Part shown: piece after piece, positions 1-64,000 of the stretch
Position numbering within the stretch: the first letter of the stretch is position 1
Layout of the letters: every line of letters begins with the position of its first letter
Source: Dokdonella sp.
GTDB taxonomy: Bacteria > Pseudomonadota > Gammaproteobacteria > Xanthomonadales > Rhodanobacteraceae
Reading direction: 5' to 3'
DNA length: 64,000 nucleotides
NCBI RefSeq assembly: GCF_035703485.1
Contig: NZ_DASSYD010000207.1
Span: 8,126 to 72,125 of the forward strand
Made by a program: the position numbers and the translations under genes
Notes under the pieces: model-generated
Told to the model about the DNA's origin: nothing
Seen by the model: only the letters and a program-made list of their open reading frames with translations
Database searches by the model: none

Positions 1-951
1 CGCAAGCTGCAGCAAAATGCGCATTTCTTCGCGCAGCGAAATCGGCGATACGACCTCGGCATCCGGGCCATACTTGAGCACATCCATCAGCAGTTCGCGG
101 GAATTGCTGTAGGGCACCTTGAGTTCATAACGACCATCGGACAGCCAGTGGCCTTCCTGCTGCGAATGCCAATGTTCATCGGCGACCCAGCGCGAGGCGT
201 GCTCGGAAAAACGGATTACCGCGGTGGCCTTCGGCGCACCGGAAAAAATGCCGTAGCTTGATGCAAGATGCGCATCGAGCTCGGCCAAATCGCTGTCCAG
301 CGCTTCCTGATCGCCGACCTTGACGCTGCGCATGCGATCGAGAGCAAAACTGCGCAGCGCTTCGCGACCATGATCCCAGGCATCGAGATACCAGTTGTCC
401 CGATAGTGAGCGAGGCGTTGCGGCGAGACATCGCGCGTGGTCGGTGCGTTGGTCGTGCGTGCACGGTATTCAAAGGTCAGGCGCTTGCGGCTGAGCAAGG
501 CACTCGAGACGGTACGGAACACTGCCTGATCGAGCTTGCGCGCACCACTGGCGATGACACGAATGCGTTCCACCGGCAACGTGCGCCCGCTGGCATGGTC
601 GGAAAGCAGGGTTTCGATGCGCTCGCGGAACGGTGCCAGTGCACCGGCGAGTACGCCGGGCTCGGATCGATCGAGCAGTTCGTTGAGAGCAAGCAAGGCT
701 GACAGCTCTTCGCTCGACAGCCACAAGCCCGGCAGCTCGAAGCGATCACCCTCTTCCCTGGCATAGTGAATCGTGCCGTTGTCGGAGTCACTCTCGATTG
801 GTGCGCCAAGCGCATCGCGCAGGAAGGCGATATCGCGATACATCGTCGCCCGGGAACACTGCAGCTCATCCTGCACACGCTTGAGCGAGACCGGAAAGCG
901 CGCGGCCTTGAGCATGCGATGAAGGAGCAAGGTGCGTTCGTAGCGATCCAT
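1..951 (-). CDS. WYL-domain transcriptional regulator (N-terminal HTH + WYL domain); C-terminal end lies outside the window
   Basis: My own minus-strand translation from the ATG at 951 gives MDRYERTLLLHRMLKAARFPVSLKRVQDELQCSRATMYRDIAFLRDALG (YafY/DeoR-type HTH), then ...SPQRLAHYRDNWYLDAWDHGREALRSFALDRM (WYL signature). The frame stays open to base 1 (317 codons). It is absent from the ORF track because it has no in-window stop. Confidence 0.75.
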   Translation of the reverse strand, partial: MDRYERTLLLHRMLKAARFPVSLKRVQDELQCSRATMYRDIAFLRDALGAPIESDSDNGTIHYAREEGDRFELPGLWLSSEELSALLALNELLDRSEPGVLAGALAPFRERIETLLSDHASGRTLPVERIRVIASGARKLDQAVFRTVSSALLSRKRLTFEYRARTTNAPTTRDVSPQRLAHYRDNWYLDAWDHGREALRSFALDRMRSVKVGDQEALDSDLAELDAHLASSYGIFSGAPKATAVIRFSEHASRWVADEHWHSQQEGHWLSDGRYELKVPYSNSRELLMDVLKYGPDAEVVSPISLREEMRILLQLA

Positions 952-1011
952 GAGCGCGAAATACCCAGTTTCCAGACGGATACCGAGTTTGGCACAAGGG
1001 GTTGATGAATC

Positions 1012-1089
1012 GGGAGTGGGGAGTGGGGAGTGGGGAGTGGGGAGTGGGGAGTGGGGAGCGGGGAGCGGGGAGCGGGGAGCGGGGAGCGG
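1012..1089 (+). repeat. Tandem heptanucleotide array: 6 x GGGAGTG then 5 x GGGAGCG (G4-N3 periodicity)
   Basis: Read directly from the sequence. It lies in the divergent intergenic region between the WYL regulator (start 951) and the molybdoenzyme gene (start 1317). Confidence 0.95.
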
Positions 1090-1316
1090 ATATGATGCGC
1101 GCCTTCACACGAGTCGTTCCAGCCGGGCATGGTGGCTCAACCGCCAACGCGACCTGAGCCATCGATCAATGTTCAGCTCGCGAACGCAGGAATGCATGGA
1201 TTCCCGTTAAAACAAGGGCTTGCAGCACCCTGCATTCGGCGATTCGTGGGCCTGCTCCCCTTCGCCCGGAATTTACCATTACCATCAGCGGTTCCTGACC
1301 AGGCAACGCATGGATC

Positions 1317-4136
1317 ATGCCCCACGCATCACTTGCCCTGAATACGCCGACCGCAGACGAGGTCAAGACCACCACGTGCTACATGTGCGCGTGTCGCTGC
1401 GGCATCCGCGTCCATCTGAAGGATGGCCGCGTGCGCTACATCGACGGCAACCCGAAGCACCCGGTCAATCGCGGGGTGATCTGCGCCAAGGGTTCGTCCG
1501 GAATCAAACAACATTATTCGCCAGCGCGCTTGTCGAAGCCGCTGTTGCGAGTCGGCGAACGCGGTGCTGGCGCGTTCCGCGAGATTGAATGGGATGAAGC
1601 GCTGGAGCTGGCGGCCAAATGGCTGGGTGATATCCGTCAACGCAATCCCGATGAACTCGCTTTTTTCACCGGGCGCGATCAATCCCAGGCGCTGACCGGC
1701 TGGTGGGCGCAGCAATTCGGCACGATCAATTACGCGGCCCACGGAGGCTTCTGCTCGGTCAACATGGCCGCCGCCGGCATGTACACGTTCGGCGGCAGCT
1801 TCTGGGAGTTCGGCGAACCGGACTGGGATTTGACCAAGTACCTGATGCTCTGGGGCGTCGCCGAGGATCACGATTCCAACCCGATCAAGCTCGGCCTCGG
1901 CAAACTGAAGGCGAACGGGGCCAAGATCGTCGCGATCAATCCGGTGCGTACCGGCTATGGCGCAATTGCCGATGAATGGGTGCCGATCAATCCGGGCACC
2001 GATGGTTTGCTCGCTGGCGCGTTTATCCACGAACTGCTGCGCAACGACCGCATCGATCTCGAGTATCTGGTGCGCTATACGAATGCTCATCACCTGGTCA
2101 TTCGCGATCCGGGTGCGGCCGATGACGGCTTGATCGCACGCGATGGCGACGGGCAGGCGCTGTGTGCGGCGCGCCGCGATGACGGCGAGGGGAACGCAAT
2201 CGTTCGCGCCAACGGCGTGGATGTTTCGCCACTGGTAGTTGGTGAATATCAACTGCCTGATGGACGCAAGGCGATTCCTTCGTTCCAGTTGATCGCCGAG
2301 CGCTTTCTTGCGGACGACTATTCGCCTGATGCGGTAAGCGAGCGTTGTGGCGTCGACGTCGAGACCATTCGTCGACTCGCCCGTGAACTCGCCGAGACAG
2401 CATTCGATCAGGCGATTACGCTCGATCAGCCGTGGACCGACAGCCACGGACGCGAACACGCAACCATGGTCGGCCGCCCGGTTTCGATGCATGCCATGCG
2501 TGGCATCTCGGCACATTCAAACGGCTTCCATACCTGCCGCACCTTGCACGTTTTGCAGATGTTGCTCGGCGCAATCGATACACCGGGAAGCTTCCGCTAC
2601 CAGCCACCGTATCCAAAACCGGCGCCGCCACCGAATCGCCCGGGCAAATCGCGCAAGGCCGACGGCACGCTCGACGGCGGCCCGCTCGGCTATGTGCAGT
2701 CGCCGGATGATTTGCTGGTCGATGCCGATGGCCAGCCACGGCGCCTCGACAAGGCCTATTCGTGGCAGCACCCGCTGGCCGCGCACGGCATCATGCAATC
2801 GGTGATCCGCAATGCCTGGGCCGGCGATTCGGGTCATATCGACACCTTGTTCATGTTCATGGCCAACATGGGCTGGAACTCGTCGATGAATACCAGCGAG
2901 ACGCGGCGCATGCTGCGTGATCGCGATGAGGCAACCGGCGAATACCGGATCCCGCACATCATCTATTCGGACGCCTATTTGTCCGAAACCGTCGCCTTCG
3001 CCGATCTTGTTTTGCCTGATACGACATATCTGGAACGCCACGACTGCATCAGCATGCTCGACCGGCCAATCTCGGATGCTGATTGCGCTGCCGATGCGAT
3101 CCGCCAGCCGGTGGTCGAACCTGATCGCGATGTGCGGCCGTTCCAGGATGTATTGATCGATCTCGGCACGCGGATCGGATTGCCCGGCTTGCTTAACGAG
3201 GATGGCAGCGGCAAATATCCCGGCGGATTCGCCCAATACATGGTCGAACACGAGCGCGCGCCCGGGGTCGGCATGCTCGCCGGCTGGCGTGGCGCCGATG
3301 GCTCAAAATCTGGCTTCGGCGAGCCGAATCCGGATCAGATCAAACGCTATATCGAGCACGGCTGCGTCTGGGAAGCCAAAATTCCCGATGCCGGGCGTTA
3401 TTACAAGATGGCCAATCGCGATTATCTGTCGTGGGCCAAATCGCTGGGTTTCGTCGGCTCGACTGATGCCATCGTCATGCAGCTCTATTGCGAAACCCTG
3501 CAACGGTTTCGTCTGGCCGCGCAGGGTCATGGCGCGCAACAGCCGCCCGAGAGCGAGCGTCAACGTGTCGAGCGCTATTTCGATCCGATTCCATTCTGGT
3601 ACGAAAGAGTCGAGCAACCGTCCGCCAGCGGCAATGAGCTGACCAGCGACTACCCTCTTTCCGCAATCACTCAGCGGCCGATGTTCATGTATCACAGCTG
3701 GGGTTCGCAAAATACCTGGCTGCGCCAGATCACTGCGCGCAACTACCTGTATCTGAATCCGCAGACGGCTGAAGCCAACGGCGTCGGCGATGGTGACTGG
3801 ATCTGGCTGGCATCGCCGCTCGGCCGCATCCGCGTGCAGGCAAGATTTCATTCTGCGACCGCGCCCGGAACATTGTGGACATGGAACGCAATCGGCAAGC
3901 GCAAAGGCGCCTGGAGACTTGATGCCGATGCGCCGGAATATCGCGATGCCTTTCTGCTCAATCACCTGATCAATGAGCTGCTGCCTTCGGATCGAAAGTC
4001 ACCGGGCTACGCAAATGCCGATCCGGTCACCGGCCAGGCCGCCTGGTTTGATCTGCGCGTGCGCATCGAGCGTGATCCGTCGCCGCTGGAAGATGGTCAT
4101 CGCATCGAGATGAACGACAAGAGGGCGGTCGAGTGA
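1317..4136 (+). CDS. Molybdopterin (bis-MGD) oxidoreductase catalytic subunit with no Tat signal, so predicted cytoplasmic; SoeA-like by operon architecture
   Basis: 939-aa ORF. The N-terminal 4Fe-4S motif is CYMCACRCG...VICAKG, followed by typical Mo-oxidoreductase blocks (GRDQS, INPVRT, TDG). No twin-arginine leader is present in MPHASLALNTPTADEVKTTT. Confidence 0.85.
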   Translation: MPHASLALNTPTADEVKTTTCYMCACRCGIRVHLKDGRVRYIDGNPKHPVNRGVICAKGSSGIKQHYSPARLSKPLLRVGERGAGAFREIEWDEALELAAKWLGDIRQRNPDELAFFTGRDQSQALTGWWAQQFGTINYAAHGGFCSVNMAAAGMYTFGGSFWEFGEPDWDLTKYLMLWGVAEDHDSNPIKLGLGKLKANGAKIVAINPVRTGYGAIADEWVPINPGTDGLLAGAFIHELLRNDRIDLEYLVRYTNAHHLVIRDPGAADDGLIARDGDGQALCAARRDDGEGNAIVRANGVDVSPLVVGEYQLPDGRKAIPSFQLIAERFLADDYSPDAVSERCGVDVETIRRLARELAETAFDQAITLDQPWTDSHGREHATMVGRPVSMHAMRGISAHSNGFHTCRTLHVLQMLLGAIDTPGSFRYQPPYPKPAPPPNRPGKSRKADGTLDGGPLGYVQSPDDLLVDADGQPRRLDKAYSWQHPLAAHGIMQSVIRNAWAGDSGHIDTLFMFMANMGWNSSMNTSETRRMLRDRDEATGEYRIPHIIYSDAYLSETVAFADLVLPDTTYLERHDCISMLDRPISDADCAADAIRQPVVEPDRDVRPFQDVLIDLGTRIGLPGLLNEDGSGKYPGGFAQYMVEHERAPGVGMLAGWRGADGSKSGFGEPNPDQIKRYIEHGCVWEAKIPDAGRYYKMANRDYLSWAKSLGFVGSTDAIVMQLYCETLQRFRLAAQGHGAQQPPESERQRVERYFDPIPFWYERVEQPSASGNELTSDYPLSAITQRPMFMYHSWGSQNTWLRQITARNYLYLNPQTAEANGVGDGDWIWLASPLGRIRVQARFHSATAPGTLWTWNAIGKRKGAWRLDADAPEYRDAFLLNHLINELLPSDRKSPGYANADPVTGQAAWFDLRVRIERDPSPLEDGHRIEMNDKRAVE

Positions 4137-5899
4137 CCTTGTCGCAATGGATGACCCTGGTGATCGTGATTGGCGCGGTCGCCTTGTTTGCCAGTGAAAA
4201 AGTTCGCATCGATCTGGTTGCCCTGATCGTTCTGGTGTTGCTGGTGATCCTGCAACTGGTCTCGCCGGTCGAGGCGCTCGCCGGATTCAGCAACGAGGCA
4301 ACGATCACGGTCGCGGCGATGTTTGCCCTGAGTCTCGGCATCGAGCGTTCGGGCGCGCTGGAACCGCTGGGCCGCCTGCTCTCGCGAATCCGCAAGCCGT
4401 GGCTGCTGACTCTCGCCTTGATGCTGGCGATTGCGCCGATGGGTGCTTTCGTCAAGAACATCGCGCTGGTGGCGACGTTTCTGCCGCTGGCGCTGCGCGT
4501 TTGCGCAAACACCGGCACCTCGCCCGCACGCGTATTGCTGCCAATGGCCTATGCCGCACAAATGGGTGGCGTCTGCACCCTGATCGGCACCTCGTCGAAC
4601 CTGCTCGCCGACAGCCTCGCCCAGCAACACGGCATCGCCGGTTTCGGCGTATTCGAGTTCACTCGCCTGGGCGCGCTGCTGGCCGTGGTCGGCATCACTT
4701 ACCTGATGCTGGTCGGGCGCTGGTTGCTACCCAAGGAAATTTCCCCGGTGGCCGCCGCCGAGACCGATATCGGCAAGTACGTTACCGAACTCAAGATCAC
4801 GACGGATTCGCCCCTGGTCGGGCAGACCATCGCCGACGCCAAACTGGGTGACAAGTACAGCATCTACCCGCTCGAACTGCTGCGCGGCGATCGCCATCTG
4901 TGGTCACCGCGCTCGCAGGTACTGGAAGTCGACGATGTGTTGTTGGTGCGCGGTGACTGGGACAAGATCGAGGACTTCCGCAAGCGCGCCGAACTCGAAA
5001 TCGATCCGGAGAACCGCTTCGGGACCGACAAGAGCAGCGCGCGCATCCTCGTCGAGGTCATGGTCAAGCCGGCAACAGCCATCGAAGGCAGCTCATTGGG
5101 TGAGCTCGATTTCAATCACAACCACGATGCCATCGCGCTCGCCATCCACCAGCGCGGGCGCATCCTGCGTGACAAGCTCAAGGATGTGCGCCTGACCGCC
5201 GGTGACGTACTCCTGCTGCTGGTCAACGAAGCGGGCGCTACTGCCTTGCGCAGCGAGGAACAGTTTGTCGTTCTGAGTGAGCGTGAAGATACCCGGCGCA
5301 CACCGAAACGGGCGATCGCCGCGGTGCTCATCATGATTGCCGTCGTCGTGGTCTCCGGCCTGCACTGGTTGCCGATCCCGGTGGCGGCGATTGCCGGTGC
5401 CGTAGCCATGGCCGCCGCAGGTTGCTATGGACGCAAGGATCTCTACGAAGGTATCGACTGGAAGATCATTGTCCTGCTGGCAGCGATCCTTCCGCTCGGC
5501 ACGGCCATCGAAAACAGCGGCTTGTCGCAAACGCTCGTCGAATCGAGCATGGGTCTGGTCGGCGAACACGGTCCACTGGCGGCCCTGCTCATGGTTTATC
5601 TGCTGACTGCCCTGCTCACGGAGCTGATGGGACACAACCCGTCCGTCGTGCTGATGGTGGGTATCGCGGTCACGGTGGCGCATTCGGTGGGCGCCGATCC
5701 GCGCCCGTTTGTGGTCGCTGTGGCATTTGCAGCGGCGACCTCGTTTGCGACGCCGGTTGGCTATCCGACCAACACCATGGTTTATTACGCGGGCGGTTAC
5801 CGTTTCGTGGATTTCATGAAAGTCGGCATCCCGCTGATTGCAATCTTCTGCGCCATCTCGATGTATCTGATTCCCCTGTTCTGGCCCTTGCAACCATGA
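4133..5899 (+). CDS. SLC13/DASS-family anion permease with two central TrkA-C (RCK_C) domains
   Basis: 588-aa polytopic ORF. The hydrophobic N- and C-terminal halves flank a soluble segment (LKITTDSPLVGQTIADAKL... and ...VMVKPATAIEGSSLGELDF) typical of TrkA-C inserts. GTG start overlaps the upstream stop, and its stop overlaps the next ATG (ATGA). Confidence 0.85.
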   Translation: MTLSQWMTLVIVIGAVALFASEKVRIDLVALIVLVLLVILQLVSPVEALAGFSNEATITVAAMFALSLGIERSGALEPLGRLLSRIRKPWLLTLALMLAIAPMGAFVKNIALVATFLPLALRVCANTGTSPARVLLPMAYAAQMGGVCTLIGTSSNLLADSLAQQHGIAGFGVFEFTRLGALLAVVGITYLMLVGRWLLPKEISPVAAAETDIGKYVTELKITTDSPLVGQTIADAKLGDKYSIYPLELLRGDRHLWSPRSQVLEVDDVLLVRGDWDKIEDFRKRAELEIDPENRFGTDKSSARILVEVMVKPATAIEGSSLGELDFNHNHDAIALAIHQRGRILRDKLKDVRLTAGDVLLLLVNEAGATALRSEEQFVVLSEREDTRRTPKRAIAAVLIMIAVVVVSGLHWLPIPVAAIAGAVAMAAAGCYGRKDLYEGIDWKIIVLLAAILPLGTAIENSGLSQTLVESSMGLVGEHGPLAALLMVYLLTALLTELMGHNPSVVLMVGIAVTVAHSVGADPRPFVVAVAFAAATSFATPVGYPTNTMVYYAGGYRFVDFMKVGIPLIAIFCAISMYLIPLFWPLQP

Positions 5900-6708
5900 C
5901 CAGCCTGCCCCCACCCACCGCGCGCAAGCTCGGTCTCGTCATTGACCTCGACACCTGCGTCGGCTGTCACGCCTGCGCGGTGGCCTGCAAGGAATGGAAC
6001 GACGGCGGATCGTTCGGACCATTGCCGGATGCCGATCCCTATGGCGCCGAGCCGAATGGGGTCTGGTTCAATCGGGTGCATTCTTATGAAGCGGGAGTGG
6101 GGAGTGGGGAGTGGGGAGTGGAAAAGGCAAATGCTTCCTGCTCTCCTACTCCCCTCTCCCCACTCCCTACTCCCGCTTCTGCTCAATCAATCCACTTCCC
6201 GCGTTCGTGCCTGCATTGCGAGACGCCGGCTTGCGTGACGGTGTGTCCGACCGGGGCGAGTTACAAGCGCGCCGAGGATGGCATCGTGCTGGTTGATGAG
6301 GACAAGTGCATCGGCTGCCAGTTGTGCGCCTGGGCCTGCCCTTACGGCGCGCGCGAGTTCAGCGCGAAACGTGGCGTCATGCAGAAGTGCACGTTGTGTG
6401 TCGATCGTATCTACAACGAAACGCTGGATGAGGCGGATCGGCAACCGGCCTGCGTGATGGCCTGCCCGACCCGGGCCCGACATTTTGGCGATCTCGGCGA
6501 TGCCGAGTCCGATGTTTCGAAGCTTGTCGCCGAACGCGGCGGCTACGCGCTGATGCCGGAATTTGGCTACAAGCCGGTCAATCGCTACTTGCCACCACGT
6601 CCGCGCAAGGACGCATCGGCGGCAAAAAAGGCCGCCATCGCCGAACCAATCGACACCACGCAAATGTCCCCGCTGCTGCGCTGGGTCGATCGCGTGCTGT
6701 CGCGCTGA
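5896..6708 (+). CDS. 4Fe-4S dicluster electron-transfer subunit (DmsB/PsrB/SoeB-like) carrying an in-frame repeat-encoded insert
   Basis: Start chosen at MTSLPPPTARKLGLVIDLDTCVGCHACAVACKEWN. Further Cys groups follow: CLHCETPACVTVCP, CIGCQLCAWACP, CTLCVDR...CVMACP. The upstream 158 codons of the track ORF overlap the transporter and are not counted. Confidence 0.85.
   Translation: MTSLPPPTARKLGLVIDLDTCVGCHACAVACKEWNDGGSFGPLPDADPYGAEPNGVWFNRVHSYEAGVGSGEWGVEKANASCSPTPLSPLPTPASAQSIHFPRSCLHCETPACVTVCPTGASYKRAEDGIVLVDEDKCIGCQLCAWACPYGAREFSAKRGVMQKCTLCVDRIYNETLDEADRQPACVMACPTRARHFGDLGDAESDVSKLVAERGGYALMPEFGYKPVNRYLPPRPRKDASAAKKAAIAEPIDTTQMSPLLRWVDRVLSR
6091..6176 (+). repeat. Heptamer-hairpin element inside the Fe-S subunit CDS (G-rich arm, 17-nt loop, degenerate C-rich arm)
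   Basis: Sequence is gcgggagtggggagtggggagtggggagtgg-aaaaggcaaatgcttcc-tgctctcctactcccctctccccactccctactcccgc. It translates in-frame as GVGSGEWGVEKANASCSPTPLSPLPTPAS. Confidence 0.85.
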
Positions 6709-6720
6709 GCAGGACTGACG

Positions 6721-7791
6721 ATGCGCCCTTCTTTCTCGATCATTTTTTTCACCGTCCTGTCGGGAGCTGGCTACGGGCTGTGGATGCTGGTCGGCCTCAC
6801 GTTCGCCTTGCAATGGCCGAATTGCGTGCCCGATGGCAATCTGTCGGGCGTCGATCGCGAAACCGTTCTTTGCATCGTCCCGGATGCGATCACTTATGCG
6901 TTCGGCGCGGGCTGGCTGCTGGTTGTCTCGGGTCTGGTTGCCTCCGTTGGACACCTGGGCAAACCGCTGCGTGCCTGGCGCGCATTTTCCCAGTGGCGAA
7001 GCTCCTGGCTGTCGCGTGAGGGCATTTCCGCTCTGCTCACCTTCCTTCCTGCCGTTGCCATGGTGCTCTACGCAATGCTGGTTTCCTTGCAGCTGAGCCA
7101 GGTTGATGTCGGCGATTCGTTCACTCCGTGGATTGACCGCAGAGTCATTCGTTTGCTCGGCGCGGTACTCGCTTTCGGCTCGCTGGCAACGGTCTATTGC
7201 ACCGCTAACATCTACGCATCCCTGAAGCCGATTTCCGGCTGGAACAACCGTTTCGTCATGCCGATTTATCTTGTCCTGGCGATTCACGGTGGATTGCTTC
7301 TGCTGTGGCTGCTGAATACCTTGCCATCTGCATGGGTGACGATGGGAGAGCCTCTTGAGGCCCGCTGGAACCTCGTGATCGGCTTGGGTGTCCTGCTTTT
7401 TTCCGTGCTGGGCGCTGCGCTCAAGTTGATTTACTGGAAGCAGATCGATCGCAAGCAAACGACGACGACAGCCGACGCCATCGGTCTCGCTTCACTCGAC
7501 AACGTGCGCTCATTCGAGCAGCCGCATACGGAAGAGAACTATCTGACCCACGAAATGGGCTTCCGCATTGCGCGCAAGCATTCGCGGAAGTTGCGCATGA
7601 TCTGCCTGAGTGCGGGTTTCGCCGTTCCAGCGATTCTGGCAACCCTGAGCCTGGTGATACCGGGCCTGGGCGTGGCTGCTGCGTGGGTTTCCGTGTTCAG
7701 CGGCATGCTCGGCATTTTCATCGAGCGCTGGTTGTTCTTCGCCGAAGCCAAACATGCGGTGATGCTCTATTACGGCGCACGCGATGCATGA
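6721..7791 (+). CDS. DmsC/NrfD-like integral membrane anchor subunit (SoeC-like position)
   Basis: 356-aa ORF with about 8-9 hydrophobic spans. The N-terminus MRPSFSIIFFTVLSGAGYGLWMLVGL resembles the DMSO-reductase anchor family. It lies directly after the Fe-S subunit. Confidence 0.7.
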   Translation: MRPSFSIIFFTVLSGAGYGLWMLVGLTFALQWPNCVPDGNLSGVDRETVLCIVPDAITYAFGAGWLLVVSGLVASVGHLGKPLRAWRAFSQWRSSWLSREGISALLTFLPAVAMVLYAMLVSLQLSQVDVGDSFTPWIDRRVIRLLGAVLAFGSLATVYCTANIYASLKPISGWNNRFVMPIYLVLAIHGGLLLLWLLNTLPSAWVTMGEPLEARWNLVIGLGVLLFSVLGAALKLIYWKQIDRKQTTTTADAIGLASLDNVRSFEQPHTEENYLTHEMGFRIARKHSRKLRMICLSAGFAVPAILATLSLVIPGLGVAAAWVSVFSGMLGIFIERWLFFAEAKHAVMLYYGARDA

Positions 7792-7934
7792 TCTGACGAG
7801 GTAAAGATCTGTTTCGAAGCGCTGGCCGTTCACTTCGCATTCAATTCCGCTCGATAGCATCGCACCGCTTGCGCGTCCGTGCTCTTCCGGGCCGTGCATC
7901 CGTTTTCATCCGCTCCCCAAAAAAGGTAACTCCA

Positions 7935-8702
7935 ATGAAAAACGCTCTCCTGGCGGGCGCTGTCCTGCTTGCTGTTCCGATGCTTGCATGCGCCCAGACC
8001 GACGACAACGAATGGTCAGGCAGCGGCGAAGCCGGTTTTGCGCTGACCAGCGGCAACACCAAATCGCAGAACCTGAATGCCAAATTCGCGCTGAAGAAGG
8101 AAGATGTGCAATGGAAGCACAAGTTTTTTCTCAATGCGCTGCGCAGCAAGGGTGAGTCGAACGGCGAGTACGACCTCACCGCCAATCGCTATGACATCGG
8201 AGCATCATCGGGCTACAAATTTGATGAGCGCAGCTATCTGGTCGGCGCAGCTCGTTATGAAAACGATGACTTCTCGACCTACAAGTATCAGTGGATTGTC
8301 TCGCTTGGCTACGGCTATACCTTCATCAAGAATGCGCAAACCGAGTTTTCGGCCGAAGTCGGCCCCGGCTACCGCCGCCAGGACAAGCGTGGTTACTCGG
8401 TGACCAGTGGCGAACCGCCGGTGACGACGTTCATCGACCCGGATGTCGAGGGCAGCGTCGTCGGTCGTGGTCTGATCAGCTTCAAGCACAAGTTCAACGA
8501 TTCGACCTCGTTCGAAAACACCACCCTGATTGAAGCCGGTTCCGACAATACATTTGTGCAAAATGATGCCGGCCTTGCGGTCAGCATGAGCGAAAAACTC
8601 GCACTCAAACTCGGCTACCAGGTTCGCAACAACTCCAAGGTCAATCCCGGCACGAAAAAGACGGATCAACTGCTGACGACCAATCTTGTTTTCAAGTTCT
8701 GA
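7935..8702 (+). CDS. DUF481/YdiY-family outer-membrane beta-barrel protein
   Basis: Signal peptide MKNALLAGAVLLAVPMLACAQT, then WSGSGEAGFALTSGNTKSQNLNAKF, alternating beta-strand pattern and a C-terminal ...LLTTNLVFKF. Confidence 0.7.
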   Translation: MKNALLAGAVLLAVPMLACAQTDDNEWSGSGEAGFALTSGNTKSQNLNAKFALKKEDVQWKHKFFLNALRSKGESNGEYDLTANRYDIGASSGYKFDERSYLVGAARYENDDFSTYKYQWIVSLGYGYTFIKNAQTEFSAEVGPGYRRQDKRGYSVTSGEPPVTTFIDPDVEGSVVGRGLISFKHKFNDSTSFENTTLIEAGSDNTFVQNDAGLAVSMSEKLALKLGYQVRNNSKVNPGTKKTDQLLTTNLVFKF

Positions 8703-8772
8703 ACTTGATTGAAGCGATTGCGGAGAACAGGGGGCGAGTCCAGCAGGGCTTGCCCCTTGTCCGATGGAGGAT

Positions 8773-9699
8773 TCACTGGTCGCGAAGTTTGCCCAGTATT
8801 TCGCCCGCACCACGCTCCAGCAACAAACCGGCGACCTGCTCACCGAGAGCGACACCCTGGTCACGACCGGAGATTTCCACCTGGGCGCGGATCAGTTGGC
8901 CATTTTCCGCATTGCCGACCAGGCCATATAGCGCGAGCCCGCTTTCGGTTTCGACGCAATAGCCGGCAATTGGCACGTTGCAACTGCCATGCAGGCGGCG
9001 ATTCATCGCGCGCTCGCACTCGACACAACGTCGGGTGATCGCGTCATCGAGCACGCCAACCAGATTGGCGACGCGCTCGTCTCCGATTCGCTGCTCGATC
9101 GCGATTGCACCCTGGGCGACGGCCGGCAGCCAATCGGGCGCAACCAGACGCGAGCGGATACGTTCACCGAGACCGAGTCGCTCAATACCTGCACAGGCCA
9201 GGATGATCGCGTCGTAGTCGCCAACATCAAGTTTTGCCAGGCGCGTATTCACGTTGCCGCGAAGATCCCGCAACTCAAGATCGGGTCGCAGCGCACGCAA
9301 CTGGGCTTGTCGGCGCAGCGACGAGGTACCCACGCGCGCACCCGCTGGCAGCTGATCGAGACGCATATACGTATTGCTGATGAAGGCATCCGCGGCATCG
9401 GCACGTTCCAGAACGGCACCGATCGAGAAGCCCGGCTCAAGGTCCATCGGCACGTCCTTGAGCGAGTGCACGGCGATGTCGGCGCGATCCTCAAGCATGG
9501 CGACTTCGAGTTCCTTGAGAAACAAACCCTTGCCGCCAATCTGGGCCAGCGGCCGATCCTGTACCTGGTCGCCACGCGTGGTCATCGGCACCAGTTCGAT
9601 ATCCAGCTGCGGATGCACAGCGCGCAGTCGCGTGGCGACATGTTCGGCCTGCCACAGGGCTAAAGCACTTTCACGGGTGGCGATGCGAATTCGATTCAA
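8773..9699 (-). CDS. hemC: Hydroxymethylbilane synthase (porphobilinogen deaminase)
   Basis: [17 protein letters not shown]...MTTRGD...[11 protein letters not shown]...AVHSLKDVP is the classic HemC sequence. The start appears to be TTG, overlapping the algR stop. Confidence 0.95.
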
Positions 9700-10430
9700 A
9701 GCGTACGTACCAGTTTGCGGAGGGCGGGCAGATTGCGGCGGCTGACTTCGAGTTCGGCGTCAACGTTGTCGAGTTTTGCCAGCACGCGACCGTCAGCGGC
9801 ACGGGTCAGACCGGCCAGCTTGTTGAGTGCGACCAGACAGTTTCGATGAATGCGCACGAAGCGTTCACCGAACTCGACCTCCAGGGCCTTCAACGATTCC
9901 TCGATCAGCACTTCGCTACCAGCATGATGGACGACGACATACTTGTCCTCGGCGAGCAGATAATCGATATCGACGATCGGCACGAGCACGAGACTGCCAC
10001 GAACTCGTGCGCACAGATGGCTGCGTTGACGCCGGGTCGAGTCGTCATTGTCCAGAGCATGAAGCACTTCGTGGTTGAATCGCCCGGCACGCTCCAGAGC
10101 CATGCGCAGGCGCTCGATACGAATCGGCTTGACCAGGTAGTCGACCGCATTGGCGTCAAAGGCGGCCAGCGCGTGCTCATCGTACGCCGTGCAGAAAACG
10201 ATGGCGGGTGGATGCTCGAATGATCCCAGATGGCGGGCAGCCTCAAGTCCATCCATGCGCGGCATGCGGATATCCAGCAACAGCAGATCAGGGCGATGCG
10301 CCTCAACCGCTTCGATCGCTTCACGGCCATCGCGCGCTTCGGCGATAACCTCGACCGAGCCGATTTCGCCAAGCAGATCAATCAGGCGTTCGCGCGCCAA
10401 CGCTTCGTCATCGACAACGATCGCCCTCAT
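9696..10430 (-). CDS. algR: LytTR-family response regulator (AlgR-like)
   Basis: Receiver domain [16 protein letters not shown]...[13 protein letters not shown] plus a C-terminal LytTR domain. The algZ-algR-hemC order matches Pseudomonas/Xanthomonadales. Confidence 0.8.
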
Positions 10431-11464
10431 CGTCTGGTTGCCTCCGGAAGCCTGACGGTCACCGTGAACTCTCCGCGTGATGGCTGCACGATCAGCGCGG
10501 CCTTGTCACCAAAATGGTACTCGATGCGCGCACGCACATTATCGACCGCGTGGGCGTTGCGCGGATGTGCCACATCATCGGGGACCGGATTGCGCACGAC
10601 AATTTCGATTGTGCCCTGCTGGCGGGTCGCATGCATGCTCAGGGTTCCGCCTTCGGGCATGCGCTGGATGCCGTGATAGACGGCGTTCTCGACCAGAGGC
10701 TGCAGCAGCAAGGGAGGCATCGGCATGTCGCGTGGCAGCGCACTGAGATCCATGTCCAGCTTCAGGCGATCAGCAAGGCGCAGGCTTTCAATGCGCAGAT
10801 AGTGGCCAATCAGATCAAGCTCTTCACCCAGTGTACCGAGCATTTCGCGCGTGCCAAGCGCGGCGCGAAAAAGATCGGAAAGATCTTCGACCGCGCGCTC
10901 GGCATCGGCCGGACGCTTGCGGATGAGACTGGCGATCGTGTTCATGCTGTTGAACAGGAAGTGCGGCCGGATACGCGCCTGCAAGGCATCCACCTGTGCC
11001 TTGGCCGCAGCGTTGACGCGCTCCTGCCAGAGTTCGCGAACGTACAGATAGCGCAGCAGGGCGGCGGCGATCAGCGCGCAGATTGCCGCATTGCCGAGTG
11101 AGAAACGCCAGATTGCGCCAGCCGGTGCGGTCAACCCGAAACCCAGCGCATGATCCATCGAATAGACAACGGCGCTGCCCAATGCTGTCGTTGTCACCGC
11201 GAGCGCCCAGGCAATCACGAAACCAGGCCACGGCGAAAGCCGCTCAAGCAGTTCACGCGACGAACACAGCACGACCGCATTGAGCAAGGCCAGCCATTGC
11301 ACAAAGACGCTGGCAATGGCGAGTTCGTTGATCCATGAACTCGCCACCCGAGCCGGAGCCATGGCGATGACCAGAGCAACAATCTCGGCAACCACCATCA
11401 GTGCAAACAGCGTTGGCAAACTGCAGAACTGCGGCAACCAGTGGTGTTTGTCAGATTGGCTCAT
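10427..11464 (-). CDS. algZ: LytS/AlgZ(FimS)-type sensor histidine kinase
   Basis: Hydrophobic N-terminal half, then the His-kinase block RIRPHFLFNSMNTIASL and an ATPase region (VENAVYHG). ATGA overlap with algR. Confidence 0.75.
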   Translation of the reverse strand: MSQSDKHHWLPQFCSLPTLFALMVVAEIVALVIAMAPARVASSWINELAIASVFVQWLALLNAVVLCSSRELLERLSPWPGFVIAWALAVTTTALGSAVVYSMDHALGFGLTAPAGAIWRFSLGNAAICALIAAALLRYLYVRELWQERVNAAAKAQVDALQARIRPHFLFNSMNTIASLIRKRPADAERAVEDLSDLFRAALGTREMLGTLGEELDLIGHYLRIESLRLADRLKLDMDLSALPRDMPMPPLLLQPLVENAVYHGIQRMPEGGTLSMHATRQQGTIEIVVRNPVPDDVAHPRNAHAVDNVRARIEYHFGDKAALIVQPSRGEFTVTVRLPEATRR

Positions 11465-11552
11465 GCCAACTCCGGCAAGGGAGGATCGAGCCCGGATTAT
11501 TCATCAATTGCGCATGACTTCGCTTGTCCATTGAATCGACACGGCATTTCGT

Positions 11553-12227
11553 TCATTCGGCGATCGTGGTGAGGCGCTCACCGATCCAGCGGCGCAGGTC
11601 GGCGATCTCCTCGGCGCACACCTGATGCGCCATCGGATAGCTGTGCCATTCAACCGGGTAACCGAGACCGCGCAGAAAATCACGACTGAGCATTCCAAGT
11701 GCCTGAGGCACGACCGGATCCATGCTGCCATGGGCGATGAACAGCGGCACTTTGGCATTCGCCGCCGAGCGCTCTTCGGCAAGCTGCTTGTCGAGTGGAA
11801 GGTATCCGGACAGGGCGATGATTCCAGCCAGGGCTTCGGTGTGGCGAAGGCCGCCAGACAACACCATTGCCGCACCTTGCGAAAACCCGGCGAGGAAGAT
11901 TCGAGAAGAGGCAATGCCGCGAGCGTTTTCGCGAGCAATCAATGCATCGAGATGAATCATCGAGGCACGAATGCCGGCTTCGTCCTGCTTGTTGGCGATC
12001 TCCATGCCGGAGATGTCGTACCAGGCGCGCATCGACATGCCGCCATTGATCGTGATCGGGCGCTTTGGTGCATGCGGAAAAATGAAGCGTATCGATGGCC
12101 AGTCCTTTGCCACCAGCTCAGGCACGATCGGGCCAAAATCATTGCCGTCAGCACCGAGGCCATGCAGCCAGATCACCGAGAATCGGGGATTGTCCGCGGT
12201 TTCAATCTGTACACAATCAAGCAGCAT
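11553..12227 (-). CDS. Alpha/beta-hydrolase carboxylesterase/phospholipase family protein
   Basis: Start trimmed to MLLDCVQIETADNPRFSVIWLHGLGADGNDF (AAGGAA RBS upstream). Nucleophile motif GFSQGAAM and the late HGSMDPVVP block are present. Confidence 0.8.
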   Translation of the reverse strand: MLLDCVQIETADNPRFSVIWLHGLGADGNDFGPIVPELVAKDWPSIRFIFPHAPKRPITINGGMSMRAWYDISGMEIANKQDEAGIRASMIHLDALIARENARGIASSRIFLAGFSQGAAMVLSGGLRHTEALAGIIALSGYLPLDKQLAEERSAANAKVPLFIAHGSMDPVVPQALGMLSRDFLRGLGYPVEWHSYPMAHQVCAEEIADLRRWIGERLTTIAE

Positions 12228-12381
12228 CGTTGTTCCTTGGTTGATCAGTGAACGGCAGGCTGCACGAATCTCTGCGCCGTGCCAAGGGCAGCCCTGGTCA
12301 AGGCCCGAGACTTTCGGCGCATGGCCTCGACCAGACGACCGGTTATCCTTGGTGGCTTGATCCCGCCTGGAGACTCCATCG

Positions 12382-14766
12382 ATGTCCCGACTCGCTGTTG
12401 CCGCCTTGTGCGCCCTGCTGCCGCTTTTCGCCGCACCCGCGCACGCCATCACTCTTGATCAGGCCATGGCCAATCCGGACTGGATCGGGCCACCCGTAGA
12501 AGCTCCGTACTGGAGTGTCGATGGCAAATCGATCTACTACTCGCTGAAGCGCAAGGGCTCAAGCGTACGTGACTTGCACCGGATTGATCCGGCCAATGGC
12601 AACGACGTGATCATCGATCCTTCCTTGATGGCCAATGCCGATGGTGCGGACGCTGTTTTCACAGCCGATCGCCGACTGGCTGCCTTCATTCGCAACGGTG
12701 ACGTCTTTGTGCGCAACGTTTCCAGCGGTGAGTTGCGCCAGATCACCCGATCCCCGGAAACGGAAACCTCCTTGCAGTTCTCGGCCGATGATCGCGCCGT
12801 GCAGTTTCGTGTCGGCAACGACTGGTTCATCAGCAGCCTCAGCGGCAACGTCATTGCTCCCGCTGCCGTGGTCCTGACCGAGAAGGATCCCGAGGACAAG
12901 AAGCCCGATGATCTCGGCGAAATGCAGCTGCGCCTGTTTTCGACCCTGCGCGACATCAAGGCCGATCGCGAAGCCAAGAAAGCCGACAAGGAAGCCTTCA
13001 GCAAGGGCGATCCGACACGCTCACCGCTGCCGTTCTATCTCGGCGACGAGGTCAAGATCGAAGGCACGTCGCTGTCACCGGATGCTCGCCATCTGCTGAT
13101 CGTGACCCGTGACAAGGGTTACGACGAAGGCAAGATCGCCAAACTTCAGCACTACGTGACCGATTCCGGCTACGAGGAGCAGGAAGATGAGCGCGTTCGA
13201 GTTGGCCGCAATCCCTCGGCACCTCAAACCATTTGGCTGCTCGACCTCGTCGCGCATACCCAGCACAAGCTGTCGCTGGCCGATTTGCCCGGGATCGCCG
13301 ACGACCCGCTGGCGAAAATCCGCGAGGAAAACCGCAAGGCCGGCCTGAGCCGGGACGATGCAAAAAAGGACGACAGCAAGGCGAAAGCGGACAAGCAGCG
13401 CGGCGTCACCGTGCCCGAGGCTATCTGGAGCCGCGAGGGCCGCCAGGTCGCGGTGCAATTGCGCGCAATCGACAACAAGGATCGCTGGATTGCCACGGTC
13501 GACTTCGCCAGCAACCGTCTGCTCAACCAGCATCGCCTGAATGACCCAGCCTGGATCAACTGGTCATTCAATGACTTCGGCTGGAGCAAGGACAACCGCA
13601 GCCTGTGGTATCTGTCCGAAGAATCCGGCTATTCGCAGCTTTACAGCAAGATTCCGGGAGGCAAGGCCAGGCAATTGACCTCGGGCAAGTTCGAGATCTC
13701 CTGGCCGCAGTTGTCCGCTGATGGCGCCTGGTTCTATGTCCGGGCCAATGTCGAAGCGCCCTACTCCTACGATGTCTATCGCGTCGCGACGACGGGCGGC
13801 AAGCTGCAACGGATCAGTTCGGTCAAGGGCATGGACGGTTTCACCCTTTCGCCGGATGGCAGCCAGATCGCCCTGCAGCAATCCTCCACCTATGTTCCAC
13901 CCCAGCTCGGCGTGGTCGCGGCCGACGGCGGCACCTCGAAGCAATTGACCGATACCCGCAGCGCCGAGTACAAGGCCTTCACCTGGCCCAAGCTCGACAT
14001 CGTCGAAGTACCGTCTTCACATGTGAAGGCACCAATCTATTCCAAGTTCTACCTGCCTGCCGATTTCGATCCGACGAAGAAATATCCGGCGGTTCTGTTC
14101 GTCCACGGTGCCGGCTACCTGCAGAACACCGAGTTGAGCTATCCGAACTACTTCCGCGAACAGTTGTTTCACAACCTGCTGACCTCGAAAGGCTATGTCG
14201 TGCTCGATATGGACTATCGCGCCTCGGCCGGCTACGGACGCGACTGGCGCACGGCGATCTACCGCAACATGGGTCATCCCGAACTTGAAGATCTGATCGA
14301 TGGCGTCAACTGGCTGGTCGGCAATCATTCGGTAGACGCCAAACGCATTGGCGTCTACGGCGGCTCCTACGGTGGCTTCATGTCGCTGATGGCGATGTTC
14401 CGCGCGCCGGATGTGTTTGCCGCCGGTGCCGCGCTGCGACCGGTCACCGACTGGACTTCGTACAACCACGAATACACCTCGAACATCCTCAATACGCCAC
14501 AGGTCGACCCGCTGGCCTATCGGCGCTCGTCACCGATCGAATTCGCCGACGGCCTCAAGGGCGGCCTGCTGATCGCCCACGGCATGATCGATGACAACGT
14601 GCTGTTCCAGGATTCGGTACGTCTGTATCAGCGCCTGATCGAACTGCGCAAGGACGATTTCGAGTTGTCCGGCTATCCACTGGAACGTCACGGCTTCGTC
14701 CATTCCGATTCCTGGTATGACGAATACCGACGCATCCTCAAGCTGTTCGAGACCCATCTCAAATAG
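12382..14766 (+). CDS. Secreted S9-family serine peptidase (prolyl oligopeptidase/DPP-IV type)
   Basis: Signal peptide MSRLAVAALCALLPLFAAPAHA, a beta-propeller-like N-terminal two-thirds, and a C-terminal catalytic domain with GGSYGGFM (Ser), a late Asp and HGF (His). Confidence 0.85.
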   Translation: MSRLAVAALCALLPLFAAPAHAITLDQAMANPDWIGPPVEAPYWSVDGKSIYYSLKRKGSSVRDLHRIDPANGNDVIIDPSLMANADGADAVFTADRRLAAFIRNGDVFVRNVSSGELRQITRSPETETSLQFSADDRAVQFRVGNDWFISSLSGNVIAPAAVVLTEKDPEDKKPDDLGEMQLRLFSTLRDIKADREAKKADKEAFSKGDPTRSPLPFYLGDEVKIEGTSLSPDARHLLIVTRDKGYDEGKIAKLQHYVTDSGYEEQEDERVRVGRNPSAPQTIWLLDLVAHTQHKLSLADLPGIADDPLAKIREENRKAGLSRDDAKKDDSKAKADKQRGVTVPEAIWSREGRQVAVQLRAIDNKDRWIATVDFASNRLLNQHRLNDPAWINWSFNDFGWSKDNRSLWYLSEESGYSQLYSKIPGGKARQLTSGKFEISWPQLSADGAWFYVRANVEAPYSYDVYRVATTGGKLQRISSVKGMDGFTLSPDGSQIALQQSSTYVPPQLGVVAADGGTSKQLTDTRSAEYKAFTWPKLDIVEVPSSHVKAPIYSKFYLPADFDPTKKYPAVLFVHGAGYLQNTELSYPNYFREQLFHNLLTSKGYVVLDMDYRASAGYGRDWRTAIYRNMGHPELEDLIDGVNWLVGNHSVDAKRIGVYGGSYGGFMSLMAMFRAPDVFAAGAALRPVTDWTSYNHEYTSNILNTPQVDPLAYRRSSPIEFADGLKGGLLIAHGMIDDNVLFQDSVRLYQRLIELRKDDFELSGYPLERHGFVHSDSWYDEYRRILKLFETHLK

Positions 14767-14804
14767 TTCAAGGGCGACGCCCAACCGAGGTTGACTTCCG
14801 GACA

Positions 14805-14835
14805 CAAAAAACCCCGCCGAAGCGGGGTTTTTCTT
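14805..14835. terminator. Bidirectional rho-independent terminator between convergent genes
   Basis: aaaaaaccccgc-cgaa-gcggggttttt is a GC stem flanked by A-run and T-run. Confidence 0.85.
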
Positions 14836-14851
14836 TAATCCAAAGTAGCTA

Positions 14852-15703
14852 TCAATTCATGCGACGGCGACGCAGACCTGCGAAGCCGAACAGGGCAAGC
14901 AGGGCGCCAAGACCGATCATCGCGCTGGTGCCGAGCGATGGAAGCTCGATCGCTGGTGCAGCCGGTGCGCCGGCGGTACCTTCTTCAATCGCGACGCGGT
15001 CAATACCGATATAGTTCGAACTGGCTCCGGCAGGGCCCGCATTGTGCACGTAGTAGCGGAATGCCACGCGCCCGGTGCCACTGGTCGGCAAGCCATCAGT
15101 ATTGGTGAGCGTGAACTGCGTCCAGGTGTCGGGGTAGCCACCAGCGACCTCGCCAGCATTGATGTCGGTCAAAAGCGTTGCAAAGTCGCCCGTTCCTTCA
15201 CCGGCCGCGCCAAAATTCGCGCATGGCATTGCTGCGCAAACACGGACCTGCAAACGATCAGGAAATATGGAGCCGGTGGTCGTTCGTGTATAGAACGACA
15301 CTGTCGCTCCTGTTCCGAAATTGATCGGTGGCGTTACCATCCAGTTGCTGATGATGCCTGAACCACCATCTCCACCGCCGTCAGTATTATTAAAATTTGC
15401 GCCAATATAAGCATCTGTCGCTCCGTCAAATGCCGTAAAGACGGTGTCATTGCCTTGAAACCAGTCGGTAGTTCCGACTCCATCACTGTTGTTGTTCAAC
15501 GTCCACCCGGCACCCGCAAGCGTGGTGATGTCATCAAAACCTTGATCAACAACGATGGCCAATGGCGCCGGGTTGGCGTTTGGTACGGTGGTGTCTGGCG
15601 TTACCGCCCCTCGTGCGGAAAAATCGCCCGGTGCCGCAATCGCGCCTTGCGCAAGACAAAACGCAGCACTTGCAACTGCTAATGTAATTTTATTCATATT
15701 CAT
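14852..15703 (-). CDS. Secreted protein with a PEP-CTERM/IPTL-CTERM-like C-terminal sorting tail (N-terminal region resembles choice-of-anchor domains)
   Basis: Signal peptide MNMNKITLAVASAAFCLAQGAIA. The C-terminus is ...IELPSLGTSAMIGLGALLALFGFAGLRRRRMN (short motif, TM helix, Arg cluster). The domain assignment is from memory and is tentative. Confidence 0.6.
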   Translation of the reverse strand: MNMNKITLAVASAAFCLAQGAIAAPGDFSARGAVTPDTTVPNANPAPLAIVVDQGFDDITTLAGAGWTLNNNSDGVGTTDWFQGNDTVFTAFDGATDAYIGANFNNTDGGGDGGSGIISNWMVTPPINFGTGATVSFYTRTTTGSIFPDRLQVRVCAAMPCANFGAAGEGTGDFATLLTDINAGEVAGGYPDTWTQFTLTNTDGLPTSGTGRVAFRYYVHNAGPAGASSNYIGIDRVAIEEGTAGAPAAPAIELPSLGTSAMIGLGALLALFGFAGLRRRRMN

Positions 15704-16074
15704 GTCACCCCAAATTCATTGATTTCACCTGGATTCAATCCCTGGTCGCTTGCAACTCCATAAATGCTTGACGCTACGTGGAAAATTGGAATCAGTGCGA
15801 GCCTGACAGCCCAACTTTAGAACGCAACTTGTGAAGCTAGCAGGTAGCTCGCAGTCAAACAACATCAATTTGACGGGCGGCGTGGCGGAAGCACCCGCAA
15901 AAAGGCCGATATGAGGCACCTTGCGGCCAGAATCGGCAACGAAACTGTGACCGTGTTCAGCATTGATTGCTGCAGCGCAAGAGAGAATGTTAAGCACTCG
16001 TTATTCCAGTTTCGTCGGAACTTTGTTAGTCTGCACATGAGGTTCACTGGATAACCTCATGATGGTGTTGATAA

Positions 16075-16533
16075 ATGTCGCTCTCATTACTACTGACAAC
16101 GCTGCTTTCCGTGACCGCTCTGGTCTCAGTTTGCGTGCGCCGTATTCCCGAAGGACAGGTCTATTCGTTGCGCCGTCTCGGCGGACACACCCGTTTCGTC
16201 GGCGCTGGCACGCATTTCATCCTGCCGCTGGTAGAGCGCATTTCGCACAAGATGAGCCTGACCGGCAGTCGTATCGATATCAATGCACCACTGTATTCGG
16301 GCGAGAACTGTCAAGCCTCGGTCTATTTCCAGGTCCTGGACCCGCAGCGCGCCGATCACGTCATCGAATCGGTCGAACCGCTACTGCGTGATCGAGCGAC
16401 TCACCTGCTGGCCAGCGATTCCGCCCCGGTAGATCAGCTCGAATGTCGACTCTGGCTCAAGCAGGGTCTGAATTCCGAGGTCCGCGAGCGCGGCCTGTTG
16501 GTCACCCGCATCGATCTGCGCCGCGCCGCCTGA
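16075..16533 (+). CDS. Short SPFH/band-7-like membrane protein (152 aa)
   Basis: N-terminal TM, then RRIPEGQVYSLRRLGGHTRFVGAGTHFILPLVERISHKMSL...VYFQVLDP, which fits the SPFH pattern. It is much shorter than canonical members. Confidence 0.5.
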   Translation: MSLSLLLTTLLSVTALVSVCVRRIPEGQVYSLRRLGGHTRFVGAGTHFILPLVERISHKMSLTGSRIDINAPLYSGENCQASVYFQVLDPQRADHVIESVEPLLRDRATHLLASDSAPVDQLECRLWLKQGLNSEVRERGLLVTRIDLRRAA

Positions 16534-16602
16534 TCGATCTGTCAGCTGGATTTTGCCTGGCTGCGCCGCGATACTGGCCCCCCTTTCGATTCCGAGCGAC
16601 CC

Positions 16603-17262
16603 ATGTCCGACCGCGAACCGCTGCGGCAGCGGCTGCGTGCGGGGCTGACGACGCTGAAGCTTGAGCTGGATGATTCGACCGTCGAGAAGCTTCTCGATTA
16701 CGTTGATCTGTTGCTGCGCTGGAATGCCGCCTACAATCTGACAGCCGTGCGTGATGCGGGCGAAATGGTCACCCGGCATCTGCTCGATTCGCTGGTCGTG
16801 CTGCCTTTTGTCTCCGGCAGCACCCTGGCTGATGTTGGGACGGGCGCAGGCATTCCAGGCATCCCATTGGCATTGGCCAAACCCGGTCTCAGGGTTCATT
16901 TGGTCGACTCCAATGGCAAGAAGGCACGGTTTCTGCGCGAAGCAGTGCGCCAGCTGAAACTGGATGGCACCCAGGTCGAGGAATGCCGGGTCGAGGCGGT
17001 TACTGGCGAATTTGATTGCATCACCGCTCGTGCATTCGCGACACTGGCCGATATGCTGGCTTGGGGAGGTCATCTGCTTGCTGAGAAGGGTCGCTGGCTG
17101 GCACTCAAGGGGCGATTCCCGCAGGATGAGCTCGACAATCTGCCAGTCGGTTTCTCGATCGAGGCAGTGCATCGACTCGATGTGCCCGGCCTCGACGCCG
17201 AGCGCCATCTGGTCATCATCAAACGCAGTGCAGACGGATCGCCTGCCCGGAAGAACTCATGA
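16603..17262 (+). CDS. rsmG: 16S rRNA (guanine527-N7)-methyltransferase
   Basis: LLDYVDLLLRWNAAYNLTAVRD...HLLDSL...DVGTGAGIPGIPLAL matches GidB/RsmG. It precedes parA-parB. Confidence 0.9.
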   Translation: MSDREPLRQRLRAGLTTLKLELDDSTVEKLLDYVDLLLRWNAAYNLTAVRDAGEMVTRHLLDSLVVLPFVSGSTLADVGTGAGIPGIPLALAKPGLRVHLVDSNGKKARFLREAVRQLKLDGTQVEECRVEAVTGEFDCITARAFATLADMLAWGGHLLAEKGRWLALKGRFPQDELDNLPVGFSIEAVHRLDVPGLDAERHLVIIKRSADGSPARKNS

Positions 17263-18050
17263 CACGCATCATCGCCGTCGCAAACCAGAAAGGCGGGGTT
17301 GGCAAGACAACCACCGCCGTAAACCTCGCCGCCGCACTCGCCGAGACACGCCGACGCGTGCTTCTGGTCGATCTCGACCCGCAAGGCAATGCAACGATGG
17401 CCGCCGGCGTCGACAAGCGTTCGGCCAAACCCAATGGCTGCGATGTACTGCTTGAGGAAGCCGCCATCGAGGATGCCATCGTCAAGACCGAGGGTGGATT
17501 CGATTTGTTGCCTGGCAGCGGCGACCTGACCGCCGCCGAGATCAAGCTGATGGACGCACTGGCCCGTGAACACCGGCTCAAGGAGCAACTCGACAAACTC
17601 GGTGATCACTACCACACGATTCTGATCGACTGCCCACCTTCCCTGCACCTGCTCACGTTGAACGCTCTGACTGCGGCGGACGGCGTGCTGATTCCGATGC
17701 AGTGTGAATATTTCGCGCTCGAAGGACTTTCGAGTCTGGTCGACACGATCAAGGCCGTGCGCAAGCGGCTCAATCCCGGACTCGAAATCGAAGGCCTGCT
17801 GCGCACCATGTACGACGTGCGCAACAATCTCAGCAACGATGTCTCGGCACAGTTGCACAAGCATTTCGGCGAAAAGCTGCTGCGCTCGATCATCCCGCGC
17901 AATATTCGCCTGGCCGAAGCACCAAGCCACGGCAAGCCGATCAATCTTTATGATCGCGAATCACGCGGAGCAATTGCCTATCTCGGCCTCGCCGGCGAGA
18001 TGCTTCGTCGCGAGCGCGCCGCATCCACCACTGCAGCAACAGCCAGCTAG
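17259..18050 (+). CDS. parA: Chromosome partitioning ATPase ParA/Soj
   Basis: Deviant Walker A in IIAVANQKGGVGKTTTAVNLA, then DLDPQGNAT. ATGA overlap with rsmG. Confidence 0.9.
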   Translation: MTRIIAVANQKGGVGKTTTAVNLAAALAETRRRVLLVDLDPQGNATMAAGVDKRSAKPNGCDVLLEEAAIEDAIVKTEGGFDLLPGSGDLTAAEIKLMDALAREHRLKEQLDKLGDHYHTILIDCPPSLHLLTLNALTAADGVLIPMQCEYFALEGLSSLVDTIKAVRKRLNPGLEIEGLLRTMYDVRNNLSNDVSAQLHKHFGEKLLRSIIPRNIRLAEAPSHGKPINLYDRESRGAIAYLGLAGEMLRRERAASTTAATAS

Positions 18051-18061
18051 GACATACCGCC

Positions 18062-18940
18062 ATGGCAGCAAAAAAACGCGGGCTTGGGCTCGGGCGCGGG
18101 CTAGATGCCCTGCTTGGCAACGACGACGATGCCGCCGAATCCGCATCAGTCACATCGAACAACGAAGGCGAGCTGCGTTCGCTGGCGATCAGCGCGATCA
18201 GCGCCGGCAAATACCAGCCACGCCGCCATTTCGATGAGGACCTGCTGCAGGAACTGGCCGAATCGATCAAGTCCCAGGGCGTGATCGAACCGGTCATCGT
18301 GCGCAGTGCGGGCAAGGGCCGTTTTGAACTAATCGCCGGCGAACGCCGCTGGCGCGCAAGCCAACTCGCAGGACTTTCCGAAATCCCCGCCCTGGTTCGC
18401 GATATCGATGATCGCGCCGCGATCGCGATCGCCCTGATCGAGAACATCCAGCGCGAAGACCTCTCGCCACTGGAAGAGGCGCAGTCACTGGCGCGCCTGA
18501 TCGCCGAATTCAAACTGACCCATCAACAAGCTGCCGATGCCGTGGGCCGTTCGCGTGCCTCGGTATCGAATCTGCTGCGCCTGCTCGATCTGCCCGATGA
18601 AATTCGCGCAATGCTCGACAACGGCAAGCTCGAAATGGGCCACGCTCGCGCTCTGCTCACCCTGCCCGCAGCTCGTGCTGTCGCCCTCGCACGCAAGTCC
18701 ATCGACAACGACTGGAACGTCCGCGAACTTGAGCAAGCGGTGCGCAACGCCACCGAGCTGCCCAAGGGCAAGGTAGCCAAGCCGAAGCGCGATGCCGATA
18801 TCGAATCTCTGGAAAACGAGCTCGGCGAGAAGCTCGGCGCGCGCGTCGCCATCAACCATGGTCGCGGCGGCGGCGGCAAGCTGGTCATCAGCTATCACAG
18901 TCTTGATGAGCTGGACGGCATCCTCGGTCGCATTCGCTGA
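18062..18940 (+). CDS. parB: Chromosome partitioning protein ParB/Spo0J
   Basis: KKRGLGRGLDALL, the ParB box GERRWRASQLAGL, and the HTH QQAADAVGRSRASVSNLLRLL. Confidence 0.9.
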   Translation: MAAKKRGLGLGRGLDALLGNDDDAAESASVTSNNEGELRSLAISAISAGKYQPRRHFDEDLLQELAESIKSQGVIEPVIVRSAGKGRFELIAGERRWRASQLAGLSEIPALVRDIDDRAAIAIALIENIQREDLSPLEEAQSLARLIAEFKLTHQQAADAVGRSRASVSNLLRLLDLPDEIRAMLDNGKLEMGHARALLTLPAARAVALARKSIDNDWNVRELEQAVRNATELPKGKVAKPKRDADIESLENELGEKLGARVAINHGRGGGGKLVISYHSLDELDGILGRIR

Positions 18941-19030
18941 GATTTGGGCTGAACGAAGAGATCGGCGATAATTGTCGGCTTGATCGACAATCGTGTTGGC
19001 TGTCGATCGTCTCCTCACAGGATCCGGGCC

Positions 19031-19747
19031 ATGACCCAGCTTTCCGTCGTCGTGCCGGTCTTCAATGAGCGCGACAATGTTCTGCCATTGATCAACGAGA
19101 TCACCACGGCGCTGCGTGGCGTCATTGATTTCGAGATCGTCTATGTCGACGACGCCAGCAAAGACGACACTCTCGCCGTGCTCAGCACAGCCAAGGCCGA
19201 CAATCCGGAACTGCGCGTGATTCGCCATCTTTCGCAGAGCGGTCAGAGTACCGCCGTGCGCAACGGCATCAAGGCCGCCCGCGGTGCGTGGATCGCGACC
19301 CTCGATGGCGATGGCCAGAATGATCCGGCTGATATTCCCAAGCTGCTCGCCATGCGTGACGAATCGCCCGCACAGATCAAATTGTTCGCTGGCTGGCGCG
19401 TCAATCGCAAGGATACCGGCAGCAAGCGCATCGCCTCGAAGCTGGCCAACGCGATCCGCAGTCGATTGCTGCGCGATGCCACGCCGGATACCGGTTGCGG
19501 CATCAAGCTGTTCGAGCGCGAGGTCTTTCTCGATCTGCCCTACTTCGACCATATGCACCGCTATCTGCCGGCCTTGATGCAGCGTGCCGGCTGGCAAGTC
19601 AAGAGCGTACCGGTCAACCATCGCGCTCGTGGCACCGGAATTTCCAAGTACAACAACCTCAATCGCGCCCTAGTGGGTATATCCGATTTGCGCGGCGTGG
19701 CCTGGCTGATCCGCCGCTCGAAGCGCACGGCGACTGAGGAAATCTGA
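19031..19747 (+). CDS. Family-2 glycosyltransferase (polyprenol-phosphate sugar transferase-like)
   Basis: Start trimmed to MTQLSVVVPVFNERDNV. Also VDDASKDDT and LDGDGQNDP (DxD) with a C-terminal basic region. Confidence 0.8.
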   Translation: MTQLSVVVPVFNERDNVLPLINEITTALRGVIDFEIVYVDDASKDDTLAVLSTAKADNPELRVIRHLSQSGQSTAVRNGIKAARGAWIATLDGDGQNDPADIPKLLAMRDESPAQIKLFAGWRVNRKDTGSKRIASKLANAIRSRLLRDATPDTGCGIKLFEREVFLDLPYFDHMHRYLPALMQRAGWQVKSVPVNHRARGTGISKYNNLNRALVGISDLRGVAWLIRRSKRTATEEI

Positions 19748-19952
19748 GCTTTCCAGCTTGCGGATGCAGCCGGAATAGGCTATAAAGCGCGGCTAGCTTT
19801 GGCCCGTTCTCCGGTTTTCCCGGATGCATGGAGCCCGGTACACGACCCCTCTGTCGCATGGCCAAAGCAACCCCAGCATCGTGTGGCGCATCGACGTCGC
19901 TGGGCCGAATCCGTCCTGGCCAAGGGCGGTAACCGACAATGACGAGGTTCGC

Positions 19953-20189
19953 ATGTCCAACGTATGCCAAGTCACCGGAAAAAGTTTCCAATCCGGTAAT
20001 AATGTTTCACACGCCAACAACAAATCGCGCCGCCGCTGGCTGCCGAATCTTCACGAACGCCGTTTCTGGGTCGCCGGTGAAAACCGCTGGATCAAGCTCA
20101 AGGTCTCCAACCATGGCCTGCGCACGATCGACAAGAAAGGTATCGAAGTAGTCATTGCCGAGCTGCGTGCGCGCGGCGCGAAGATCTGA
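19953..20189 (+). CDS. rpmB: 50S ribosomal protein L28
   Basis: [33 protein letters not shown]... The track ORF was trimmed by 43 codons. Confidence 0.95.
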
Positions 20190-20202
20190 GGAGTATTGAA
20201 TC

Positions 20203-20367
20203 ATGGCATCCAAGCGCGACAAGATCCGCCTCGTGTCCTCCGCCGGCACCGGTCATTTCTACACCACCGACAAGAACAAGAAGAACACGCCCGAGAAGAT
20301 GGAGATCAAGAAATACGATCCCGTCATCCGCAAGCATGTGGCCTACAAGGAAGCCAAGATCAAGTGA
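20203..20367 (+). CDS. rpmG: 50S ribosomal protein L33
   Basis: My own translation gives [54 protein letters not shown] (54 aa, below the ORF-track cutoff). Confidence 0.95.
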
Positions 20368-20456
20368 AGCATCGGCCCGCGCGCACAGCGCGCGGCTTCG
20401 CCAATGCTTCACCCCGGTGCAGGCCGGACTCTTGATCTTGCTTTGCTTCAACAAAT

Positions 20457-20482
20457 AGCCCGCCACCCGGCGGGTTTTTTGT
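20457..20482 (+). terminator. Rho-independent terminator after rpmG
   Basis: agcccgcc-accc-ggcgggtttttt. Confidence 0.85.
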
Positions 20483-20500
20483 TGGTTGAAAATCGCTATT

Positions 20501-20575
20501 CGCCCTCCTACCTCTCGTCGAGCCTGTCCTGAGCTTGCCGAAGGGCAGGGGCGACGGAGGAGTGGGAGGCGAGGG
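20501..20575. repeat. Imperfect C-rich/G-rich hairpin, possibly a degenerate relative of the heptamer-hairpin elements
   Basis: cgccctcctacctctcgtcg...cgacggaggagtgggaggcg, with an inner cctgtcc...gggcagg pairing. The arms are only partly complementary. Confidence 0.4.
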
Positions 20576-20678
20576 AAAAATGGCAGGGATGCCGTGCGTC
20601 AAGGGAAAGTGCCAAAAACTACCATGAAACCGATTGCCCCTTGCCCTTCTCCTCAATAGAAACAACAATCCCTGCGGC

Positions 20679-21617
20679 ATGAATCAAACTCCCCCTGTAC
20701 TTTCCCTCAGCAACGTATCCCGACAATTGTCCGGACGCGCGATCATCAGCGATCTCGATCTCAGCCTTGATCGTGGCGAAGTTCTCGGTCTGCTTGGCAT
20801 CAACGGTGCCGGCAAGTCGACCACGTTGCGCATGATCTCGGGCATGCTTGCGCCGAGTTCGGGCAGCGTGAAGCTGGCGGGCCTCGACCTCTACGAGCAC
20901 CCTGAGCGCGCCCGACGCGATATTGGCTATTTGCCCGAGGAGCCGCCGCTTTATGGCGAACTCAACGTCGAGGAATACCTGCGTTTCTGCGCGCGCTTGC
21001 ATGGTATTCCTCGCACGGCAATCAACGCCGCCGTCGAGACGGCAATCGAGCGCTGCGAGCTCGGCGAGATGCGTCGTCGCTTGACCAGCTTGTTGTCTAA
21101 AGGCTTCCGTCAACGCGTCGGGCTGGCTCAGGCCATCGTCCACGAACCGGCCCTGATCGTGCTGGATGAACCGGCCTCGGGCCTCGATCCGATTCAGGCC
21201 CTGCGCTTGCGCGAATTGATCCGCGCCCTCGCCGACGATCATGCGGTGGTGCTCTCGACCCACGTACTGTCGGATGTGCTGGCCTGCTGCGATCGGGTCG
21301 CGATCCTGCATCAGGGACGCCTGCGCCATTCAGCAGTGATGTCCGAACTCGACGCAAGCAGCGCGCTGCATGTGCACATCGAGCGCGATGTCGACAAGGA
21401 GGCATGGATGCGCATGCCAATGGTCGCCAGCGCTCAGGTCATCGACACGCGACGCTGGCGTATCGAGCTTTCCCGGGATGCCAGCGCCGGCGATCTGGCC
21501 AGGGCGATCAACGAAGCGGGCTTCGGCCTGCTCGAACTGCGCGCGGACAACAACGCGCTGCAGGACATTTTCGTTCAGATCGCTGGCGAGACCGCGACCG
21601 TCAAGGCCGCCGCATGA
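20679..21617 (+). CDS. ABC transporter ATP-binding protein (ABC-2/GldA-like)
   Basis: Walker A GINGAGKSTT, signature LSKGFRQRVGLA, Walker B LIVLDEPASGLD. Start trimmed to MNQTPPVLSL. Confidence 0.85.
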   Translation: MNQTPPVLSLSNVSRQLSGRAIISDLDLSLDRGEVLGLLGINGAGKSTTLRMISGMLAPSSGSVKLAGLDLYEHPERARRDIGYLPEEPPLYGELNVEEYLRFCARLHGIPRTAINAAVETAIERCELGEMRRRLTSLLSKGFRQRVGLAQAIVHEPALIVLDEPASGLDPIQALRLRELIRALADDHAVVLSTHVLSDVLACCDRVAILHQGRLRHSAVMSELDASSALHVHIERDVDKEAWMRMPMVASAQVIDTRRWRIELSRDASAGDLARAINEAGFGLLELRADNNALQDIFVQIAGETATVKAAA

Positions 21618-22372
21618 GCGCGATCCGTCTGCTCGCCGGCAACGACATCAAGCGCCAGTTCGCGCAGCCGTTCGCGTGGATATTGCTGGGCCTGATCTGT
21701 GCCCTGCTCGCCTGGCAATTCCTGATCGCGCTGGATGCCTATTTGCGTATTGCGCCGAAGCTCGGCGCGGTGGCCAATTCGCAAGGCGCAACCGACTTGA
21801 TCGCGATTCCGCTGCTGCGCAGCCTCTCGGGCTTGCTCATTCTGATTGTGCCGCTGGCGACCATGCAAAGCCTGGCCGGCGAACGACGCGCGCACACCTT
21901 GCCGCTGCTGCTGGCGGCTGGCATTGGCAATCTGCGCATCGTGCTTGGCAAGTTTCTCGGCGCATTCATGCTCGTTGCCCTGATCGTACTGCTCGCCGTG
22001 TGCATGCCCTTGATGCTCGAATTCGGCACCACGCTCGACCTCGGCCGCCTTGTCGCGACAACGCTGGGATTGCTGCTGTTTGGCGCCAGCCTGACCGCGA
22101 TCGGCATTGCCTGCTCGGCGTGGACGGCGCATCCCGCGCTGGCCGCCGCAGCCGCATTGATCATTGGCAGCTTGCTGGTGATGCTCGACATGGGTGCACG
22201 CTTCCAGGGCATCGACAACGCGTTGATCAACTGGTTGTCGATGTCGACTCATCTGGAACCGTTCTTCTTCGGCCTGGTTTCCAGTGTCGATATCGTCTAT
22301 TTCCTGCTCGTCACGTTGCTCGCGCTGCTGCTTGCCGCACGTCGCCTCGACAGCCTGCGCACGCGAGGCTGA
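21614..22372 (+). CDS. ABC-2 type transporter permease (GldF-like)
   Basis: MSAIRLLAGNDIKRQFAQPFAWILLG... with about 6 TM spans. ATGA overlap with the ATPase gene. Confidence 0.75.
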   Translation: MSAIRLLAGNDIKRQFAQPFAWILLGLICALLAWQFLIALDAYLRIAPKLGAVANSQGATDLIAIPLLRSLSGLLILIVPLATMQSLAGERRAHTLPLLLAAGIGNLRIVLGKFLGAFMLVALIVLLAVCMPLMLEFGTTLDLGRLVATTLGLLLFGASLTAIGIACSAWTAHPALAAAAALIIGSLLVMLDMGARFQGIDNALINWLSMSTHLEPFFFGLVSSVDIVYFLLVTLLALLLAARRLDSLRTRG

Positions 22373-22375
22373 TCG

Positions 22376-23725
22376 ATGAACGAACGCCTGACCAATATTC
22401 TTCACCTCATTTTGCTGATCGCGGCCGCGCTGCTGATCGGTTTCCTGAGCACGCGTTACGGTTTCGTCCGCGATTTCAGCAGCAGCCGGCATGCCAGTCT
22501 GAGCGAGCCGTCGACGAAGTTGCTTGAATCGATGCAGGGGCCGATCGAGATCGTTTCCTACGCGCGACCCCAGGGCAATCTGCGCGAGACGATTGAGAAA
22601 TTCATCGCCCGCTACGAGCGCGTCAAATCCGATCTGACCCTCCGATTCATCGACCCCGATGCCGATCCCGAAGCGATGCGCGAGGCCGGTGTGCAGATCG
22701 ATGGCGAGCTCGAGCTGCGCTACAACGGTCGCAGTGAACGCCTCAAGAGCTTGAGTGAAACGGATGTCAGCAGTGCCCTGCTGCGCCTTTCGCGGGCACG
22801 CGAACGCGTGGTCGCCTTTCTCGAAGGCGAAGGTGAGCGCAAACACGATGGCGTGGCCAATGCCGATCTCGGCCAGTTCGGCGCAACCCTGAAGCAACGT
22901 GGCATCCACAGTGTCAACCTCGCCCTCGCAACAATCGGCAAGGTCCCCGACAACGTCGACCTGTTGGTCATCGCCAACCCGCGCGTGGCCCTGTCCGGAC
23001 CCTCCGCAATGGCCGTCGTTGACTACCTAGAACGTGGCGGAAATTTGCTTTGGCTGATCGAGCCGGATGAGGACAACGGTCTCGACGCACTCAGCGAGGC
23101 CTTGTCGATCCGTGTGTTGCCGGGGGTTATCGTCGATGGCGCGGGCCAGGCGTACGGCATCGAGGATCCAAGCTTCGTCGCGGTCAATCGCTACCCGAGT
23201 CACGCAATCGACAAGGATTTCGATCTCGGCACGCTGTTTCCGCAACCCGTCGCGCTGGCCCAACTCGCGCCACCCAAATGGGATTTCAAATCCATCCTGC
23301 AAAGCTCGGCGCAATCCTGGAATGAGACTGGTCACATACCCAAACCGGGTGAGCCGGCTGGCGACGTGCGCTACGACGGCACCGATGGTGAAATTTCAGG
23401 CCCGCTCGATTTTGGATTCGCGCTGACCCGTTTGTCGCCGCGTCCCGGTGAACGCGAGCAGCGCGTCGTCGTCATCGGTGATGGCGATTTCCTCTCCAAC
23501 AGCTATCTCGGCAACGGCGGCAATCGCGAATTCGGCACCCGCGTATTCGACTGGCTGCTGGCCGATGACGCCTTGATCGATGTTCCCGAAGCCAGCGCCA
23601 AAGACCGCACGATTGCGCTTTCCGATACTGCCCTGGCCATTATCAGTTTCGGCTTTCTGCTCGGTTTGCCGATCCTGCTGATCGGCAGCGGACTGTGGAT
23701 CTGGCGTCGGCGTCGGCGGCGCTGA
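22376..23725 (+). CDS. GldG-family ABC-transport auxiliary protein
   Basis: N- and C-terminal TM anchors around a large periplasmic domain, in the position and at the size typical of GldG-like proteins after an ABC-2 pair. It ends in RRRRRR. Confidence 0.7.
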   Translation: MNERLTNILHLILLIAAALLIGFLSTRYGFVRDFSSSRHASLSEPSTKLLESMQGPIEIVSYARPQGNLRETIEKFIARYERVKSDLTLRFIDPDADPEAMREAGVQIDGELELRYNGRSERLKSLSETDVSSALLRLSRARERVVAFLEGEGERKHDGVANADLGQFGATLKQRGIHSVNLALATIGKVPDNVDLLVIANPRVALSGPSAMAVVDYLERGGNLLWLIEPDEDNGLDALSEALSIRVLPGVIVDGAGQAYGIEDPSFVAVNRYPSHAIDKDFDLGTLFPQPVALAQLAPPKWDFKSILQSSAQSWNETGHIPKPGEPAGDVRYDGTDGEISGPLDFGFALTRLSPRPGEREQRVVVIGDGDFLSNSYLGNGGNREFGTRVFDWLLADDALIDVPEASAKDRTIALSDTALAIISFGFLLGLPILLIGSGLWIWRRRRRR

Positions 23726-24519
23726 TGAAACGCGCGACGCGTACCAACCTGATCCTGATCGGCGTGGTCGTCGCGCTTGGTCTCGCCGCGTATTGGCAGG
23801 TCAGTCGCGAAATGGCCCGCTTCGAGCCACCGCTCAGCACACTTGATCCTGCGAGCATCCAGCAGGTACGCGTCGCTTGCCTGCAATGTACGCCGCGCCG
23901 TTTTGAACGAGCCGACGGACACTGGATGATGCGTGAACCTTACGATCTGCCCGCCGACGATGCGCAGATTGCACGACTGCTTTCGATTGCCGCTTCTCCG
24001 GTGCGCAGTCGACGCCCGCTGGCGAGCCTGGATGCGAAGAAGATCGGACTCGATCCAGCCTTGATGAGCCTCGAACTTGATTCCACGCACTTCGATTTCG
24101 GCACGACCGATACCTTCAATGGTGACCGTTATGTGCGTATTGGCGACAGCATTGCGATGGCGCCGGATCGGTTCAGTCCATTCCTCCTCGCCGCACCGGC
24201 CAGCGAGCTTGATCGGCACCTGGTTCCGCGTGGATCGACGCTGAGCGGAATGAGCATTGATCAGGTCGATCGCCCGGATCTGGTTGCCGCCTGGAGTGAT
24301 GCGCTGGCCAGCCGGATAACCGCTCGCAACGATCCGGCTACCTCCGCCAATGGCGTAAAAATCACTTTGAAGCTCAGCGATGGCTCGACGATCAGCTATC
24401 GTCTCGTTCGTGATGGCGATACCTTTATTGCCGACCGCAATGAACCCGCGTTGCGCTATGGCTTGACGCCCGAACAGGCCACAACATTGCTGGGCGACGC
24501 CGAAGCCGGCGCACATTAA
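23725..24519 (+). CDS. DUF4340-like periplasmic protein, fourth gene of the ABC-2/GldG module
   Basis: MKRATRTNLILIGVVVALGLAAYWQ anchor. Start overlaps the gldG-like stop. The family call comes from conserved context and is tentative. Confidence 0.55.
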   Translation: MKRATRTNLILIGVVVALGLAAYWQVSREMARFEPPLSTLDPASIQQVRVACLQCTPRRFERADGHWMMREPYDLPADDAQIARLLSIAASPVRSRRPLASLDAKKIGLDPALMSLELDSTHFDFGTTDTFNGDRYVRIGDSIAMAPDRFSPFLLAAPASELDRHLVPRGSTLSGMSIDQVDRPDLVAAWSDALASRITARNDPATSANGVKITLKLSDGSTISYRLVRDGDTFIADRNEPALRYGLTPEQATTLLGDAEAGAH

Positions 24520-24528
24520 GGCAACGCC

Positions 24529-25341
24529 GTGCCCGAACTGCCCGAAGTTGAAACAACGCGCCGCGGAATCGAACCTTATTTGCTCGAGCAGCGAATTTCA
24601 CGACTCGTCATTCGCCAGCCGCAATTGCGCTGGCCGATCCCGCAAACGCTGATTGCCGCCCTGCCCGGCAAGCGCATCGAATCGATCGAGCGTCGGGCCA
24701 AGTACCTGCTCGTCAATACGCCGGTTGGCAGCGCGCTCCTGCACCTGGGCATGTCAGGCAGCCTGCGCGTGCTTGATCCGCAAACGCCGCCGGGCAAGCA
24801 CGATCACTACGACTGGTTGCTCGATTCGGGGCGCATGTTGCGCTTCACCGATCCACGCCGCTTCGGCAGCCTGCTCTGGCAACCGCTGGGCAGCACCCAC
24901 GATCTGCTCGCGCGCCTGGGACCCGAACCGCTCGGTGAGCGCTTTGATGGCGACTATCTGTGGCGGCTTTCACGCGGGCGCTCGGCCTCGGTCAAGACTT
25001 TCATCATGGATCAGGCCATTGTCGTCGGCGTCGGCAACATCTACGCCGCCGAAGCGCTATTCGCGGCCGGCATCCATCCACGGCGCAAGGCCGGATCGGT
25101 GTCACGAAATCGCTATGCAAACCTCGCCGAGGCAATCAAGCGGATCCTCAGCTACGCGATCGAACGCGGCGGCACGACCCTGCGCGACTTCATCTCACCG
25201 GACGGCGTTCCCGGCTATTTCGAGCAGGAATTGTTTGTCTATGGCCGCGCAGGCGAGCCGTGTCGCAACTGCGGAGCACCCGTGCGGTCGATCACGCTGG
25301 GGCAGCGTTCGACGTTTTATTGCCCTCGGTGTCAGAGGTGA
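24529..25341 (+). CDS. mutM: Formamidopyrimidine-DNA glycosylase
   Basis: [14 protein letters not shown]-terminus (GTG start) and a C-terminal zinc finger CRNCGAPV...FYCPRCQ. Confidence 0.95.
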
Positions 25342-25342
25342 A

Positions 25343-25540
25343 GGGGAGTGGGGAGTGGGGAGTGGGGAGTGGGGAGTGGGGAGTGGGAAATAGGAAAAGC
25401 CGCTCGCGGTATGCGATATCGTCGCAATTGATTCCATCTTCGGCGAGATCTTGAAAATGCGCTGGTGGGTCGAATGAGGTTGAACTCGTCACGCATTGCT
25501 TTCCTATTTCCCACTCCCCACTCCCCACTCCCCACTCCCA
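25343..25540. repeat. Heptamer inverted-repeat element filling the whole mutM/tdk convergent intergenic region
   Basis: The left arm is (GGGGAGT)x6 + gggaaataggaaaagc. The right arm is gctttcctatttccc + (ACTCCCC)x4. About 95 nt of unrelated sequence lies between the arms. Confidence 0.9.
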
Positions 25541-25541
25541 T

Positions 25542-26162
25542 TCAAAGCGGTAAGACGGATTGCTGCAACTCGATGCGGCCTTCGCCGGCGACGATTTTCT
25601 TGAACTCGGCGCGACTGACCGAGACGTAGCGTTCATTGCCGCCGATCTCGACCTGCGGGCCGTCGGTCAGCGCGCGGCCGTGTTCGTCGACGCGCACGAC
25701 CATCGTTGCCTTGCGCCCGGTGTGGCAGATTGTCTTGATCTCGTCGAGCTTGTCGGCCCAGGCCAGCAGGTACTGGCTGCCCTCGAACAGTTCGCCGCGG
25801 AAATCCGTGCGCAGACCATAAGCCAGAACCGGAATACCACGCTTGTCGGCGACATCGGTCAATTGCCAGACCTGGGCCTTGCTCAGGAACTGTGCTTCGT
25901 CGACCAAGACGCAATCAAGCTTGCCGTTGGCGGCGATATCGGCATCGATCAAGGCGAGCAGATCGTCATCACGATCAAAACGCAGGCCGGCGGCCTTGAG
26001 CCCGATACGCGAAGCAACCACGCCCTCACCGGCGCGATTGTCCAGCTTTGGCGTCATGATCCGCGTGCGCATGCCGCGCTCATGATAGTTGTACGCGCTC
26101 TGCAGCAGCGTCGTCGTCTTGCCGGCATTCATGGCTGAGTAGTAGAAATAGAGTTTGGACAT
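25542..26162 (-). CDS. tdk: Thymidine kinase
   Basis: [26 protein letters not shown]... with VDEAQFL. Confidence 0.95.
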
Positions 26163-26170
26163 TTACGAGC

Positions 26171-26552
26171 GGGAGTGGGGAGTGGGGAGTGGGGAGTGGG
26201 GATTTGGCAAGTCAAGAGCCCTTAAGGCAACGCTGATCAAGTGGCGCAATCGTCACGACACCTGTCTGCGTGCAGACAGGTGTCGCCTAACCGATTGATT
26301 TTATTGAAACAGGTGGCATCCAGAAGGTCCGCCAGTCGTGCTGCGCGGCTCGTCAAGGCAACCAGCCTTCACTTCGCCACGCAGCACGACTGGCGAACCT
26401 TCTGAAGGCCATGACGGTTGTGCCACTTGATCAGCGTTGCCTTAATTGTGCCCGTGTGCGGCGATTGCGTCATGTAATGGGTGGCTGGACCGGTCGTCTA
26501 TGCGAAAATCCCGCGCTGTTGCCTGCCTACTCCCTACTCCCCACTCCCGCTC
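26171..26552. repeat. Split heptamer-hairpin element (G-rich arm 26171-26201, C-rich arm 26527-26552) with a MITE-like element lodged between the arms
   Basis: gggagtggggagtggggagtggggagtgggga ... ctactccctactccccactcccgctcc. It lies in the divergent region between tdk and rep. Confidence 0.7.
26223..26444 (+). mobile_element. MITE-like non-autonomous element, copy 1 (222 bp, 22-bp terminal inverted repeats, no ORF)
   Basis: The ends are aaggcaacgctgatcaagtggc ... gccacttgatcagcgttgcctt. Internal long hairpins are gacacctgtctgc/gcagacaggtgtc and cagaaggtccgccagtcgtgctgcg/cgcagcacgactggcgaaccttctg. It is nearly identical to 33565-33850. Confidence 0.75.
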
Positions 26553-26557
26553 CAACC

Positions 26558-28534
26558 ATGCTCAACCCCTACCAACGTGCCGCCATTGATTACTGCGATG
26601 GCCCGCTGCTCGTGCTTGCAGGCGCGGGTTCGGGCAAGACGCGGGTGATCACGGAGAAAATCGCCCATCTGGTCAAACGCAAGAACCTGTCGGCATCGAA
26701 AATTGCCGCGATTACGTTTACCAACAAGGCCGCACGCGAGATGCGCGAGCGTGTCGGCAAGCTGATCCAGGGTCCGGCGGCGGAGGGATTGACCGTTTGC
26801 ACGTTTCACGCGCTTGGCCTCAAGTTCTTGCAGATCGAGCATGCGCGGGCCAATCTGCGTCGCGGATTCTCCGTGCTTGACGCCGATGACAGTCAGGGCT
26901 TGATCAAGGATCTTGCGCCGAATGGCATCAAGAAGGATGCGTTGTGGGCGCTGCAGTCGCTGGTCTCGCGGGCCAAGAACGAGGGCCTCACGCCCGAACA
27001 GGCCGAGGCCAATGCGGGTGGAGTGCGTGAACGCGAGGCGGCGGACATTTATGCGGCTTACCAGAAGCGACTTGCGGCCTTCAATGCCGTGGATTTCGAT
27101 GACCTGATCCGTCTGCCGCTGCAGATTCTCGAAAGCGATGATGAGGCGCGGGCCGCCTGGCAAGAGCGCATCCGCTACCTGCTGCTGGATGAGTACCAGG
27201 ATACGAACACCGCGCAATATCGGCTGGTCAAGGCGCTGGCGGGCGAGCGCGGCATGTTTACGGCCGTTGGTGACGATGACCAGAGCATTTACGCCTGGCG
27301 TGGTGCGAACCCGGAAAACCTCGGCGAGCTGTCGCGCGACTATCCGAAGCTCAAGGTGATCAAGCTTGAGCAGAACTACCGTTGCGGGCGACGCATCCTG
27401 CGCGTGGCCAATGCGCTGATCGCGAACAATGATCATCTGTTCGAGAAGAAGCTCTGGAGCGAAGGCGCTGAAGGGCCGCCGATCCGCGTGCTCGAATGCC
27501 GCGACGATGAGCACGAGGCCGAGCGTGTCGCCGCCGAAATCGCGCATCTGGTCGAGAAGCACAAGACGCGCTGGAACGAGTTCGCGATCCTGTATCGCGG
27601 CAATCACCAATCGCGTGCGCTGGAAAAAGCCTTGCGCATCGCCCGTGTGCCCTATCACCTGAGTGGCGGCACCGCCTTTCTGGAACGCGCCGAGGTCAAG
27701 GATCTGCTTGCCTATCTGCGCCTGATCAACAACCCGGATGACGACGCGGCATTTCTGCGCATCGTCAATATTCCACGCCGCGACATCGGTGCGACCTCAC
27801 TGGAAAAACTCGGCCAAGCCGCCGGTGTCCGTCACATCTCGATGTTCAAGGCAGCGCAGAACGACACCGTGCTGGCCGGGCTGGCAGCACGTCCGGCCTC
27901 GGCGCTGGTTGGATTCGTCAGCCTGATGCGCGATCTCGCGCGTCTTGCAGAACGCAGCGCCGCTGCGGATCTGGTCGATCAACTGATCGAGCGCGTCGGC
28001 TATGCCGAGCACATCGGCGCACAGATCAAGGAGCCGGGCTTGCGTGCGCGTCGACTCGAGAATCTCAAGGAACTCAGCGAGTGGTTCCGTGCCATGCAGA
28101 AGGAAGGCGCTGCCGGCGATCTCGCCGCCCAGCTCGCCCTGCTTACGCATGGTGATCGAGACGATCCGGGCAATGCCGTGCGCCTGATGACCTTGCATTC
28201 GGCCAAGGGACTGGAATTTCGCTTTGTCTTTATCGTCGGTGTCGAGGAAGGCTCGTTTCCGCACGAGGCCAGCATTGACGAGGGCCGCCTCGATGAAGAA
28301 CGCCGCCTGATGTATGTCGGCATCACCCGCGCCAAGGAACATCTCAGCTTGAGTTTCACCCGGCGCAAGCGTCGCTTCGGCGAGATCATTGCCAACGATC
28401 CGAGTCGTTTTCTTGGCGAATTGCCTGCCTCCGACCTGCACTGGTCCGGTCGCGATAGCGAACAGGACGAGGTGCAGCGCAAGGAAGTGGCCAACTCAAG
28501 CATCGCCAAACTGGCGGCCTTGTTTGACGACTGA
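26558..28534 (+). CDS. rep: ATP-dependent DNA helicase Rep (UvrD/Rep SF1 family)
   Basis: Start trimmed to MLNPYQRAAIDYCDGPLLVLAGAGSGKTRVITEKIAHLV. Also TFTNKAAREM, LLDEYQDTN and VGDDDQSIYAWRGA. The VITxKIAHL block matches Rep better than UvrD. Confidence 0.9.
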   Translation: MLNPYQRAAIDYCDGPLLVLAGAGSGKTRVITEKIAHLVKRKNLSASKIAAITFTNKAAREMRERVGKLIQGPAAEGLTVCTFHALGLKFLQIEHARANLRRGFSVLDADDSQGLIKDLAPNGIKKDALWALQSLVSRAKNEGLTPEQAEANAGGVREREAADIYAAYQKRLAAFNAVDFDDLIRLPLQILESDDEARAAWQERIRYLLLDEYQDTNTAQYRLVKALAGERGMFTAVGDDDQSIYAWRGANPENLGELSRDYPKLKVIKLEQNYRCGRRILRVANALIANNDHLFEKKLWSEGAEGPPIRVLECRDDEHEAERVAAEIAHLVEKHKTRWNEFAILYRGNHQSRALEKALRIARVPYHLSGGTAFLERAEVKDLLAYLRLINNPDDDAAFLRIVNIPRRDIGATSLEKLGQAAGVRHISMFKAAQNDTVLAGLAARPASALVGFVSLMRDLARLAERSAAADLVDQLIERVGYAEHIGAQIKEPGLRARRLENLKELSEWFRAMQKEGAAGDLAAQLALLTHGDRDDPGNAVRLMTLHSAKGLEFRFVFIVGVEEGSFPHEASIDEGRLDEERRLMYVGITRAKEHLSLSFTRRKRRFGEIIANDPSRFLGELPASDLHWSGRDSEQDEVQRKEVANSSIAKLAALFDD

Positions 28535-28543
28535 TCCGAGTGT

Positions 28544-29563
28544 TCAGACCAGCTCTGCGCCTTCGAGCTCACGTTTCAGGTAGGCGAAATAGATCGGTGC
28601 GGCAACGACACCGGCGAGGCCAAACGCCGCCTCCATGACCAGCATGGCAATCAGCAACTGCCAGGCGCGGGCCCGGATTTGCCCGCCGATGATGCGCGCG
28701 TTGAGGAAGTATTCGAGCTTGTGGATGATGACGAGGAAGGTCAGCGCGGCGACGGCGACCCATAGCGATACCGACAGACCGATAACGAAGATCAGCGTGT
28801 TTGAGATGAGGTTGCCAATGACCGGCAGCAGGCCGCAGATGAAGGTCGCAAGTACCAATGTCTTGGCCAGCGGCAGGTTGACCCCGAACAACGGCAGCAC
28901 GATGAGCAGGAAAATCCCCGTGAACAGGGTGTTCAGGGCGGAAATCTTGACCTGCGCAAAAACGATGTCGCGAAACGCCGTGGCCAGATTCAGGCAGCGC
29001 TTGTTCAGCACCTCGGTGAGTGGCTGACCCGGTTGACGAGCAAGAGCGTTTTGCAAGGCAAGCATGGCGCCAAGGATCATGCCGATGAGCAGATGCACGA
29101 TGACTCGTGCGGCGTTGGTTCCGGCGACCTGCAGCTGCGCGGCATGTTCACGCAGCCACTCCATGACTGCCGCGCGGATCTGTTCGGAGTTGTCCGGAAG
29201 ATGATTGACAACGAAGGCCGGGAGCTGGGCTCTGGCGCGCTCGACAACCGGTGCCAGGCGCTCGAACAACTGCATGGGATTGCCATGTTCAGAGCCGAGG
29301 TAGGCAACACTGGCAACAATGGCAAGGGTCAGCAGACCAACCACGATCGCGCCGAGCAAGGCGACCACAAGCCAATGCGCGCGAGCACCCGGCAGATGAC
29401 GCTGCAATGAGGGCGCCAACGCGTTGACCACGGCAAACACCAGCAAGCCGCTGATCAGGACCGGCAGCAGGTGCAGATGCAGGATCAACAGGAGGGCAAT
29501 GGCAGCCATCAAATAGCTGACCTGGACGAGTCGCGGAGAGGGAATCGTTGGCGAGAGCGGCAT
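28544..29563 (-). CDS. AI-2E family (PerM/YhhT-like) transporter
   Basis: 339-aa polytopic protein with ...LNTLFTGIFLLIVLPLFG... and ...FGLAGVVAAPIYFAYLK, typical of the family. Confidence 0.8.
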   Translation of the reverse strand: MPLSPTIPSPRLVQVSYLMAAIALLLILHLHLLPVLISGLLVFAVVNALAPSLQRHLPGARAHWLVVALLGAIVVGLLTLAIVASVAYLGSEHGNPMQLFERLAPVVERARAQLPAFVVNHLPDNSEQIRAAVMEWLREHAAQLQVAGTNAARVIVHLLIGMILGAMLALQNALARQPGQPLTEVLNKRCLNLATAFRDIVFAQVKISALNTLFTGIFLLIVLPLFGVNLPLAKTLVLATFICGLLPVIGNLISNTLIFVIGLSVSLWVAVAALTFLVIIHKLEYFLNARIIGGQIRARAWQLLIAMLVMEAAFGLAGVVAAPIYFAYLKRELEGAELV

Positions 29564-29715
29564 GGCGGTCGACGTCGTTGGACGGCGCGCAGTCTGTCAG
29601 GCGCGGCCTGTCATTGCCAGTCCGATGGGGCACGTGCGTGAAGTAGACTTCGGTGACCCATTTTCAGACAACGTTGTCTTGATCCTTCAATCTCAGACCG
29701 ACGCGGAGCCTCTGC

Positions 29716-30633
29716 ATGTCCCGACTCATCCCCTTTTCCCTGCTCGCAAGCCTTCTGCTCAGTGCCTGCAGCGCACCGACAACCCGCCCGGATTCAACGA
29801 GCGCCAGTCAGCCGGGCTCGCAACCCGCCGCGGCCGCATCAGTCCAATCAACGCCGGCACCGAACGACAACCTCAACGCGGTCGCGTGGACGCAAACGGC
29901 GGTCGAGCGCGATCTGATCTATCGACAGACCTACCGCATGGCTGCTGACGAACTGGATGCAGCGCTGGCCGATCCAACCTGGGAAGCGCTGCCGAAAGGA
30001 GAGCGGAAAACGCCCGTGGCCGACCCGACCCGGACCGCGGTCATTCTCGATATCGACGAAACCGTGCTCGACAACTCACCCTATCAGGCGCGTCTTGTCA
30101 TCAATGGCACCAGTTTCAACAAGGACACCTGGGCCGAATGGTGCCGCGAGATAAACGCCGCGGCGATTCCCGGAGCACTCGAATTTACCCGACTGGCCGC
30201 GAGCAAGGGCGTCACCGTGTTCTATCTGTCGAACCGGCCCAATGACCTTGAAGACGTGACTTTGGCCAACTTGCGCAAACTCGATTTTCCGATTGCGGAC
30301 AACGAGCAGGTTTTTCTCGGCAAGGGCATGACGGTCTCCGGTTGCGTCGAGAAAGGCAGCGCCAAAAGCTGCCGCCGCGAGCTGATTTCGCGCAAATACC
30401 GGGTGTTGCTGCAGATCGGCGACCAGCTCGGCGATCTTGTTGATGAAGGGGAAAACACGCCGCAGGCGCGTGCCCAGGCGATTGCGCCCTATCTCGACTG
30501 GATCGGCCAGCGCTGGTTCGTGCTGCCGAACCCGACCTACGGGCACTGGGAGCCAGCACTGTTCAACAACGACTGGAGCCAGCCCGAAGCCGAGCGCCGA
30601 CGTGCCAAAGAGGCCTCATTGCGCTTGAATTAG
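29716..30633 (+). CDS. Lipoprotein e(P4)-family 5'-nucleotidase / class C acid phosphatase (HAD IIIB)
   Basis: Lipobox LLLSAC, HAD motif I AVILDIDETVLDNSPYQA, and a late GDQLGD motif. Confidence 0.85.
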   Translation: MSRLIPFSLLASLLLSACSAPTTRPDSTSASQPGSQPAAAASVQSTPAPNDNLNAVAWTQTAVERDLIYRQTYRMAADELDAALADPTWEALPKGERKTPVADPTRTAVILDIDETVLDNSPYQARLVINGTSFNKDTWAEWCREINAAAIPGALEFTRLAASKGVTVFYLSNRPNDLEDVTLANLRKLDFPIADNEQVFLGKGMTVSGCVEKGSAKSCRRELISRKYRVLLQIGDQLGDLVDEGENTPQARAQAIAPYLDWIGQRWFVLPNPTYGHWEPALFNNDWSQPEAERRRAKEASLRLN

Positions 30634-30971
30634 AAATATTTTTCCTTTCAATATCAACATGATATCTGATGCAAGTTAAGGCATTGCATTAACCTTGTTC
30701 ACTGGTTACCATGCGCATGCCGTCTTCCTCGTGTTGCCCCACTCGGAAAGCGCTTCATCAACGCACAGAACGACGTATCAGTTCCCCCTCCGGCGATGCC
30801 GGATTCGACCCGGATGGTATCCATCCGGGTTTTCTTTTGCGCAGAATCCAGGCTGGTCAGGACTATTCATGAATGATCCGGGCCAGGGCCCGTAAACAGT
30901 GTGAAGTCGATTGAGCATTTCCTTCTCCCGCCAACGGGAGGAGCACCGAGTTGATACATTTTGGGGCCGGA

Positions 30972-32078
30972 TCAGAAATACGGGATCGGTGGCGGCATTC
31001 CGTCGACCGATACGCCCCGGCGACCGAGTTCGGCGCGCGCCTGGCCTGCCGAGTCTCCGCCGGCAAGCATTTCAGCACGCAGTGCGAGCAGATCGAATCC
31101 GACCTCTCGCGCCCGTGTCGCAACGCGGGCAAGTGCAGACTCCTTGCCGGAGTTGCGCACCGAGGCTCGCAACAGATCGACACGCAGGGTCAGCAAGGCA
31201 TCGGGATTGCTGCCAAGCTCGCTCTCCAACTCGTCGAGCAGACGCTCGGCCTGCTCGATGTGGCTCTGGGCCGACAACACACCGGCCAGAAGCACACCCG
31301 CCTGCAATCCGGCGTGCGGATCGTTCGCCTTGAGCATGGCCCGGCGCAGCTCGCGAGCGGATTGTTCGGCGGCGCCGAGATGGCCCCGGCGCGCCGCCAG
31401 TTCGGCCAGATCAAGCTCGCTCATGCGCGCCCATTCGTCGAGACCGGCCTGCTCGCGCAATTGTTTCGCCAGTCGAAATCCGGTATCTGCAGACTCGTTC
31501 GCGCCGCGCAATGCCGCTTCACGGGCGCGCGCCGTCTCGATAGCGGCACGCCGCGAGGCCGGCACTTGTTCATTGAGCTCGGAAAGCAGGCTCCCCGCGC
31601 CGTCCAGATCGGCGCGAAGCAGCAACAATTCACCAAGACTGGCGACGACCTGCAGCCGATTGTCCTCGGCACCAATGGCAGCCCGGACTCGATTTCCTGT
31701 GCAGGCATCGCATCGACAATGCCAGCTGTCGATGCGGTTTCATCCAACACCTGCGGCTGGACGAGAAAACGGTAGCCGAGCTTGTGCTTGGTTTCGATAT
31801 AGGGCAACGCTGATCAAGTGGCCCTAGGTCGAATTGCGTGCGGAATCGCCGAGCGCCTGGCGCAGCTCGCGGATCGATTGAGAAACCACACCTACACTGA
31901 CCGCCTGACGTCCCCAGACATTGTCGAGCAGTTCCTCGTGTCCGATCAGGCGCTGCGGATTTTCAAGCAAATGGCGAAGCACCTGCACCGTGATCGGGCG
32001 CAGCGCAATTTCGCCCTCCGCGCCACTGAGGCGCGCGTTGTGCGCATCGAAACTGAATTGATCGAATTGGTAATGCAT
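30972..32078 (-). pseudogene. Disrupted winged-helix (OmpR/CadC-type) + TPR-like transcriptional regulator
   Basis: Three minus-strand frames each carry part of one protein. 32078-31824 gives MHYQFDQFSFDAHNARLSGAEGEIALRPITVQVLRHLLENP...IRELRQALGDSARNST*. 31807 onward gives PYIETKHKLGYRFLVQPQV (the rest of the wHTH wing). A third frame gives AAIGAEDNRLQVVASLGELLLLRADLDGAGSLL... down to 30972. One junction coincides with a MITE-end footprint. Confidence 0.6.
31801..31823 (+). repeat. Solo MITE terminal-repeat footprint inside the regulator pseudogene
   Basis: agggcaacgctgatcaagtggcc compared with the element end aaggcaacgctgatcaagtggcg (21/23 identical). Confidence 0.65.
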
Positions 32079-32192
32079 GACTGGAGTCTACCCGGCATTT
32101 GCGGCACTACCACTCTGAATAATGACCGGCATACTGGAAGCAGACTGGGCGCGATAGAATGCATCAGCCACATACAACGGAGCCGCTTGCGG

Positions 32193-32858
32193 ATGTTGAC
32201 CCTTCCTGACCAGCCACTACTCGACAAGATCGCCCTGATTGGCGGTTGTGCGCGACTTGATTTCGGTTTCGATGCCGAGCGTGCGCTTTCCGAGATCACG
32301 GCACTGCCGGATTCCAGTTGGGGCAGTCGTGCCGGTCGAGTCGGCGTTCACGACCCGGCCCAGGCGATCTTTCTGCGTGGTCATGCGCCGGCCCAGGGTG
32401 ATCTACCTGTCGAGGATCGCGACGAACTTGCGCAGCTTCCATATCTGCGTGAGTTGATCAAAGAGGTAATTCCCGCGCCAGCGCTTCGTTGCGTGCTGGC
32501 CCAGTTGTCGGCGGGCGGAATCATCGCACCGCATATTGATCAGGGTGAGTATTTCAGCAAGACCATCCGCCTGCACTTTCCGATCACCACCAACGAAAAT
32601 GTCTGGATGAACTGTGCCGGGCTTAGCTACCAGATGCATTCTGGTGAGATCTGGGCACTCAATAACAGCATTGGTCACGGCGTGATCAATGCTGATGCGA
32701 GCCGCGCGCGCTTGCACATGATCTGTGATTTTCTGAGCAGCGCGGAGCTGGTGGAGATACTTGCGCGCGCTGATCGAGGCCTTGGCAGGCCCAATCCTGC
32801 GATCAAGGCCCGCCTGATCGAAGCACAGCACCAGGCCCAGCAAGCTGGCAAGCTGTGA
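32193..32858 (+). CDS. Aspartyl/asparaginyl beta-hydroxylase-family 2OG/Fe(II) oxygenase (LpxO/ASPH-type cupin), 221 aa
   Basis: Start trimmed to MLTLPDQPLLDKI, because the upstream part of the track ORF overlaps the wHTH on the other strand. HxD in IIAPHIDQGEY, distal His in NSIGHGVIN, and the cupin core IRLHFPITTNENVWMNCAG...GEIWALNN. Confidence 0.75.
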   Translation: MLTLPDQPLLDKIALIGGCARLDFGFDAERALSEITALPDSSWGSRAGRVGVHDPAQAIFLRGHAPAQGDLPVEDRDELAQLPYLRELIKEVIPAPALRCVLAQLSAGGIIAPHIDQGEYFSKTIRLHFPITTNENVWMNCAGLSYQMHSGEIWALNNSIGHGVINADASRARLHMICDFLSSAELVEILARADRGLGRPNPAIKARLIEAQHQAQQAGKL

Positions 32859-33550
32859 TCATCACCGACAAACTCGTCTATGTGCACCTGCACAAGTCGG
32901 GCGGCACGTTTGTCAACGAATGCCTGATGCGCTTCATTCCTGGCGCAAGAATGCTCGGATATCACCTGCCGAGCAGCATGATTCCGGACAATCTCGGTCA
33001 CCTTCCGCTGCTCGGTTTCGTGCGCAGCCCCTGGAGTTACTACGTGTCCTGGTATGCGTTCCAGTCACAGATGACATACCCGAATGTACTGTTTCGCGTT
33101 GTCAGCAAAGACCGGGCACTGGATTTCCATGGGACGCTGCGCAATCTGCTTGACCTTGGCAGCGACAACGACATGCTCGACAAACTCGTTGCGTTGCTGC
33201 CAAAGACTTACGGCAACCAGGGCTTGAATCTGCCCGGCTTCGCGCTGGAACCGATTCGTGGCAGTGGCAAAGGTCTGTACAGCTATCTCTACGGCTACAT
33301 GTACGGCGAAAGGGAAGCTGAGGCACTCGTGGGTCGCGTGGAAAATCTGCGCACCGACCTGCTTGGCTTTCTTGCCAGCATCGAGGGTGCGTTGTCACCG
33401 CCACTGCGCACATTCATCGAGCAGGCGGAAGCACGAAACACCTCGCGCCATGATGCGTTTCGCGATTACTACAACAAGGAAATGGCCGCGCTCGTTACCG
33501 AACGCGACCAGTCGGTCGTCGAAAAATTCGACTATCGTTTCGAAGACTGA
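32855..33550 (+). CDS. Sulfotransferase family protein (Sulfotransfer_2-like), 231 aa
   Basis: 5'-PSB-like loop VHLHKSGGTFV and 3'-PB-like FVRSPWSYYVSWY. GTG start overlaps the hydroxylase stop (GTGA). Confidence 0.7.
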   Translation: MIITDKLVYVHLHKSGGTFVNECLMRFIPGARMLGYHLPSSMIPDNLGHLPLLGFVRSPWSYYVSWYAFQSQMTYPNVLFRVVSKDRALDFHGTLRNLLDLGSDNDMLDKLVALLPKTYGNQGLNLPGFALEPIRGSGKGLYSYLYGYMYGEREAEALVGRVENLRTDLLGFLASIEGALSPPLRTFIEQAEARNTSRHDAFRDYYNKEMAALVTERDQSVVEKFDYRFED

Positions 33551-33564
33551 GGTCGAGCCAGGTC

Positions 33565-33850
33565 AAGGCAACGCTGATCAAGTGGCGCAATCGTCACGAC
33601 ACCTGTCTGCGTGCAGATCGCGGCGCGCTGACGCAGATGGACTGGCCGTCCTTCAAGCCAGCGCAACAAGGAGCTGCGCGCAGACAGGTGTCGCCTAACC
33701 GATTGGTTTTGTTGAAACAGGTGACACTCAGAAGACCCACCAACCGCACCGCGCGTCTGGTCAAGGCAACCTGCCTTCACTTCGCCACGCAGCACGGCCG
33801 GTGCGCTTTCTGAATGCCATGACGGTTGGGCCACTTGATCAGCGTTGCTT
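33565..33850 (+). mobile_element. MITE-like element, copy 2 (286 bp; same orientation as copy 1, with an extra internal block of about 60 bp)
   Basis: Same ends as copy 1: aaggcaacgctgatcaagtggc ... gccacttgatcagcgttgc-tt. The internal segments align with 26223-26444 by eye. Confidence 0.75.
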
Positions 33851-33858
33851 AAGACGCA

Positions 33859-34452
33859 CTATTTTTTGGCCTTTGCTTTTGGACGCTTTTCCGGCTTCGC
33901 CGGCTCACCTTTTCGACCAAGCTCTTCAAGCAGGCTGCTCATGTCTTCGGCATGCTCTTCCTCGACTTCGAGAATCTCCTCCATGAGCCGCCGAGTGGTT
34001 GTATCGGCGCTGCCCAGATAGTCGACGATTTCCCGATAGCTGTCGATGGCGATGCGCTCGGCGACGAGATTTTCCTTGATCATGTCGACCAGATCGTCAC
34101 CTTCGACGTAATCGGAGTGGCTGCGTGTGAGCAAGCCTTCTGGCGAAAGGTTTGGCGCGCCACCCAGCTGGGTAATCCGCTCGGCAATGCGATCAGCGTG
34201 GCTCTGCTCCTCGTTGGCGTGCGCGAGAAACTCGGCAGCGACGCTTTGCGCGTTGATGCCCGATGCCATGTAGTAGTGATACTTGTACCGAAGAACACAA
34301 ACGATCTCGGTCGCGAGTGCCTCATTGAGAACCCGAATGACCGTTTCGCGATCGGCGTCGTAGCCAGCGGTGACGGCGCCACGCTCGATATGTTCGCGGG
34401 CCCGCTTGCGGATATTCTTGATGTCGGAGACGAAGGGTTTGCGTATGGCCAT
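33859..34452 (-). CDS. Ferritin-like (bacterioferritin/Dps-like) protein with a lysine-rich C-terminal tail
   Basis: Start trimmed to MAIRKPFVSD (AAGGAG RBS). Di-iron-type motifs are LNEALATEIVCVLRYKYHY, HANEEQSHADRIAERI, ERIAIDSYRE and EEILEVEEEHAEDM. The tail is GRKGEPAKPEKRPKAKAKK. Confidence 0.8.
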   Translation of the reverse strand: MAIRKPFVSDIKNIRKRAREHIERGAVTAGYDADRETVIRVLNEALATEIVCVLRYKYHYYMASGINAQSVAAEFLAHANEEQSHADRIAERITQLGGAPNLSPEGLLTRSHSDYVEGDDLVDMIKENLVAERIAIDSYREIVDYLGSADTTTRRLMEEILEVEEEHAEDMSSLLEELGRKGEPAKPEKRPKAKAKK

Positions 34453-34582
34453 GGGGACTGCTCCTTGAATCGCTGCGGATGGATCGCCGATCCGGGCGGA
34501 AATCATTCCGTTGCGGTTCTCGGCGGGAAGTCACCAGTCCATTGTGCTGAAACCCATGCATCCCCGGCTGAATGAGATTTCC

Positions 34583-36475
34583 TCAGCCGCTGAACACCAA
34601 CTCCGCACGCGCTCTGGTCGCCTCGATCAATGGCAGTACGGCCTCGATTTCTCGCTCGTGACGACGCCACTTCTCCGGTGCGGGTGCCGAAACCGTATGC
34701 TGCGAATGTGGAAGGTTGGCTCCGAGTTCTACATCCCAGCCGAGCCCCAGCTCACTGCACAAACGCCTGCATTCAGATTGTGGGTCGGCCAGGAAGCGGT
34801 CGTAGCGAACGGTGTGAATCCGCTCACTGGGCACGTTGGCCAACTCATCGAGCAACGTTCGGGTTGTTGTCTCCCATTGCCGCGCGACGATCTCGGGCAG
34901 CGGCCGGCCGATCAGCTCCCGCCAACCCGGCACCAGCAACAATGACCATGGCGTGCCGGTCCAGCCCGGAAGTCTCGGATAGGTGCGATATTTCCCCGAG
35001 TTCCAGGCCTCGATCATGCTGGAAAGCACTTCGCGTGGATCGCGATACAGATAGACGAAATGCGCCTCCGGAAAAACTTTGCGCAAAAATGGAATGCGCA
35101 ATGCATTCCTCGGGGTCTTTTCGAGCAGACGAATGCGTCCCGCTGGTGGACGTTTACCCTCTCGATCGTGCAACGCTGTATCGAAACGCCCACGTAGTCG
35201 AGCGACCACGTCCTGCGTTGCGGCAGCTGCGTCAAGTGCGTTCGAGGCGAATCCACGAGCCACAGGATGCAACTCGTTCATACCTTCGATTTGAACATGG
35301 CTTTCGCCACCGACGGTGTAGAGATCCGGTGCACGTAGCAGGGTTTCAAAAAGCAGAGTCGAGCCGGAACGAGGCGATGAAAGGATGATGACCGGTCGAT
35401 CAAAGCGCGAGTCAACATCAGAACCTGATTCGGAGGATTCGATGCGCGGGCCATTCGACGAAGGCGGAGACTTTGCCTGATCCGGTGCAGTCGCGAAAGC
35501 ATCGGGCCCTTTGTCGGCATTGGCCCCCAATTCGCGATTCACACGACCGATCAAGGCCCCTTCGAAGATCATCGCGCGGAACGCCGCGAAGAAGCGAAAG
35601 CTGTTCTTGAGCAGCAATCCATCGCTCAATCCATGCATTTCTATCGCGAATTCCTTGAGTACTGCATGGTACTCAGGCCAACCCTCTTCGCGGATGCCGT
35701 AACGCGCCCACAAGCCGAGCCAGACGCCATTGAATTGTGCACAGCGCGACTGCATCACAGCCATGTTTGGAGTGTGAGTCGCTTCGGAGAGCAGAAAGTT
35801 GAGAGTATCGCGAAGCTCCCACGGCGTAATTACGTCGCCTAGATTCTCCGACTCGTAGATTATTTCGACCTCTTTTTCTGGATCAAATGAAACCTGCTTC
35901 GGAGACCATCCTGGAGCAGCGTGTCCTTCTACGCGCCCCTGGTTGGTGTGCTCCCAGAAACGCTGGCTGCCAACCGTATCGGCAACCAGATGAATGCGTT
36001 GGGCAGGGTTCGCATTGATGACCCGATGCGCACGCCAGGTATCGAAGATCCAGCACTCGCCCTCGGCCATATTGACCTCGGCGTCGCCGCACTGGAAGCG
36101 TACCGTTGGCTGGGTCTGGATCGGCACATGCACGCGTACCCGTTCACGCCAGTAGTAGGCGAAGTCCGCATGTCGGGGAACCTCGGCGTGGCCCGACAGT
36201 CGCATCAGCCGACTGCGCCCCCATACAGCGCCAAGGCTGGCCAGCACCTGGCGCAAGTAAGGACAGGCATCCAGATGTGGCGTTGGCCGCATTGGCCCGG
36301 AAATCGAATCACTGGATGGATCGCCATTCACCGCGATCAAGGGCAAAGCCGAGTTGCCGGCATAACCCTGCGGATGCGGCCGCCATACGCTTTCACCGAG
36401 CTTCTCGATCTCGGCAAGCAATCGCGGCGCATCAAAACTCAGGGGCAATTGGACGAACGGAACTTGAAGTTTCAT
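34583..36475 (-). CDS. Fusion protein: N-terminal Asp/Asn beta-hydroxylase-family cupin + central unknown region + C-terminal sulfotransferase (Sulfotransfer_3-like), 630 aa
   Basis: N-terminus: ...LSGHAEVPRHADFAYYWRERVRVHVPIQTQPTVRFQCGDAEVNMAEGECWIFDTWRAHRVIN (HxD...H cupin). C-terminus: VIILSSPRSGSTLLFETL (5'-PSB), YLYRDPREVLSSMIEAW (3'-PB). Start trimmed to MKLQVPFVQLP. Confidence 0.75.
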   Translation of the reverse strand: MKLQVPFVQLPLSFDAPRLLAEIEKLGESVWRPHPQGYAGNSALPLIAVNGDPSSDSISGPMRPTPHLDACPYLRQVLASLGAVWGRSRLMRLSGHAEVPRHADFAYYWRERVRVHVPIQTQPTVRFQCGDAEVNMAEGECWIFDTWRAHRVINANPAQRIHLVADTVGSQRFWEHTNQGRVEGHAAPGWSPKQVSFDPEKEVEIIYESENLGDVITPWELRDTLNFLLSEATHTPNMAVMQSRCAQFNGVWLGLWARYGIREEGWPEYHAVLKEFAIEMHGLSDGLLLKNSFRFFAAFRAMIFEGALIGRVNRELGANADKGPDAFATAPDQAKSPPSSNGPRIESSESGSDVDSRFDRPVIILSSPRSGSTLLFETLLRAPDLYTVGGESHVQIEGMNELHPVARGFASNALDAAAATQDVVARLRGRFDTALHDREGKRPPAGRIRLLEKTPRNALRIPFLRKVFPEAHFVYLYRDPREVLSSMIEAWNSGKYRTYPRLPGWTGTPWSLLLVPGWRELIGRPLPEIVARQWETTTRTLLDELANVPSERIHTVRYDRFLADPQSECRRLCSELGLGWDVELGANLPHSQHTVSAPAPEKWRRHEREIEAVLPLIEATRARAELVFSG

Positions 36476-36973
36476 GGGTCCATTATCGCACTTTAGGCAA
36501 GGCGGAACCAGAAACGTCGGGTCTGTTTCCACGCTCCCTAAGTACATCTTCTCGACTGTTCGCTGATTTGGCTCCTGTTGCGCTGAAACGTTGCAGGGCA
36601 GTAGCCAATTTGCGCCCGCGCCGCTCTTCCGATTGCCGGGTGGCTACTGGTTCCGCGAACAAGTTCGCCTAGACACTGAAGCCGGCAATGACATCCTTGC
36701 CGCAGCAATAGCCAAGATTGAGCCATCGAGCACCGCAACTCAAAAGAAGACTCGAACTCTGAGCCGCTGTGACTTTTTGTGTACCAACTCAAGCGACAAG
36801 TACATCAAGTTATTGGATGCGACGCCGAACCTCCACCTCATCTCTAAGCATAAACAGCAATCGTATATGTTTTTCAATACTACTAATAGTTGTGATTTCG
36901 ATCACATTTTTTATTCTAATACCCATACGATGCAAGTCAACATATTCGACAATATCTGTCTTGAAGGTTTGTC

Positions 36974-37900
36974 ATGATCATGAAACGTACTTCAGCATTT
37001 CTATTGATACTGATAGCACCCCTAGTTTTACTCGCAATTTTCAGCTTGAATTACATGCGTGGAAGCGATGTTGTTCCTGCAAAAATGCCAAACAATGTAC
37101 TTTTTAGTTCGGCAACTTCACGCGAGTTACTTACTCCCATAAACCCAAGGGCTAGCCATCACTTGAGGATGCCGACAGCCCAACGCTCGAACCATCAAAT
37201 CGTGGATGGCCTTCTGCAGCAATTCGAGAGTGGAGATGGCGAGGCGCTAGATGCCAAGCTCGTCGCAGCGCATTTTGCTGACATTCTTCGAAGGCTGAAG
37301 GACGGAGATCCCATTGCCGCACGCCTACTGCATCAAAGCTTGGCAACGTGTAAGGGATCTTACTCTCCCAAGGAACTCAACGATTTGCGCATTTCCGCGA
37401 GCTCGCGGAATGACGAAATAGCCTTGCGCTCCATTGCGGCGATCTCGGCCGCATGCTCACCATTCTCTGGCGAGCAGATCGCCGCGGATTGGGAAATTGT
37501 GAAAGCCGGCATTGATCTAGGGGACGATTCTCTTAAAGTTCAATATTATACGTTGGACCCTGGCGTTCCAAGCTTTGACTCGCGATACTCAAGGAGACTG
37601 GCCGAGTACAACGATGAAGCACTTGCCCACTTGAATCAGGCCGCGAGTGATGGGTTTCCAGACGCCTATTGGGCATTGGGCGACGCGTATATGGAAGGAA
37701 AGATTGTTCCGCGAGACTTCCTGCGCGCGTATGGGTATCAACTCGCGTGGCTCGAAAGCCAGAGAGCCACATTCCTTCCTTCCGAGTGGGAAGCATTCCA
37801 TTCGGCATTGGTAAGGGACTTCGGGACACGTCTGACGGCTGAGCAGCAGTTAGACGCACAGTTTCTGGCTAATCGTTTACTTTCTGGAGATAACTCATGA
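36974..37900 (+). CDS. Membrane-anchored hypothetical protein with at least one Sel1-like repeat
   Basis: N-terminal anchor MIMKRTSAFLLILIAPLVLLAIFSL. AASDGFPDAYWALGDAYMEGKIVPRDFLRAYGY resembles a Sel1/TPR-like repeat. The coding region is AT-rich relative to its neighbours. Confidence 0.45.
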   Translation: MIMKRTSAFLLILIAPLVLLAIFSLNYMRGSDVVPAKMPNNVLFSSATSRELLTPINPRASHHLRMPTAQRSNHQIVDGLLQQFESGDGEALDAKLVAAHFADILRRLKDGDPIAARLLHQSLATCKGSYSPKELNDLRISASSRNDEIALRSIAAISAACSPFSGEQIAADWEIVKAGIDLGDDSLKVQYYTLDPGVPSFDSRYSRRLAEYNDEALAHLNQAASDGFPDAYWALGDAYMEGKIVPRDFLRAYGYQLAWLESQRATFLPSEWEAFHSALVRDFGTRLTAEQQLDAQFLANRLLSGDNS

Positions 37901-38217
37901 ACTTTCGCCTCATCGCCGTTACATTGTTCGGAATAGCCGTTTCAGGCGTGTGTAGCGCATCAAGCTTCGGCACCCAGTGTCAGTCTTGCACACCGTTCAA
38001 CTATTCGAGCGCTTCAGTTCAGCAAGCAGCAGTACTACTGGCGAGCAGCAATAGTGCCGCCATTGGAGACACCCTGCAATTATGTAAAGATATTAACAAT
38101 GGGCGGTCACTCCTACTTTCGTATACTGTAAATTCCTCCCCCGTCACGAGTATCGCGAATCTTACTCACGGACCTCTTGGACAAATCATTCTCGATGTTT
38201 CCTGTGACGGCAACTAA
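37897..38217 (+). CDS. Small secreted hypothetical protein (106 aa, 5 Cys)
   Basis: Signal peptide MNFRLIAVTLFGIAVSGVCSA. The mature part is Ser/Cys-rich (SSFGTQCQSCTPFNYSS...LCKD...VSCDGN). ATGA overlap with the upstream gene suggests translational coupling. I recognise no family. Confidence 0.4.
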   Translation: MNFRLIAVTLFGIAVSGVCSASSFGTQCQSCTPFNYSSASVQQAAVLLASSNSAAIGDTLQLCKDINNGRSLLLSYTVNSSPVTSIANLTHGPLGQIILDVSCDGN

Positions 38218-38253
38218 ACTAGTATCGATCTTCGTCTTCTTCTAGCCTTGGTT

Positions 38254-38280
38254 AGCGGAATCCGCCAAGCGGATTCCGCT
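38254..38280. terminator. Perfect 12-bp stem-loop between convergent genes (no U-tract)
   Basis: agcggaatccgc-caa-gcggattccgct. Confidence 0.45.
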
Positions 38281-38356
38281 CTATCGTAGCGGCCCTCAAA
38301 TCTCGAATCAGACTCTGAGGTTTCACCACGAATTTCCGCTGGTAGACCGCGATTGT

Positions 38357-40574
<2,218 letters not shown>

Positions 40575-40678
40575 CCCGCATTGAATCATGTTCATTGCAG
40601 CCAAGCCAGCCAGACGCCACCTGGTTCAAGGCGAGGGTGCTCAGATGGCACAATGGTGGCTTGTCTCAAGGAACTGCC

Positions 40679-42019
40679 ATGGATATCCAGCAACCCGATT
40701 TGCACCCGTTGTACGCCGCCCATCTCGATACCCTCAAGCAACGCAGCGATGCCGCGCTCGATCGCAGCCGCTTTGATCATCTGGTCATTCCGGCAGGCGT
40801 GGCGCGATTGCAGTTCCTCGATGACATGCACTATCCGTTTCATGTCAATCCACATTTCAAGCACTGGTTGCCGGTAACCCGTGCGCCGGGTTCTTGGATT
40901 GTCTACACGCCCGGGCGCCGGCCGAAGCTGATCTATCTGCAGCCTGCCGACTACTGGCACGTGGTACCCGATGCACCGGCCGGCTATTGGGTCGAGCATT
41001 TCGATATCGTCATCATCCGTGAAGAGGATGACGCCTTTGCCGAACTGCCGACGGATGTCTCGCGCTGCGCAATTCTCGGCGAGGACAACGCCGCGCTGCG
41101 GGAGTTTGTTCCGAACAACCCGCAGGGCGTGGTCAACTACCTGCACTATCAGCGCTTCATCAAGACCGCCTATGAGTTGGCCATGATGCGCGTGGCCAAC
41201 AAGATTGGCACCCGCGCCCACCGCGCCGCAGAACGCGCGTTCCGCAGCGGCGTCTCTGAATTCGATATCCACATGGCCTATCTGACGGCCGCCCGTCAGG
41301 GTGACAACGATCTTCCCTACAACAACATCATTGCGCTCAATGAACACGCGGCGGTGCTCCACTACATGCAGGTCCAGCATGTTCCGCCGGCACACTTCCA
41401 TTCATTCCTGATCGATGCCGGTGCCAGCTTCCACGGCTATGCCAGCGACATCACGCGCACCTATGCCGCCGATTCCGACAGCGAGTTCCAGTCGATGATC
41501 GATGCTGTCGATGCGGTGCAGAAGAACCTGTGTGCCGCAGTGGTTGCCGGCAAGGACTACGGTGCCCTGCACGTGGAAGCCCACCACCAGCTCGCCAACG
41601 TGCTGAAGAACTTCGGTTTCATCCGCATGAGCGCTGAAAGTGCGGTCGAATCCGGCGTTTCGTCGGCATTCTTTCCGCACGGACTCGGTCACTCGATTGG
41701 CCTGCAGGTTCACGATGTTGCAGGCTTCGCCGCCGACGACTCCGGGCGCACCATCGATCGCCCGCCAGGCCATCCCTTCCTGCGCATGACGCGCAACATC
41801 GAGCCTGATGCCGTGGTCACGATCGAACCCGGGCTCTATTTCATCGACATGTTGCTGGCCCCACTGAAGGACAAGCCGCAAGGCAAGGACATCGCCTGGG
41901 ATCGCATCGATGCATTCCGTCACTATGGCGGGATCCGCATCGAGGATGATGTGGCTTGCACCGGGGCAGGACCGGAAAACCTGACCCGTGATGCCTTTGC
42001 CCAGCTCGCTGATGCTTGA
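40679..42019 (+). CDS. pepQ: Xaa-Pro dipeptidase
   Basis: Start trimmed to MDIQQPDLHPLYAAHLDTLKQR. Metal-ligand blocks are DAGASFHGYASDITRT, HGLGHSIGLQVHD and TIEPGLYF...GGIRIEDD. Confidence 0.9.
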   Translation: MDIQQPDLHPLYAAHLDTLKQRSDAALDRSRFDHLVIPAGVARLQFLDDMHYPFHVNPHFKHWLPVTRAPGSWIVYTPGRRPKLIYLQPADYWHVVPDAPAGYWVEHFDIVIIREEDDAFAELPTDVSRCAILGEDNAALREFVPNNPQGVVNYLHYQRFIKTAYELAMMRVANKIGTRAHRAAERAFRSGVSEFDIHMAYLTAARQGDNDLPYNNIIALNEHAAVLHYMQVQHVPPAHFHSFLIDAGASFHGYASDITRTYAADSDSEFQSMIDAVDAVQKNLCAAVVAGKDYGALHVEAHHQLANVLKNFGFIRMSAESAVESGVSSAFFPHGLGHSIGLQVHDVAGFAADDSGRTIDRPPGHPFLRMTRNIEPDAVVTIEPGLYFIDMLLAPLKDKPQGKDIAWDRIDAFRHYGGIRIEDDVACTGAGPENLTRDAFAQLADA

Positions 42020-42134
42020 AAGCCAAGCTGAATGGATTCAACCACGCAATAGCACTCGTGCGACCAAACCATGCCTTGCGTCGTCCTTGGTTCTGCATGG
42101 TGCCATCCGTTGGCACCCTTGATTGGAGAATGAA

Positions 42135-42692
42135 ATGAACAGATCCACATCCATTCGGCGCCTGCTCCGTGGACTCCTGATCGGGGCTCTGGTGTCCTGC
42201 ATCTCGATTCCGGCCTTCGCTGCGGATGTCGCCAACAAGGATTACAACAGCGATCAGGTCAGTGTGAGCTGGACCGATCCGGCAAAATTCACCGAAATGC
42301 AATTCGGCAACCAGTTTCGCCAACCGGAACCGGAAGTCTGGCTCACGGAGTTCCAGAAAACCCTGGTCAAACGCGGCGACAAGCTGTTGCAACCCGGCCA
42401 GCATCTGGATGTAGTTATCACCAATGTGAAACTGGCCGGCCGCATCGAGCCGGGAACCCTTGGCAACGCCAGCGGTGTACGCGTCGTCAAGTCGATCTAC
42501 CCGCCGGAAGTCAGCCTGAACTTCAAACTGACTGACTCTCAGGGCCAAGTCATCGACAGTGGTGAACGCAACCTGCGCGATGTGGCGTTTCTCGATCGCG
42601 GAACAGCCAACCACAACACCCCTTACCGGTTCGAAACACGCTTGCTCAAGGACTGGCTCAACAGGGAGTTTGGCAAGCGGTCAGGTTCCTGA
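42135..42692 (+). CDS. DUF3016-family periplasmic protein
   Basis: Signal peptide MNRSTSIRRLLRGLLIGALVSCISIPAFA, then VSWTDPAKFTEM...GQHLDVVITNVKLAG, as recalled for DUF3016. Confidence 0.6.
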   Translation: MNRSTSIRRLLRGLLIGALVSCISIPAFAADVANKDYNSDQVSVSWTDPAKFTEMQFGNQFRQPEPEVWLTEFQKTLVKRGDKLLQPGQHLDVVITNVKLAGRIEPGTLGNASGVRVVKSIYPPEVSLNFKLTDSQGQVIDSGERNLRDVAFLDRGTANHNTPYRFETRLLKDWLNREFGKRSGS

Positions 42693-42714
42693 TCCGCGTT
42701 ATCCGGACAAGCGG

Positions 42715-43905
42715 CTAAAGACGTCGCGCCAGACTGATGCTGGCAAGTCCGGCGGGTAATGCCGCCGGCGGGATGTTTCTGGCCAGAATCATGGCCTGAA
42801 ATTTCTCTCCCATTTCGCCCGGCAAGGTCAATCGTTTGACCTGCTGGGCGAGCCCGTAAGCGGTCGCTTCATCGGCGTCGATACGCGCTCGCTCGAATCG
42901 CTGCGCCAATCCGCAGGCAATCAGCAACTGCGCCTGAGCAGCATAGCCGACAAGCTCGAAACCGGCGTGGTTGCCCGCTTCGGCCAGGGCCGTGAAATCA
43001 ACGAATGCGGTGATGTCCTGCAAGCCAGGCCAAGCCAGTGCATCGGCATGGGCACGATGCCGATAGTGACAAACAAGGGTGCCATCGTTGCGCTCGGCGC
43101 GATAGAACTCGGCACGCGGATAGCCATAGTCGACAAACATTGCGATACCCGAGCCCAGACTGCCGAGCACGGCCTGCATCCAGTAGGGCAACTGCGCCAG
43201 GATCTCGGATCGGTAGCCTTCGTCGAACTCACGGCCAAGATCCCGTTCGACATGCCTGACGGCGCCGGCAACAAGCGTATCGGCGGGACGATCACAGATC
43301 ACGAACCGACCTGATTCATCGACGCTGACATGCTCCTCGAACACTTCACCATCGCGAATCGTGAAGCGTGTGGCGGGTAGCGCATCGATCACTTCGTTGG
43401 CAAACAGGACACCGCTCCAGCTTTCTTCTGGCGGTCGATCCAGCCACTGCAACCTTGCAAAGAGTTCGGTGGACAATGCCTCGCGCAGACGCTCTTGTTG
43501 ACGCTCGCGCAGATCGGCGCTCGGCTCCAGAATGCGGTAGCGTCGAGGCAAGACTCCCGCCTCGACAAACGCCAGCATGGCCACTTCGGCGAACGCACCA
43601 CTGCCACCACCGAGTTCGCAGAAATCGGCCTCAGGTCCGAGTTCGCGCAGGCAAGGAATCAAGGCATCGGCGATGCACTGTGCAAACAGCGAACCGAGTT
43701 CGGGCGCAGTGACGAAATCGCCGGCGGCACCGAATTTGATCCGGCCGGCACTGTAGTAGCCGAGCCCTGGTGCGTACAGGCATCGTTCCATGAAGCGCGA
43801 AAACGGCATCGGCCCCTGTGCCGCCATTTCGGCACGCAGCAGCGCAACCAGTTGTGCGGAATGGGCGAGTTCCTGGGCAGTCGGGGGCGGCAGGGAGGGC
43901 TTCAC
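42715..43905 (-). CDS. MidA/NDUFAF7-family SAM-dependent methyltransferase (DUF185)
   Basis: FSRFMERCLYAPGLGYYSAG...GDFVTAPELGSLF...ELGGGSGAFA. GTG start. Confidence 0.8.
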   Translation of the reverse strand: MKPSLPPPTAQELAHSAQLVALLRAEMAAQGPMPFSRFMERCLYAPGLGYYSAGRIKFGAAGDFVTAPELGSLFAQCIADALIPCLRELGPEADFCELGGGSGAFAEVAMLAFVEAGVLPRRYRILEPSADLRERQQERLREALSTELFARLQWLDRPPEESWSGVLFANEVIDALPATRFTIRDGEVFEEHVSVDESGRFVICDRPADTLVAGAVRHVERDLGREFDEGYRSEILAQLPYWMQAVLGSLGSGIAMFVDYGYPRAEFYRAERNDGTLVCHYRHRAHADALAWPGLQDITAFVDFTALAEAGNHAGFELVGYAAQAQLLIACGLAQRFERARIDADEATAYGLAQQVKRLTLPGEMGEKFQAMILARNIPPAALPAGLASISLARRL

Positions 43906-43966
43906 TGGTTCGTTGCGTCGTCTTGCGGCACTCTGGGCAGGATACCGACGTCAACAGAGAACACCA

Positions 43967-44716
43967 ATGACGGATTTACCGAATCCCCGACCCGTAGTGC
44001 TGATTACCGGTGCCGCGCGGCGCGTCGGTGCAATGATTGCGCGCACCCTGCACGGCGCAGGCTACGACCTCGCACTGCATTGCCGGAACTCGCGTGTCGA
44101 ACTCGACACCTTGATCGATGAGCTCGAGCAGCTTCGTCTTTCGAGTACGCTCGCCTTGCAGGCCGACCTGGCCGATATTGATGGCCTGCCCGATCTGGTC
44201 AGCGCCACGATCAGCCGCTTTGGACGCCTTGATGGCCTGGTCAACAATGCATCGGCGTTTTTTCCGACCCCGCTCAGCAGCGCAACGACCGCACGATGGA
44301 ATGAACTGTTCGCATCGAACGCGCAAGCTCCGTACTTTCTGACCCAGGCGGCTGCGGAACATCTGCGCGATCGCGTCGGAGCCGTCGTCAACCTGCTCGA
44401 CATCTACGCCGAACGTCCCTTGCCCGGCTACTCGATCTACTGCATGGCCAAGGCGGCGCAGGTCGCCATGACCCGCGCCCTCGCCCACGAGCTCGGTCCG
44501 GAGGTACGCATCAACGGCATTGCACCGGGGGCGGTGATGTGGCCGGAAGCCGACAAATCCTATGCCGACAAGGACGAAATCATCGCGCGCACACCGCTCA
44601 AGCGCGCCGGCACCGCCGCCGATGTGGCCGACGCGGCGCTGTGGCTGATCCGTGATGCGCAATTCGTCACCGGACAGATTATCCGCGTCGATGGCGGACG
44701 CTCACTGGCGATCTGA
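43967..44716 (+). CDS. Short-chain dehydrogenase, pteridine reductase/FolM-like
   Basis: VLITGAARRVGAMIA, NNASAFFPTP, and the YCMAKAA (YxxxK) catalytic motif. Start trimmed to MTDLPNPRP. Confidence 0.75.
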   Translation: MTDLPNPRPVVLITGAARRVGAMIARTLHGAGYDLALHCRNSRVELDTLIDELEQLRLSSTLALQADLADIDGLPDLVSATISRFGRLDGLVNNASAFFPTPLSSATTARWNELFASNAQAPYFLTQAAAEHLRDRVGAVVNLLDIYAERPLPGYSIYCMAKAAQVAMTRALAHELGPEVRINGIAPGAVMWPEADKSYADKDEIIARTPLKRAGTAADVADAALWLIRDAQFVTGQIIRVDGGRSLAI

Positions 44717-44777
44717 GAAAAACATCGAGCGCCGCATCAAGGGCAACGCTGCCCAGGCGGCGCTCGACTCAAGTCGG

Positions 44778-45623
44778 TCAGGCTTTGACCTTGAACGCAG
44801 CGTCAAGCATGCCCTTGTCAAAGCCTTCACCGGCATCGCCCTCGGTTGCGTAGCGATACAGCGCGGCGGCATAGACGCCTTGCAGCGCCGCCTGGATCAG
44901 GATCAGCAGCAAAAAGGCGATGACCACGCCGACGATCGCAGTGATCGTGATGGCAAGGATGCCGCTCGAAACGGCCAGGAAGATCAGCCCGCCACCGACG
45001 AATATCAAGGCAAAGATTCCCAGCCCGAAGACCAGGCCGATACCGGCGGTCCCGATAAGGTTCTCGCCCCAGGTTTTTTTCAGCAATTCGGCACTGCGCT
45101 TGACCGCATCAATCGGACCGATGTCCTGACTGACCAGCACCGGCACGACAAGAAACGAAGCCACCGTCCAGGCCAGGCCGATCAGACCGATGACGAAACG
45201 GCCGATGAATCCGGCACGCTCCTGCAAGGCGCGCAGAATGACGCCAACGGTAGCCGCGATGACCGCGTAACCAAGGATCGACGGCAGCTTTGACATGGCA
45301 ATGCGAAAACCATCGGCAACCGTTGGATCGCCACCGTTGAGACGAATCATCGCCGCACCGATCAAGGCCGAATTGAAGAAGATGATGACGAAGTACTGAA
45401 CCACATAGAAAGCAAACAGGAAGACATAGAACACGGGACTCATGTTTTCGCGATCGAGCCCGCTGAACAGTCCGGCAAAAATGGCCGGCACGAAGAACGT
45501 CGCCGCCACGAGGATGCAACTGATCGCCGAAAGCAGCGGAAACACCAGCAGCTCCTTGTCGGAACGCAATACCGAGGCGCTGGCCTTGACCAGTGACCAG
45601 CTTTGGGAAAACTTTTCGAACAT
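44778..45623 (-). CDS. Multi-pass membrane protein of unknown function (possibly DUF6159-like)
   Basis: Start trimmed to MFEKFSQSWSLVKASASVL (GGAGAGGAA RBS). About 6 hydrophobic spans. The family name is from memory and uncertain. Confidence 0.55.
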   Translation of the reverse strand: MFEKFSQSWSLVKASASVLRSDKELLVFPLLSAISCILVAATFFVPAIFAGLFSGLDRENMSPVFYVFLFAFYVVQYFVIIFFNSALIGAAMIRLNGGDPTVADGFRIAMSKLPSILGYAVIAATVGVILRALQERAGFIGRFVIGLIGLAWTVASFLVVPVLVSQDIGPIDAVKRSAELLKKTWGENLIGTAGIGLVFGLGIFALIFVGGGLIFLAVSSGILAITITAIVGVVIAFLLLILIQAALQGVYAAALYRYATEGDAGEGFDKGMLDAAFKVKA

Positions 45624-45788
45624 GAGGATTCCTCTCCGAATCTGTCGATCGACAGCAAAAATGAAGTATAGCCGGGCTGAATCAGCGCGTGTGCTGCGGG
45701 TCAGACGATGTTTGAGGATGGAGCATCGTCGGCAGCAACCGGCATCCAGCGTAGAATGCGGTTTCGTCTCCCACGTGCGGTTTTTCTC

Positions 45789-47171
<1,383 letters not shown>

Positions 47172-47260
47172 AGCACCGGCATCCGATTCGCGTTGCGGCC
47201 CGATCTGTCAGTGCGCCGACTGACCAGCGTTGCCTTTATCAGGAACGATTTCCGTCTGGC

Positions 47261-48019
47261 TCAGGCGTGCAGGATGCAACGCGCAAGCTGACGCAGTTGT
47301 CCGGCTTGCAGCAACTCGACATCACGCTCATCGACGCGAATCAGGCCCTGATCCTGGAATCGACGCAGGACCCGACTGACTGTCTCCGGGGCCAATCGCA
47401 AGTGATTGGCGATGTCGCCACGCGCCATGCTCAGGCGAAAGCGCGTCGCCGAAAAACCACGCGCGGCAAATCGATCGGCGAGCAGGATCAAGAAAGCAGC
47501 CATGCGTTCGTTGGCGTTGTGATCACCGGCAAGCAGAGCCGCCTTGCCGATATCGGCGCTGAGCAGCCGGAATAGTTGCTGCTGAACACCAGGCATCCGC
47601 GTGGCCAGCGTCGCCAACGCAGGAAACGAGAAGCGGCACAGATAGACCGTATCAAGCGCAATCGCATCACACGGATAACGCGCCGGATGGATTGCGTTGA
47701 GGCCGACCATTTCACCCGGCAGATGGAAGCCGAGGATCTGTTCGCGCCCTTCCTCATCGACCGTCGAGGTTTTCACCGTTCCGGCACGCACGGCATATAT
47801 CGATTCAAATTTCTCGCCGGTACTGAAAATGCGGTCGCCGGAATGAAACGGGCCCACATGCTCGACCAGACAGTGCAGATCCTGCAGGGCGGTCTTGTCG
47901 AAACCCCCGGGTATGCAGACCTCGCCAAATGCGCAGGTCGAACAGAAGCGAACCTCATCGCCGTCACCTTCACCGGGATCGATGGGCGCAACGCGTTCAA
48001 TCGGCTTGATATTGCTCAT
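47261..48019 (-). CDS. fnr: FNR/Anr-type oxygen-sensing Crp-family regulator
   Basis: N-terminal Cys cluster FCSTCAFGEVCIP plus a central Cys (YPCDAIAL), a cNMP-like domain, and the C-terminal HTH RGDIANHLRLAPETVSRVL. The ATG at 48019 is preferred; a GTG at 48028 is possible. Confidence 0.9.
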   Translation of the reverse strand: MSNIKPIERVAPIDPGEGDGDEVRFCSTCAFGEVCIPGGFDKTALQDLHCLVEHVGPFHSGDRIFSTGEKFESIYAVRAGTVKTSTVDEEGREQILGFHLPGEMVGLNAIHPARYPCDAIALDTVYLCRFSFPALATLATRMPGVQQQLFRLLSADIGKAALLAGDHNANERMAAFLILLADRFAARGFSATRFRLSMARGDIANHLRLAPETVSRVLRRFQDQGLIRVDERDVELLQAGQLRQLARCILHA

Positions 48020-48179
48020 TGCCACCACGTGGATCGCGCCGGAGCGGCGCGTTTCAGTCCATTCGCGACCGCGAGGTCACCCCAACGGACGGACTGGATG
48101 ATACGCAGGATGCCATCGCACTGTGAACCATCCTGTCGCCGGTGAGTGGCGTGCTGCCCCGGGTTGTGGCTCCAGCCAC

Positions 48180-48764
48180 TCAGTTGCTATCGAGAACCGC
48201 CTTGATCGCGGCAATGAAGTCTGGATCGATCTTGCCCATGACATCACTGCGCGCGGCAATCCGACCCTCGGCATCGAGCAGAAGCAACACGCTGGAATGG
48301 TTGAATTCACCGTCATCGAGCTGTCGGTACTGGATTCCGAGGACAGCGGCGAGCTTGCGCACATTGGCCGCATCGGTGCGTGCCAGGGTCCAGCGGCTGG
48401 ATTGGATCTTGCGCTTTTCGGCCTGGGCCTTGAGTGCAGCAGGATCATCGCGTTCAGCATCGAAGCTGACCATCAGCACGGATAGTTTTGCCCGCTGGCT
48501 ATCGTCCAGTTTGCGCTCGGCCATGCGTGTCGTGTCGATGATCAGCGGACACATGTAGGCACACGAGGTATAGAACATCGTGACCAATCGTGGCTGGCCG
48601 CGCAGGCTGGCGAAATTGAAGGTCTTGGCGTTCTGGTCAACCAGCGGGACTTGAAGCTGGTAGACCGAATCACCCGGCAAACTGGCAGCTTTTGTCGCGG
48701 TCGCCGACGCCAACAGCAAGCCAACCAGCACGATGCGGGAAATACGGGCAGCATGCCGGATCAT
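48180..48764 (-). CDS. SCO1/SenC-family copper chaperone (thioredoxin fold)
   Basis: Signal/anchor MIRHAARISRIVLVGLLLASA, the CxxxC motif FYTSCAYMCP, and a late His (FNHSS). ATGA overlap with nirV. Confidence 0.85.
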   Translation of the reverse strand: MIRHAARISRIVLVGLLLASATATKAASLPGDSVYQLQVPLVDQNAKTFNFASLRGQPRLVTMFYTSCAYMCPLIIDTTRMAERKLDDSQRAKLSVLMVSFDAERDDPAALKAQAEKRKIQSSRWTLARTDAANVRKLAAVLGIQYRQLDDGEFNHSSVLLLLDAEGRIAARSDVMGKIDPDFIAAIKAVLDSN

Positions 48765-49579
48765 GGTGTTGTTTCCTGGTCTGGACGCACACAACGGAAG
48801 CCAACATTGCCGGTGACATCCGCTCCTTTCAGTGACGACAGCATGGCGATGCGCATGAGCACCGCGTAGTTGTCGCGATCCTGCATTGACAATGCCCCAG
48901 CGCCACAGAACTTGAGCAGATCGGGATCACCCTGGTTGCGATTGTCAGCGCTGACAAACAATGCATTGAAATCATCGACCCATTCCCAGACCAGGCCGTG
49001 CAAATCACGCACACCATAAGCATTCGGCGCGCCGCCGACCCACTCGGGATCACCGTTTGAAGTCTTCGAATACCAGCCAAGAATGCGATTTCGCCAGGCT
49101 GGATCGTTGCGTGCATCGCGATGTGTCTCATCGGCGGCAGCGACGTATTCCCATTCATGCCAGCTCGGCAACCTGGCATCTTCACTCTCGCAGTAGGCTT
49201 GCGCGGCAAACCAGCTGACCTTGACTATCGGTTGCCGGGCTTGTGCATCGGAAATGGATTGATCACCCATCCAGTGATCGAGATAGCGCGACTCGGCAAA
49301 TACACCGGCCACCTTGTCACGACGCCATTGCGGATGACTCCGCACGAAGGCCAGAAACTCGGCGTTGGTCACCGGCTCAGCGCGCATCGACATGGGCTTG
49401 ATGATGACATCGAGCGGTGTGTCTGCTGTCGGCAGTACGGATTGATAGGCGCCGCCAGGGATAGCAATGTATTCGGCGGCGACAACAGGAAATGCCAGTG
49501 CCAGCGCGATCATTCCTGCAGCCAGCCGGTGTCCCCGCCGGCTGGCTGCACGCTTCACGCTGGAGTCGAAGAAATTCAT
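48761..49579 (-). CDS. nirV: Formylglycine-generating-enzyme-family protein, NirV-like
   Basis: Sulfatase-modifying-factor fold blocks (VSWFAAQAYC, RLPSWHEWEY, GLVWEWVDD, NVGFRCV). Its position directly downstream of nirK matches the known nirK-nirV pairs. Confidence 0.75.
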   Translation of the reverse strand: MNFFDSSVKRAASRRGHRLAAGMIALALAFPVVAAEYIAIPGGAYQSVLPTADTPLDVIIKPMSMRAEPVTNAEFLAFVRSHPQWRRDKVAGVFAESRYLDHWMGDQSISDAQARQPIVKVSWFAAQAYCESEDARLPSWHEWEYVAAADETHRDARNDPAWRNRILGWYSKTSNGDPEWVGGAPNAYGVRDLHGLVWEWVDDFNALFVSADNRNQGDPDLLKFCGAGALSMQDRDNYAVLMRIAMLSSLKGADVTGNVGFRCVRPDQETTP

Positions 49580-49590
49580 CACGACAGGCC

Positions 49591-51102
49591 TTAGTGCGCC
49601 GCACCTTCGGAACGCGGTGTTTCCTTGCGCACCTTGCCCACCTGCTCGGCACTGACGCGACCATCATCATTGCCCCAGCTATTGAACACATAGGTCAGGA
49701 TGTTGGCGATTTCGTCGTTGTTGAGCTGGCTCATCGGCGGCATCACCGAATCGTATTCCTTGCCGTTGACGGTGATCTTGCCGACCAGGCCATTGAGCAC
49801 GTAATGGATGGCTGCCTCGGGATCCTTGCTCAGGAAATCGGATTTCGCCAGCGGCGGGAACACGCCCGCAAGTCCCTCGCCGTTGTCCTGATGGCAAACC
49901 GAGCAGGTTCCCGTGTAATGCGCCTTGCCTGCAGCGATCTGCTGCTCAAGCGTCAGCGTTCCACTGACTGCGGCATCACGCGCCTCGGTGACCGGTTCCA
50001 GGCTGACCGCCTTGTCACCCAGATAAACCGAATCCACTTCCTTGCCCGAATAAATCGCCTTGTCTTCCTCACCATCGACCTTGAGGATGGCCAATGCGCC
50101 CTTGTTGAAGGCGCGGAAGATCGAGTGATCGACGAGCACGTAGCTGCCCGGCACCTCGACATGGAAGTCGGCCATCATCGCGCCACCCGATGGAATCAGT
50201 GTGGTCTGCACGTTTTCCTGATAATGCGTGCCGCCTTCGTACCAGACCTTGTCGAAGATCTCGCCGATGACGTGGAAGCTTGAAACCAGGTTCGGGCCCC
50301 CGTTGCCCATGAACAGGCGCACGTGTTCGCCGGTCCTGGCCTTGAGTGCCTTTTCGTTGATCAGCGCGCCTTCCGAACCGTTGAACAGCACATAGGTCGG
50401 GTTCTCGTCGATCGCCTTCTGCATGTCGAAGGCCTGCAGGCCCTTCTCGCGGTATTTGCCAACCGTATAGAAATCGCCCTGCATCACGTAGTACTCGTGA
50501 TCAACGGGCGGCAGACCTTCCGGCGGCTCAACCAGGATCATGCCGTACATGCCATTGGCGATATGCATGCCAACCGGCGCGGTTGCGCAGTGATAGACGA
50601 ACAATCCGTGATTGAGCGCCTTGAAGGTGAACTGCGATTCATGGCCCGGCGCGGTAAAGCTCGATGACGCACCACCGCCTGGCCCGGTGACGCCGTGCAA
50701 GTCGATGTTATGCGGCATTTTTGAATCAGGATGGTTCTTCAGATGGAATTCGACCGTGTCACCCTGGCGCACGCGGATGAAACTGCCCGGCACGGTACCG
50801 CCGAAGGTCCAGAACGTGTAAGTCGACCCCTCGGAAATCTCCATTTCAAGTTCGCGAACCTCGAGTTCAACGATGACCTTGGCCGGCGCGGTACGACCCG
50901 TGGCTGGGGGAACTTCGGGAGGGCTGGTCAGAATGGCGTGAATCGGCTCACCCTGTGGCGGCCCGAAGTCGCCCTTCGCGGAGCCGCCAGTATCTACCTT
51001 CTCGGACGCTGCCAAAGCAGTCTTCGAAGGTGCCTGAGTCTCCGACGAGCAAGCCCCGAGCAACAAGGCAGACAGGGCGATTGCAATCATTACCGGCTTC
51101 AT
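49591..51102 (-). CDS. nirK: Copper-containing nitrite reductase with a C-terminal c-type cytochrome domain; predicted lipoprotein
   Basis: Start trimmed to [18 protein letters not shown] (lipobox). Type-1/type-2 Cu ligand blocks are [33 protein letters not shown] and HVIGEIFD. The C-terminal haem motif is [13 protein letters not shown]...M. Confidence 0.9.
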
Positions 51103-51166
51103 TGAATTTCCTTGAATCATGGGTTTTGGAATAGGCCACACGTTATCGAATCGTGGAGAAATCGTC

Positions 51167-51180
51167 TTGACTCTGATCAA
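51167..51180. promoter_or_regulatory. FNR/Anr/Dnr-type box (TTGAC-N4-ATCAA) in the nirK / 51410 divergent region
   Basis: ttgactctgatcaa, centred about 72 bp upstream of the nirK ATG. Confidence 0.65.
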
Positions 51181-51409
51181 GCAAAAGCGCCCCGCAAAGC
51201 CACCTGCGACAGGCTGCCGCAAGCGCTGCAAGGCTTGACGGTCAAGGCTCTGAGCCATTTGCGTTTGGACCAGCGACAGGACACGCTTGCATCCCACCCT
51301 GGCCTGCGTGAGTCTGTGCATTGATCATGCCCCCATCAGCAACACCCCTTCTCTCATTCATGCTTGACTGCGCTGCCCACGTTGCGGGTCGCGCGATCGC
51401 AATCGACCC

Positions 51410-52156
51410 ATGAACGGTTCACTGACAATCGTTGCCGCGTTGCTGCTCGGCTTGCTCGCCAGCGGTCATTGCATGTTGATGTGCGGAGGCATTTCGATGG
51501 CTCTCGGCGTTGCCACGGCCAAAGATGAGCGCGGCCGGCCGCGCCGCCTCCTGCTGCTCGGCTACCAGCTTGGTCGAATCTCTTCCTACGCATTGGCCGG
51601 CCTTCTGATCGGAACGATTGGCGGTGGCTTGATCGCGGTGCTCGATATCGAACGCGTGCGCCTCGCACTGCGTATCGCCAGCGCCGCGGCGTTGTTGATT
51701 GCGGCCCTGGTCATGCTCGGCGTGCTGCGTGATCCCGGCTCCGGGATCGGCAAGCGGCTGTGGTCAAAGATCGCCCCACTCGGGCGGCGCCTGATGCCGG
51801 TGTCAAACCTGCCGCGGGCGTTTGCCTTCGGTGCACTCTGGGGCTGGATGCCGTGCGGACTGGTCTATACCGTGCTGCTGATTGCCGCACTCAATGCCCA
51901 GGCCTGGTCCTCGGCGGCAATCATGGCCGCGTTTGGCCTGGGCACCTTGCCGGCCATGCTGATGACTTCATGGGGTGCGCCGCGCCTGCTCGGCATCTTC
52001 TCGAATGTCCGCTTGCGTCGATCCGCCGGTATCGTCTTGCTGGCCAGTGCTGCGCTGACCCTGGCCGGGCCGTTGCTGATCGGGCACGCGCCCTGGCTGC
52101 AGGGCTGGTTGCCGTTTGATTGCAGCCCCGTTACGCCATCGCAAACGGTGAAGTAA
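51410..52156 (+). CDS. DsbD_2/TauE-like membrane protein with an HCxxMCGG motif
   Basis: LLASGHCMLMCGGISMALG, then about 6 TM spans and a second GWMPCGLVY motif. Family members often accompany cbb3/anaerobic gene sets. Confidence 0.7.
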   Translation: MNGSLTIVAALLLGLLASGHCMLMCGGISMALGVATAKDERGRPRRLLLLGYQLGRISSYALAGLLIGTIGGGLIAVLDIERVRLALRIASAAALLIAALVMLGVLRDPGSGIGKRLWSKIAPLGRRLMPVSNLPRAFAFGALWGWMPCGLVYTVLLIAALNAQAWSSAAIMAAFGLGTLPAMLMTSWGAPRLLGIFSNVRLRRSAGIVLLASAALTLAGPLLIGHAPWLQGWLPFDCSPVTPSQTVK

Positions 52157-53590
52157 TCAAAGTGCGTTCGAGTAGACCGGCTTGTTCTCGCTAGCGGCCA
52201 TGCCGAGATAGGCATCGAAACACATGGCGACAATCCGCAACAGAAAGCGGCCGCGCGCGGTGACCCGGATCTGACCCGGTGGCAGATCAACAAGACCGTC
52301 GGCCTGCAACGATCTCAGACGTACCAGCTCCGACGAGAAGTAGTCTTCGAAATCGATGTCGAAGTGACGACCAAATGCCTGCATGTCGAGTTCGCCGAGG
52401 CACATGAGCTGCTGGATCACCTCAGCACGGATCACATCGTCATCACTGAGCAACATGCCACGTTGCATTGGCAGTTGGCCGTGGTCAATCGCCATGTAGT
52501 AGCCCTGCAGATTGCGCGCATTCTGGTGGAAGCTGCGGCCGATATGACCGATCGAACTCATGCCAAGACCAATCAGATCGCAATCGCCATGAGTTGAGTA
52601 GCCCTGGAAATTTCGCTGCATCGTGCCCTTGCGCTGGGCGCGCGCGAGATCATCGTCGGGCAAGGCGAAATGATCGAGTCCGATAAAGCGGAATCCAGCG
52701 GCTGCCAGTGTCTCCACGGTCTGACCAATCAGCGCGAGGCGAGTCGCCGCATCGGGCAGGTCAGCGGCCTTGATCTGGTGCTGCGCGCGGAAGCGCTCCG
52801 GCATGTGCGCGTACGAGTAAGTCGCGATCCGATCAGGTCGCAACGCAATGACCGCATCCAGAGTGCGGGCAAACTTCGCGGTCGTCTGTTTCGGCAAACC
52901 ATGGATCAGATCGACACTGACCGAGCGGAAGCCGACTTCGCGTGCCGTGTCGATGATTTCGCGCGTCTGCTCGACGCTCTGCACGCGATTGACCGCGAGC
53001 TGCACATCGTGATCGAAGTCCTGAATGCCGAGGGAAAGCCGATTGAAGCCGGCATTCGCCAGCATGCGAACCGTCGCCGCATCGGCAAAGCGGGGATCGA
53101 CCTCGATACCGAATTCCCGATCCGGCTCATCGGAAAGATTGAACCCGCCACGCAGCGCATCGAGCAAGCGAATCATCTGTTCGGCATCGAGAAAGTTCGG
53201 CGTGCCTCCGCCCAGATGCAACTGGTTGACGCGCCGATCCCGATCGAACATCGGTGCCGTCAGCTCGATCTCGCGCAGCAAGCGCCCAAGATATTCATCG
53301 GCGCGTCGCCGATCCCGGGTAATGATGCGCGTGCATCCGCAATAGAAGCACGGGCTCAGACAAAACGGTATGTGCACATAGATCGATAGCGCGCGCGGAA
53401 TCGGATCCTCGTTCGAGGCGCGAACGATGGCGCGCAATTCCGCCTCGGAGAATTTTTCATGGAACTGCGGCGCAGTCGGATACGAGGTGTAGCGAGGCCC
53501 GCGAATGTCGTAGCGAGCGACCAGCTCCGCATCGAACACCTGGGTGCTTGCGGAAATCGGCGATGGATGAAAATGAGTGAGCGTGGCCAT
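52157..53590 (-). CDS. hemN: Oxygen-independent coproporphyrinogen III oxidase (radical SAM)
   Basis: Start trimmed to MATLTHFHPSP. RGPRYTSYPTAPQF, the radical-SAM motif YVHIPFCLSPCFYCGC, and HLGGGTPNFL. Confidence 0.9.
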   Translation of the reverse strand: MATLTHFHPSPISASTQVFDAELVARYDIRGPRYTSYPTAPQFHEKFSEAELRAIVRASNEDPIPRALSIYVHIPFCLSPCFYCGCTRIITRDRRRADEYLGRLLREIELTAPMFDRDRRVNQLHLGGGTPNFLDAEQMIRLLDALRGGFNLSDEPDREFGIEVDPRFADAATVRMLANAGFNRLSLGIQDFDHDVQLAVNRVQSVEQTREIIDTAREVGFRSVSVDLIHGLPKQTTAKFARTLDAVIALRPDRIATYSYAHMPERFRAQHQIKAADLPDAATRLALIGQTVETLAAAGFRFIGLDHFALPDDDLARAQRKGTMQRNFQGYSTHGDCDLIGLGMSSIGHIGRSFHQNARNLQGYYMAIDHGQLPMQRGMLLSDDDVIRAEVIQQLMCLGELDMQAFGRHFDIDFEDYFSSELVRLRSLQADGLVDLPPGQIRVTARGRFLLRIVAMCFDAYLGMAASENKPVYSNAL

Positions 53591-53624
53591 GCGTGGATCC
53601 TGCGCGAAGCCGGCCATGCCCGCC

Positions 53625-53638
53625 TTGATCCATGTCAA
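53625..53638. promoter_or_regulatory. FNR box (TTGAT-N4-GTCAA) upstream of hemN
   Basis: ttgatccatgtcaa, centred about 41 bp upstream of the hemN ATG. Confidence 0.7.
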
Positions 53639-53649
53639 CCGGAATTGCG

Positions 53650-53726
<77 letters not shown>

Positions 53727-53984
53727 GTTGCGGGTTTCTCGTGGATGCTGGTGGTGATTCGGCTGGATCGCCAATCTTGCGTGCAGCGCAATCACCGATG
53801 ACGGCGGGCCGATTCAACCCGTCTGTTCCGTCGAGGCGCGCGATTGTAGCGGTAACGGCACCCGTGTGGGCAGTCGGCGTCTGCTCGGGTTGCCTCATTT
53901 CAACGGAAATCAAAGGTTGGACGCCGTCAGCACTTGCCCGGACAATGGCAAATATCGGTCACTGTTGCGGAAGTCCAGTCTCGC

Positions 53985-55304
53985 ATGCGCATTTTTTCGC
54001 TGGAAGGGAAACTCGCTGCCGCCCTGTTGCTGTGGTCGATACTGACGGCGGCGTGCGTGGCACTTCTGATCGCCTGGCTCGATACCCCGGTCATTGCGGC
54101 GACATTCGCGGTGCTGATTTTGTGCCTGCCTGGCTTGTGGCTGGCCCGACGTCTCGCTCGTCCCGTGGCCGCCCTGATCCGCGCCCTCTCCGGCAGCGTG
54201 ACGGCTTTTGGCGATGGCGATTTCAGCTTCTCGATTCGCAATACGCGACGCGATGAGGTCGGCGATCTGGTCGATGCGCACAATGAACTCGGTCGCGTAT
54301 TGCGCGAACAGCGACAAAACCTTTTCCAGCGTGAGCTGCTGCTCGATACCGTGGTGCAGAACACGCCAACCGCACTGACCCTGATTGAGCCCGGTGGACA
54401 TGTGGTCTATGCCAATCTGGCGGCTCGCGCACTCTTGAATGGCGGTCGTGCGATGAACGGCTCGCTGATCGACACGATCGTTTCCGAGGCGCCGCCACAA
54501 TTCGCCGAAGCGCTGTCGGCTGGAGCGGACTCCTTGTTCAGCGTGGAACTCAATCACGAGGAAGAAACTTTCCATCTCTCACAGCGGACATTCAAGCTGC
54601 AGGGACGGACCCATCGCATGATCCTGCTTCGACGCATGACTCGCGAACTGTCGCGCCAGGAGGTCGCAACCTGGAAAAAAGTCATCCGCGTTGTCAGCCA
54701 TGAGCTGAACAATTCCCTGGCACCGATTCGCTCGTTGTCGCACTCCGGCAGGGAACTGGCGCGGCGCGGCGAGTTGCAGCGTCTTGAACAGGTATTCGGC
54801 ACCATCGAGGAGCGCGCCGAACACCTGGGCAGTTTTGTCCAGGGCTATGCGCATTTCGCCAAATTGCCGACCCCGCGGGCTTCATCGATCGAATGGGCGC
54901 CATTTCTGGCGGCGCTGGGACAGCACTCGCAGTTCACCCTCGCAGGGCTACCGCCAGCGAACCCGGGTTGGTTCGATCGTGCGCAGATCGAGCAGATGTT
55001 GATCAACCTGCTCAAGAACGCGCGTGAATCAGGCAGCGATCCCGATTCCATTGAATTGGCCATTGGAGAGCGTGGACGCGAACTGCGCATCGATGTCCGT
55101 GATCGCGGCCCGGGCATGTCCGAAACGGTGCTGTCGAATGCCTTGCTGCCATTTTATTCAACCAAGCGCAGCGGCAGCGGCCTCGGCCTGGCCCTGGCTC
55201 GCGAAATCGCCGAAGCCCATGATGGGCGGCTGCAATTGGCGAATCGGGCCGGGGGAGGGCTGCAAGTCAGTCTGATTCTGCCGCAGGGCATCAGGCCAAA
55301 TTGA
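53985..55304 (+). CDS. Membrane sensor histidine kinase (HAMP + sensor + HisKA + HATPase), no adjacent response regulator
   Basis: Two TM spans, a HAMP-like region ([23 protein letters not shown]), the H-box [14 protein letters not shown]-box [11 protein letters not shown], and G-boxes DRGPGM and GSGLGLAL. Confidence 0.8.
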
Positions 55305-55365
55305 ATACCTTTGCACGCACAGTCCTGCTAGATTGCTCCGACCTGAATTCGCGCGGAGAGCGAAA

Positions 55366-56328
55366 ATGAGTGGTGGTTTTTTTGTTGGCCTTGTCATCGT
55401 TGTCATCGCGTTTATCGTGCTGGCCAAGCTCGTGCGCATTGTTCCGCAGGGATTCGAGTGGACCGTACAACGCTGGGGCAAGTACACGCATACGCTGAGT
55501 CCGGGCTTCCATTTGCTCGTTCCAATCGTGCAAACGGTCGGACACAAGATCAACATGATGGAACAAGTGCTCGATGTGCCCTCGCAGGAAGTCATCACCA
55601 AGGACAATGCGGTTGTCCGCGTCGATGGTGTCGTCTTCTATCAGGTACTCGATGCAGCCAAGGCGGCCTACGAGGTGTCCAGTCTCGAACAGGCGTCGCT
55701 GGCTCTGGTCATGACCAATATCCGAACCGTGCTCGGCTCGATGGATCTCGATGAGTCGCTGAGCAAACGCGACGTCATCAACGCCAAATTGCTCACCGTG
55801 GTCGACGAGGCCACCCACCCATGGGGCGTCAAAGTCACACGCATCGAGATCAAGGACATTTCGCCTCCACGCGATCTGATTGAGTCAATGGCGAGGCAGA
55901 TGAAAGCCGAACGCGAGAAGCGCGCCAACATCCTCGAAGCCGAAGGTTTCCGCCAGGCTGCGATCCTCAAGGCCGATGGCGAGAAGCAGGCCGCCATCCT
56001 CGAAGCCGAAGGTGAGCGCGAAGCCGCGTTTCGCGAAGCCGAGGCACGCGAACGACTGGCTGAGGCCGAAGCCAAGGCGACGACCATGGTCTCCGATGCA
56101 ATCGCCGGCGGCGATATCAACGCGATCAACTATTTCGTTGCCAACAAGTATGTCGAGGCACTCAAGGAAATGGCCAATTCACCGAATCAGAAGATGTTGC
56201 TGATGCCATTCGAGGCCAGCGGCATCATCGGCTCACTGGCCGGAATTGCCGAGATCGCCAGGAACGCCTTTGACAAGACTCCGCCGCCGCCACCCGCGCC
56301 GCGCAGCGGCCCATCGATCATGCGCTGA
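55366..56328 (+). CDS. SPFH/band-7 (stomatin/QmcA-like) protein
   Basis: [32 protein letters not shown]...[18 protein letters not shown]...EAEGEREA coiled-coil tail. Confidence 0.9.
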
Positions 56329-56341
56329 GCAGGAAGCCGAT

Positions 56342-56803
56342 ATGGAAAGTTCGATCTCCAGCCTTCTGGCCAGCTACGGTTGGTGGTTACTGGCTCTGCT
56401 GCTGATCGCGGCAGAGATGATTACGCCTGGCTATTTTCTGCTCTGGATCGGACTTGCCTCGGCCGTGATGGGCCTGATCATGCTGGCCGTGCCGGGCCTG
56501 GCATTTCTCGCACAAGCGGTGCTCTTCGCCCTGCTTTCCATCGCCTTGTGTTTCGTCTACTGGAAATACATCCGTCCCGCTGCAGAGCGACGCGACGATC
56601 AGCCGCTGCTGAACAGAAAAGGCGACCGCATGATCGGTCGCCGCGTGACCGTGGTCGATGCCATCGTCAACGGTCGCGGCAAGGCCAAGGTCGGTGATTC
56701 TGTCTGGCTGATTCAGGGCGAGGATTGTGCGTCCGGAACGTCCGTAACGGTCACTGCAGTCATTGGCACGACCCTGCAAGTGGTTGCGGATCCGCAGCCC
56801 TGA
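56342..56803 (+). CDS. NfeD-family membrane protein (partner of the SPFH protein)
   Basis: Three TM spans followed by a C-terminal OB-like domain (GRRVTVVDAIVNGRGKAKVGDSVWLIQGED). This is the canonical SPFH-NfeD gene pair. Confidence 0.85.
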   Translation: MESSISSLLASYGWWLLALLLIAAEMITPGYFLLWIGLASAVMGLIMLAVPGLAFLAQAVLFALLSIALCFVYWKYIRPAAERRDDQPLLNRKGDRMIGRRVTVVDAIVNGRGKAKVGDSVWLIQGEDCASGTSVTVTAVIGTTLQVVADPQP

Positions 56804-56898
56804 CCCGGCGGGCGGTCGCACTGCCTGACCGGACCTCCCGACACAGGCGCCAGCGCCGTCCATTTTCTATAATCGATTGTTCAAACTAGGTTGACGAC

Positions 56899-57981
56899 AT
56901 GACCCGCAAAACGGTTCTGAACGAGTCGCATCGCGCGCTCGGAGCAAAAATGGTCGATTTCGGTGGCTGGGACATGCCACTGAATTACGGTTCGCAGATC
57001 GACGAACACCACGCGGTACGCCGCGATGCCGGCATGTTTGATGTTTCGCACATGACCGTGGTCGACATGCATGGGCCACGCACTCGGGAGTTTCTGCGCC
57101 ATCTGCTGGCCAATAACATCGACAAGCTCAAACGGCCCGGCAAGGCACTGTATTCGTGCATGCTCAATGCCGAGGGCGGCGTGATCGATGATCTTATCGT
57201 CTACTACGTCGAGGACGATTTCTTCCGCACCGTCGTCAATGCCTCAACCCGTGAAAAGGATCTGGCATGGATCAGCCAGCAGGCAGCGACTTTCGGCGTG
57301 CAAATCCGTGAGCGCGATGATCTTGCGATGATCGCTGCCCAGGGCCCGCAAGCCCGTGACAAGGTGGCATCAGTGCTCGATGCGGAGCTTGCCGCTCGTG
57401 CGCTCACGCTGGCAAAGTTCGTTGCCGTGCAGGATGGCGACCTGTTCATTGCCCGCACCGGCTACACCGGCGAAGACGGTTACGAAATCATGCTGGCCGA
57501 ATCGGCAGCGATTGAGATGTGGAGTCGACTCATTGCCGCCGGCATCAAACCGGCAGGACTCGGCGCGCGCGACACCCTGCGACTGGAAGCGGGGATGAAC
57601 CTGTATGGCCAGGACATGGATGAGTCCATTACGCCGTGGGAAGCCGGTCTTGGCTGGACAGTGTCGCTGGACGAAGGTCGCGACTTTATCGGCCGTGCTG
57701 CTCTGGAAGCCCAGAAGGCCTCCGGCGTGCCGCGCAAGATGATCGGCATCGTCATGGACGAGAAAGGCGTTCTGCGCCATGGCCAGACCGTCATCACTGA
57801 TGCCGGCAATGGTGAAATCCTGTCAGGCACGTTTTCTCCGACCCTCGGCAAGGCGATTGGCTTTGCGCGCATTCCTGCCAACGCGGGTGAGGAGGTGCAC
57901 GTCGATATTCGCGGACGCCAGATTCCGGTGCGCGTGGTCAAATATCCGTTTGTGCGTGATGGTCAGGCGGTAGCTGATTGA
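56899..57981 (+). CDS. gcvT: Glycine cleavage system aminomethyltransferase T
   Basis: [46 protein letters not shown]... Confidence 0.95.
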
Positions 57982-58061
57982 GTTTCGCCGCCCATTGCTG
58001 TGGCTGATAGAATCCGCAACGAGCTTTTCCCTACCTCGACCCTTCATCCAGGCCAGAAGAC

Positions 58062-58457
58062 ATGAAAGAAATACCCGGTGATCTGTTGTTCCTCAAATCC
58101 CACGAGTGGGTCCGTGTTGAAGATGACGGCACGGCTACTGTCGGCATTTCCGACCATGCGCAGGGCTTGCTCGGTGATCTGGTCTATGTCGAACTTCCAG
58201 ACGTTGGCGATAGCGCGAAGCCGGGAACGGCGGCGGCGGTTGTCGAATCCGTCAAGGCAGCTTCGGACGTATATTCTCCGGTCAGTGGTGAGATCGTCGC
58301 AGTCAACGAAGCCCTCGCCGATACTCCGGAAACGATCAACGAAGATGCCTATGGCGAGGGTTGGATTTTCGTCGTCAAACTCGATAGTCGCGACGAGCTC
58401 GATGACATGCTCGGACCCGACGCATATGCCGAGCTGATTGAAAACGAGGAAGGCTGA
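58062..58457 (+). CDS. gcvH: Glycine cleavage system protein H
   Basis: [24 protein letters not shown]...[16 protein letters not shown] (lipoyl-Lys motif). Confidence 0.95.
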
Positions 58458-58491
58458 GTCGAATTCACACCAGTCGTCTTGAGTACATGGA

Positions 58492-58524
58492 AGCGGGCCA
58501 GGGAAATCTGGCTCGCTTTTTTTT
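58492..58524 (+). terminator. Rho-independent terminator after gcvH
   Basis: agcgggcca-gggaaatc-tggctcgct followed by T8. Confidence 0.7.
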
Positions 58525-58856
58525 GCTCTCAATGCGCGTTCAAGCAAAATAATTCTCGCCTTCATTTGGCTGCGGTTTAGCTTGTCGCGGCATCACTTTT
58601 CGTCGTTGAAGCAGGGACTTGAATGATGACAATTCAATCGATCGGCGAAGCAATGAATGAGAGCAGATTGCAGGTTTTAACCCGCCATAGGGCGATATAT
58701 CTAGCTATCCGGGTTTTGTCCTGAATTATGTCGGGACGTATAAACGTCTATATGGCTCATACAAAACAGTTGGACTCATTGCACGTTACTGAAAGTTCAG
58801 CGCGGCACTGGCACTGGCGATGGAAACTCCAGAGCCTTGTTTTTTGTCAGAAATCT

Positions 58857-58884
58857 GTTGACACTCGCATCCGACAAGCATAAT
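58857..58884 (+). promoter_or_regulatory. Sigma70-like promoter for the MetJ-like gene
   Basis: TTGACA-16 nt-CATAAT, about 40 bp upstream of the ATG at 58923. Confidence 0.45.
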
Positions 58885-58922
58885 TTTCGCGTCAGCAACA
58901 CTACGGAATCCAAAATAGAATC

Positions 58923-59552
58923 ATGGCTGCATCCAGATTCGTCGAACCCTATATCGAGCACGGCCTGAAATCATCGGCCACAAGAAAAATCACGGTATCG
59001 ATTCCACTGCACATCCTTCGACTTCTGTCCGATGAACGGACCCGGCGCCAGGTAGCGAACCTGCGCCACGCGACAAACAGCAACCTGCTGTGCGAAGCAT
59101 TTCTTCACGCTTTTACTGGGCAACCACTGCCAACTGACGAGGAGTTAAGACGCGATATGGCCACAAAGAAAGCAACAGCGAAAAAGAAACCAGCTGCGAA
59201 GAAACCTGCCGCCAAAAAAGCGGCAAAGAAAGTAGCTGCCAAGAAGGCTCCAGCAAAGAAGAAGACAGCCAAGGCCAAAGTGGCCAAAGCTGTAAAGAAA
59301 GCTCCAGCAAAGAAGGTCGCAGCCAAGAAGGCGCCGGCGAAAAAGGCTCCAGCAAAGAAAGCTGCGAAAAAGACGGTGAAGAAGGTCGCAGCGAAGAAAG
59401 CTCCGGCCAAAAAAGTCGCAAAGAAGGCTGCGAAGAAGAAAACAGCCAGGGCCAAAACAGCGACAGCCATGAAAAAGGCGCCGGCCAAGAAGGCGGCCGC
59501 AAAGAAGGCTCCAGCAAAGAAAGCTGCCAAAAAGGCCGCCAAGAAGAAATAG
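58923..59552 (+). CDS. metJ: MetJ-type ribbon-helix-helix repressor core fused to a histone H1-like Lys/Ala-rich tail (209 aa)
   Basis: Residues 1-78 ([68 protein letters not shown]) match E. coli MetJ as I recall it ([57 protein letters not shown]). Residues 79-209 are (A/P)AKK(A/V) repeats. Confidence 0.8.
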
Positions 59553-59562
59553 TGTTCCTTGA

Positions 59563-59588
59563 GGTTGGTTGTCGGCTGGCAACCAACC
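59563..59588 (+). terminator. Stem-loop after the MetJ-like gene (no U-tract)
   Basis: ggttggttg-tcggctgg-caaccaacc. Confidence 0.4.
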
Positions 59589-59785
59589 CTTGACTGGACG
59601 CCGCGCATCGCATCGTTGGTGCCAGGCAGTACAGAGTCACTGCACACCAAGTGCAGGTAAATAAGCTTCATGATCCAGCAATCGAACTCCTCTCCCTGCG
59701 GTATGCCCAGCGCAGGGAGAGATTTCGAAAAGCGGATTCAGCTTTTTGAAGTGCTCGAAACTTTCGGCCAGCTGCCCGCGAATAG

Positions 59786-60112
59786 CTACAACCGGGTTTC
59801 AGGCTCCGCCGCATGCAGCTCATCGGGCCTGGTTCGCGACTGAAGAATCCTCGCCACCAGCATTGATCCCGCTGATGATCGAATCAGCGACCATCCGAAG
59901 CTTGCTGTCGAGTGTACCGACCGGGTCACATCGCGCAGTCGACCGCGGCCCATCAGCAGGCCGGCAACGAACCCGCCTCCCACCAGCAAAGTCGGCCGCC
60001 AGCGCTCGAATCTGTCGCTCAGGTCTTCCGTTTTCAGTTTCAGCTTTTGTCGTCGCGCGATCAGATTGACCGAAGCGCTCCGCACCCGTTGGCGATCATC
60101 CTTGAGACTCAT
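59786..60112 (-). CDS. YqjK-like small membrane protein
   Basis: Start trimmed to MSLKDDRQRVRSASVNLIARRQKLKLK...TLLVGGGFVAGLLMG. ATGA overlap with the upstream gene. It is third in a yqjD-yqjE-yqjK-like order. Confidence 0.5.
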   Translation of the reverse strand: MSLKDDRQRVRSASVNLIARRQKLKLKTEDLSDRFERWRPTLLVGGGFVAGLLMGRGRLRDVTRSVHSTASFGWSLIRSSAGSMLVARILQSRTRPDELHAAEPETRL

Positions 60113-60549
60113 GCATCCTCCGGCCCGGTTGCTGAACTGACTTCGTTGTCGTTGACGGATCTGACCGAAACGATCAACGCGCGTGTTTGTGGAAGGCTCA
60201 CATCCCGCCAGCATCGGCGCATCGCCAAAGTTACCCAGACCACGCCGCCCAGATTGATGGCGGCAACCACTGCAACACCAAGAAAAAGGTTTCCGCTGAG
60301 CTGGTAGACGCCGAGCGCAATCGCTGCAATTGTCGATAGCCAGGCGCCAGCGCCGAGCGCAACAAGCGCGAACGCCAGCCAGACAATCGTCAGTGCGCTG
60401 CTGCGTGCCAGGCGAAGCTCGCTGCGCAACAGGCTAAATGACGCCTCAATGACCTGGAGTGCGCCACGCAACGCGTCGCGCATCGTATCCAGCAGCGAAT
60501 CCGCTGTTGCGGGAGCAGCCTCATCGATACTTTCATTTTCTGCCGGCAC
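60109..60549 (-). CDS. YqjE-like (phage-holin-3_6/DUF1469 family) membrane protein
   Basis: LRSELRLARSSALTIVWLAFALVALGAGAWL... and a second TM. GTG start. Confidence 0.65.
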   Translation of the reverse strand: MPAENESIDEAAPATADSLLDTMRDALRGALQVIEASFSLLRSELRLARSSALTIVWLAFALVALGAGAWLSTIAAIALGVYQLSGNLFLGVAVVAAINLGGVVWVTLAMRRCWRDVSLPQTRALIVSVRSVNDNEVSSATGPEDA

Positions 60550-60559
60550 GTTGTTGAAC

Positions 60560-60868
60560 TCAGCGACGACGCATCATGCGCGTAAGCAATACCCCTGCGG
60601 CCACCGCGATTCCGACGGCTGCCAGTGGATGTGCGCGAATCTGCTCCGACGCCACCGTTCCGAGTCGCTTGGCGCCATCGCCGAATCGCTCACCCGCGGC
60701 ATTCAGTTCATCGTGCAGGGCACTGCCGTTGTTGCGCAGGCGCTCGCTGAAGCGACTGGCGCTACTTGCCACCTGATCGATTCCATCGCTTATCTGATCC
60801 GCGATCTTGCTCGTGACCTGATCGTTGCCATCAATCGCCTTGGCTCCTGATTTTGCTGAAGTGTTCAT
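60560..60868 (-). CDS. DUF883/ElaB/YqjD-family C-tail-anchored protein
   Basis: Helical N-terminal region followed by IRAHPLAAVGIAVAAGVLLTRMMRRR, the family-typical tail anchor. AGAGGAA RBS. Confidence 0.75.
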   Translation of the reverse strand: MNTSAKSGAKAIDGNDQVTSKIADQISDGIDQVASSASRFSERLRNNGSALHDELNAAGERFGDGAKRLGTVASEQIRAHPLAAVGIAVAAGVLLTRMMRRR

Positions 60869-61329
60869 GGGAATTCCTCTTTGCGTTCAATGCAGACTTT
60901 GCTGACATGACCCAGCGTCGCGCCAGATATCTGCTGCAACCATGCTTGCACGGGCTCCCTGAAGCCCGCATTGATGGAGGCATCCGGCATGGCAGCGACA
61001 GCTCCCGAATATGGCGTGGCGTGTGCGCAATTTCCGCAGGTGTGACACCTTGCACGGTAATGCGCTATCTTTCTTGCGTCCGTAGGTCAAGTGATGTTGA
61101 GGACAGGGGCGCAGATTTCAAGCGATGCAACACGAATCGCTTGTCTGACGCGGATGCTTCAGAACAGGTACTGCGATGCGCGGACCTGGAAGTGAGCCGG
61201 GCTTTTCAGCCGACTCATTGTCGAGTCGCGCGCCGCGGAACTGTTCAGATATTCCGCTTGAGCTCTTGTTGGGCACGCCACTTGCATGCGTGATTGTCTT
61301 GTCTTGCATTTCCGGAGCGTCTGGCCACC

Positions 61330-62355
61330 ATGAAATCGTCCTCTTCTCACTCACGTTCCGTGCGCGGCTCAGCCGCACTCACGATCATAATCATTCTCAT
61401 CTTGCTGGCTGCAGCGGCCGCAGGCGCCTGGTGGTACCTCACCCAACGTGGAGCCGCCGTGCCAACAGCGGGACCCGCCGCAACGACAGCTCCGATATCG
61501 GGCTCCGCAACCGCCGAAGATGCTGAAGCAAAGGCGGCCGCCGCCGCAGCCGCGGCCGCCGCGGTCGAAGGCCTGAGTATTGACCAGCTCTATCGCGAAG
61601 CGCGCAAGGCCATGGCCGATCAACGCCTGGTGGCTCCTGCCGGCAACAATGCACTGGAGTTCTATCTCGCCATCCTCGAAAAGGATGAGAACAATACTGG
61701 AGCAGCCGATGCACTGCGCGAACTGTTTCCGTTCGCCAGCGGCACCGCAGAACAGGAAATCAACCAGGGCAACCTGGAAGAAGCTGATCGCATCATCGAG
61801 TCGCTGGCGAAGGCCGATCCGAGCAACTACACCTTGACCATCTTGCGCAGCAAGCTCGACGCCAAGAGCAAGCAGCTTGAACAACAAGCCGCAGAAGCTG
61901 CGGCAGCCGCGGCTGCACCACCGCCGACGCCAACGCCGCCAACAAGTGTTGTCGACGAAGCCACTCAACCCGCTTCGGACACAGCCGCAGCGGTCGATGC
62001 CACACCACAACCCGCACCGCCACCTGCACCTGCCGTGGCCGCTCCGGCACCCCAGCCGGTCGCGGCCGCACCAAGAGGCGAAAGCCGTGACGTCGATGTG
62101 GTGACCCCTTCACCGCCCAGCTACCCGCGTGCGGCCGCAAGAGATCGCCAGGAAGGCTGGGTCGAAGTCGAATTCACGGTTACTGCGGACGGCAAGGTTG
62201 TCGATGCAAAGGTAACCGCATCCGATCCCCAACGCGTCTTCGATCGCGAGGCGATCCGCTCCATCGAACGTACCCAGTTCAGTCCGCGAATGGAAAACGG
62301 AGTCGCAGTCAACGCAACGGTCCGTCGCCGCATCGAGTTCAAGCTGGGACGCTGA
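61330..62355 (+). CDS. TonB-family protein (N-terminal anchor, Ala/Pro-rich spacer, TPR-like region, C-terminal TonB domain)
   Basis: Anchor ALTIIIILILLAAAAAGAWWYL, a Pro/Ala spacer, and the C-terminus PPSYPRAAARDRQEGWVEVEFTVTADGKVVDAKV...FDREAIRSIERTQFSP. Confidence 0.75.
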   Translation: MKSSSSHSRSVRGSAALTIIIILILLAAAAAGAWWYLTQRGAAVPTAGPAATTAPISGSATAEDAEAKAAAAAAAAAAVEGLSIDQLYREARKAMADQRLVAPAGNNALEFYLAILEKDENNTGAADALRELFPFASGTAEQEINQGNLEEADRIIESLAKADPSNYTLTILRSKLDAKSKQLEQQAAEAAAAAAAPPPTPTPPTSVVDEATQPASDTAAAVDATPQPAPPPAPAVAAPAPQPVAAAPRGESRDVDVVTPSPPSYPRAAARDRQEGWVEVEFTVTADGKVVDAKVTASDPQRVFDREAIRSIERTQFSPRMENGVAVNATVRRRIEFKLGR

Positions 62356-62375
62356 AGTAGCACGCGAATGAAGTA

Positions 62376-62414
62376 GGGAGAGCGATCGCGCAATGCGATC
62401 GCTCTCTTTTTTTG
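62376..62414 (+). terminator. Rho-independent terminator after the TonB-family gene
   Basis: gggagagcgatcgcg-caa-tgcgatcgctctc followed by T8. Confidence 0.85.
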
Positions 62415-62442
62415 CCGTGACCCAAACAGCCGGTCGGATTCG

Positions 62443-63069
62443 CTAGGCCATCAATGCATCACGCAGATCCACGAGCAGATCATGTTCTGCGTCGACAACG
62501 CTTCTTGATCCGCGCAATCTCAGCAGCCTGCTCATCGCCGCTTCATGGGTATCGCCAATGAGGTTGTGTTCGAGTTGTCCGGCAAGATCGGTCAACATCA
62601 ACAAACCCATCCCTCGCAAACTTCCATGATCTGCCACCGCGGCATTGCGCAGTTGGGTCGATGCTTCGTTGCGTGCCTGGATGGAGCGCAACGGGAAATG
62701 CAGCTTGCTCCACGGCAGCCACGATTCACGAACCCGGTGCAATACATCCCGCCGAAACAAGCTTTCGAGCAAATTGAAACTTGTCGGATTCAATCGGCCA
62801 ACCAGCAACTCGACCGCAGCCGAAGCCGGCAAGCCGCCTACCGGCCCGGCGAGTATCTGGGCGGCCGCCGCGAGTTGCGGATGGGTGGTTGGCAGAAGCG
62901 GTTCGATGACGAGATGTTTGCCCTGATAGCGCAACCTGCGTTGCTCGAACAAATCGAGAATCAGCGCAGCTGCGCACAACAGGTTGGCGTCTGCATGTGA
63001 CCGCGAAGCATCGAAATCGCCCGATTTCGGATCAATGCACAACAACATCAATTGTTCGGCTATCAGCAT
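62443..63069 (-). CDS. GPP34/GOLPH3-family protein
   Basis: MLIAEQLMLLCIDPKSGDF...LLCAAALILDLFEQRRL is the typical N-terminal pattern of bacterial GPP34 proteins. Confidence 0.7.
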   Translation of the reverse strand: MLIAEQLMLLCIDPKSGDFDASRSHADANLLCAAALILDLFEQRRLRYQGKHLVIEPLLPTTHPQLAAAAQILAGPVGGLPASAAVELLVGRLNPTSFNLLESLFRRDVLHRVRESWLPWSKLHFPLRSIQARNEASTQLRNAAVADHGSLRGMGLLMLTDLAGQLEHNLIGDTHEAAMSRLLRLRGSRSVVDAEHDLLVDLRDALMA

Positions 63070-63364
63070 TCAATGCCTCCCGGCAACGCTTGCAGCCCTG
63101 TAGGTCAACAATCCACGGACTTGGCAAACTTTTGAAACGCACTCGGGCGAGTGAGAGACAAGACAAAGCGAGCAACAAATGCGCAATTCGCATGCGAAAA
63201 CTTGGCATTTTCAAGCACGTTTCGCCGTCGTGTCGCTCCGACCGAGTAGAATTTCGACAAGCTGACCAGGCAACCATCAAGCCTCTGGCTGCCGTCCGTA
63301 ATGGAACCTGCCTGATCCTGCAAGGCTCTTCCAGCGTGAGCCCGAGCGGCGCAGGAACGCACGC

Positions 63365-64000
63365 TCATTTGACGTCACCACCTTTTCTGCTTGCGACACG
63401 TGTCGGACCAACTCCGGCCCAGTCCACTGAAGGCAAGCCCAGGTAGCGATCAAACAGCATCGGCATCAACCCCGCCGGCGCAGCCGATTCACAATTCCAG
63501 AGCATGACCATTCCGACTTTCCTTTTCGGCAGAAAGCCAATCATTGCGCGGTAGCCTTGCACGGCGCCCGCATGAAACACGAGTCGCTCGCCAGCATACT
63601 CGTAAACACGCCAACCAAGCGCATATTGCGCATCAAGCAAGCGCCCCCGACGCCACGGCGTCGAGCGCAAGTCACGCGGAGTTTCGACCAGCGGTGTCTG
63701 CAAGGTATGCAGGAGATCTGCCGACAGGACATCAGGCCGCCCTCCCATTTGCGCGATCAACCACTGCTCCATGTCGCGGAGACTTGCATTGACTCCAGCG
63801 GCCGGCGGCATTCGATAGTAGACCTCGTTGGGCATGAAAGCCTTCCACTGCTTTCCCCGGCGTCGATGCGGCCGCGCCCAATGAGCCGATTGCTCCAGGG
63901 CATCGCGTCCGTAGCTGGCGGTTTCCATTCCCAGCGGATGAAAAATGCGTTTGCCAACCTCGTGGTAGAAAAAGCTGCCGGTCAACGCGTAGGTGATATC
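63365..64000 (-). CDS. Serine hydrolase / class C beta-lactamase-family protein; N-terminus outside the window
   Basis: The frame is open to base 64000. ...LGMETASYG..., ...ALGWRVYEYAGERLVFHAGAVQGYRAMIGFLP (HxG/KTG-equivalent block) is typical of the C-terminal half of the family. Confidence 0.7.
   Translation of the reverse strand, partial: DITYALTGSFFYHEVGKRIFHPLGMETASYGRDALEQSAHWARPHRRRGKQWKAFMPNEVYYRMPPAAGVNASLRDMEQWLIAQMGGRPDVLSADLLHTLQTPLVETPRDLRSTPWRRGRLLDAQYALGWRVYEYAGERLVFHAGAVQGYRAMIGFLPKRKVGMVMLWNCESAAPAGLMPMLFDRYLGLPSVDWAGVGPTRVASRKGGDVK

What the first reader, a model, noticed from the sequence alone, without database searches (positions are those of the whole stretch)
58923..59552. 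MetJ repressor core fused to a histone-H1-like (AKKA)n tail
The first 78 residues align almost residue-for-residue with E. coli MetJ through the beta-strand and helices A/B ([45 protein letters not shown]). MetJ's last 27 residues or so are replaced by about 130 aa of Lys/Ala/Pro repeats ([26 protein letters not shown]...), like bacterial H1-like nucleoid proteins such as AlgP or Hc1. An internal Met (…[14 protein letters not shown]) marks where a free-standing H1-like gene could once have started. MetJ is, to my knowledge, characteristic of Enterobacterales, Vibrionales and their neighbours rather than Xanthomonadales-like genomes. The gene sits in an AT-richer 1.3-kb patch after gcvH. The product would be a sequence-specific, SAM-responsive RHH repressor tethered to a non-specific DNA-coating tail. 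I have not seen that design described.
Basis: partly seen in the sequence, partly recalled or inferred. Interest (0 to 1): 0.75.

Follow-up and report, generated by a model that had tools for sequence, protein, structure and literature searches.

The report
MetJ repressor with polylysine-alanine tail
This gene encodes the methionine repressor MetJ with its normal acidic end replaced by a long, highly positive Lys/Ala tail; the form is shared by the whole family Rhodanobacteraceae, still has MetJ binding sites in front of its own gene, and carries a conserved internal ribosome-binding site that probably also produces the tail alone as a histone-H1-like protein.

Summary
ORF 58923-59552 (+, 209 aa) has residues 1-78 that are MetJ: Pfam 125.9 bits against a cut-off of 25, NCBIfam equivalog 131.8 against 110, and 69% identity to E. 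coli MetJ. Residues 79-209 are a tail of 56 Lys, 49 Ala and no acidic residue.

It is not an artefact or a recent island. All 87 related loci, from 12 named Rhodanobacteraceae genera including complete isolate genomes, carry the same in-frame fusion at the same junction, downstream of gcvT-gcvH.

DNA-reading and SAM-contact residues are retained. A tandem met-box array of 2-4 boxes sits about 172 bp upstream of the ATG; 88 of 90 strong met-box hits in 485 kb lie there. This argues for autoregulation.

Two new points emerged:
- Codons 63-76 are frozen at synonymous sites. They give GAGGAG, 9-12 nt, then ATG(Met79)-GCN in 77 of 78 loci, in a local minimum of RNA structure. This is an embedded translation start, so a tail-only H1-like protein is probably also made.
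- The operator lies about 99 bp upstream of a conserved TTGACA promoter, not over it.

I class it as a new variant of a known kind. Databases already name it MetJ, but I found no paper describing the tail.

The parts
58489..58520 (+). Intrinsic terminator-like hairpin after gcvH (14-bp stem followed by a T8 run). It makes metJ a separate transcription unit.
   Evidence: terminator scan; MFE -28.4 kcal/mol, z=-5.2.
58679..58719 (+). Second hairpin followed by TTTTG, just upstream of the met boxes. A hairpin is seen at this position in many related loci. Its role is unknown.
   Evidence: alignment consensus aA..cc....gG.TTt; MFE -16.5, z=-2.0, weak.
58734..58757 (+). Met-box array, the putative MetJ operator: GGACGTAT AAACGTCT ATATGGCT. 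The first two boxes match the AGACGTCT x2 consensus at 13/16.
   Evidence: the only hit in the 64-kb window with up to 3 mismatches (0.04 expected); an equivalent array of 2-4 boxes at -147 to -191 from the ATG in 58/77 loci at >=12/16; 88 of 90 hits at >=13/16 in 485 kb lie at this position.
58858..58886 (+). Conserved sigma-70-type promoter. The -35 is TTGACA (58858-58863), followed by a 17-bp spacer and the -10 TAATTT (58881-58886). It starts 100 bp after the end of the met-box array.
   Evidence: TTGACA found in 71/77 loci, with -10 TAGCTT, TAATTT or TAGTTT in 67/71. The gap from array end to -35 is mostly 95-102 bp. The strict consensus scan did not call it, because the -10 matches only 3/6.
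58923..59552 (+). Full-length CDS, MetJ core plus Lys/Ala tail, 209 aa (coordinates include the stop codon).
58923..59156 (+). MetJ core, residues 1-78: N-terminal loop, beta-strand KITVSIP, helix A and helix B. DNA-reading residues K22/T24 and SAM-contact residues E38, R41 and 58-66 are identical to E. coli.
   Evidence: SAM contacts are taken from PMC2775130.
59109..59150 (+). Codons 63-76, frozen at synonymous sites across the family: GCT TTT ACT GGG CAA CCA CTG CCA ACT GAY GAG GAG CTN AGA. The SD-like GAGGAG is at 59139-59144.
   Evidence: codon entropy <=0.3 bit here against 0.8-2.1 elsewhere; Glu 73/74 are GAG in 78/78 and 78/79, while other Glu columns are 27-47% minor codon; rare AGA in 74/75; the element is absent from E. 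coli metJ; anti-SD duplex -8.4 kcal/mol, in the top 1.2% of all ATGs in the window.
59157..59552 (+). Nested in-frame ORF from Met79. It is the Lys/Ala/Pro tail (131 aa) and the putative separately translated H1-like product.
   Evidence: Met79 invariant in 121 sequences. ATG 100%, second codon GCN 97-99%, 40-nt MFE minimum of -3 to -4 kcal/mol centred on this ATG against -8 to -12 in the flanks; 15-nt repeat units.

Best explanation
The gene is the Rhodanobacteraceae form of metJ.

What is shown: one polypeptide keeps the complete ribbon-helix-helix and SAM-binding core of MetJ (residues 1-78). MetJ's acidic C-terminal segment (helix C and end, net charge -5 in E. coli) is replaced by a disordered polycationic (AKKxA)n tail, +57 here and a median of about 72 aa in relatives.

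What is inferred: the core dimer still reads tandem AGACGTCT met boxes through its beta-ribbon and still binds SAM. The protein would therefore be a SAM-responsive repressor that at least autoregulates through a conserved array of 2-4 boxes upstream of its own gene. The tail would add strong sequence-independent electrostatic affinity for DNA (or another polyanion) flanking the operator.

Further inference from nucleotide conservation (my estimate is about 0.55): the mRNA contains an embedded translation-initiation region, consisting of a U/CA-rich tract, GAGGAG, 9-12 nt and ATG-GCN at Met79. The same gene would then also yield the free tail as a 131-aa histone-H1-like protein, expressed under the same promoter and operator.
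For: MetJ identity:
- HMM scores lie far above the curated cut-offs, and the alignment to 1cma is gapless.
- Columns K22, T24, R39, N46-S53, E58-P70 are invariant or nearly so in 121 homologues.
- SAM contacts Glu39/Arg42 and residues 59-67 (PMC2775130) are conserved in the window protein.

Real and selected fusion:
- 87/87 loci are in frame, although tail length varies from 36 to 131 aa.
- No stop ever separates core and tail, even though R77 is CGA in 42 loci, one transition away from TGA.

Vertical inheritance: gcvT-gcvH-(gcvP)-metJ-...-tonB-like-beta-lactamase synteny is seen in six genera.

Operator:
- The only tandem met-box hit in the window lies upstream of metJ.
- Equivalent arrays occur at a conserved position in 58/77 loci, most with p<=0.01 against shuffles.
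- 88 of 90 strong hits in 485 kb lie there.
- Helix C is dispensable for met-box use: an 81-aa MetJ that ends right after the core sits beside perfect met boxes and a metX/metZ-type operon.

Internal start:
- GAGGAG is present in 77/78 loci, against 59% GAA at the other Glu codons of the same genes. The rare AGA codon is fixed, while neighbouring synonymous sites vary.
- The element is absent from E. coli metJ.
- ATG is 100% conserved and a GCN second codon 97-99%. A sharp minimum of RNA structure is centred on Met79.
- Anti-SD binding averages -8.3 kcal/mol, against -3.8 at the annotated start.

Tail as a DNA-binding module: Lys-rich tails of this kind bind or modulate DNA in Ku, HupB and TopA (PMC3553676, PMC5676037, PMC7398561).
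Against: - No binding, SAM response or protein product was measured. All function is inferred from sequence.
- The met boxes do not overlap the conserved promoter. They end about 99 bp upstream of its -35, so simple promoter occlusion is not explained, and I could not identify a convincing distal promoter over the boxes (and by eye).
- The regulon could not be examined. No met biosynthesis gene lies in the window or in the fetched loci.
- 15 of 81 loci (the Dyella/Rhodanobacter group) have Leu and His/Tyr at the positions of SAM-contact residues Glu39 and Arg42. SAM control may therefore not be universal in the clade.
- The SD-to-ATG spacing of 12 nt in the window is at the long end of what works.
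- The frozen codons extend to -48. That is longer than a minimal initiation region and could reflect another element.
- The AF2 model was uninformative, with pLDDT 48.
Confidence: 0.7

Rival explanations
1. There is a single product. The fusion is real, but Met79 is not used as a start. On this view the frozen nucleotides (GAGGAG, rare AGA, ACT GGG CAA CCA CTG CCA ACT) serve another purpose. Candidates are a programmed translational pause between the folded core and the disordered tail to allow co-translational dimerisation, an mRNA stability or processing site, or a binding site for an sRNA or protein.
For: - The conservation reaches back to -48 nt from the ATG, beyond a minimal ribosome-binding site.
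- It uses rare codons at a domain boundary.
- The SD-to-ATG spacing is 12 nt in many loci.
- The tail-only search identified no free-standing tail protein as an ancestor.
Against: - A pause built from rare codons would tolerate any rare synonym, yet specific nucleotides are fixed.
- Met79 and an Ala second codon are invariant, although residue 78 is freely variable or deleted.
- The minimum of RNA structure is centred precisely on the ATG.
- The SD is stronger than that of the annotated start.
- Together these are the standard signature of an initiation site.
Confidence: 0.3
2. The protein is a derived nucleoid protein. The MetJ core has lost its role as methionine regulator, and the protein is now mainly a general Lys-rich chromatin protein. 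The met-box-like sites would serve only for autoregulation or as nucleation points, and SAM would no longer matter.
For: - The operator is 99 bp away from the promoter.
- SAM-contact residues are replaced in 15/81 loci.
- Published Xanthomonadales methionine regulons are run by SamR, MetR and SAH riboswitches, not by MetJ (PMC4239095).
- The tail charge of +57 per monomer would dominate DNA affinity.
Against: - In the window and in 66/81 loci, every SAM-contact and DNA-reading residue is identical to E. coli MetJ, under obvious purifying selection.
- The NCBIfam equivalog threshold is passed.
- The met boxes keep the canonical consensus and the 8-bp register.
Confidence: 0.15
3. The finding is an artefact or a recent import. 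Either the ORF results from a frameshift or mis-assembly that joins metJ to a neighbouring H1-like gene, or it lies on a recently acquired AT-rich island.
For: - GC is lower, 0.46-0.55 against about 0.6, and the gene's GC3 is 0.56 against about 0.7 for its neighbours.
- The window comes from what looks like a metagenome-assembled genome. Its nearest relative, L008, is a MAG.
Against: - The same junction is found in 87/87 loci, including finished isolate genomes.
- Synteny is conserved across six genera.
- No split version was found among the 68 representative clusters of the whole MetJ family.
Confidence: 0.02

Closest known systems
E. coli MetJ (PF01340; PDB 1cma, 1cmb, 1cmc, 1mj2)
   Same: - Residues 4-78 are 69% identical, with no gaps.
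- The beta-strand (KITVSIP), helices A and B, the SAM-contact residues and the phosphate-contact residues are shared.
- Tandem AGACGTCT operators lie upstream of its own gene.
   Different: - Residues 80-105 of E. coli MetJ (helix C and the acidic end, net charge -5) are absent. They are replaced by a Lys/Ala tail of 36-131 aa, +57 in the window.
- T37 is Ser.
- The operator lies about 99 bp upstream of the conserved promoter rather than in a metJ-metB divergent control region.
- An internal SD+ATG is present that E. coli lacks.
Short MetJ homologues that end after the core (for example P0149, 81 aa, locus L088; also P0126, P0130, P0132)
   Same: - They lack helix C and end at ...P(T/N/K)D(D/E)(E/Q)L(R/K/Q)..., the same truncation point.
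- They are still associated with perfect met boxes.
   Different: - They have no basic tail and no internal start.
- In L088 the gene is divergent from a metX / Cys_Met_Meta_PP operon.
- The source organisms are unknown (metagenomic contigs).
Myxobacterial CarD with a histone-H1-like C-terminal domain (Garcia-Heras et al. 2009, PNAS 106:13546, cited in PMC4374960)
   Same: A bacterial transcription factor whose DNA-anchoring C-terminal domain is a Lys/Ala/Pro-rich H1-like region. I rely on the title and my own knowledge, because the paper itself could not be opened.
   Different: The N-terminal domain of CarD binds RNA polymerase and CarG, not DNA, so CarD has no sequence-specific reader. There is no small-molecule corepressor.
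Mycobacterial HupB/Hlp and Ku with PAKKA repeats; actinobacterial TopA lysine repeats
   Same: A folded DNA-binding domain followed by a low-complexity Lys/Ala/Pro tail that modulates DNA binding, bridging or processivity. The authors propose that such tails evolved repeatedly on unrelated DNA-binding proteins (PMC3553676, PMC5676037, PMC7398561).
   Different: The folded domains are non-sequence-specific (HU, Ku, topoisomerase), the organisms are Actinobacteria, and no nested internal start has been reported.
AlgP / Hc1 / Hc2 / Burkholderia H1-like proteins (PF07382, NF038052, NF038053)
   Same: Composition and pentapeptide-type KxAAK repeats. There are weak sub-threshold HMM hits.
   Different: - Scores are below all curated cut-offs, so there is no evidence of common descent.
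- These are free-standing proteins.
- AlgP also associates with polyphosphate granules (PMC9239181), which raises a non-DNA target as a possibility for the tail.

Membership tests
MetJ (PF01340 / NCBIfam NF003622 equivalog) | Profile-HMM score above the curated threshold | tested here: met
   PF01340 scores 125.9 bits against 25. NF003622 scores 131.8 against 110. The core alone scores 130.8.
MetJ (PF01340 / NCBIfam NF003622 equivalog) | Ribbon-helix-helix core with the base-reading beta-strand residues (E. coli Lys23, Thr25) and the helix A/B N-terminal phosphate contacts | tested here: met
   The alignment to 1cma is gapless. K22, T24, R39, N52 and S53 are invariant or nearly so in 121 homologues. 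The residue roles come from Somers & Phillips 1992 as cited in PMC2775130, and from my own knowledge.
MetJ (PF01340 / NCBIfam NF003622 equivalog) | SAM-contact residues (Glu39, Arg42, residues 59-67) | tested here: met
   In the window, E38, R41 and residues 58-66 are identical to E. coli (contacts from PMC2775130). In 15/81 related loci they are replaced by L and H/Y.
MetJ (PF01340 / NCBIfam NF003622 equivalog) | C-terminal helix C and acidic end (E. coli residues about 80-105) | tested here: not met
   This segment is replaced by the Lys/Ala tail from residue 79. Natural MetJ homologues that lack it still have met boxes, so I do not treat it as essential to the family.
MetJ (PF01340 / NCBIfam NF003622 equivalog) | Tandem 8-bp met boxes (AGACGTCT) at regulated genes, including metJ itself | tested here: met
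   Own gene. The rest of the regulon could not be reached with the sequence available.
MetJ (PF01340 / NCBIfam NF003622 equivalog) | SAM-dependent increase of operator affinity | not testable with these tools
   This needs EMSA or ITC with and without SAM.
Bacterial histone-H1-like proteins (PF07382 HC2; NF038053 Burkholderia H1-like; NF038052 Hc2) | Profile-HMM score above the curated threshold | tested here: not met
   HC2 scores 26.4 bits against 40, NF038053 scores 27.1 against 80, and NF038052 scores 12.8 against 135.
Bacterial histone-H1-like proteins (PF07382 HC2; NF038053 Burkholderia H1-like; NF038052 Hc2) | Lys/Ala/Pro low-complexity repeats, no acidic residues, predicted disorder | tested here: met
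   The tail is 43% K, 37% A, 7% P and 0 D/E. It consists of 15-nt repeat units. AF2 gives it no secondary structure, although the model has low confidence.
Bacterial histone-H1-like proteins (PF07382 HC2; NF038053 Burkholderia H1-like; NF038052 Hc2) | Non-specific DNA binding or compaction | not testable with these tools
   Inferred from composition and from analogues (PMC3553676, PMC5676037).

The most novel reading that the evidence does not exclude
One reading frame encodes two proteins, and the operator works at a distance.

From Met1 comes a SAM-sensing, met-box-specific repressor carrying a polycationic tail. From the conserved internal SD/ATG at Met79 comes the free tail, a histone-H1-like nucleoid protein. 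The dosage of a chromatin protein would then be wired to the SAM/methionine status of the cell through MetJ autoregulation.

The full-length protein nucleates at met boxes placed a fixed distance of about 99 bp upstream of the promoter. It would silence that promoter through tail-mediated coating, bending or bridging of the spacer, rather than by occlusion.
Probability: 0.3. Interest if true: 0.8.

Novelty: new variant of a known kind. Interest (0 to 1): 0.6.

Why it matters
MetJ is the textbook case of a repressor activated electrostatically by the positive charge of its corepressor SAM (Phillips & Phillips 1994, cited in PMC2775130 and PMC1282579). A whole bacterial family has exchanged MetJ's acidic C-terminus for +30 to +57 charges per monomer. 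This is a natural experiment on that model. It asks whether SAM still matters, or whether the tail replaces, amplifies or redirects the electrostatic switch.

The finding also extends the known range of MetJ beyond the six gammaproteobacterial orders to which published regulon reconstructions confine it (PMC4239095). That raises the question of how MetJ coexists with the SamR, MetR and riboswitch control described for Xanthomonadales.

The embedded, conserved internal initiation site would be a clean bacterial example of a nested gene that makes a regulator and a nucleoid protein from one frame. The fixed 99-bp offset between operator and promoter points to a mode of repression other than occlusion. 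Both ideas can be tested directly in cultivable Rhodanobacter, Dyella, Luteibacter or Dokdonella strains.

Tried and rejected
- **AlphaFold2 of the full-length protein with a 121-sequence alignment.** Mean pLDDT was 48, as expected for an obligate intertwined dimer with a shallow alignment. I did not use it for fold search; 69% identity to a solved structure makes that unnecessary.
- **RNAalifold on the roughly 100-bp spacer between boxes and promoter in 40 loci.** It predicted no pairs, so there is no evidence for a structured leader or sRNA.
- **Rfam on the whole window at gathering thresholds and on 58440-59200 at E<=1.** It found nothing but terminator look-alikes, so no riboswitch lies upstream of metJ.
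- **Consensus promoter scan of 58400-59800.** It gave no hits. The conserved TTGACA/TAnnTT promoter was found only through the multi-genome alignment. I could not establish a distal promoter over the boxes; the window candidate TTGTCC-17-TATAAA is not conserved.
- **Tail-only database search.** It returned only 29 hits, mostly the same MetJ proteins. The rest are Lys/Ala tails on SWIB, BlaI-type, DksA/TraR, HU and peroxiredoxin domains. No free-standing ancestor was identified.
- **Scan for other Lys/Ala-rich ORFs in the window.** None was found.
- **Search for a split (two-gene) version.** None was found among the 87 loci or the 68 family representatives.
- **Extra met-box hit in L069 at +2470.** It lies inside overlapping ORFs and is probably chance.
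- **Recent horizontal island.** Rejected because of conserved synteny.
- **Regulon reconstruction.** Not possible.
- **Garcia-Heras et al. 2009 (PMC2726384).** The paper is not held in the library.
Full report
**1. The observation**

The window has an ATG-initiated ORF at 58923-59552 (+) of 209 aa.

- The first 78-88 residues are MetJ by every test available. Pfam PF01340 scores 125.9 bits (cut-off 25). The NCBIfam equivalog model NF003622 scores 131.8 bits (cut-off 110). The first 78 residues alone score the same.
- Against the PDB, residues 4-78 align without a gap to E. coli MetJ residues 5-79 (1cma, E=8e-33). Identity is 52/75 = 69%.
- From residue 79 the sequence is 131 aa of Lys (56), Ala (49), Pro, Thr and Val, with one Arg and no acidic residue.
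- At the DNA level the tail is made of degenerate 15-nt units plus a 69-nt duplication.
- The tail touches the histone-H1-like models (HC2 PF07382, the Burkholderia H1-like NF038053, Hc2 NF038052) only below their cut-offs. 'H1-like' therefore describes composition, not demonstrated homology.
- The E. coli segment that the tail replaces (residues 80-105, helix C and the end) has a net charge of -5. The replacement has +57.

**2. Real, old and family-wide**

- A search of the 5.8-billion-protein collection with the full protein returned 925 hits. The best 120 all carry PF01340, are 114-244 aa long, and are named MetJ where a name exists. The named sources are Dokdonella, Tahibacter, Metallibacterium, Dyella, Fulvimonas and Rhodanobacteraceae MAGs.
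- In an alignment of 121 of them, the core, the junction TDEELRR(D/T)MA(T/M)KK and Met79 are invariant or nearly so. The tail keeps its composition (39% K, 36% A) but varies from 36 to 131 aa, with a median of 72. The window has the longest.
- A scan of one genome per species found relatives in at least 458 places. The best 80 are all Rhodanobacteraceae-type genomes: Dokdonella, Rhodanobacter, Dyella, Luteibacter, Frateuria, Rudaea, Tahibacter, Mizugakiibacter, Oleiagrimonas, Pinirhizobacter and many MAGs (taxonomy).
- All 87 loci examined encode the tail in frame. The apparent exceptions are contig-end truncations or Arg/Thr-richer tails.
- Close relatives of the window differ in tail length (209, 196, 180, 152, 149 and 144 aa), so the repeats expand and contract quickly.
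- The neighbourhood gcvT-gcvH-(gcvP)-metJ-...-tonB-like-(GPP34)-beta-lactamase is shared by six genera and by the window.

The gene was therefore inherited vertically within the family. The lower-GC patch is a long intergenic region plus a Lys-rich, low-GC3 gene, not a recent island. An assembly or frameshift artefact is excluded.

**3. The MetJ family as a whole**

An exhaustive HMMER pass over 1.84 billion cluster representatives finds only 68 clusters for the MetJ core. They fall into four groups:

- the canonical form of about 105 aa with helix C;
- the Lys/Ala(Arg)-tailed form;
- forms that simply stop after the core (P0126, P0130, P0132, P0149);
- one form with an unrelated helical C-terminal domain (P0159, 211 aa).

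The 81-aa form P0149 lies divergently from a metX / Cys_Met_Meta_PP operon. The intergenic region holds perfect met boxes, AGACGTCT in an array of 4 and again in an array of 2. Helix C is thus naturally dispensable for met-box regulation. This makes its replacement in the tailed clade unproblematic, and suggests the tail was added to an already shortened MetJ.

**4. Does it still act as MetJ?**

- The base-reading strand (K22, T24 = E. coli K23, T25), the phosphate contacts and the residues that contact SAM are identical in the window protein. The SAM contacts are Glu39, Arg42 and residues 59-67 according to PMC2775130.
- The only place in the 64-kb window that matches two tandem met boxes with up to 3 mismatches is 58734-58749, upstream of this gene (0.04 expected).
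- The same is true across the family. In 58 of 77 loci the best 16-mer in the 350 bp upstream of metJ matches AGACGTCTAGACGTCT at >=12/16. It always lies at -147 to -191 (median -172) from the ATG, mostly with p<=0.01 against shuffles. Two to four boxes are in 8-bp register.
- Of 90 hits at >=13/16 on both strands in 485 kb of fetched DNA, 88 lie at this position.

Selection has therefore kept a MetJ operator in front of the tailed metJ for as long as the family has existed. This is strong indirect evidence that the protein binds met boxes in vivo and autoregulates, as E. coli MetJ does. SAM dependence is inferred only from residue conservation. Notably, 15 of 81 loci (the Dyella/Rhodanobacter group...SDLRT(H/Y)RQV...) have replaced the Glu39 and Arg42 equivalents.

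**5. Unexpected geometry**

- Aligning 78 upstream regions reveals a strongly conserved sigma-70-type promoter. It has TTGACA (window 58858-58863), a 17-bp spacer and TAGCTT/TAATTT (58881-58886). The -35 lies 46-65 bp before the ATG.
- The met-box array ends mostly 95-102 bp upstream of that -35, and 100 bp in the window. The outliers differ by about one 8-bp box.
- The spacer sequence is barely conserved, has no consensus RNA structure and has no Rfam match.
- A strong terminator follows gcvH (58489-58520), and a weaker hairpin plus T-run precedes the boxes.

The operator therefore does not occlude the conserved promoter. Two explanations remain. Either a second, weakly conserved promoter overlaps the boxes (E. 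coli metJ has several promoters; this is my own knowledge). Or repression acts over a fixed distance of about 100 bp, for which a DNA-coating or bending tail would be a plausible agent. This remains unexplained.

**6. An embedded translation start at Met79**

Because Met79 is invariant while residue 78 is variable or absent, I examined the codons.

- In 77 of 78 loci, Glu73-Glu74 are GAG-GAG. The other Glu codons of the same genes are 59% GAA.
- A per-codon survey shows that synonymous sites vary freely through codons 5-62 (entropy 0.8-2.1 bits). They are almost frozen from codon 63 to 76: GCT TTT ACT GGG CAA CCA CTG CCA ACT GAY GAG GAG CTN AGA. These are codons rare for these GC-rich genomes, including AGA in 74/75 loci.
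- E. coli metJ has GCC GAT CTG CGT at the corresponding place, so it has no SD-like element.
- Downstream, ATG is 100% conserved and the second codon GCN 97-99%.
- The mean folding energy of 40-nt windows has a sharp minimum (-3 to -4 kcal/mol) centred on this ATG. The flanks are at -8 to -12, and the annotated start is at -5 to -7.
- Pairing to the anti-SD averages -8.3 kcal/mol, against -3.8 at the annotated start. The window's internal site ranks in the top 1.2% of its 2,096 ATGs.
- The spacing is 9-12 nt.

This is the signature of a functional initiation region inside the gene. The most economical reading is that ribosomes also start at Met79 and make the tail alone, 131 aa in the window, as a free H1-like protein. 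The fusion itself is also under selection. No locus has a stop between core and tail, although R77 is CGA, one transition from TGA, in 42 loci. I put the probability that the internal start is used at about 0.55. The main alternative is a pausing or other RNA-level element.

**7. Mechanism proposed**

Shown:
- the MetJ core with intact reading and SAM-contact residues;
- a polycationic disordered tail in place of an acidic C-terminus;
- a conserved met-box operator;
- a conserved promoter;
- a conserved internal SD/ATG.

Inferred:
- The dimer binds the boxes cooperatively in the presence of SAM.
- The two tails (+114 per dimer here) add non-specific electrostatic affinity to flanking DNA. This stabilises occupancy of short 2-box operators and possibly reaches the promoter 100 bp away.
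- The free tail is co-expressed and acts as a nucleoid-associated or polyanion-binding protein.

MetJ's activation by SAM is held to be largely electrostatic (PMC1282579, PMC2775130). The tail may therefore change how much SAM matters.

**8. Comparison with what is known**

- *Membership in the MetJ family* is met on HMM thresholds, core residues and operator type. The one canonical feature not met (helix C and the acidic end) is also missing from other natural MetJ homologues.
- *Membership in any H1-like family* is not met; only composition matches.
- *The design principle*, a folded DNA-binding domain plus a Lys/Ala/Pro tail, is known. Examples are mycobacterial Ku and Hlp/HupB, actinobacterial TopA and myxobacterial CarD. 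It has been proposed to arise repeatedly (PMC3553676, PMC5676037, PMC7398561; Garcia-Heras 2009 as cited in PMC4374960).
- My tail-only search also found such tails on SWIB, BlaI-type, DksA/TraR, HU and peroxiredoxin domains.
- *What I did not find described:* the tail on MetJ, MetJ in Xanthomonadales-type bacteria, the internal start, and the offset operator. On the second point, PMC4239095 reports MetJ in six other gammaproteobacterial groups only, and SamR in the 4 Xanthomonadales genomes studied.
- Databases already label these proteins MetJ, and precomputed Pfam annotation lists PF01340 together with PF07382.

**9. Verdict**

The gene is typical of its family rather than an oddity of this genome. 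I class it as a new variant of a known kind.

Interest is moderate to high (0.6). It offers a natural test of MetJ's electrostatic activation model, a probable nested regulator/nucleoid-protein gene, and an unexplained fixed operator-promoter offset. All of these are open to simple experiments in cultivable strains.

Noticed in passing
window 58734-58863 (and the equivalent regions of L001-L087): The met-box array ends at a nearly fixed distance (mostly 95-102 bp, 100 bp in the window) upstream of the conserved TTGACA -35 hexamer. The spacer sequence is poorly conserved and shows no consensus RNA structure. The reason for the fixed spacing is unknown.
   Followed up: partly
window 58679-58719: A hairpin followed by TTTTG lies directly upstream of the met boxes, about 160 bp after the strong gcvH terminator (58489-58520). 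A comparable hairpin appears in many related loci. It might end a small unannotated transcript or insulate the operator.
   Followed up: partly
window 58840-58863; Dyella-group loci such as L003, L058, L073: An inverted repeat abuts or overlaps the -35 hexamer: TGTCA-N9-TGACA in the window, and ATTGATTTC-N6-AAATCAAT|TGACA in the Dyella group. It could be a binding site for another regulator.
   Followed up: no
L003, L034, L081, L082, L084, L085, L087 and others (15 of 81 loci): In the Dyella/Rhodanobacter lineage, the residues equivalent to the SAM contacts Glu39 and Arg42 are Leu and His/Tyr (SDLRT(H/Y)RQV). The met-box operator is retained. Corepressor binding may be lost or altered in this lineage.
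   Followed up: partly
L088 4769-4847 and 5001-5246: An 81-aa MetJ homologue (P0149) ends right after the core, with no helix C and no tail. It is divergent from a metX / Cys_Met_Meta_PP operon, with perfect met boxes (arrays of 4 and of 2) in between. The source is a metagenomic contig from an unidentified organism.
   Followed up: partly
P0159 (211 aa, metagenomic, 7-kb contig): A MetJ core at 53% identity is fused to a different C-terminal domain of about 130 aa. That domain is non-basic and looks helical from its sequence. It represents another, unexplored MetJ architecture.
   Followed up: no
L003 8001-8735 (Dyella thiooxydans, P0107) and P0120: The deposited gene models start 57 or 23 codons too early. 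In P0107 the annotated start is an ATG inside the met boxes, giving a 244-aa 'MetJ'. The conserved promoter lies inside the annotated extension, so this is probably a start-site mis-annotation.
   Followed up: partly
window 59157-59549 compared with L008-L012: Tail length differs among relatives whose first 79-91 residues are 92-100% identical (209, 196, 180, 152, 149 and 144 aa) through gain and loss of 15-nt and roughly 69-nt repeat units. This makes it a hypervariable coding repeat.
   Followed up: partly
window 40495-40576 (-): A TPP riboswitch lies upstream of thiC (38360-40438, -). It scores only 32.9 bits (gathering 54.3, E=1e-4), so the default Rfam scan missed it. It is a divergent THI element.
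   Followed up: partly
window 59786-60868 (-): Three small minus-strand ORFs (141, 146 and 101 aa) lie between metJ and the tonB-like gene and have no Pfam match. Called genes of similar size with no Pfam hit on record occupy the same place in L001 and L006.
   Followed up: no
P0177 (416 aa) and P0185 (709 aa): Two metagenomic 'proteins' are made of 8 or more tandem copies of a unit of about 55 aa and weakly match MetJ residues 3-33. They are probably translated repeat DNA, and their nature is unknown.
   Followed up: no
window 47264-52153: A cluster of genes lies 7-12 kb upstream of metJ: a Crp/Fnr-type regulator, SCO1/SenC, an FGE-sulfatase-domain protein, a multicopper oxidase with a cytochrome c domain, and DsbD_2. 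hemN follows at 52160-53683. The cluster looks like a copper nitrite-reductase or denitrification accessory cluster.
   Followed up: no
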